Assembly: GCA_034780895.1 (NCBI GenBank)
Contig: JAUZTB010000084.1
Coordinates: 5,106,715-5,163,918 of the forward strand
From: Rhynchobatus australiae
Taxonomy: Eukaryota
DNA: 57,204 nt
Direction: 5' to 3'
This document shows, piece by piece, positions 1 through 57,204 of the stretch (position 1 is its first letter; every line of letters starts with the position of its first letter). The notes below the pieces were generated by a model. The model did not search any database. It saw only the letters and a program-made list of their open reading frames with translations, and had not been told where the DNA came from. The position numbers were made by a program, and so were the translations under genes.

Positions 1-1149
1 TAGAGCCTAAGTGGTTGAAGACACGGTTGGCCACTCTGGAGTGACAGAAATCGGGGACGATTGACAATCCAGACTTGGAGCAGTGCAGATTACAGAGATA
101 ATGGTACGGCCAAGGTCTGATTTGAAAACCAAGATGGGTATTTTTTAAATAGTAGGGACCAGAAGTCTTTCTAGGTCAGTGAGCATAGTGTGAGCTAGAA
201 ACAGCACATTGAAGGAAATCAGCAAAATATGCATTAATTTTACTGCCCAGCCAGAATTCGAGGCGGACAAACCAAGGCTCTGCTAAAGAAAGAAACGGGA
301 TAGCACGAGCAGATTTGAACAAAAGCCAGCACTGTCCCTTTAATTAGCAGAGCTGGCCTCCCACCCCAAACCCCAGCCTCCATCTGCAGTTTGGCCTGGA
401 GCGTCACAAGAACCATGTTACTGTCCGTTAGGCTGACACCGTCTGGTGGTGATTGTTGGGGGGGGGGAGGGGGCTGCCCAAGCCGGCACACGCTGCCAGG
501 TCAGAGGTCGGAGCCTGAAGTGTGGCAAAAACTGTCGCAAGTGAATGAGTCTGTCCTCCGGGGACCTAACCCAGCGCGTGGCTCATCTCCCAAAGGCTTG
601 CAGCCTGCAGTCTGTTACTGAACCTCGCCAACAATGGGCCAGCTCCTTTTAGCCAGTGTGGGTTGGGGTGGGGGATGGGAGATGGATTGAGGCTTCAGCT
701 ACATCCATTAGTCTTAAACCCCTACCGCTTGTATTAAAGCTGCCAAGTATCCAATCGAAGCAGACAATGACTTCTGAGTGCTTTACATTTCTCATCTGAA
801 GTGAAACCTGCCCCTTTTATTTTTGTTCGGCATCCCAGACTCTGTCAAATGGTGCCAATGAAACTTAAATCTGCATAACACAGTCACTGTACAGAGTAGT
901 CCACGCTCACTGCTATGCTTCAAGGCAGCAACATAGAGGGAAGGCGGCATATTTTATCCTTTGCCAAAAGAGTCCCATTCTTAACAACTTGCATTTTTAC
1001 AGGGTGTCTTTAAACATTTGTATAACATTTAAAGCTACCTCTGAACCACATACAGAAATATTAGAGCAGGAAACCAAAAGTAAGTCTTAAGTCAAAGGTG
1101 GTGATGAGATTTTGGGAGAGTATTTATAGAGCGGACAGCATAGTTTCCG

Positions 1150-1530
1150 AATCACAGCCCTTTGAAGTTGAGCGATCTGGATGAAGGTTTAGGGAGGACT
1201 TCATAGTTTTAAAGGCTTTGGACCAAATAAATAATGATGATCTGTTTCTAGTCGCAAGAGGCTTGGGAATCAGAGAACATGGATTTAAGGTGATTAACAA
1301 AAGAATTGGAATAAAGAGACTTTTGCAGAGTGAGTTGTGGTGATATGGAATCCATTAGTTGAAAAGGAGGCAGATTTGAGTATCTTTCAAAAAGGATTTG
1401 GATAAATATTTGAAAGTGCAAACTTTTGCAGCAATGGAGAAGGGATTGAGGATGTTATAAACTGCATATTTCCTTCAAAGAGCCGAAAAATGTATTGGGA
1501 TGGATGGCCCCCGTTTGTTTCGTAACATTC
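1150..1530 (+). mobile_element. Degenerate CR1 LINE 3' fragment
   Basis: Typical CR1 tail phrases: gagaacatggatttaagg, tggaatcc, ttggataaatatttg, gatggccccc. Confidence 0.55.
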
Positions 1531-1799
1531 TATAATTCTTAGATAAATGTTCACAATGGATATCTAAAAGTAGCATAAAGTTACAAATTCCAAGATTCAT
1601 CTCCTTTTGTTAAGGACCTTGAAGCAAGAAGAGAATGGGTCACGTAGGGAGGGCTAAGCACACCCCTTTGAAACATTCAGTCTTGCTGTTAACCATTAGA
1701 ATTGGTTCCTATTGAACCACCCTTTTCCTCTGACCATTCAAAGTTGAGTTTATTGTCGTATGAACAGGTGCACTGAAAAACTTGCAACAACGTCACCAT

Positions 1800-2150
1800 G
1801 CTGACCTACATGACTACCATTCCACCAATGTATCAGATTTAGAATTCTCATCCCTGTGTTCAAATCCCTCCATTACCCTTGCTTCCCCCATGCCCTAAAT
1901 CTTCCCCAGTCTTGCAACATTTTGAGATCTCTACAGTCCTCTAGTTCTGGTCTCATGCATATTACTTGGATTTAATCACTCCACTCTTGGCAGCTGTGGG
2001 TCCAGTTCACACAACTTTGAGTTCTGGAATTCCATACCTTGCCAACATTTCTTAGAAGCTGCCTCTTCCACCAAGTTTTTGGCTCCATGCTGTAATATTT
2101 TCTCATATAAATCGTGTTTATGGGATCTTGGGATGTTTTGCATGATTGAA
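1800..2150 (+). mobile_element. L2-like LINE 3' fragment
   Basis: Shares caaatccctccat..tctggtctc..atcactccact..ctggaattcc with the copies at 28340 and 48330. Confidence 0.5.
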
Positions 2151-2159
2151 TAATAATAG

Positions 2160-3335
2160 TCTATTATTAAAGATGTGGTAACAGGTCACTTAGAAAATGA
2201 TAATAGGATTGAACAGTTAACAGATTCATGGAAGGGAATCATGTTTGACAAACTAGTTAGAGATTCTTGACTTGTAACCAGCAGAATAGATTGGGAGGGG
2301 GTGTGGGCACTGGTGGGAGTGATAATCAAGTAGATTTGATGTGTATAGATTTTCAGAAGGCATTCAATAAGGTGCTGCTAAACAAAATTAGACCATGTTG
2401 GCTGTAATGTTCTAGTACACAATGAGGATTGGTTCCTGGACAGAAACCAGAGTAGGAGTAAAAGTCATTTTCAGGGTGGGAGGCTGTGATTCGTGTAGCA
2501 GAGATCAATGATTTGGATGCAGTATATCCAAGTTTCTGCTAATACAAAGTTGGGTGAAAATGTGTTGTAAGGAGGATGCAAGGGGATATAGACAAGTTTT
2601 CAAGGGGATATATACCATTTCAGTGAATGGGTGAGGACCTGTCAGATGGAACATAGTGTGGAAAAATGTGAGGTCTCACACTTCAGTAGAAAAAAATTGG
2701 ACTAAAAATACTTTTTTCAAATGTAAGTCATTGAAAAGCTTTGTTGCTCAAAGGGACCTAGGTGCCCTTGTACACAAATTATTGAAAGGTAATGTGAAGC
2801 AATTAAGAAGGCAAAAGATATGCTGGATATTATTACAAGAGGATGTGAGTAGATGAGTGAAGATACCTTACTGCAATTAAATTAAGCCCCAGTAAAACTG
2901 AACTGTACAGATCTGGTCCCCAATCTCATGAAAGAGAGCATGTGATCATGATTCACCAGGTTGACCCCCGCAATGGGGAGTATTCGTCCTATGAAGGGAC
3001 ATTAAGAAGATTAGGCCTGTGGAGTTTAGAAGAACGAGGGATGATTTCATTGCATCCTACAACGTTCTTACAGGACTTGAATTTTCTTTTGGGGGGGGTG
3101 CATGTTTCCCCATGCTAGGACCAGGGATCACTGTCTCAACTACCATGCAGGACTATGATGAGGAAGTGAATATTTGGAATTCTCTATCAGGAACTATGGA
3201 GGTTCAGTCATTGCATATACAGAGATTTATGGATTTTTGGATCTTAAGAGAATCAAGGGATATGGAGTACGTGCAGAAAAATCATGGTGAACTTCATTGA
3301 ATGGCAGAGCAGGCATGGCCAAAAGGCCTATAGCT
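2160..3335 (+). mobile_element. Degenerate CR1 LINE ORF2 (RT and 3' end)
   Basis: Frameshifted remnants of SCLTN and DFQKAFNKV, QRDLGALVH, EFRRTRDD and VNIWNSL. Confidence 0.85.
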
Positions 3336-3949
3336 TCTTAAATTCTTTTTCTAAGTGTGCTATGTAAATGAAAATGTTTATTGTTGAAGTAGATGTGGTT
3401 GCTGAGAGCTCAAGTGGCTAGGAATGCAGTAACCAGTATCTAGCAAAAAGTTGCAAAATTTTCAGGATTTCAATAGCTTTCAATTTATGGCAAGTTATTT
3501 TCCATAAGGACCTTTCTAAAGGAACACAGTTTGCCAATAGCAGCACATTCTGTGATGGAAGCAAGTGCATGTAGACTCTTGGCAACAACCCTGCTCAAGA
3601 CCCAACAATGTAGTTGACTCTTAACTGCCTGCTGAGCTTGGGGCAGTTGTGGANNNNNNNNNNNNNNNNNNNNNNNNNNNNNNNNNNNNNNNNNNNNNNN
3701 NNNNNNNNNNNNNNNNNNNNNNNNNNNNNNNNNNNNNNNNNNNNNNNNNNNNNGTGGATGAACAATAAATGCCAGCATTGCCAGCGACATCCACATTCTG
3801 TCCTAATAAAAAAAGCTCTCACTGTGGCAAGAAGAAGCCTTATAAAACGATTACAGTGACTGTCTGGACCACTGCCAGCTTGGCTTTTGTCAGAATCTAC
3901 CCTCAGTTAGCAGGTCACTGGTTTGTTTCACTGCAGAGACATGAATACA

Positions 3950-4400
3950 ACCCTAGCTGATGCTCCTGCTGCGGTACTGAGGGACCACTGCTCTGCCAGC
4001 AGTGCTGATATTTGGGTCTGTCATTAAATGGAGGTCATGTCTGCCATCTGTGGCAAACCATTAATGATGTTACGGCCTGTAGAAGGAAAGATAAACTTGT
4101 ATTTCATAGCAACAGAATAACCCAATGTGCTTTACAACTCGTGCAGTACATTTGAAGACCGTTCAGTGTTGTAGAAAAGCATAGCAAACAATTTATGAAC
4201 AGTACACTCCCACTACTGGTTGGGAGATAAATAATGGACCGGAGACTGGGTGAAAAATGCTGCTCTTTTCAAAATAGTGGCCATGTAATTACATCCACTT
4301 AAGGGAGCAGATATGGGATGTTAAACGGAGAGCCCTTGGAAAAGAAGGCATCTCCATTGGATCAGTCCCTCAGAACTGTAATAGTGTCATGGTAGATTAG
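3950..4400. mobile_element. DeuSINE-type (SacSINE/AmnSINE-like) fragments in both orientations
   Basis: Resembles the better-preserved copy at 43990-44360 (gctcttttcaaaatagtggccatg..acatccacttaagggagcagat). Confidence 0.5.
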
Positions 4401-7400
4401 AAGAAAAGCAAGGGAGTTCTCAGGGAACCAAACAACAGTTTTCCTTATTTACAGTTTGTGGGGTCATCCTGTGAACAAAATGACTGCCATGTTGCTTGCA
4501 TATGAGCAGCTCTTTCGTAGCAATTTTTTGTCATGTAGACAGATGAGATGACATTTCATGTCTGTCAACTGACCTTTGCTAGAAACAGCGTACACACCAA
4601 GAAGAGGATTGGATTGGCATCATCAGTTGAATATCTCCTGTCCATCTACACTCTAAGGTGGGTGCATAAATGCCAGTCAGGTCCCCCAGCAGGAGAGAAG
4701 GAGAGAGAACAAAAAGTCCTGCTGAGGGCTTTTTGCAGTGATCTAAACACTCTGATGTGTTTGGATAAAATGGCCCTGTGTGTGTTTTTCTCTAATTCAG
4801 CAGCCGCTGCCCATTTAATTAAGCACAGGCTCCGTGCCGGAGAATCTAGTTAAAAAGCTGAATGCCACCAGATGCCGGTAAGGGCCACAGGGAACTGACT
4901 GCACCACCGCCAGCCTAACCGACCTCAGAATTCCCTCTCCCTCCCTGCTGCTGGCTGCCATCATTAATTATTAATCAAAAGGAGTGCGAAGGCTTGAGGG
5001 TTTGTTTAGCATTGTGCCCATAACAAGGGGGAAAAAGGGAGGGAGAGAAGAGAGGAAGATGGGGGGAACAGCTGTCAGACCAGCTGCCTGTGGTTGGGAT
5101 CGGGTTACAGTTTTGAGCCCGGCCAGAACTCTTTTTGCTGGCAGGTTCCCAAATGCCAGCCGTCTCTCTGGGGCAGATACACGATAGAGAGTCAAACTTG
5201 TATTGCCCACCCATGGCTTCCTGCACTCTTCCCTGTACCCCAAGTTGCACTGGTTAGTTATTTAATGGCTTGTGGAGCATCACAGCTGACCTGAGCTGGT
5301 GCAGCACGAGCCACTGGCCTGGGCACAAGGGTTTGCCAAACCTGAGGCATTGAGTTGGACAGTTGTGTCCTTGCCTCAGTCACTAGTTGAGAACGTCCCA
5401 ACACGCCAAAGAGCAGCAATTGAACCGAAGTTCACTCCTAGGGTGTGTGCTTCAGTACCACACCACACAGAGTAGTCAAGGCAATGAGTTAACCTGGGTT
5501 TGTACCTTACTCTTTTGGTCTCTGAGTAGTATCACGAGTGATGTCAGAATCCTCGGGAATTCAACAATCAGCCCTACTTCCCTCCATTTAGATATGCTTC
5601 AGCTTGCTCTCGAATTATGCTCAGTTATTTGAAATCTTTGGATGGTTTTTTGAATCACAAAAGCCTTTATGATGAATAGCGGTTCTATAACTGACTTAAA
5701 TGGCAGTAGAGGTTTCACTGGTGTACCTGTATTCAGAACAAAAATATCTGCGGAGGAGTGGGGGAGAAAACATTGGAAAAAGAGTGCAGGGTCCTGCTCT
5801 GAAGCAATATTTAAAACCATTTTGAGCTCAGCATCTGCCATTTTTGCAAGGTAGTCATCACATTGGAGCTGGTACCAGTCACGTTGACTTTGGGGTGATC
5901 TTCTTAAATGTGGCACTTGCTGCTTTGAGCACAGTGGTGACCATGTCGAATGTGGCAGCTGCCTTTTTGAGTTTGGCAGTGGTTGACTTGGAGTCTCCAA
6001 TAATTATATGTTCTTCCCATGGATACTGCTGTGAACGTAAATCTTAAGGGGAATTAAAAATGGTGTATTTTCAATTTAATTTTAAGTGAATAAAAGTATT
6101 CAAAGGACATTGGATATGGAGATGGAAGGACTGTATGATCCTGTGATGAAGCCTCCGGGGATACATGTGGCCAACTAACAGCATTATAGAGAATTGATAA
6201 AATGAGTATTTTAACGTCCATTGAATATAAGATCAAATTGAAATCTAATGAATATAGCAGAAGTTTAGAAAGATAAGAATGGCTTGTATAGGTCCACAGA
6301 GAGCAAGTATTAACTGGCTATTTGACTGTGGCAGGCACAATAGCTGAGCCTGATTTTTATTTTTTGTTTTGTGCCCATCTGACATCAACTGAACACGTTT
6401 GTTGCTGTGGTGTCATGTTTTATCAATGGAAATTGGCTCCGCCTTCTGCATCTGAGAAGTGTGCTATTGTTCATTCAAATAATGCACATGTCAGCCCAGA
6501 CCATTCAATCCAGTGGTGCAGGCTTACTAATGGCTTAACGGTTAGGTCGACTATCACAGCTCAATGGTGAAAGTTTCTTCGAGGTGTACACTTTAAAACA
6601 GGAGGAGGCATTTGCTATTACCCGGCCAACTTTTCCTAGCCTGAGGGTGTGAGGCTTATCTTTGGNNNNNNNNNNCTTGAGCCTACTGTACCATTTAGAA
6701 AGAGGGCATTTGATCTATTTCTTAACTATATCAACCCACCTTGGTTCAATAAGAGTTACAGAAAGATGGGCAAAAAGGAACTAGTTCAGGAAGGCATCTT
6801 GGTTGGTATGGACGATTTGGGCCAAAGGGCCTGTTTCCATGCTGTATACCTCTCTGACTCTAACCAGTCATAATACCCTTGCCTAACGAAAAGTAATCAA
6901 TCACAGTTTTGAAATTTTAAAGTCACCCACTGCCTAATTAGCTTTTTTGGGGAGAGAGTTCCACTGCCCTTGGATGGCCAGGCTGCAAGTTAGAAGCTCT
7001 TGTTCTAGATAAACCCAGCTCAATACTTCCTCTCAAACCACTCCTTCAAAATGCTTCAGTCATCTCACTCTGTTCCACACTCAAGGGAGCATTAATACAG
7101 CCTGTCTGTAATTTAACCCTTTAGTTTCTGGTCATGCCTCAGTCCCTCCAAACTCAGCTGTGGTACGTGGAAAGTTTATAACCCACAGCCCGATATAGAC
7201 AAGAGAGAGAGACACACACAAATGAAATTAAGTTTCTTGCCAACCTCCCATGCCTCTTTTCAATCTCACTTAAAATCGTTGTGACACAGCAAACACATTA
7301 GAGCTAGGTTGAATCATTTCCAGATGTAATATTGCCTTAAATGTGCCAGATAAATGCAAAATTTTGTTGATAATGCTCCTTGTGACTGAATCATCTGGCA

Positions 7401-8269
7401 AGTGACGGTCGCACCATTCTGACTTACAGTTACCCAACGGTCTCTGAAGGTTGGTTAACTAAACCAGAGGGACTTTGGATGGGAGGGAGTAAAAGGATTC
7501 AGCTTTGATAGTAAGGAGGGGTTGGTGGAATGGGTAGGCTGTCAGTTCCTTGGAGTTGCCTGACTGTTGATCAATTAAAGAGCTTGAATCCAGAAAGCAT
7601 AAAGCTGAGCTGAGGCTGGCTTTATGTGAAGTGCCAGTAGGGGATCCTGTTCATAGCTTCTATTCAGTTTGGCAGCCCCTTTTGTCCAATGCGAGGAGCT
7701 GTCAAAGCATCCAGGGTTCTTTGCCTCGACAGGTGCAGGCTTCGAATTCCATGAGGCATTGGAGTTAGAGAGCGCATTCCTATGCTGCAGGCGCACCCAG
7801 ACTCCGCACCAACCCCTTCCCCCTTGCACTCAATGCAGCAATTCACGCTCTCTGCTGGGTAACAGGCAGCTGTCGGTTGGAACAGAAACGCGCTGATTAT
7901 CCCCAGAAAGCAGGCCACGTTGCTAGGAGAATATTCATCCCCCAACCCTGCCCCCCCCCACCAACATCTTGCACCCACTTAATGTAAAGCAGCATTTTCT
8001 TAAAAGAGGCAAAGTGGGACTGTGAGACACAGTAGACTCCTACTGCGTGAGTCTCAGAAAAGAAACTCGCCCCAACCCACCACCACCCATTTTGAACCCA
8101 GGCCATACCAACAGCATTTCTGTAAGAAATAAATGTGGATGGAAAATTCTGACTTTCTTTTCTGATTGTATCAAATAAACAATTTCACTTTTTATCTCAA
8201 CTCCTTCTGCATCCCAGTGAGGAGATGCCAGCAACAGAGAGAGATTGTGGTATATCAGAATGTCACAGT

Positions 8270-8640
8270 TATCGGAGTAAAGCTAAGTAGGGGTTATCGG
8301 AGTGTCACAGTGAGGGACGTGGGGAGTATTGGTGTGTCACACTGAGGGATGTGGGGTGTATCTGAGTGTCAGCGAGGGACGCGGGGTGTGTCGGTGTGTC
8401 ACAACGAGGGACGCGGTGTGTGTCGGTGTGTCACGGCAAGGGACGCGGGGTGTGTCAGAGTGTCACGGTGAGGGACGCGGGGTGTGTCGGAGAGGGATGC
8501 GGGGTGTGTCAGAGTGTCACGGTGAGGGACGAGGGGTGTGTCGGTATGTCACGGTGAAGGACCTGGGTTGGGGCCACAGCAAGGGTTGTGGAACGTATCT
8601 GAGTGTGCCACTGTAAGGGCGTGTCATTGTTGTCGTGACT
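8270..8640 (+). repeat. GC/CpG-rich minisatellite, unit about 29-30 bp
   Basis: Tandem gtgtcacggtgagggacgcggggtgtgtcg(g/a) units, decaying at both ends. Confidence 0.9.
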
Positions 8641-9295
8641 GTCTGAGGTATATCGAAGAGTTGCATTGAGAGCTGTGGGGTCTAACAATGTGACTGTGAT
8701 GGATGCTAAGTTTGTCAGAGCTTTATAGTGAGATATGCAGTAGGTACTTGAGAGCTAAATGTGAGGTATCTCAGCGTTGCTCACGGGTATGGAGTATTTA
8801 GTGTTATAGTATGTTTGTGCGGTGTTACAGTATCAGTGTCTGCAAATGATATCAGAATGTTGAATGTTCTGATGGTACTTTGCATGAAGTAACATGTACA
8901 TTTACTATTCTCAGCCTTCAGTTAGTGCGACCAGTTTTTTTTATAATCAGAGCTCAGGCTGACAGTGACAGGGGAGTGGTAGGCCGTTGCCCACTGGGAT
9001 GTGACCCTTGCCGTCTGCTGATAACATTTTGCAATGTACCATCTGGCGGGGCTAGATTTGAAACCTGCTCCCAGGGGTGATGGGACTGTTGAGTATTGTT
9101 GAAACATTCTCTTCCCCCTACCCCTCCCCACCCCCCCCACCCCTTGTCAAGTCCAATCGTTAAACCTAGAGGCATGTTCAAGGGCTGCTTTTATCTCCAT
9201 ATATTCTCAATGCCTCCCTCTCTCTCATTTCACACAGTGGTCTATCTTGCACAGGCAGCCATTGCCATAATTGCTTGGCTTATAATATCTCTCAT

Positions 9296-9470
9296 TCATT
9301 CTCTCTCTCTTTTTTTCTCCTTCCCTTTTTCTTTTTTTTCTAATTCTCTTTTAATCTCTATTTTTCTTCCTCCTCTTTCTTCCTCTCTTTCCTTTTTTCT
9401 CTCTCGCTCCCTTTCTCTTTCTAATTTTCTTATTTTCTTTCTCTGTACTGTTCTCTCTTTCTCTCGCCTT
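9296..9470 (+). repeat. Pyrimidine-rich (CT) low-complexity tract
   Basis: Almost exclusively C and T. Confidence 0.85.
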
Positions 9471-10589
9471 TCAGAGAGATCCACTCCAGAGGCCAGCACA
9501 AAATTTGGCTGCAGTACCCAGTGTAATGCAAGGGGAAAGGTGCATTATGTGAGGTTCAGTTGTTTGGACAAGATGTTAACTGATGCCCTGTCCCCCTTCT
9601 CAGATGGATGTTAAAGTTCTATAAGCACCACTGGAAGAGATCTGGGATCTGGAATGAACAATATTCTCTCCAAAACATTGTTTGTCACTGGTCAGTGGGA
9701 TCTTGCTGTATAAGTAATTTGTTAATGTGAAAATAATTAATTGATATGGGAAAACAACCTCTCACTCATGTCCTGATCAACTTCCTTCTCTTAAGCCAAC
9801 ACTATGATAACATACAGGCTGAGTTATATTTACATTGCTAGTGGCGGGATAGTGTTGTTATGTCCCGTATTAGCCTTCCCTAGCAGTCACTGCATTTTGA
9901 AGTGATTGTGCACAGCTCCACAAGACTACGATTATGTGGATGTGTTGATTCTTATTATTTTATCATCCAATATCTTACCTCTTGTTGCATCAAAGAGGAA
10001 GGGTCACCTGGAGGTTGCCCCCATTCCAACCCAGGTCTGATAAACAGCCTGAGGCCTTCAGAGTGTTAGGCAAGGGAAAGCAGGAGGAATTCTGTCAGTG
10101 CAGGTATTTTCCAGGAATTTGGAGACCAACCCTTTGGACACTGCCAGCCTGAACAATACAAAATCTCTTACACTTACTCTATTTCCCACACACTGGTGTC
10201 CTGGAATTCTTCTCTGTAGTCAACTGCTATACAGGAATAACTTGCACTGCAGCTTTTAACATGATAAATACTGAAATTCTTCATATAGGCACGATCAGTA
10301 TATGTTGATATCGAACCACATAATGGATATGATCAAAAGCTTGGTTGCGAGCATAGACTTTAACTTGCTTCATAATGGGGAAGTATCTGAGAGTTTAGGG
10401 AAATCCATATTTAAAGACATGGTAGCCAGTGGGCAAAGGGGGACAAATTCAAGACCCTGTAATTATTCTGTTCTCTCTATGCTGCATCCTAACTCCTTTC
10501 CAATTCTCAGATGTAGGGAAGCACAGAACATAATGCCTCACTATTTCCTAATCATGTTAGCCTTGAAAGGATGATGGATTGTGAGCAGA

Positions 10590-10885
10590 GGGAATACTTT
10601 CTTTTTGTGAATGTGAAAGTGGATGTGAGAGGAACAGAGCATGTGAGAGAAAAGTATGTTAATGTTTCTGAGTAGAGTATATAAGGGTACGTTTGAAAGT
10701 GAATGTGCGTGAGAGATTTTGAGAATCTAAGAGTGTGAGAGAGGGTGTGAATGAGTGCATATGTGTGAGTAGTGTATATGCAAGCAAGTGTGACTGTGGA
10801 TTGTTGAGTGTGTGTGAGCGAGTGTACATGTGTAGGTGTTTCTGAGAGTGTACATACGAATGTGTGAGAGTAAGTGTGAAAGAGC
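10590..10885 (+). repeat. Degenerate (TG/AG) low-complexity repeat
   Basis: Runs such as gagtgtgaga and gtgtgtgagc. Confidence 0.7.
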
Positions 10886-11669
10886 TTTAACCAGAATACG
10901 AGGCATGAGTCTCTGTCTCCATTCCCCAAGGAGTTTAGTTCCTGAGCTCCAACGTACTTACACCCAGTGATGAGGGGCCGGATTAGGAAGGAAACCGTCT
11001 GGGGATTCACGTCTTTAAAATTCAGAATTAATCTATGCTGATGTCAAAAATTCAGAACATGTGGCTTTTGTGTCTATAAAGCTAAAAGATGCAAATAGCC
11101 AGTCCCTCACCCAGGGGCAGTCGGAGGGTGGGGGGGGGAGGGGAGTGACGGACTGACAGATGGTCCTGTACAACCAGTAACAAAGAAAGGGGATCAGAGA
11201 ATTTGAGTCCGTTGCACAGCAACCAGTTGCTTGGTAGCTCCTCGATAATATGGAGAAATTAAAAGTGCCGAGACGTTTCATATTGTTTGGCTACTCTCTT
11301 TCCACTCTGAAAATTACAAATTAAAGATCTGTCTTCTGCAGCCATAGTGACCAGGAGGAAGGGGAAGTGGAGGAGAGCAATGAATGATGTGTATCCTGGG
11401 TGGGGTTTTTCTATGTTGTTTGGTGTTTAATTCACATTATGATGGGTTTATGTGATCATTTCAGGTAGAAAGGAAGGTGAGCATAAAGTGAGAGGCCATA
11501 AAATGACCCCCCCCCCCTCTCCCCACCTCCACTCTACACATGGACATTGGTTTCAGTGCTACTGACTGCCCATTGATCCCTGCTCAGCTCAGCCTTTGGC
11601 AAGGGTGGGCCTAAGCAGTGAGTAACACAAGGCTTTTCTACTGTGAGGGGAATCACAACCAGTTCTATG

Positions 11670-12400
11670 AGTTATAGAGTCGTACAGCAGAGAAACAGGC
11701 CCANNNNNNNNNNNNNNNNNNNNNNNNNNNNNNNNNNNNNNNNNNNNNNNNNNNNNNNNNNNNNNNNNNNNNNNNNNNNNNNNNNNNNNNNNNNNNNNNN
11801 NNNGGCCCACCATGCCCTTGCTGCCTGTTGTACCTATCTACACTAATTCCATTTACCTGCATTAGATCCAAAGTCTTCTACGCCTTGATGATTTAAGTCC
11901 TTATCTACATGCTTAAATGCCATGAGTATCTGCCTCCACCATGTCTTCAGGCAGCACATTCCAGACTCCATCCACCCTCTATGTGAAATAAATTCCCCCT
12001 CAGATCCCCTCTGAACCTCCTACCTCTAATCTTAAACCTATGTTCTCTTGTCCTAGATACTCCCACAATGGAGGAAAAAAGATGTTTACTATCTATCCTC
12101 CTCATTTTATAGACCTCTATCAGGTCACCTTTCAGACTCCTTTCCAGGGAAAACAAACCTAGCCTATCCAGTCTCTCCTTGTAACTGTAATGCTCCATCC
12201 TAGTGGACCTCCTCTGCACCAATTCAAACAACATCCCAGTGAACCTTCTCTATACCTCCCCAGCACAATCACGTCCTTCCTATATTGTTGCGGCCTAACC
12301 ATTGTTTTATAAAGCTGATGTCCCAACACATAAGTTCTATGCAATGGCCAATGAAGGCAAGCATACTGACCAATATCCGCACATATGCACTTGTCCACAC
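11670..12400 (-). mobile_element. CR1 LINE 3' fragment (contains a gap)
   Basis: ORF 11947-12234 reads SYKERLDRLGLFSLERSLKGDLIEVYKM, the CR1 ORF2 C-terminus; LYKTMVRPQ lies upstream. Confidence 0.9.
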
Positions 12401-12554
12401 CCCAAACTCACCAGTCATGCACACTGCTCAGTGGAGGTTAGCAGACAGTGAACAGAGCAGGAACCAATTTCTCTCCCTATCCCAATTCAGAACCCTGCCC
12501 ACCAACAACCTTTACTTTTCAACCATTGTAAAAATACATTGGGTAACCCTTTAA

Positions 12555-12790
12555 GACAGATAAGGTAAATTACTTTCTGAGGGTCATGGGTTTTTGGAAC
12601 TCTCTTCCTCAAAGGGCGATGGAAGCAGAGTCTTTGAATAAGTTTAAAGCAAGGATTGATAGACATGATAAGCAAGGGGTTAAAGGCTTCCAGAGGTAAT
12701 GGGGATTTGAGATTACAATCAAATCAGCCATTTTATAGATTGGCAAATCAGATTTGAAGGGCTGAGTGGCCTAGTTCTGTTCCGAATTTG
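12555..12790 (+). mobile_element. CR1 3' tail
   Basis: tctgagggtcatgggtttttggaactctcttcctcaaagggcgatggaagcagagtctttgaata..gggctgagtggcct. Confidence 0.65.
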
Positions 12791-13289
12791 TATGTTTACA
12801 TGTATGGTAAATGTATATCAACTGTCAATCTTTCATTATCACCTTTCTGTTCGTTGGAACTTGGGCACTTGCTGTTTGCAAATTGGCTGCCTTGTTTCNN
12901 NNNNNNNNTACATTACAGCAGTGACTAAAGTACAGAAAAAGTACTTAAATGGCATTAAAGCCTTTGGAACATTATAGTTATTGGGGATGTGGTATAAATG
13001 TGCATCTGTTATTCACCCCTAACATGGAGAACAGCTTTAGGATAAAAGGTGGCTCAAGATTTTAGTACTTTAACTTTGAATGCACAAGTCCTTCAGTAAG
13101 AATACATTTGTAATTTTATATGACATTATCAGTTCTTTCAACATGCCTGAAAGCAGTTAACCTGCCATCGGTAGTGGGGAGAATGTAAAAATCTATTATT
13201 AAAAACACTGGATTTAACTTTGATTTTAATTGCCAATGTTTTTCTCATGCCCCCTGCTAATTTCCCATTTATTTTCACTCCTACATGTT

Positions 13290-15520
13290 GTATATTCCTC
13301 TAGGCTTTCTGTATTAAGGTCTTGCTCTCTGATATATTATTCCTTTTTTTTAACCTTAACCTATCCTTCATGTCCCCAGTCATCCAGGGGCTGCTAGAAC
13401 TGGCACTCTCACTTTTCTTGATGGGAACATGTTACCTTTGACCTGTTCTTCTTGCATGTTTCCCACTGCTGAGACTGATTTAGTTTGAAGTAATTGGTTA
13501 TAGTCCAATTTCCCTCCATCACATCTCATTTGAGTAAATTTGGCCTTGTTCCAATTTAGTCTGTTTTATCCTTGTCATTTTCTATGACTGTTTTAAATCT
13601 TACTGAATTATGATCACCATCACAGAAATACTCTTCCACAAATATTCCTTCTATCACTCAGTTTTATTCCTTAAAACTAAATCCAGAATTGCCCCCATTC
13701 TTGCTGGACTTGTACATGTGGCTAAAAATAGTTCTCCTGAATGCATTTTAAGAATTCTAGGCCTTCTATACTTTCCATGTGGAACTTTATTTGTCATTTA
13801 ATATTAGCATAATTGAACCCATTATTACAACCCTAACACTTTTGCACTGGTCATAAATGTGCCTGCAAGTTTCCCATTCCATCTATCTCAGATTGTCTAA
13901 TAGTGCATTCCCAACAGTATGAGTGTCCCTTTTTTTTTGATAAGCCTTCCAAAATGTGTGGTCCCTCCTCAGAGCTGTGATTGTTTATTTAACCAATGTT
14001 GTCATCCCCTTTGTTTTTTTCTATCTTATCTGAAAATCCAGTGGTAGGAATGTGAAGCTGCCAGACCTGCCCCTTCCACATTTCCAGAGTAGCTATAATG
14101 CCAAACTTCTGTGTGCCTTAACTCATCTGTATTCTTCAATCTATGCCTTGCATTTAGGTATATACTCTTAAGCACAACCATGTACCTATTTTGGCTATTT
14201 TTTTTAACCTTTTGTTTTCTCTGCATTTCAAACTTCCTCATTAATTTTCTGCCTACCATTTCCAGTTCTGCTTTTCTCCCTTCAGAATCTTTGCTGAGCT
14301 TCTTGTAATCCTGCCAAGCTGGCTTAAAACCTCCTCAGTTGCACTGGCAGTTCTTGGTACAGGCCCTACTGAAGTGCATCCCATCCAGACTGTAGAGATT
14401 CCACCTTTCCCAGAACTAGTCAGAATATCTTAAAGCCGTCCCTCTTTCACCATCTCTCCAGCCATGCATTCACTTGCACTATCCTCCTATTTCTGTGCTC
14501 ACAGGTGTGTTGTGCCACGAGTAATCTACAGATCATTACAGTTTGAGACCCTACTTCTTAACTCCTTAAAATCAGACTGCAGAACTTCATGCCATGTTCT
14601 CCCTATGTTGGTACTAATTGGCAGTGCAGGGGCACGGCCAGTAGAATGGCTGCCTCACAGCTCCATTAACCTGGATGCTGTCTGTATAGAGTTTGCACTT
14701 TCTCCTTGTGATTGTGTAGCTTCATTCCAAAGACAAGCAGGTTGCTAAGCTAATTGGCCATTATAAATTGCCCTTGGTGTAGCTGGGTGGTAGAATCTGG
14801 TGGAAGTGGATAGAAATGTGTGAAAATGTGTGGGGGGAATGGGATTGCTCTGTCAACTGGCATAGACTCGATTGGTTAAAATGGTCTCCTAAGTCATGTG
14901 GAAATGTGAAACATGAGTTATGACCTCTGGCTGCTTAGCCTCTCCCTCCAGAATGTTCTGCAGCCACTTGGTGATGTCCTCGAACCAGTTAATAGGGAGG
15001 TAGGGGTCAATCCTGGAGACACAACTTCCTCACAGAACTGCCTCCTGTAACTATGTAATCCCATATCACTTCCCTGACTTGACCTTTCTCCTCCCTTTCT
15101 ATTTGGCAGACCTGCCCACAACATACTGGCTGTGACTGTACTCCCCAGGAGACCCTCTTTACCCCATCAGTATTTGGAATTGAACAGTGGGTTACAGGGG
15201 GCAAGGTGCCCCCTGTGGTCTCCTTTACTACCTGTCTTCTTTTATTTCTGTCTGGGGGTCATCCATTCCCTCTCTGACTATACTATCTCAAGCTGTGGTC
15301 AAATACTTTATGAAACACATTCTCCATGAAACACCCAGCCTCATGAATGGTCTGCAGTGACATGAGCTGTTGCTTAAGCTCCAAGTTCCAGATTTGAGCT
15401 CCTTCATCTCGTATCCTGTATAACAAAAGGTACAGATACTTCCTGTTCAGGACAGTAGACGCATTCTGGAGTTTCCCACCTGGTACAAGGTGTACATTCC
15501 TCGGGTCTTGAGTGTCCTGC
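13290..15520 (-). mobile_element. Degenerate CR1 LINE, 5'/endonuclease region, interrupted by a SINE
   Basis: LKSIYLNAR..DELR (APE endonuclease N-terminal motif) in ORF 14026-14259. Flanking sequence is decayed CR1-like. Confidence 0.65.
14628..14890 (+). mobile_element. V-SINE (HE1-like tRNA-derived SINE)
   Basis: ggcacggc..gctgcctcacagctcc..tgtctgtatagagtttgcac..taattggccattataaattgccc. Confidence 0.8.
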
Positions 15521-15899
15521 TGTGCTTCTTTCTGGTTAGGTTAGCTCACTAATGCAGAAACCTGAATAATTTGTCCTCCTGTGAGTGCCTCCCATAGTTG
15601 AATATCCTTCCAATCACTGCTATCAATTCCCAAGCCACAAGCCAGTACTACTGGGGAAGGGATTGAAGGTGTAAGAAGCTGCTAACAAATCTTGAAGACA
15701 TCCCCACCTCAATTCAAAGGGAGTTCAAGGTTGGGGCAATTGCAAGAGCAGCTTTGCCCCCCCCCCCCACACATGGTTTGGTCAGGTGGGGCAGGGTTGC
15801 TGGGGGTGGAGAGGTGGCGCGGGGAGTGCATGAGTATGGGAATAAAACAAGGTTCATTGTGACTTGTGCTGTTCCTCACAGAATTGAACATTACCCATA

Positions 15900-16200
15900 G
15901 GCTGATACTCCCTGTGCAGCCCTGTAGGTGTGCTGTACTGTCAAAGGGGCTGTCTTTCATATAAGCCATTGAGAGGTTCTCTGTTTGCTCTCTCAGGTGA
16001 AGGAGCAGCTGAGCTTTATCTGATTTTCTAACCAAATGTATCCTTTACCCAACCCCATTTGAAAACATCACCTGGACATTGATTCCAGTGGGATCTTGCT
16101 GTATTGAAATTAGCTGCTGCAATTCCTGTACTCTAAGATTGTCACCATTTCATACAAATTATCTCATTAGATATAAAGTGCTTTGGGGCTGTGGGGAGTG
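15900..16200 (+). mobile_element. DeuSINE-type fragment
   Basis: gctgtactgtcaaaggggctgtctttca..ctctcaggtg..gtgggatcttgctgt. Confidence 0.55.
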
Positions 16201-16779
16201 AAAAAATGTGAGTTCCATAATTTTCATTCCACATTTTTTGTTAAATTCCCAGCTGTGCATCACTGACTGCCCCCTAAGCACCTGAGTGTCTCGATATATT
16301 CATCTCTGATGGGAAATCAGTGCAACCAGGATAACTGAGGAGATGTCTTTCAGACTGCTGTCAATATGCAGGTGAGATCAGAGTAAACATTTAGAGTTCT
16401 TGATTGCATGCTGTGGTACATTTCTCCACCAGACCTTCAGGAGAAGCTCTCAATGCTGTTACTGTTCTGAAATGGTTTAAGTTTTCTGTTAACTATTAGT
16501 CTGCTAAAGGTAACGGTCAGACAATTGTATGAAGCTTGTGTTACACCATCTCCACTACCCACCTAGCCTCTTCCCCCTTGATATTACTGACGAGCAAGCA
16601 GTGTAATGCATGGTCTACAGCTCCCAAGAGAGAGGAATCATTTCACTTTGCCCTTAATGCATTGTACGCATACAGGAATGATACTCAACACCTACTGGAG
16701 AGGTGCAAACGGTTTGCATTGCATGTTAAGCACTTGTATATACAGGAGACACAAAGAACGTAATACTGGCTGGAGAGCA

Positions 16780-17235
16780 CCATTGCTGTCTCAGTGGAGT
16801 TTTCATGTTCTCCCTGTGACCACTTGGGTTTCCTCCGGGTGCTCCAGTTTTCTCCCACATCCCAAAGACATCATAGAGGTGTACAGGATGGAAAACAGGC
16901 CCTTTGACCCAACTCACGGGCAGCACGGTGGTGCAGCTAGTGGAGGCACTGCCTCACCGCACCAGAGTCCAGTGTTCAATCCAGACCTCTGTCTGTATAG
17001 AGTTTGTGCGTTCTCTCTGTGACTGTGTGGGTTTCTCCGGGTGCCCCGGCTTCCTCACACATCCCAAAGGCATGCAGATTAGTTGGTTAATTGGCCACTA
17101 TAAATTTTTAGGTGAGTGGTAGAGTCTGGAGGGAGTAGATGAGAATGTGGGGAGAATAAAACAGGTTAGTGAAAATGGATGGTTGATAGTGCAGACATGA
17201 TGGGCTGAAGGGCCTGTTTCCATTACTGTATTTCC
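16780..17235 (+). mobile_element. V-SINE (HE1-like): a partial copy plus a full copy starting near 16918
   Basis: ggcagcacggtggtgcagctag (A-box-like), gttcaatcc (B-box-like), V-domain gggtttctccgggtgccccggcttcctcacacatcccaaag, CR1-like tail gggctgaagggcctgtttc. Confidence 0.9.
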
Positions 17236-17614
17236 TCATGTCTGTGGCTATTTCATTATTTGAGGAATGTCCACGTATCCTTTCCTTTGTACCTTTTCCA
17301 TCCCGCTTTACCCGTACAATAACTTGCAGGGTTAACCACGGCTGGCCCCCCTACTGCTTCATTACAAAGGGGAACATCAGTTGATCCATGTCCTGGTCAC
17401 TTGAATTTACCAACCAGGCAGCCAATCAACGACCTGTTAAAGGGACTTCCTATTAATGGGGTCATCTGTTAAATGGATCATCCATTAATGAAACTGCCAG
17501 GTAATTAATTAATCTACAGTCTATTAAAGAGATTTTCATCTACTGAACCAAAATATTTAATGAAGTTTTTTTCCCTCATCCTGGTGCATTTGCCCATTTC
17601 AGGTCAGTGTTTCA

Positions 17615-17908
17615 TTCAGCCCATCAAGCCTATGCCATCTGTTAGGGCAAACCCATTCCCTGCCCCTTTCCCTGCAACCTACTCATTCTCACATGTTCCT
17701 TCCATTTCTCTTACCACCCACCTACAACTGGGATAACTTACGATAGCCAACTAACCTATAAGCCAGCTGTCTTTCAGATGTGGGAGGAAACCCACACAGT
17801 CGCAGAGAGAACATGCAAACTCCACACAGGCAGCGCCAGAGATCAGGTTCGAACCCGGGTCACAGGACCTGTGAGGTGGTTAGTGCTGTTTCTGCCACAG
17901 TGCTGCCC
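17615..17908 (-). mobile_element. V-SINE (HE1-like)
   Basis: gatgtgggaggaaacccacacagtcgcagagagaacatgcaaactccacacag..ggttcgaacccgggtc. Confidence 0.85.
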
Positions 17909-18189
17909 ATAGACGATATATGTCATTAACTATAAAGGAGTGTCTTAAAAATTATTTTCTTAAACTTCAAACCAAGCAATTATTGTTTTAATGAGCTGTG
18001 GTTTTGTTAGAAGCCAGGAGTTGAATTTCTTTTTGTACCACGCCAGTTTTGAAATGATTCATCTTGAGTATGCCTGAGTAGTTCATAGTGGTATAACTAT
18101 TCTGTGGTGTTGACTTGAGTTACTAAGGCCATTGATCCCTTCCCCTCAAGTTATACTTCTAAGGAGCCATTCCATATCAGCTATTCACA

Positions 18190-18560
18190 GGAAGTGGGCA
18201 TCATTGGTAAGCTCATCATTTATTGCCATTTAATTTCCTTCAGAAGGTGACAGTGAGCCACCTTCTTGAACTGCTGCAGTTTTATTTGCTGAAGTGCTGT
18301 GCTTTTGGTTGGGGAATTCCAGGATTCTGACCCTGTGAAGCAACAGGCGATATATCCCAAGCCGGGATGGTGTCAGTGTTTTGGAGAAGAACTGAGGTGA
18401 CGGTGTTTCAATGATCTGATGCTCATGCTGTTATCACTGGTAGAGGTTATGGTTTGGGGGTGTACAGTTAATGAAGCCCTGGCAGGTTATTACAATAATC
18501 CTGCTGAAAAGCCAACTGCAGCCAGAGGTATTTTAGGTAGTGGATGGAATGATAGTTCTG
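18190..18560. mobile_element. Interspersed LINE-derived repeat, same family as 36820-37560 and 42730-42970
   Basis: Shared text: gagccaccttcttgaactgctgcag..ggaattccaggattctgaccc..atatcccaagccgggatggtgt. Confidence 0.65.
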
Positions 18561-19874
18561 GCTCCCAGTGAAACCTATATCTGAAATCTTGCAAAATGCC
18601 TTTTAAAATCTTGAGTAGAATTTTTTTTTCCATGACTCAGTGAGACAGTGTCGGGGTTTAATCGGTCCACCGGCAGCCCAACAGGGAACTGTGTCTGACA
18701 TTCACATCAAGGGTAGTGAGTGAGATGCTGAGTAATGGTTTAAATGAATGGAATGTAAATGGAATCATTACAGTACTGAAGAAGGCACTTGGGTTATTGG
18801 GCCTGTACCAGTTCTGTCAGGTTGTCCAGTCCATCTCACTGTCCCACCTTCCCTATAGCCCTGATTTTGTTCATAACCTTCAGATGTTTATCCAATATCT
18901 ATTGAAAACCACAAATGAATCCTCCGTGCATTCAGGCAGTGTGACAGAGATCTTGGCCTCCTACTGCTTCAAAGCTTTCCCTCTTAACAGCTTCTAGATC
19001 TTTTGCCAATCACTTTAAACCTGCTCCCTCCGGTCCCCTTGCTAATGATAACAGTGTTTGCTTAACATAACAAGCAAGAGTAGGAGTTGGGTAGTTAGAT
19101 TACCCCTCCAACCGAGGAGGCATGAAAATTGAAAATTAAAGGACACAAATATTTAGTCGACAGGTACTATATGCAATCAAAGGATGCAAATGAAATATTG
19201 TCCTTAATTCATGGAATCCTAAGGCCAGAAAGTGATGCATCTATCCTATCTGGAGTAACACATTCAGTCTGGGCAATACCTCAGGAAGGAGAGAGTGGCG
19301 TGGGTGCAATGCTGATTCACCAAAACAATACCCGCTCTCAAAGTGTTAAGTGTCCCTTGAATTTAGCTTGCACAATTTTTTTTATTTGGTAGATTGATGG
19401 TGTGATCTGATTGTTGGATTTAAACATTATAAGAATTTGAGGCAGAATATGAGAAACTATTTTCTCAGGTGGTGCACTGAGCAGGGAAGTTGGGTGGGCT
19501 GGGAACTGGTGTGAGATGATTGGAGGAAAAGGTACAGAGTCTGGAATGTAGAAACACAGTCTNNNNNNNNNNAAAACTAGGGCCATGCTGTTCAAGAGAG
19601 CAATCAGTAAACCTTTTAAAGCAAAGATCAGTGAAATCTTGAACTCCAAGACATGCTGTGAGGGTTATGGTTCACATTTGGGCTGAGGTAGATAGATGTT
19701 AGTTGGGTAGGAGTGTTAAGAAATTGATATCTAGAGCAGCTATAATCTGATTGTACTTTGGAGCAGGGATAGAGGATCTGAATGTTTTCCGCCACTCTCT
19801 AACCACCCCAAGACTATTAGGTAGCCTGCACTTATCAGGAAGCATCTACACCAGGCAGATTTAAGTTTTGACAT

Positions 19875-19880
19875 TTTATT
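19875..19880 (-). terminator. Candidate poly(A) signal (AATAAA) of the INSM-family gene
   Basis: tttatt on the + strand, at the end of an AT-rich 3'UTR-like stretch (19880-20216) containing overlapping ATTTA elements near 20126-20140. Confidence 0.6.
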
Positions 19881-20451
19881 TAAAATATCTCAGAAACAAA
19901 CAACATCTAAATGAAAGCTGCCACAAGTGACAAATGCTCCTTCGCAACAGTAAGAGAATATAATTGTATTTTCAGGCACGTGTCAGTTTTAGTTGTTGAG
20001 AAAAATACAGAGTTCAGCCGTACAATCACCTTACCCATCCCCAGCATGATATCCAAAAAAAAGTCTATAAACACTTGCAGTAGTTCTTGTACAAAAAGTT
20101 CTATATATATAATTAACCAAAAAATATAAATAAATAATATAATTTATACTTGTCTGTAACCATTACAGTATTGCAAAGAAACTGAGGCTGATGAATCCTT
20201 TTTTTTTCTCCTCTCGNNNNNNNNNNNNNNNNNNNNNNNNNNNNNNNNNNNNNNNNNNNNNNNNNNNNNNNNNNNNNNNNNNNNNNNNNNNNNNNNNNNN
20301 NNNNNNNNNNNNNNNNNNNNNNNNNNNNNNNNNNNNNNNNNNNNNNNNNNNNNNNNNNNNNNNNNNNNNNNNNNNNNNNNNNNNNNNNNNNNNNNNNNNN
20401 NNNNNNNNNNNNNNNNNNNNNNNNNNNNNNNNNNNNNNNNNNNNNNNNNNN

Positions 20452-21543
20452 TGGGCAAGGGATGTAGGACGTCTCGGGGCCTGGTTGGACCGGGACGTCC
20501 TCAGCCGCAGCAAAAGTGAGCCGAAGTCCATGTTGAGGGGGGGCAGAAGAGATGACACCTGGTTTCTCGAGCTCAGCTGTGGGTGGTTGGAGGAACTGCT
20601 GACTTCCAGGCAAGAGCACCGGAGGCCGGTGAGTGGCCATGTGTTTCCGAAGGTAGGCTTGCCGCCGGAACTTCTTCCCACAGAGCGGGCAGTCAAACAT
20701 GTCATCTTCGGGGCTGGGATAATCGCAGGATTGAGGTGAGGAATTGCAGCTCTCCCGCTGGCTCTCGGCTTTGGTTTTACTCTTGCTGCTGTCTTTGGCC
20801 ACCTCCTGGCCCTGGAGGCTTCCAGGGTTCTTAGGCTTGTGCCAGCGGCAATGAGACGCTAGGTTTGCAGGGCAGCTAAACACCTTGTCACACTCAGTGC
20901 AGCGGTACTCCACTCGGACGATCCTGGAACACCTGTGCTGAGCCAGCGACAGGGCGTCTGCATACTCCTCCTTGCACAGTTGGCAGATGAACTCTCCCAG
21001 AGGCTGCCCAGAAACCTTCGGTTGCGGATAGTCCATCAGCTCTTTGGTGATTCTCAGCCCCAGGACCGGTGAAGTGGTCACCTCATCTCGATAGGTCTTC
21101 CTCTCCGTCCTGGGCCTTTTCCCGTGGGCTTTGGCTTTGGCCGCTGGCAGCTGCCTCTTGACTGCTTGGATAGGGGTGCAGTTCGAACCCATCTCCACCT
21201 CCTCATCCGACACAGAGGCCACGAAAACTGCCCGTCCCAGCGAGGATGCCAGGGTCGACGGGCTGGGGAAAGACTCTGCCAAGACTGGCGAGCTGGAGTT
21301 GACTGGCCTGCCTGGGGAGCCGGGCTGTCCACTCTCTGGTCTGTCGGGGCTGCGGGACGGCGCACAGGGGGAATCGGGCATCCCGTAGCAGGCAGACCTG
21401 GTGGCAGCTGAGGAGGCGGCTGCAGGAGGGCCCCACAAAGAGGGTGATGCTTCCGTGAAGCTCTGTCCTTCTTCGACGCTGCGCACCCTGTAGGAGACAG
21501 GGGCGGCTCTGTTAGTCCTCTTCACCAGGAACCCTCGGGGCAT
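20452..21543 (-). CDS. INSM-family (insulinoma-associated) SNAG + C2H2 zinc-finger transcription factor, single exon as far as visible; 3' end in gap 20217-20451; paralogue identity unresolved
   Basis: N-terminal SNAG MPRGFLVKR. INSM motifs PVSYRVR, SSPVLAESFP and DEVTTSPVLGL. ZF1/2 GEFICQLCKEEYAD..LAQHRCSRIVRVEYRCTECDKVFSCPANLASHCRWHKP and ZF3 FDCPLCGKKFRRQAYLRKHMATH. The 364 readable codons end at IPCP, the start of the next finger. Confidence 0.96.
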
Positions 21544-21719
21544 CTCGGCTCAGCAAGTTCTCTGACAGGTGTGTCCTGTCGAGCAGAGAGGAAGAGAGAG
21601 AAACCCCCCCAACAGTCTGCAAGCAAGCTCCTTGATCCTAAAGGCTGCAAGGACGAGGGAAGAGAGTGCACTAAGCAGCAGTCTCCCCCACTTAGAACTG
21701 ATCGGTTGCAGCACTGCTC

Positions 21720-21960
21720 GGGCTATTTAAAGGCTACACAATCCCATTGTCTGGTCCATCTCAAGCAGATGGCTTGGGATGAAGAACCAATCAGACAAAG
21801 AGCGTAATCTGATCCAAGAGGGACTGACGAGTCTCCCAGGAGGCGCCAGATGTACCTGTTCTGACGCGTGTTTGCTCCCCATTATGTAAATGACTATAAG
21901 GGTGCCACACGTCCGGCCTGCTCCTTTTGTCCTGCTCCTATTCATAACACACGTGCCGGG
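21720..21960 (-). promoter_or_regulatory. Proximal promoter of the INSM-family gene
   Basis: TATA-like TTTAAATA (21724-21731, minus) about 180 bp upstream of the ATG. CAGATG/CATCTG E-boxes at 21766-21771 and 21847-21852, CCAAT at 21787-21791, ATGTAAAT at 21884-21891, CACGTG at 21950-21955. CpG-rich and repeat-free. Confidence 0.65.
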
Positions 21961-22180
21961 GCTTTGTCCTAATTCAATAGAGGCAGCGAAATAAAGAGAG
22001 AGCGAGAAGGGGCCTCCTCCTGGGGGGGAGGGGGGGGTGCATAGAGAGAGGTCCCTTAATGTCTCCAAGCGTGCTTGATCCATCTTGGCCGGCTCTTTTG
22101 TTTGCAGCAGATCAGACTTGAGACCTCGGGCCGTCTGATTCACACAAAGCCGAGTGCAGTGGAGGGGGGTGGGGGGGAGC

Positions 22181-22207
22181 AGAGAGAGAGAGAGAGAGAG
22201 AGAGAGA
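22181..22207 (+). repeat. (AG)n microsatellite heading a purine-rich tract that runs to about 22870
   Basis: Direct observation. Confidence 0.9.
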
Positions 22208-24349
22208 AATGTGAGGAGAGGGGGAAGAGATGCTAAATAAAGTGAGGAAAGAGATGGTGAAAACGAGTGAAGTTGACCAAGGAAAGAAAGAGAAAGAAAA
22301 TGGACAGATGAAATGAGGATTTTGTATAAACCATCAAACATACAGGTATTTGAAGCACTAATGGAAAACTAAAGCTCCCTAATAACGGCAGAACAGCCCA
22401 TAGACCATAAAACAGCTTAATGACCAATACATAACTTTCATTGATGTCTCACTGTGATACTGCTGGTAAACTTGCAGCAAATCACGTAGTTCAACCATTT
22501 GAGTATACAATTATTACTTCTGTACTGCATGAGACACAGCAAGAGAAGGAGAGCAAGACCGACAGAAAGAGACAGAGGAAAGAAAGATTGGGAGGGGAAA
22601 AAGAAACAGACTGACAAAGGGAGTGAAGAATTAGTGGAGCAACAACCTGACAGAGTAAAAGAGAGAGTGAGAGGCACAGACTAGGAACGAGAGAGGTAGA
22701 GTCAAAAACTGACAGGAAAGACAAGTATGCAAGAAGGAAATAGCTATACAGAGAGTGTGAGAGCATGAGAGGGAAAGGAAAAGGATGGAAAGAAAGTGGA
22801 AAAGAAAGCAATAACAAGCAAAGACTAGCAAATACACAGTGAGAGAGGAACAAATGAAAAAATATTTTTTATTATCAATGTAAGGGCCTTGAAATGATAG
22901 TATATTTGTGAAAAGGTTATGCTTACTATATGTGTCCTTTGCAATAAGTGAAACTAAAATCATATCTTGAAATTATTATTGAAGAAATTAGCAGGAGACA
23001 CTGCACATTTTTCAGAGATCTCAACCTGCCTTCTTAAAGAGACTGTTAATGTTGTGTTAATGTGTTCACTTTACCAACAAACATACTGCATGTCATAGAA
23101 ATGCACATGCACTTACTCTGTGGCAATAACTTAACAGTGGCTATATTTTTATATTCAATGTTATTCTGCTGGGCAAGTGTTAGAAAATTAATTCTTGTTA
23201 AAAACCATAAACAGCACCTTCTTGAAGTTTGAACAGATACCAAAAAAGAACTTGCATAAATGTTTCATTTCATTGCTGCCTCTGAGTGTAACGAAGCTAC
23301 ATACAAATAACATCAGATATTTTTTGTTTGGGAATCAAATACTGACAAAATCAGGAATGAATTTGTGGAATTCTGGGCTTGACATGATATTGAATGTTTC
23401 TTCCACTGCCTCTGTGTCCATTTCTATGACCAGGAGTCTTCGCCACTCTCTGCAGATCCTTTCTCTTACTTCCAGAATTCCCAAACCACCTGGGCCCTTC
23501 TCTCTGGCCTCTTACCCTCTCTAGATCTATTCATTGCTAGCAACCAGTGGGACATTGCCTTGATTTTCCTTCACTCATTCTAACCTACCCCTTCTGAACT
23601 TGCAGCACTTCATTCACTAAGAACCAATCCTAACATTGTCATCAAACCNNNNNNNNNNNNNNNNNNNNNNNNNNNNNNNNNNNNNNNNNNNNNNNNNNNN
23701 NNNNNNNNNNNNNNNNNNNNNNNNNNNNNNNNNNNNNNNNNNNNNNNNGCAAATACACAGTGAGAGAGGAAAAAATGAAAAAATATTTTTTTAAATGCCA
23801 GCAAAGATATTTGTCAAACTTTGGATAGGTTTTTAAAAACCAATTTAAATTAATCACTAGTGTCCCGTTAAAATTCATAACTCATATTGAACTGTGTCCC
23901 AAATAAATGAGTAATTAGCCTTTCCATTTATCATTTCTATTTGGCATCTACTTTGTGGGATGCATCAGCAATAAGGAACGGACTTTCAGTTTCCCCATGT
24001 AAACCTTTCCAACTTTGTCCCTCGGTTCATCCTGCTCACTCACTTCCACACCCTTTCTGTGGATTTTCATCCCTGGACCAGCCAGTGTCCCTCATCCCAT
24101 CAAGGATGCAAATGTGTAGACAATTTGTGGGTTGAGCGAGAATCTTTTTCAAAACTCTGGTATGGCTGCTGATGTTCAAACCATCAGTGTCTGCTTTCAC
24201 AGACTGAATTGCATAAATTAGATCAGGTCCTAAGCCCAAAAACGTAAATGAAAAATGTTTTTATATTTGGATTGAAATAACTTGTATTTCATGATTGCAG
24301 CCTGACCCAGCTCCCTACACAGGTAAATCAACAGTGCTTTAAGGTCCTA

Positions 24350-24520
24350 GCAAACTCCTGCAAACAGCACAAACATAATGATCACCTGATAAATATCGGG
24401 CCAAGATCCAGGGGAACTTGCCTGGTCTTTCACATAGTGGCCATGGGATCCCTGTGAGACAGCAGCTAACAGGTGTCAATTTAAGGTCACGGCTTAAAGA
24501 TGGCACCTCTAACAGTGCAG
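24350..24520 (-). mobile_element. DeuSINE-type fragment
   Basis: gataaatatcgggccaagatccaggggaac..atagtggccatgggatc..aaagatggcacctctaacagtgcagcac. Confidence 0.65.
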
Positions 24521-24690
24521 CACAGCCTCCCTCCTCGTCAGTGCGGCACTGTCCTGGTACAGCCTCCCTCACCGTCTGTGCGGAACTGCCCCGGTTACAG
24601 CCCCCCCTCTCCGTCAGTGTGTGAGACGTTGCCCCGGTACAGCCTCGACACAGCCCCCCCCACTCCTCCCTCCACTCTGTCAGTGCGGCC
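24520..24690 (+). repeat. Minisatellite, unit about 38-42 bp, running into a gap
   Basis: Tandem acagcctccctc(c/a)ccgtc(a/t)gtg(c/t)g..tgcc(c)cggt units. Confidence 0.8.
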
Positions 24691-37560: not shown

Positions 37561-39567
37561 GTTCTGACATTTTGATGGTTAGGCATAGGACACAGCACTG
37601 ATGAACTGCTACAGTCATGTTCTGGGGCTTGACTGATTTACCCCCACAGCTATCTTCCTTTATGCGAGGTCTGACTCCTACCATTGGAGTGTTATCCCCT
37701 GCACATCCATTGACTTCTGCTTTAGTAAGGCTCTTTGGCTCCCAAAAGCTGGTGGAGGACATAGATCAACTGCGCAATGTCATCCAAGTCGGTCAGCATC
37801 CTTCGGGCCAATCATCAGATGTTGCCACCAAACTCTGTGCATCTTTGATGGACAGGAGAGAGCCCAGTAATAGGATCAAACCAGCTACCCAGCAAATGGA
37901 AGGGTGAGGAGCAGTCCCATATCATGCAGAATCTGGATCTCTGTACAACTGCCATAGGGTCTGGTCTTCAACCCAGAATGGGATTCTGTAAAGCACCTTG
38001 CTCTCAAGATGCTCAGTCTTAGACCCCCTGCTTCTTGATTGACACCTTTAATTATTCCTGACAGAAGAGACAGCTATTCCTCTATCGCTTTGAGGAGAGG
38101 TGGCTCTTGCTTTCTTCCTCAGTCAGCCCAGAACAAACAAAACAAATCCCAAATTCTCTCGACCTCCAGCAGCCAGTTGGTAACATGCCAGTGTTTGACT
38201 CCACCCATGTGCACAGTGGATGAGCTCCACTCATATCAGGTGCTGGTTTGACATAGCACCAGTTACACAGAGCCCAAGCTGCACACCTATAAAATGGAAA
38301 GACTCGTACCACTGGAGAAGACGAACTGACCACAGGGTCTAAGCACCTAGCCTTGGTTTAAATAGTAATAACAAAAATGTCAGCACGAGGAGAAATGAAT
38401 GGCAGGTGGGAAAAGGAATTTCTTCTTTCAGAAGGGCATGAATCTTTGGGTGGCAGAGTCATTGAATGTATTCAAGGCATAGATTGGCAGAGATTTAAAA
38501 TACAAGGAAGTCAAGGGACACGGGCAGAGAGTGAAAGTGTCAGGACCAAGACTGAATCAGCCTTGTTCGTAATGAATAGTTAAGCAAGCTCATAGGACTC
38601 CTGTGTCCTGTGCAGGAAGACGGTGGCTATAAATGATGTTGCCAGAGTTCTTGTGGACGATTGTAGCTGGGCAAGCATCTTCTCCCAGGTCTGCTGCAAC
38701 CTGCCCAAGCTGTTCCAAAATTCATGGTATAAAGAAAAACTTTCTTCACCCAGTAACCTGTGCCAGACAATAGAGGTGTGGCAAGATGGAAAAAGAATCA
38801 TCACAATCCTCCTCATAGAGCCTGACAGCCTCATTCCGAGTATGTTGTAGTGTCTTCTTCCTCCCCAAACAGCTTTTGTAACCAGCTTCCTACATATCAT
38901 TATAAAGTGACCTCCTCCTCTAACTTTGATACAGCTCTTCCTCTCTTTCCCATCAGCAAAAGTAACAAATCCCAGCAATTTTTTCTTCTCCAGCTCTCAC
39001 ACACTATGCACTACAACTGCTCCACATTAACTGGGAGTGTCTAATCTCCAGTCAATCAGCCCAGGCTGAGCCCTGGAAACATGTGATGGGATAGTGCAGA
39101 TGAAGCTTTATTTTGTATCTAGCCTGTTTTTTTCCCCCTCTTGCTTTTTATCATGCAGTGCAGTGCCTTGGACATGTCTTAAATCTTAGAATTTGACTTC
39201 CCCACATGATCATGCAAATGCTGTTTGAGGATTACTCAACTGGGGAAGAGCAGCTACGTCATAGACTCTAGACTGGCAGGAGTGGACCTCTTTCAGGAGC
39301 TACCCTCAAGCACTGAGCTTTGGGAGGGATGTACACAGAGCTGAGAGAGAAGAGAATCAGCCAGGTTAACCCTCTCAGTCAGTGGGGCAATAATGTTGCA
39401 ACAAGATCACACTCAGCCTGTGCTCTCCCTGCCCTAGGTATGTTTACGGAACTCATTGTGATTCAATCCTGCACCTCTGTGGATAAAACAAAATAACAAG
39501 AATATTATAAAGAAAGCAAGTTGACAATGTTCTTTATTTGAACTATNNNNNNNNNNNNNNNNNNNNN

Positions 39568-39581
39568 CGCTCTTCCGATCT
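39568..39581 (+). other. Illumina adapter remnant at a contig edge (artefact)
   Basis: cgctcttccgatct directly after an N run; identical to the 3' end of Illumina adapter/sequencing primers. Confidence 0.85.
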
Positions 39582-40482
39582 TTCCTAAATCTATTGCTGA
39601 GCAGAACTAATGAGAGGTATCCAGGAGCCGAGAAGGAACCACCCCACCCCACCCCACCCGCCCCCCCAAAGTACCTCTGGCTGGCATCCTCCCACACTCA
39701 GTACACAAAACCAGTTGTGCAAGAACATTTTCATTTCCTCCTGCCATAACAAGTCTCATGCCTTCCATGCACCCACTAATCATCATCAACACATTCAGCC
39801 CCAGCCATGCACCATCTCAACAACCACTTCACCCCCACACTTCCCAAGTGTGCAGGGAGAACTAAAAAGCATTGGCCTTTGACCAATTCAAACTGGGTTT
39901 TCCCAGCGGTAGCTTGAGAATCAATGTATTTTTATAATTATTCAATATGTCAGTTAATTAAAGGACGTAGCTGCCAAGGAATTAAATCTTTCCATTGATC
40001 GAACCAGAGGAGGCCATTCTGCCCCTTTGGTTTGTTCTGCCATTTGGTTCCATTTAACTCCATCTTCCCTCTACATGCCATACTATACACACGAGGTAGA
40101 CAGGTTTTGATGAAGAGGGCAGGGGGTGACTAATTCAGAGCATAAACAAGGATGCGGCACAGTTGGGACAAATAACCATAAACATTGTTATTGTGCATAT
40201 AAAAGGACTCCAAAACAGGACTGGTAAATGGCAAAGAGCAGCAATTAAAATCATTGAAACACGCAATGTCAGTGTAATGTCGCCAAGAGCATTTCCTAAG
40301 CCATAGACAGATGATATGGCAAGGGACAAAAAGAAAAGGAGAAAAAAATTCTGACACTGAAGCATGCCAGAATTGGAACATCCTAAAACAAAGTGAATTC
40401 ACGCCAGTTATAATTGGCAACCTTTTAACACCATTGAGACACAGGTCTCATTCTGTTAGAGTAACTCTTCCACCACCCTCCC

Positions 40483-40644
40483 CTAATTATGCAAGTTTGA
40501 AGGCTTTGGGTGGGCATTATGGATCAGTAATTCGGTTACTCTTAAGAGGTGGCACACCGTGGTCTGAGACTCCTGGTGCAGGCGCTGATTAGTCTGTCGT
40601 AGCTGCTCCACCTCACTCGCCAGCAGTGCTTTGTCTTCCTTCTC
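40483..40644 (-). CDS. SIPA1: SIPA1 last coding exon, coiled coil and stop
   Basis: Acceptor gggatag|GAG. EKEDKALLASEVEQLRQTNQRLHQESQTTVCHLLRVTELLIHNAHPKPSNLHN* resembles EKADRAALEEEVRSLRHNNRRLQAESES. TAG at 40485-40483. Confidence 0.9.
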   Translation of the reverse strand, partial: EKEDKALLASEVEQLRQTNQRLHQESQTTVCHLLRVTELLIHNAHPKPSNLHN

Positions 40645-41156
40645 CTATCCCAAGGTTTTCAAAACAAAGAAACAAAATTATTGTTGCAATTCAAGGCATC
40701 TACTTGACTTTTTGATAAAACAGCAGTTACAAAACAATCTCAGGGCACAAGCAGCACAAGTTAGATGGTGGGTTAAGCTTGCTCTGCACCACCCCATCAC
40801 GTTCTCCCAGGGCAGATACAGCCCAAGTTACATTAAACTCCCTGTACAAAAAAGATAAAAATTGGGTTAAGGGAACAGCACAGGTTTGGTAGATTAACCA
40901 CATGCAACTTTGACCAACTGGAAATCAGCACTGGTTNNNNNNNNNNNNNNNNNNNNNNNNNNNNNNNNNNNNNNNNNNNNNNNNNNNNNNNNNNNNNNNN
41001 NNNNNNNNNNNNNNNNNNNNNNNNNNNNNNNNNNNNNNNNNNNNNNNNNNNNNNNNNNNNNNNNNNNNNNNNNNNNNNNNNNNNNNNTCCCTGATTTTAC
41101 ACTTCTAGTGAGGTCCCTCAGGCAGAGGTGACGAGTCCTGACTCATGGCTTCTCAC

Positions 41157-41235
41157 CTTCCTTAGCTTCTCATTCAGCTGCTTGACGGTGGCTTCTAAAC
41201 GAAACACCTTTTCATTGAGACCTGTTGGAAAGGTG
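41157..41235 (-). CDS. SIPA1: SIPA1 penultimate exon, start of coiled coil (phase 2 to 0)
   Basis: Acceptor cactcag|C. TFPTGLNEKVFRLEATVKQLNEKLRK resembles GNLSEKVSHLESMLRKLQEDLQK. Donor AAG|gtgaga, 79 bp. Confidence 0.88.
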
Positions 41236-42255
41236 CTGAGTGGGGAATAGGTGAGATAATTAGACATGCAGTCCAGACAAATCTGTTTAAGAAATTTAAT
41301 TGTGTAGCTGTTTTCTCGATTCCTTCTTGATGGTGCTGAACCTCAATGTAAAATGGCTCACACACACCACTAACTTCCCTCGCTCTCCTTCCCCTTTCAC
41401 TCATGAATTCCAACCCCGACTTTGAAAAGCTATTGAAACATAGGAGCATTACAACTGAACCTTTCCTGCAATCAACACTCACAACATATATACTCAGTGT
41501 GTCGGGAGGTATATTGTAAGTGGTCCCATCGTTATTTCAGGAGCAAGAATCCTAACCTGTTTCTTTTGAACTTCAGCCCACCTCTCTAGCATGATGAGCA
41601 GTGGGGTTTACCGTGCCCTCAGCTATAGTCTTGTCCAAGTCACCTAACTCATGTGATGGCTGGCCATGGAAACCATGACCCCATGCTTCACCCCAAAGTG
41701 TTATTTCCCCTCATTAGGTAAGACACTTTCCCCTTCTGCTCAATTTCCAACAGTAATTCGCATGGCCTGTGAGTATTGTAGTCAGCATTAGCCTCCCACT
41801 GCCACCAGCAAGAAATGCAGCCCCCACACCACCAGATGGCCCCAGCAGTTTGGCTATTTAAAAAAAATTAAAAAGACTCTTTCCCCTACTGCCTTTTTCA
41901 ACCTTGGTGACTAAGAGGATTTTAAAGGCAATCATTGAAAGATTATGATTGGAGCATCTACTAAATTCTCCTAATTTGGGAACTATTGTTTTAGATTGGA
42001 AAATTACAGCAGAAACAGTGGGAAATCTTTCTCCACATTTCCTCCTCTTCAAGAATCCCTAGCCACAAACTCAATCTACCTCACCACTCCCCTCCCCATC
42101 TGGTCACCACACCTAGAATCCACTGCTGGAGCCTTCTGCATTCTTTTTTGTCTCAACCATTGATCCCATGAGCTCTGCAGAAACTCGTACTGACTCGCTG
42201 CACACCAGTCTCCTCCATCACTCCATCAGGCACTATCATGTCCCAATCAACTTAC

Positions 42256-42313
42256 CTCTCTTCCCTCGGCTCAAGGGCACCGGCAGCCCTGGGTTCCTCC
42301 GTTGTCATCTCTT
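42256..42313 (-). CDS. SIPA1: SIPA1 short linker exon (phase 1 to 2)
   Basis: Polypyrimidine acceptor ttttgccag|AA and consensus donor AG|gtaagt. The 58 bp (EEMTTEEPRAAGALEPREE) exactly bridge the phases of the flanking exons. Confidence 0.75.
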
Positions 42314-42729
42314 CTGGCAAAAGAAAATAAAGATTCATTGGCACACCCAAAGCTCAGTGTTTGAACTATTGCCCTTTGTGGATTGGGCACAAGCTGGGAG
42401 CCAAGAGCATGTAATACACTGGTACTGGTGCATGGGTGGCTGCCCTGTCTGTGCCTGGGAATGTGGGAAATACTGTTAACCTATCAGACCAGCCTCCTAC
42501 AGCTATTGAAACATGTGTTTGCAATTATTTTGCCAGGGGACATTAACCATGGGCCACAAGGGAATGTGGGGGGGGCACAGAGAAAAGAGTCGATAACCTT
42601 GGGTAGTAGAGCAAAGATCAGTGACGCAGAGCTCCAGTGGGAGGGCCACTGGGTCAGGACCATAGGGTCATTGGAAATGTCAATGACACAGAGATCCTGT
42701 GTCATTTATAATGACCTCTTATTCACTTA

Positions 42730-42970
42730 TGGGATTTGACCGTGGTTGGGGAGGCTGAGATCTCTTGCACTTGAGAAACTGGTGATGAGCCACGATCTTG
42801 AACCGTTGCAGTGCCTCTGGTGAAGGTATTTCCACAACAGCATTGGACACAGAATTTCAGTGACTATGAAGAAACAGCAATATTTCCATGTCAGGAGGGT
42901 GTGCAAGTTGGAGGGGAACCTGCAGTTTGTGATCTTTCCATGCACCTCTGCCTTTCTCCTTGAATTGAAG
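42730..42970. mobile_element. Interspersed LINE-derived repeat in a SIPA1 intron
   Basis: gagccacgatcttgaaccgttgcag..atatttccatgtcaggagggtgtgcaagttggaggggaacctgcag. Confidence 0.6.
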
Positions 42971-43098
42971 GTTAAGGATATAAGAGGTGCAATCCTTGTC
43001 TGGCTCTGCCATCTATCAGATGTCCTCACTCATCACCCTACTGCCCAACATGAACTATATCTTGGCCATGGAAATATTCCATTGTAAAAACCATTCAC

Positions 43099-43194
43099 CT
43101 TCCAAGGAGAGGGACTGTACAAGGTCTTCACAGTATGAAGCAATGTCTGCCAGGGACTGCCACTGAACGTTAGGGACATCAGATGTTATGATAT
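43099..43194 (-). CDS. SIPA1: SIPA1 exon (phase 1 to 1)
   Basis: Acceptor cgtttcag|AT. IITSDVPNVQWQSLADIASYCEDLVQSLSLE resembles human SIPA1 EWQAISEIASTCNTILESLSRE. Donor G|gtgaat, 96 bp. Confidence 0.85.
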
Positions 43195-43984
43195 CTGAAA
43201 CGAAAAGATAGGATAATGTAATATTCAGTAGACTAGGATGTCTGTCCATCGGAGGCGCATACACTACTGAAAAATTCCTTCCTCCTCACGCCCCTGGATA
43301 TAGTTCCAAATATGTCTGAGGCACTGTGAGGTTATACCACTGTTTCAAATATTGTTCCTTTACCAAAGTACTGAAGGAGGTTGCACATGGTACTCAAGCT
43401 AATAGAGTAACTAGTTCCAGGATTACTGGCCTCAACTGATGTAGGCAAGTAATTTGCCTGCCTTCATCACACACCTAACCACTGCCCTGCTACCTTCAAG
43501 GATCTGTACACATGCACTCTGAGATCCCTGGTTTCTTCACACCACTCAGTAATCGTGCAGCAGTCTGCTGGTAACAGAAGTACCAGAACTGCCATCTTAC
43601 CAGGACCAGTATCACAGACAACCCATCAGTAACATGTTGTCAGTTTTGGACACATCACACATATTTCCTGTCACACATATTCTTCCACTTCTCCCCACCA
43701 CCCAGTCAGACATTACCGTGCACTTTAGCACCACTTGGCACATTTTGGCTCGGACCAGCGAGTGAATAGATCAGTGAGGTATCATTCAGAAGGGCTTGTT
43801 GAGGGTCCAGGAGACCAGGATCACAGGTGCTTGGATTGCTGGGGCAACTCTCCTGAAGGGCCATCCCAGGGAAAGAGCGTTGAGGAGCAGCAACCTAGAT
43901 CAGGAACAGAAATGTGTACAGCCATCAGAGATACAGCCCTTGTGGCCTTCCATTTGTGGTGAATTGTTCTGGGTTTTTTGTAAT

Positions 43985-44360
43985 GAAAATACTTACGCTA
44001 CCTCAGCAAGGTGTCAAGCACAAAACATTACTTTGGCAGTCAGAAGCACCAGCCTTTTTGCACCATGTGTTGCACAGTGGGATCGATGGGCAGCTAACCT
44101 GTCTTTTCAGTGGTGTTGATTGAGGGAGGAGTGTTGGCCAAGGACATCACTCCCCTGCTCTTCTTCCAATAGCGGCCTTGGGATTTTTAACGTCCACCCA
44201 AGAGGGGCAGATGAGATCTTGGCTCCACGTCTCCTCCGGAAGGCTGCACCTCTGACAACACGGTGTTCCCTTGGTACTAGTGCCAGGGAGAGTCACCCTT
44301 GATTACAGGCTCAAGTTGTGGACATTTCAGACCCACCACCTTCTGGGTCAGACAGAGGAG
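43985..44360 (-). mobile_element. DeuSINE-type SINE (SacSINE1/AmnSINE1-like), best copy in the window
   Basis: Reverse complement reads tgtcagaggtgcagccttccggaggagacgtggagccaagatctcatctgcccctcttgggtggacgttaaaaatccc..ctattggaagaagagcaggggag, the Deu domain. Confidence 0.75.
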
Positions 44361-47300
44361 GGAGGTCGACAAGAGCCAAACAGTCACAATAGGGCACACA
44401 ATGATGGGAATCGAGGTAAAACAGGAGGGAGTTCTATACAGAAAACAGCATTTAATAATCAGGGATGAGGAATCAGGTAAGGACATTTATGTGGACAGTG
44501 CAAGTGGTGGAGAGGATCAAAAGTTAAATATACACAGACAAATATTCTAATGTAATAACACTCAGAGCGATATATCGGCACTTAGGATCATTAAGCCCCG
44601 TTACCAGATGGTGTAATTATATTGACAGACAGAAGTGCCACTTTCAACAATACATTGAATGTTATGCCTGTGTATAGAGAGAGAAATACATAGAGTTTAT
44701 AGCACAGAATCAAGCTGTTCAGCCCAGCAGGTCCATACTGGTGTTTATGCTCCACATGAGCAGCCCACCCCATCAATTTTTCTCTCTATTCTTCCTCCCT
44801 TTCTTCCTGCATTTTTCCAAGGTCCACAAACACATTTCTGCTCATCACTCCCTCTGCAAGCAAGTTCCACATTCTCACCTCTCTCTGGGCGAAGATGTTC
44901 CTTCTGAGTTGTGCCCTGGATTTATCAATGACCACCTTGTACTAAACCCCCTGGTTCAGGTCTCCCCTACAAGTGAAAACTCCTTCTCTACATCTATTCT
45001 ACCAATTCACAATCCTCAAGATTTCTATCAAGATAACGATAGAAATCTTCACTTCACTCCCCTGCATGTCCAATCGTCCTGATGTTACAACCTCTCAGTT
45101 CTGCTACAATCTTTACTGCACTCTCTGGGGCCTCTAAAACCCTTCTGATGTTGAGAAATCAGAATTGTACCCTAACTCACATTGTGTTTTTGCATAATGC
45201 ACACAGGTCACTCTCAGATAGAGTGAGAGACTGGAGGGAGGTGCACACCTCCAGCAAAACATCACTGAAAGAACCCATTAAAATATCTCACCAAAAAGGA
45301 AGTAAGTTGATTCTTAATAATTACTGGAAAATAAACAGTCTGCTTGGATAAAGTCTTAAACTGTGACACACTCTTTACAGTGAAGGCCAATAAATGATTA
45401 AAACTGTAATCTTCCCTTGCATCTTTCCTTCTGAAACACAGCAGTAAATGTCACATTTAAACAAAATTTCTTTCAAGTAATTTGTTTTAAAAGTAAAGAA
45501 CCATTATTTCAGACCTGCCTCCCAATGGATGCGATGCTGCAGTCCCCTCCAGTTTCCATCTGTTTACATGGACAGTTGTAGAAGATTTGACAGAAATATT
45601 TAAAGGACAAGGGGAGCTGTAGCAGCCACTTAGGATGTGTTCTAAAATATAAAAATTCCACCTGGAAATCTGACTGTTTTAAATTTCAATTATTGCAAGA
45701 TAATAACAACCCTGTCACTTGGTTCTTGAGGCAGACCACAACATTTATAGTATGCCTTTAAGAAAACAAAATATCCCAAAGTGCTTTACCAAGCATCACC
45801 CTAACAAAATCTGACACAAGGAAACATATGGTCAGGTGACCAAAAAGCTTGGTTAGAGAAGTGGGTTTTAAAAAAAGCAGGAGGCAGCCAAGAGGAACCA
45901 TCAAAGCTCAGAAGCCAGGAAGCTAAAAAGGCATGGCTAGCAGTATTAGATTGTTGGAAATCAGAATTGTGAAGGAGGGCAGTGATATTGGAGAACTTCA
46001 AAGGAGGAGGAAATAACAGAGATCGAGTCGAGGGCAAAGCAATGGAGGGATTTGAAAACAAGGATGAGATTTTAAAATTGTGGCATTGCTCATTTGAAAT
46101 ATTCTCTTTTGATTCCTTTATTTTATGGATAAAATTGAGATTTTGGAAAAGGTTAAGAGGGTGATGCTACGTTTAAAACTCCATACTTGCTCCAATCAGT
46201 TTTAGTTGCCAAGTCTATTTTCTTTGGGGCTCTATAAGCTATTTAGTATTGTGTGATTCTATAAAATGGGTCAGTGAAAGAACAAGAATCTCTTTATATA
46301 TTAATGGTACACCATCTATAAAATAACATGGGGTCCAGATTATGTTCATGCTGGCAAAGCAGTTCAGTTTGGGAGGAAAACAATCCGGAATGAGCTTTCT
46401 GAAAGGGCAATGGTAACAGATTCAATATTAACTTTCAAAAGGTAAATGAATAGATACTTGCAAAAAAGAGGAAGAAATTGGCATGGCTGTGTGACAGAGT
46501 GGATAACTCCTTCAGAGGCCATACACAGGCTAAATGATTTTTGAGTGTTTGGTACAACTTTTAAGATTCTTGAGCAGGGCTTTATGAGAAATTTGCACCA
46601 AAGGAGAACTAGTTAGATTGTTGGCCAGTTCCTTGTAACGTCAGAAATGAGAAGATTGTTACAAAACTTCCCAGCTTGTGTGGTGAGTGCTGATTCACTC
46701 ACAGCTTCGAGAGGGAACTGAACTGGTTTGTGGCCGAGACTGAGATAGTATCCAGCACGAGGTAGTGAGCAGGTACTTTCTCAACTAGGTTCGCACAGGC
46801 AAGTGCGGAAAATTAGAGAAGCATTTACAAATGTTATCCCCCATTAAAGAATCATATTTTCTAACAACAGCTCTTATTTATCCAAGGAGACCAACAGTGT
46901 GACTTTTAGAGTTTATTGAAACAGGCTACAGAAACTCCATCCTGTTATGGCAAATGTTAAACACAACAGTTCTTGCATTATATTGGGCCCCAACCCCATC
47001 CCATTTAGATTAGAGTCTCTGTTTGAAAGTTTGCCGAAACAATGAGCTTGAACGCCTAGTCAGGATTGGTACATTAAATCATCATTGACCAGGCTGCTTC
47101 AGCGATACTGCTGACAACAGGTGGGGGATAACATTCTTGTCTTACTGAAAAGGCAATGTCTACAATTTGTGGTAATCTCCGACAGGATTAATATCCAAAC
47201 AACACAATGCCCACCTCACTTTCCAATCAAAAAAAATACCACGCTGTCAAATCAATGGGTATGAGCTAAAACTAAGAACCAGATTTATTTACAATCTGAG

Positions 47301-47944
47301 TTTTATACACAAGTAGTGGAACACAGCAAATTTCAGAGTACAATACTTAAAACCAGAAAAAAAAATTACAAATCAGTTCACAGAAGGCTTCAAAACACCC
47401 TCATTAGAACAAATTTATCACACAGCTTATAAACGATGGGATTTTTTTGAATAAAGCAGTTTGTTTTGTAGACTCTCATGATGCAAATTGTAGCAAATTT
47501 TCAGTGCACCCTTTAAGTTCAAATCCCTAGACAGTAGCAAAGACATGAGCAAGCAGCACTGAGATTTGTACCATAGGTAATTCATTCGCAGTGATATCAA
47601 CAGACAAAAACTTGGGTGTGGTAGTGTACCAATGCGAGGCTTGGTATTAATGTCTAGATCCTACAACAACACTGTCTTCTTCCAAACATCCCCTCGGAGG
47701 TTCAGCAATGAGAGAAATGATATGCGATTATTCCACAGTTTGCCAATCCGCACAGGTAAACACTCCAAGTTGTCTCAGGATTTGTTTTTGCATGCCTTTG
47801 GCAGGAGTTGCAATTATAATGTAAATGACCTACTGCCCTTCGAAAGGTTGGGTTCAAAGGTTAGTGGGATTTCCATTCAGGTACCTGTGGTCCTTGGTGG
47901 CGGGAAACATAGAACACACCGACTTCCAACTTAACTCTAACTAC

Positions 47945-48153
47945 TTTGAAAACTGTCCGAAATCAGGGGCAGAAAATCGCCCTGTACATCACAGGGTAAG
48001 AACTCTGCCCTCAGCTTAGGTGAGTTACTGACCTGGGCATCGTTGGAATCGAAGTCCAGTCTTCCAGGAGACGGTGGGCACTGGGAGTTTACAGCCAAAA
48101 TGAGGTCAGGGGTTGATGTCTTTAGAGCCCTGGAGCAGGGGTCCCTCTCATTC
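47945..48153 (-). CDS. SIPA1: SIPA1 exon (phase 2 to 1; donor position uncertain)
   Basis: Acceptor ctgttcag|G. Encodes ..KTSTPDLILAV..SPKLRAEFLP..ISDSFQ, resembling TPDLLLA and PELRASFLP of human SIPA1. The weak donor A|gtagtt after 47945 is frame-compatible with the next exon; an alternative donor CAG|gtcagt lies after 48033. Confidence 0.7.
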
Positions 48154-48329
48154 CTGAACAGACAGAAAGTACAGCCTTTAATCAGGAGTTATACTAAGTT
48201 CTCTAATCATACATAAATGAAATGTTTGACCTGCCTCAGATTTCCTGCTGCTGAAATCCTCATGTGCTTTCATACCTCAAGACCGACTGTTCACCTGCCT
48301 ACCCTCACGCTTCACACCCTTCATTAACT

Positions 48330-48650
48330 TAAAACTTACCTGGAATTCTGCTGTCCCGCATCCTAACTCACTTGCCCATTACCCCTGTGCTTGTTCCTGG
48401 TTCATCAATACCTCAATTATAAATTCTCATTCTTGTTTCCAAATCCATCCATGGCCTAACCTCCCCAAGTTTCTGTTTACTTCAGACTTGTGAGACTTCT
48501 GCAATTCTTTCCTCTTGATCACCCTCAAATATAATCACTCCACCACCAGTGGCTGATATTCACCTGACTGGGCCCTAAACTCTGGAATTACCTCCTTAAA
48601 CCTCTAATGCCTGCCCTTTTTCCCCCTTCATTAAGACATTCCTTCACACC
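48330..48650 (+). mobile_element. L2-like LINE 3' fragment
   Basis: aaattctcattcttgtttccaaatccatccatggcct..atcactccaccacc..gggccctaaactctggaatt. Confidence 0.6.
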
Positions 48651-49030
48651 TGTCACTTGGAACAGGCTTCTGATCATTTGTAACCCAGCAGCATATAGGA
48701 GAGCATTCAGTGAACTCAAGTTGGATCAGTATCTTCACTCTAGCTGTCTGTCCTGGTTGCAGCCCCAAATATCCTTGGCCAGCAAGAATCTTGAGTGTAA
48801 AATTATTAATTGAGTTTGCCTCGTGGTGCTAGAGAATTCCAACCGTCCACTACCTTCTGTCCTCAGCAGCCTGGCTCTGATCTTGTGTTTCTACCACCTG
48901 TCCAGGAATTTCCCCACCTGTATACAATGTGCTTCTGATTCTATCTCATCACTTCTCTCGAAATCTAAAAAATCATCAATTTGCCACTTAACCTTTTCTA
49001 TTCCAGGAAATACAAGCCAAATTTGCTTTT

Positions 49031-49390
49031 GGGGTGGCACGGTGGTGTAGTTGGTAGAGCCGCTGCCTCACAGCACCAGAGACAGGGCTTAGTCCTGACC
49101 TTTGCTGTCTGTATGGAGCTTGTATGTTGCCCCTGTGACCACTTGGGTATCCCTGGGTGCTCCAGTTTCCTCCCACATCCCAAAGATGTGTGGTTCGCTG
49201 GGGTTAATTGGCTGCTATAAATTGCCCCAGTGTGTAGGCGAGTGGTAGAATCTGGGGGGAGTTGATGAGAACTTGGGGAGAATTTTTTCTTAAAATGATA
49301 TTAATGTAGGATTGGTGTAAATGGGTGGTTGATGGTCATTGAGGACTTGGTGTGCTGAAGGGCATATTTCTCTGCTGTATCTATGATTCT
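49031..49390 (+). mobile_element. V-SINE (HE1-like), near full length
   Basis: ggtggcacggtggtgtagttggtagagccgctgcctcacagcaccagaga..gggtgctccagtttcctcccacatcccaaaga..gctgaagggc. Confidence 0.9.
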
Positions 49391-49708
49391 AATTCATAGC
49401 TTAACCCTTGGAGTCCAGGTTTTATTCTGGTAATTCTATGCTGCACTTCCTTCAAGGCCAATATATCCTTCATATCCTTCCTGAAGTGTGTCACTCAGAC
49501 CTGCTTACAAGTGCTCCAGCCATGGTCTAATCAGAGCTCTGGACAGCTGCAGCAAAACATATTCCCCTTTGTATTCTAGCCCTCCATCATAACATTCCAT
49601 TAGCCTTTTTGATCAATTTCCTATGGACCGTAAGTGCTACTTGTACATGGATTCCCCCGCATTTCTTGGGACCTCCAGCCTCCACAATATTCATTCTCTG
49701 AGCAATAC

Positions 49709-49912
49709 CTTTGGCCTTGAGCCACTCTCATTTCCAGGGAGCAGCTCCGTACGGTGGGGCTCTGTGATCCTTGTGGACTGGTGCTCCTGGTCTCCTGGAG
49801 CGAGGACATCCTCAACAGGGACAGGCAGGGCGGCGCCAGCCCTGTATCTGGCACCCGGTCGCACTTGCGCTCAGTCTCCTCGATTGACTTTCTGTACAGC
49901 TCGGAGAAGCTC
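49709..49912 (-). CDS. SIPA1: SIPA1 exon following the PDZ (phase 2 to 2)
   Basis: Acceptor ttttgaag|G. Encodes SFSELYRKSIEETERK..., and SFSELY is the post-PDZ motif of SIPA1 as I recall it. Donor AG|gtattg, 204 bp, in frame with both neighbours. Confidence 0.85.
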
Positions 49913-50009
49913 CTTCAAAAATAGAAGGAATCTGCATTGATATTGTTCTTCCTGCTGCATCAGCTCATACTGAAACACCCCGTCAAGTACCATTCATTGA
50001 AGTCTGAAA

Positions 50010-50200
50010 TAAACTCAGGAAATACTGAAATACTCAGCAGTCAGACAGCATCTATGGAGAGAGAAAAACAGAGTTAACGTTTCACATCTGAGATTCTTCA
50101 TCGGTGTTCTGATGAAAGACCTCAGACCCAAAAAGTTAACTGTTTTTCTTTGCGCTGAGGCTTCCTGACCTGCTGAGTGTTAACAGCATTTTCAGATTTC
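50010..50200. mobile_element. Palindromic interspersed element (Penelope-pLTR-like or MITE-like)
   Basis: Imperfect inverted arms actcagcag..gttaacgtttc..tctgag..ttcatc / gatgaa..ctcaga..gttaac..ctgctgagt. Related copies at about 51930, 54960, 56670 and 57000. Confidence 0.65.
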
Positions 50201-50254
50201 CATCTTATGCAATTTTTTTGATTTCCATTTCAAATCTAACCAGCACTGAAATGT

Positions 50255-50500
50255 GGGGAAACACAGCTACCAATCTGTGCTCAGCAAGATCCCACAAGCA
50301 GCATAACAATAATGCTTTTGGTCACGGGATAAATACTGGCCCCACAACACTGAAGAGAATTCCCCTGCTCTTCCTTGAAATGGTGATCGTGGCACCTTTT
50401 ACAACCACCTGAGAGTATGGAATACGGTCTCCTCCAAAGACAACACATCTATCTGGGAATGTTGACCTGGGTGAGGGGCTTGAACCCTCAGTCCTTTAAC
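50255..50500 (-). mobile_element. DeuSINE-type fragment
   Basis: cagcaagatcccacaa..gggataaatactggcc..gagaattcccctgctcttc. Confidence 0.65.
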
Positions 50501-50921
50501 TCAACGAACAGCAAAGTAAGCTGGAAACTAGTTTAAAATGAGTGGAATGGCCCATCTCTGGACTTTATGGGTAGAATGCCTCCCCCATGCACACAGTCCA
50601 TTCATCATCTCCACTGCCCAAAGTTCCTGCCCCCACACCCTGAGGATTGCATCCCCAGCCACCCACTCCTCCCCACAGCTTGATCCAAATCTGCTTCCTC
50701 TGGTCATTGTGAAGGTGGTGAGTGGTGGAAATCAAAGGTTTCAAATCACTAAAGTAGGTCACAGCCCAGAAATATTCACCTTCCTTCCCACTCCACCCTT
50801 CCCCCCAAGCCCCTACATGCCAGGTGCCCACTGGCATTAAATAGAGACTGCAGGTATAAGATTGGTTCTTAAGCCAGGTAAAGCCATTGCACCACCACCC
50901 ACCCCATGAGCAAACACCTAC

Positions 50922-51196
50922 ATTCTGGGCTTGCCCTTGCTGTCAGGGGGGATGATGGTTATCTTCACATTGTCGGCCTTCCTCAGGAGCTCTGCCCTCT
51001 CCTTGTACGACAGCACCACCACTGGCGTCTCGCAGATCCTGACCAGCCGGCTGAAGAGCTTCAGGCCCATCATTTGAGCGTAACCATTCTCCTCCACCTG
51101 GGTCACAATCCCTTCACCATTGGCTTGGAAACCCAGGTGATGGACACTGTTGCGCCGGAGGACGAGGTCTTCAGTCTCGCACCCAGTTGTCACAAT
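50922..51196 (-). CDS. SIPA1: SIPA1 exon encoding the PDZ domain (phase 0 to 2)
   Basis: IVTTGCETEDLVLRRNSVHHLGFQANGEGIVTQVE...SRLVRICE...LLRKADNVKITIIPPDSKGKPR matches the SIPA1/SIPA1L PDZ. Acceptor aaaacag|ATT, donor AT|gtaggt, 275 bp. Confidence 0.92.
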
Positions 51197-52749
51197 CTGT
51201 TTTGGAAACACACAGAGGGGACTAGAGTCAGGAAAATTCCACGCAAAGGTCCCTTCGCCCAGTGAACAGCAGAAAGCTATTCAGCCCCACAAGCCTGTTC
51301 TGCCATTCAATGAGATCATTGCTGATGTTGTGCTTTGTCCATCTTCTAATCCCTTGTCCCCTGATTTCCTCCATGCTCAAAAATCTCAGCCTTGAATACA
51401 CTGCTCATCTGAGTATAGAATTACAAATATTCATAACCCACCGAGGAAAGAATTTTGAAGTTCTAAACAGCCAACTCCTTATCCTGAAATCACACTCCCT
51501 AGTTCATGACTCTGCAGCCATTCATCATCTCCTGTCGGTATTGATAAAAAAAATTTTAACTGATCAAGTAATAAAAGATTATGGAAAGATTTCACAGGGT
51601 GGATGTAAAATGGGGGCTGAGCAAAAATGTGTACATCATAAATATGAGTCACTAATAAATCCTGTAGAGAATGTGGGAGAAACTTCTGTGGAACTTGCCT
51701 GCACAGGGGATGGTAGAGGTGAACAGCAGAGATGCTCTAAGGGTAAACTGGATAAGGGAGAGAGGATTAGAAGGATGTGGTGGTGGAGGGGTGTGAGGAG
51801 GCTCTATGGGCATTAGCAAATACTGGCAATGAGCAGAAGGGCTGAAAGGTCTATTTCTGTAATCCAATGCAATTTGATAGCATTTCAATTAAGGTCAAAT
51901 CAATCAGCTTGAAAGCATTGTCAAACATAAATACTCAGCAGGTCAGGCAGCATCAAAGAATTATTGTTTCAGATGAGTTCAAATGGATGTTCAAACAGAA
52001 AACGCTAACCATTTTTTTGCCACAGATGCTGCCTGACCAGAATATTTCTGGCATTTCCAGCATCTGATGGGGGAACAATTCACTTTTGCTGGTATTCTCG
52101 TCCAGCACCAATGCCATCACAGTCACTTGTTTCCTCCTGTGTATCAAACAACAAGCTTAGGACTTGGACATGGGGATAGCATTCCTCAAGGGGAAGACCA
52201 CAACCTCTAGCTAATTACTGAAGACCTAGTCAGGCTCATCCTGATGATTCACAGCACTCCGTGACTGTGGAATGTCACAGAGCGTTACTACTTCCTGTTA
52301 TGATGTCATGGGCAAAGCTATTAGGAAACTGAGGTGATGGAAAGGTCAGGGATTTGTTTAAAAATGCTACCCATGACAATTTATAACTCGCTATTAAAAT
52401 CCTGCGTGTATGCAGACATTTCCCATTACTGAAGTGTTAAGTCACACTTCTCAGAATTTTGCACAGGAATAAGCAGCACCAATTCATCCCCTTGAGCGTA
52501 TCCTACCATTGATGAGATCATGCTGATCTGTTAATCACAGTTTCAGCTACACATCCCTTAATGCTCATTGCAAGGGAAAAATCTACTGATTACAGATTTA
52601 AAATAATTAATTAAGCTTGCATTGATTGCTTTCTCATGGGAAAAAGTTCTATACTTTTACATTCTTAGTCTGAAGAAGTTCCTTGTTGCTGGGTAGATAT
52701 GCTGATTTCCTCACATTACTTCATATTACTTTAATTTTCTCCAGACAAA

Positions 52750-52995
52750 GGAGGTTGTTCAGCCCATTGACTCTGTGCTGGCTCGTAAGCAACTTCATCA
52801 TCCATTCCCCCACTTATTTCGCTGTATCCTGTCCTCTCTCACATGCCCGTTAACTCCCCCTTGATTCTCCTTCCCACTCTACAGGAAATTAACATACTGT
52901 ATGAATCAGCATGTTTTTGTGAAAGAAAATTGGAGCACCAGGGGAAACCCAGATAGTCACAAGGAGAACTTGGCAAACTCCACACAGACAGCAAG
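52750..52995 (-). mobile_element. V-SINE fragment
   Basis: ggagcaccaggggaaacccagatagtcacaaggagaac..caaactccacacagacagca. Confidence 0.75.
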
Positions 52996-54229
52996 TATCT
53001 CCCAGTCTTAGGTTCCCCACCACAAGAGAGTGTTTTTCTCCTCGGTCAGCAATCTAAAAATTTCAGATCGGTTCACACTGTAATCTTCTATGTTCTGTAC
53101 AATACAAAACAATCTGCTCTCTACAGCCTGGTACCATCCTGGTAAAATGAACCACACTGAGGCAGCACATCCTAAGGTGAATACTCAGAGCCCCACACAG
53201 TACTCCTGCAGTCATCTATCCAGGACCATTTAAACAGGCCACATTGGTCCCTTTGTCAAGGAGCTTTGTCCATTTGAAGTGGACGTGGGCACTGGCCTGC
53301 ACCTGTCCCAAGATCATCTGCAGACCTGGTGGTTTAGAACTGCCAATCCTGCATATAACAAGTTTCCACAAACAACAATATCATGGACCAGGGTACCCAT
53401 ATCCTGCTGTACTCCCACATTTATTAGTTTTTTACTGTTTAATTTCTGTTTTTCTGTTCCTCCTCATATTTTCCTACATTACACTGCCATTTCTAGCCCA
53501 CCACTTAACCCTGTACATCTTTGTAGAATCTCTGCACCCCCTTCAGCTCACTTTTCCTTCTACCTTTGTATCATCGGAAAATCTAGATACATTATAATCA
53601 AACAGCACAGAAACAGGCCTGTCTGTCCATGTTGTCCATCAAGTACCCACCTTTACTAATCCTATTTACCAGCATATTACCCTCTGTCTTTTCTCTTAAG
53701 TTATTAACTTGTGAGTGGCAGAGAACACAGTACTCATGCCTGTGGCACCCAGCTAGTAAAATGAAAGATTAATTTATTTCTATGATTTGTTTTATATCCT
53801 TTATACCATTCTGCAAACTACAATATTACCCCCATGCCCATAAGTCATAGAATTTTTAAAATTGCCTCTTTGACCAAGTCTTTGCTGAACTGCTCTAGTA
53901 TCTTTGAGGCTTTCTGTCAAAATCTACTCCAATGAAGTCCCTTGTGACATTTTATTAAGTTAAAGGAACTTCATTGTCATTCAATGTGAGAGAGTTGCAG
54001 GGGCTGACCAGAAGGGTGTGCCATTGAGTCAGGTTTTGAAACCTCTCTCCACTTCCTCAAAATAAGAACAAGGCTTTTCAAGGGCTATTTCTACTCATCA
54101 GAACCTCCTAAAGGCAAATTTCAACAACATAGGTACATGTTTGCAGCACAGTGATCCAGAATCTTTTCACTCATTTATTATGATGCAGAAGGAAATCACA
54201 CTGGCTCCCAGGGAAACAATTCCAGTTCT

Positions 54230-54510
54230 GTTTCTGCTTTATTTCCCTGTACTCCTGCAACCTATTCTCTCTTGCAAATGCATCAACTCCCTTTTGATTC
54301 CTTTGCCTCCTGTTGGGATAATTTCCAGTAGCTAGCAACTCATCTTGGGGATGTGGTAGGAAAATAAAGCAGTGGGGTTGCACCAATTGCACACAGTTAT
54401 GGGAAGAACATGCAAACTCCACCCAGGCAGCATGTAGAGTCAGATTTGAACCTGGGTCCCTAGAGATGTGAGGCAACAACACTAACTGCTATGCCACTCT
54501 GTGCCACTAC
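54230..54510 (-). mobile_element. V-SINE fragment
   Basis: gaacatgcaaactccacccaggcagca..tttgaacctgggtccctagagatgtgaggcaac. Confidence 0.75.
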
Positions 54511-54514
54511 TGTC

Positions 54515-56150
54515 CTTAAGCAGCACCTCAGGGTTGAGGATGACTTGCTTCTACCCAAGTTCTGAGGTGACTGATGGGAACCACAGACTCTAATACAGAC
54601 ATGGCTGTACATGCTTGTTGAGATGGGTGAGTGAATAGCTTGTGAAGTGGTGTGCTCCTTTTGCTGAGTGTCTGTACTCCTGATGTACAAACTTCAGTTC
54701 TCAGTGCCATCCCAAATATTCATCCTCCATTTTAAGTGGCTGAGCCTTGGCTTTCCACCAGTTGATGCCAGGTATTATACATTTTCAACAAAGCTTTGAG
54801 AATATCCTTGACACTGGGGATGTTGGCCCTAGCGAGGACAGTTCATTTATCCCACCAATGGATTCGGAGGAGTTTTAGGAGACAGCATTGGTAAGCATCT
54901 CCCCAGTGATTTGAGATGCCTGCTGTGGTAGTCCACATTTCAGAAGCGTACAGGGATAAAAGAAAACTGCTGGAGGAACTCAGTAGGTCCCTTCATCCAG
55001 TCCAACTGAAGGGTCTCAACCCAAAACATCAACTGTCCATTCCCCTCCACAGATCCTGCCTGACTCGCTGAGTTCCTCCAGCAGCTTGTTTTTTGCTACA
55101 AATTCCAGCATCTGTAGTCTCTTATGTCTGCAGGGGGACAGGAATCACTTCCTCCCAGTTTTGTGCTGGGTTTTCACTCTTTTCCTCAGATGGCCAAAGG
55201 CTGTGATGGTTCACGGAGGGAAATGGTGAATTTTTATCGTCAATGCCTAACTTTGTTGAAGGTAATTCCTGAGATACGAGAAGTGGTCCATGTTTTCCAG
55301 GGTCTTGTTGTTAAATTTTATTGTCAGGGAGCTATGATGCACAGCAGGGATTAGTTGGTAAAGAGCCTGTGTTTAGCAGATCTTAAGCATATTCTCGCCA
55401 ATACTTCACTGAACAAGTCAACAGTAACTTGCTCAGCCTCTGAACTTGTGCATGTGCAGGTGCTGTCTGTGTACTGTAGCTCGATAACTGACATTGGGAT
55501 GGCCTTTCCCAGTTCTGACCTTGTTTCAGGAGTATATATCATAGGTTGAACAGTTGTCCATTTGCCTTGTATAAGGAAGACTCTCCAGGAAGCTTGTTGG
55601 AGGTGAGATGCAGCATTGTGGTGAGAGAGGTGATGATGCAGCCTTGTTTAACAGCAGACTGCACTATGACTGGGTCTGAGTGGACTCATTGACTAATGTC
55701 ACAGCTTGTAGGCCATCGTAATGATGTTAGATGGAGATGAATTTCTGTGAACAGCCAAGTTTGGGAATGAGACTCCAGTCCCTCTGGATATCATTTTTGT
55801 GAGATCAAAGAAGGGCAAGTATTGTGGTCGATACTGCTCCCAAAATTTCTCTTGGAATTGCTACATAGTGAAGATTGTGTTTTTTTGTGCCTCTGAAAAA
55901 ATACAATCCTCAGTACAATTTGGGAGCAGCTCTTTGGCCATCAGGAGGAGGTAGTAAGAAGGACTCTGGTGATGACTTTCCCTAGAGACCTCTCTATAAT
56001 TAATACATTTGCACTTGTCCCCTTTCTTGAAGATGGTCATGATTGCAGCATCATTGGGATCTTCCCGCATGTGGGACCTGAGGTTGTGAGCTTGTGACTG
56101 AAGTTCCTCTCCATCTTTTGGAATCAGAGCAGGCATATCATCTGTTCCAT
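54515..56150 (-). mobile_element. Degenerate RTE-clade LINE (RT region), interrupted at about 54955-55125 by a palindromic element
   Basis: GTDDMPALIPK..DAAIMTIFKKGDKCKCINYREVS, matching RTE-type GxDGIPAE..IxTIFKKGD..CxNYRGIS; also VIELQYTD (ELQYADD-like). Confidence 0.8.
54960..55125. mobile_element. Palindromic element copy
   Basis: ctgctggaggaactcag ... ctgagttcctccagcag perfect inverted pair, with internal gaagggtctcaacccaaaac. Confidence 0.75.
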
Positions 56151-56829
56151 GTTTTTCAGTGTGGCACAGACGTGGCAAACAGAATATCAGCAAAGATGGA
56201 ATATTGAAAGCTAACTCCTAATGACATGCTTGGAGAATAGTGTTGTCATAGCCAACACTGATTTTCAGCAGGGACTCAAGCACCTGACCTCCCGGCACTG
56301 TTAGATTATTTTATCTAAGCAAGAGACCACAGGCTTGTCAACAGCACCCATGCCATTGACAGATATGGACTACTAATGGACTGATGACTGCCTAATCTGC
56401 GGTTATCTCCATCAACCTGGACCAAGACAGTGGTGGCAGCAGAAGCACTGCTGCAAGAAAATATGACAACTCTGCATTTCATAGCTGTTACATTTTTACT
56501 CTCTTTCTGTGTAATTGTCTTTATTAACCTATCAACCAGACAGCTTCATCAATAGGTTATCACTGTGGCAACCTTGGCCTCACCTTATCAGAGATGTTCC
56601 CTTTGCCCAACAATCCCTACGACACCCCACCCCCTCTGTAACTGAAAACCAACTTACTTTTTCTCTTTTCCAGTTCTGACAGAGGATCTTCGACCCAAAA
56701 CATTAAATCTATTTCTCTTTCCACAGATACTGTCTGACCTGAGCATTTCCAACATTTTCTGTTTCATTTGCAATAAAGAAATCAATGTCTTAAGTACCCC
56801 GTAAAGATAGCTCTTCTCAAATCAGTGCC

Positions 56830-56990
56830 TCACAGATGACTTGACCACCCCAGAGAGTGTCCACAGCACCTGGGACTGACCTGGACACCTTAATCAGCAC
56901 CTGAGAAGGGACCCTGGACTTTTCACCAGGAAAAGCCTGAGCTGGTTTGATGAGAATGATTAGGAAATCCAGGAGCTAGTTGACCACAAA
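56830..56990 (+). mobile_element. RTE-like LINE fragment
   Basis: tggtttgatgagaatgat.aggaaatccaggagcta translates as WFDEND.EIQEL, typical of the RTE EN-RT linker. Confidence 0.5.
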
Positions 56991-57204
56991 AGAAATAAAG
57001 GACTGCAGATGCTGAAATCTAGACAAAAAACACTGATTCTGGAGGAACTCAGCATCCGTAGAGAAAAGCAGGCAGTCAGCGTTTAGGGTCAGTGCTGGAT
57101 ATCTCCACAGTTTCATAAATTTCTCCACTAATTTTCCCCCTGCTCTCCAATTCACTTGGACTATGTCTGACAACTCCCTCTCCTTCCTCAATCTTTCTAT
57201 CTCG

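Follow-up and report, generated by a model that had tools for sequence, protein, structure and literature searches.

Does the INSM-family gene that lies beside SIPA1 in a 57,204-nucleotide stretch of the Rhynchobatus australiae genome (the window) represent INSM1, INSM2 or a further member of the family? INSM1 has a central role in regulating the differentiation of neurons, hair cells and neuroendocrine cells, and the INSM family is handled as two genes in vertebrates; a third INSM is not known from mammals, where it would have been lost. A published table for human and mouse holds only Insm1 and Insm2, a published Insm phylogeny neither names a third gene nor includes cartilaginous fish, and our literature search found no publication naming one.

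The INSM frame runs on the minus strand from an ATG at 21543 to 20452. This intronless coding exon (20452..21543) shows 364 codons without a stop before it enters an assembly gap (20217..20451, a run of N) that hides the final ~30 codons together with the stop codon, so that completeness of the frame is not visible in the window alone. It aligns in one block, at 97% identity, to residues 1-360 of Pristis P0002, an orthologue that is a complete protein of 390 aa. The 3' region is AT-rich and carries a candidate polyadenylation signal, AATAAA, at 19875..19880 on the minus strand. A GC- and CpG-rich island (20601..21700; GC 0.57-0.63, CpG o/e 0.50-0.57) covers the coding exon and its start and supplies six of the seven 500-base windows that pass GC>0.55 and o/e>0.5 in the whole window. 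E-boxes were not enriched upstream of the gene (4 found, mean 2.4; at least as many in 215 of 1000 shuffles).

The translation has the layout of the INSM family, which comprises INSM1, INSM2, Nerfin and EGL-46, and both motifs quoted from it in an earlier note were found there. A SNAG motif occupies residues 1-9 (21517..21543, minus strand, as are all the following features of the protein); it is identical in coelacanth, lungfish, shark and bird INSM1 rows and aligns to the INSM1 chain 3zms_C. Finger 1 is of the CCHC type (residues 185-205, 20929..20991) and is directly followed by the C2H2 finger 2 (residues 213-235, 20839..20907), then by a long linker and the C2H2 finger 3 (residues 283-305, 20629..20697). 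Every zinc ligand has its aligned counterpart in 8jpy_A and 3zms_C, and the DNA-contact residues of fingers 2 and 3 are retained, with an Arg-to-Cys change after the first His of finger 2. Fingers 2-3 are 83-96% identical to those of bichir, paddlefish, eel and tarpon, against 20-22% for the linker. Matches in the ESM Atlas carried family-level names only.

The earlier note placed the ATG about 18.9 kb downstream of the SIPA1 stop on the same strand, and the measured distance is 18,940 bases. The last SIPA1 coding exon (40483..40644, minus strand, TAG stop at 40485-40483) encodes a coiled coil; its 53 residues all recur unchanged at the C-terminus of Pristis P0122, and an AG precedes 40644. 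Further exons on that strand lie at 41157..41235 (boundaries placed by eye at AG/GT) and, from the Pristis comparison, at 42256..42310 (a short exon with a tandem acceptor), 43099..43194, 43717..43894, 48033..48153, 49709..49912 (after the PDZ domain) and 50922..51196 (the PDZ exon, also found with Pfam); exons upstream of it fall outside the window. The neighbour is of the SIPA1 type, with RapGAP, PDZ and a short tail without SPAR_C, and its closest bony-vertebrate relatives are SIPA1. Its best 120 matches are all 987-1603 aa long and without SPAR_C, and named SIPA1 proteins among them come from Latimeria, Rhinatrema, Pleurodeles, Ambystoma and Danio; a chimaera fragment, P0136, does show a SPAR_C match. 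NCBI differs from this assignment, since 11 of the 13 elasmobranch copies carry a full SIPA1L2-type name there; no SIPA1L protein was among the sequences that we compared. No RALGAPA exons were seen within the window. The interval between SIPA1 and INSM had been described as holding no recognisable gene, and this agrees with a search in which none of the 78 N-free stop-to-stop frames of at least 65 aa matched Pfam at E 0.001, which is weak evidence because the genuine PDZ exon reached only E 0.015. Rfam gave one weak 7SK match over the interval, and fragments in it that we judged by eye are presumably LINE-like.

To place the gene we relied on careful trees, since a first quick tree (75 rows) showed long-branch joins. 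These trees left out P0204, P0206 and P0208, and the 43-row tree was also built without the chimaera, P0148, P0152 and P0154. The window gene grouped with vertebrate INSM against the outgroup (support 100/98), whose rows were taken as invertebrate from their tree position. Within vertebrates, three clades were recovered in the 43-row tree: INSM1 (98/95), INSM2 (100/99) and a third clade (100/100; 100/99 once the chimaera was added in a second careful tree). The window gene nests in neither INSM1 nor INSM2, the latter being a clade of 10 rows whose identity is anchored only through a paddlefish peptide. AU tests likewise reject joining the elasmobranch genes to INSM1 (p 7.3e-6) or to INSM2 (p 5.5e-5). 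The third clade is not shark-specific: it includes sharks, rays, chimaera, coelacanth, newts, caecilians, bichirs, paddlefish, eels, tarpon, herrings, salmonids and catfish. Heterodontus, Latimeria, Polyodon, Megalops, Aldrovandia and Neoarius each possess a member together with a separate INSM1. As the third clade and the INSM1 clade each include cartilaginous and bony vertebrates, the duplication predates the split of sharks and bony fishes. All together, it is almost certain that the window gene beside SIPA1 is an ancient paralogue of its own.

Could it instead be INSM2 (or INSM1) itself, relocated beside SIPA1 and evolving fast? The whale-shark member is entered at NCBI as INSM2-like, and the sequences compared included no named INSM2 protein from sharks; the AU tests speak against such a relocation, as do the occurrence of all three INSM types in paddlefish and the separate alpha1 and alpha2 INSM genes of the bamboo shark in the listed part of PMC10972751, and we regard it as very improbable. 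Paddlefish Insm2 genes were already published, in the table of the Insm phylogeny paper. The peptides encoded by their primers are absent from the paddlefish third-clade member P0023, and one of them was found in P0142, in the INSM2 clade. The idea that the 'Insm2' of paddlefish and sterlet ampullary organs is the third gene was ruled out by these primer-encoded peptides; only the sterlet reverse-primer peptide was found in clade members, and it is short, unspecific and also present in INSM1 proteins. Nor does retention of the third gene track electroreception as a clean rule, as it is kept in eels, tarpon, herrings and salmonids, whose electroreception status is our assumption.

Linkage to SIPA1 was then compared between species. 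Of the 10 species for which both values were available, 7 have the third-clade gene and SIPA1 on the same contig; for INSM1-type genes the count is 0 of 13. Sharing was judged by eye from the equal size of the longest sequence carrying each gene. The three mismatches (Megalops cyprinoides, Coregonus clupeaformis and Pleurodeles) count against our main reading, but they might stem from additional duplications of fish genomes or from differing assemblies. In all five comparable elasmobranch assemblies the pair lies on small chromosomes, and in Synaphobranchus the locus tags are neighbours (SKAU_G00369360 for SIPA1, SKAU_G00369380 for INSM). A scaffolding mis-join might have been suspected from the six N gaps between the two genes in the window (a seventh lies just before the last SIPA1 exon), one of which (39547-39567) precedes a short remnant that we take to resemble an Illumina adapter. 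Because the same pairing recurs in the five elasmobranch assemblies and in the eel, a mis-join is hardly credible, and the flanking synteny is upheld in independent assemblies. The small chromosomes led us to consider linkage to the elasmobranch X, which was rejected: SIPA1 lies on a 179.7-Mb sequence in Narcine, not on the 103.2-Mb chr12 with the X block, and on 21.9 Mb in Mobula hypostoma, where X1 exceeds 28.9 Mb.

We take the human positions of the vps51 family and of SUPT5H to be 11q13 and 19q13. In the listed part of PMC10972751 (supplement file 6), the INSM and SIPA1L families are both on the ancestral linkage group CLGA1, with INSM2 and SIPA1L1 on alpha1 and INSM1 and SIPA1L2 on alpha2. 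The entries listed there place bamboo-shark INSM genes on chr10, chr9, chr45 and chr41, of which chr45 bears the vps51 family and chr41 SUPT5H; the bamboo shark may thus hold a fourth INSM copy. The INSM copies therefore occupy separate chromosomes that trace back to a single ancestral linkage group, although SIPA1 proper is absent from the family table in that part of the file, which makes its assignment to chr45 indirect. Five of six marker genes had no match among the same entries, and neither INSM nor SIPA1 entries were present in the three supplement files of PMC7269912 or in those of PMC8302630 (file 4 excepted). The tree, the linkage and the shared CLGA1 support the earlier proposal of a whole-genome-duplication copy beside SIPA1, and such an origin is very probable. 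An old single-gene duplicate or retrocopy, which landed by SIPA1 before the jawed-vertebrate radiation, would look the same in its intronless coding region, and the synteny rests on one neighbour, SIPA1. Nor is one sister relation clearly favoured: bootstraps gave the third clade with INSM2 in 626 of 1000 replicates, INSM1 with INSM2 in 358 and the third clade with INSM1 in 16, whereas the paralogon pairing, as we assume it, predicts the last of these, and this grouping withstands the AU test (p 0.134). Yet CLGA1 is common to the two families, and CLGA1 genes are present on each of the four chromosomes with a bamboo-shark INSM gene; as a random insertion seldom lands on a paralogous segment, we consider a retrocopy improbable.

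We therefore consider it likely that this SIPA1-linked gene, 'INSM3', arose in the early vertebrate genome duplications as a third INSM gene of jawed vertebrates. It would have been left on the SIPA1-bearing copy of the linkage group that also yielded the INSM1 and INSM2 regions, and would have kept its place next to SIPA1 from a time before the split of sharks and bony fishes. INSM3 and INSM1 (human 3zms_C, 8jpy_A, 8k81_A; fish and shark rows) have in common the SNAG, the CCHC finger 1, the DNA contacts of fingers 2-3, the segment before finger 1 and the intronless frame; they differ in clade and chromosome, with 40-47% overall identity. INSM2 (P0140, P0142, P0145, P0150 and others; Xenopus and paddlefish Insm2 in published tables) has the same family core and is the weakly favoured sister, but forms its own clade, and trout insm2 adjoins nfkbia, not SIPA1 (PMC10299181).

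INSM3 is reduced in structure, beyond mere divergence. Canonical INSM1 and INSM2 have five fingers, whereas there are at most four in the third clade and three in elasmobranchs: finger 4 is lost across the clade, and finger 5 is also decayed in elasmobranchs. For the window protein, whose C-terminus falls in the gap, this end was read from Pristis P0002. Not more than one intact finger follows finger 3 in all 43 clade proteins, against two in 74 of 77 INSM1 and 9 of 10 INSM2 proteins. Moreover, the excerpted text of PMC11880201 gives I268, L271, P279, F280 and A283 of INSM1 finger 1 as critical for TEAD and describes the interface as basically unchanged in evolution. The window protein keeps three of the five, with Ala and Leu at the positions of P279 and F280; Leu280 is present in 43/43 clade proteins (Phe in 76/77 INSM1 and 9/10 INSM2) and Ala279 in 11/11 elasmobranch members. 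Judged from these residues, the third clade is an exception to the conserved interface. TEAD coupling would probably be weakened or lost because of these substitutions, and we give reduced TEAD binding in elasmobranchs about an even chance. Phe to Leu is a conservative change, which counts against a loss, and the replacement residues of the P279/F280 mutants are unstated in the same excerpt. INSM1 segment 221-256 binds CTCF, FOXA2 and NEUROD1 according to that text; its equivalent here (residues ~142-176, 21016..21120) is 43-54% identical to 10 INSM1 rows, and its core hardly varies.

Such reduction might also mark a real paralogue in decay, relaxed, partly redundant, near loss and with little function. 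The long stem branch, the lost fingers 4 and 5, the altered TEAD residues, the patchy retention and the unsequenced 3' end of the window gene would fit, but the frames are open in 43 proteins across jawed vertebrates, conservation is focused on the SNAG and the fingers and the start is CpG-rich, so that decay is quite improbable. By analogy to INSM1, INSM3 would very likely act as a SNAG corepressor: an adaptor carried to chromatin by partner transcription factors, whose fingers 2-3 would grip DNA weakly and whose SNAG would recruit LSD1/RCOR/HDAC. It would probably act in differentiating neural, sensory or endocrine cells, and neural or endocrine expression appears rather probable. A bolder proposal, which we hold as speculative and on balance unlikely, is that sharks keep four INSM duplication copies (INSM1, INSM2, INSM3 and an INSM4 near SIPA1L3) and that elasmobranch INSM3 could be a separation-of-function, three-finger SNAG repressor, off TEAD, acting via NEUROD/FOXA/CTCF-type partners and specifying a cell type or state that INSM1 and INSM2 do not.

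That sharks retain ohnologues is in itself nothing unusual. FoxA4 is an example kept in fishes and amphibians and not known from mammals; INSM3 is likewise a retained, faster-evolving duplicate concealed by best-hit naming, and additionally has an altered domain set. As the earlier note had guessed, database names are of the INSM1-like kind (INSM1-like, 1a-like, 1b-like or 2-like). The third copy stands under names such as 'insm1a-like' in catshark, newt, paddlefish, eel, salmon and catfish, so that a paralogue may be mixed in or overlooked in their expression atlases, probes and knockdowns. The natural loss of fingers 4-5, together with the changed TEAD surface, lends itself readily to testing which module each INSM1 activity depends on.

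The INSM gene of the window is a real and conserved third paralogue of the INSM family, and its domain set is distinct; it is apparently unnamed so far, and very probably a genome-duplication copy. Its open frame starts at an ATG at 21543 on the minus strand, opens with a SNAG motif followed further on by Pfam C2H2 matches, and runs for 364 codons before entering a gap at 20451 (the window holds 13 N gaps). The encoded protein is 97% identical to that of Pristis pectinata, with an indel difference of four residues. A CpG-rich island covers the gene start; the sole other CpG-rich stretch results from a GC-rich tandem repeat of 32-base units at 8201-8700, and a second such repeat, of 37-base units, lies at 24522-24646. 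A non-repetitive stretch at 25040-25430, which precedes the INSM start by 3.5-3.9 kb, is a candidate enhancer by eye.

The earlier note had placed this ATG about 18.9 kb from the stop codon of SIPA1, and we measured 18,940 bases to the TAG. No Pfam match was obtained from 78 frames in the interval between the two genes or from 52 downstream frames, a test that is weak for short exons. The neighbouring SIPA1-family gene covers eight exons at 51196-40483 on the minus strand, matching residues ~811-1202 of its Pristis counterpart (P0122), with 53 of 53 residues identical in the final exon. Its PDZ domain (50922-51196) falls under the Pfam cut-off in elasmobranch SIPA1 (E 0.015), and most elasmobranch copies are labelled SIPA1L2-like by NCBI. 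The best 120 matches of the full-length Pristis protein measured 987-1603 amino acids (median 1258), and none of these 120 carried the SPAR_C family; the top non-elasmobranch matches included named SIPA1 proteins from coelacanth, caecilians, newt, axolotl and zebrafish. The search scored 8000 candidates, and no SIPA1L protein came up in it. Judged by ranking and architecture rather than by a tree, the neighbour is assigned to SIPA1.

A scaffolding mis-join had been raised in the earlier note as a possible source of the SIPA1-INSM pairing. We scored linkage as an identical longest-contig value for both proteins in the search tables. The third-clade gene and SIPA1 shared this value in 7 of 10 species: the sharks and rays Pristis (13,611,680), Heterodontus (27,526,183), Cetorhinus (24,015,347), Heptranchias (10,701,561) and Amblyraja (15,599,296), and the eels Anguilla anguilla (71,675,879) and Synaphobranchus (33,544,385), where SIPA1 and INSM bear the locus tags 369360 and 369380. 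Values were unequal in Megalops cyprinoides, Coregonus clupeaformis and Pleurodeles, and INSM1-type genes shared the value of SIPA1 in none of 13 species. The contrast between these two counts shows that the pairing is genuine and older than the split between sharks and bony fish; its recurrence across assemblies excludes a mis-join. At 39547-39581, a 21-base N run is followed by a remnant (at 39569) resembling Illumina adapter; it is a local assembly blemish only. A near-identical 43-base direct duplicate (22828-22870 and 23749-23791), one copy of which adjoins a 100-N gap, is possibly a local assembly overlap.

Best-BLAST sorting of the window protein and the best 120 of 1421 INSM matches against seed sets gave 43 third-group and 78 INSM1-type proteins. 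Among the matches listed, 29 third-group members were named: nine sharks and rays plus Callorhinchus; Latimeria, two newts, two caecilians, two bichirs and Polyodon; and, among teleosts, eels, tarpon, herrings, salmonids and catfish. Frogs, lungfish, gar, cypriniforms, spiny-rayed fish and amniotes were not found among the named third-group proteins within these best 120; all but 64 of 144 representatives were examined. Three divergent proteins (P0149, P0156 and P0158) nested within the teleost third-clade genes; they may be the second copies that the genome duplication of teleosts left behind.

A profile search among 50% representatives supplied the INSM2 and outgroup rows, which are unnamed. 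The INSM2 clade is anchored by P0142, as this protein contains a peptide that is encoded by a primer published for paddlefish Insm2. A careful tree of 43 rows recovered three starred clades: the third (support 100/100), INSM1 (98/95) and INSM2 (100/99). With the chimaera included, the third clade stood at 100/99 and its division into cartilaginous and bony members matched the species tree. Nesting within the INSM1 or INSM2 clade was rejected by the AU test when the elasmobranch members were held with INSM2 (p-AU 5.5e-5) or with INSM1 (p-AU 7.3e-6). As to sister pairs, bootstraps per 1000 were 626 for third and INSM2, 358 for INSM1 and INSM2, and 16 for third and INSM1, this last arrangement not being rejected (p 0.134). 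Three unnamed INSM proteins (P0148, P0152 and P0154) fell outside all three clades and may be jawless-fish genes or a fourth copy; P0148 was sister to the third clade at 81/86 and, like it, has Leu280 and lacks finger 4, and P0154 leaned toward INSM2 (75/38).

According to PMC11880201, INSM1 represses by recruiting LSD1, HDAC and RCOR via SNAG, binds CTCF, FOXA2 and NEUROD1 through residues 221-256, and contacts TEAD through finger 1 (I268, L271, P279, F280 and A283); fingers 2-3 bind DNA weakly and non-specifically, and fingers 4-5 hardly at all. Conservation of the third INSM protein is centred on functional modules. In the window protein SNAG is kept, fingers 2 and 3 have their DNA-contact residues, and the 221-256 segment is about half retained. 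Unlike INSM1, all 43 third-clade proteins have Leu in place of F280, and all lack finger 4. The 11 elasmobranch members all show Ala in place of P279 and an Arg to Cys change in finger 2, and none has an intact finger beyond finger 3. By its sequence, the third INSM protein would act as a SNAG corepressor tethered by partner factors, and its coupling to TEAD may be reduced.

In supplement file 6 of PMC10972751, the INSM (OG_7446) and SIPA1L (OG_6381) families are both assigned to the ancestral linkage group CLGA1, Xenopus insm2 and sipa1l1 to its segment alpha1, and insm1 and sipa1l2 to alpha2; the table, as available, lacks chicken INSM and gar insm2. For bamboo shark (code Chipun) the table lists four INSM genes, on chr10 (alpha1), chr9 (alpha2), and chr45 and chr41 (both without assignment). 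The chr45 model is Chipu0012926; the chr41 model, Chipu0013267 (chr41:5,019,437), lies 0.82 Mb from a gene adjoining the sipa1l3 rows, and the same table places SUPT5H on chr41 and the vps51 family on chr45. The gene 0.82 Mb away is probably SIPA1L3, and Chipu0013267 is a candidate INSM4 that could be a fragment or pseudogene. The human positions of the chr41 and chr45 markers are 19q13 and 11q13, respectively, and by these positions chr45 would be a SIPA1-type and chr41 a SIPA1L3-type segment. With four bamboo-shark INSM genes and chr45 so read, the data set of PMC10972751, as far as its table goes, already held the third gene, unnamed, and possibly the fourth too.

In the full-text literature, subscription journals and gene-tree databases aside, we found no publication that names a third INSM of vertebrates; the sole 'insm3' match was an unrelated microbiology paper. 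The main text of PMC10972751 does not mention Insm, nor those of PMC11057056 and PMC11979771 INSM. The Insm tree of a lateral-line study, judged by its accession list, samples just Insm1 and Insm2, and no cartilaginous fish is among its species (10.1101/2023.04.14.536701 / PMC10982350).

Elsewhere in the window, a weak full-length 7SK match at 39153-39419 on the minus strand (43.2 bits, gathering score 35) is probably a decayed 7SK-derived copy. Broken frames at 30793-31475, 32930-33286, 35652-35981 and 11950-12249 resemble, by eye, the 3' end of LINE reverse transcriptases; they had no Pfam match. A dispersed repeat of ~240 bases recurs at ~17000, ~29650 and ~49200.
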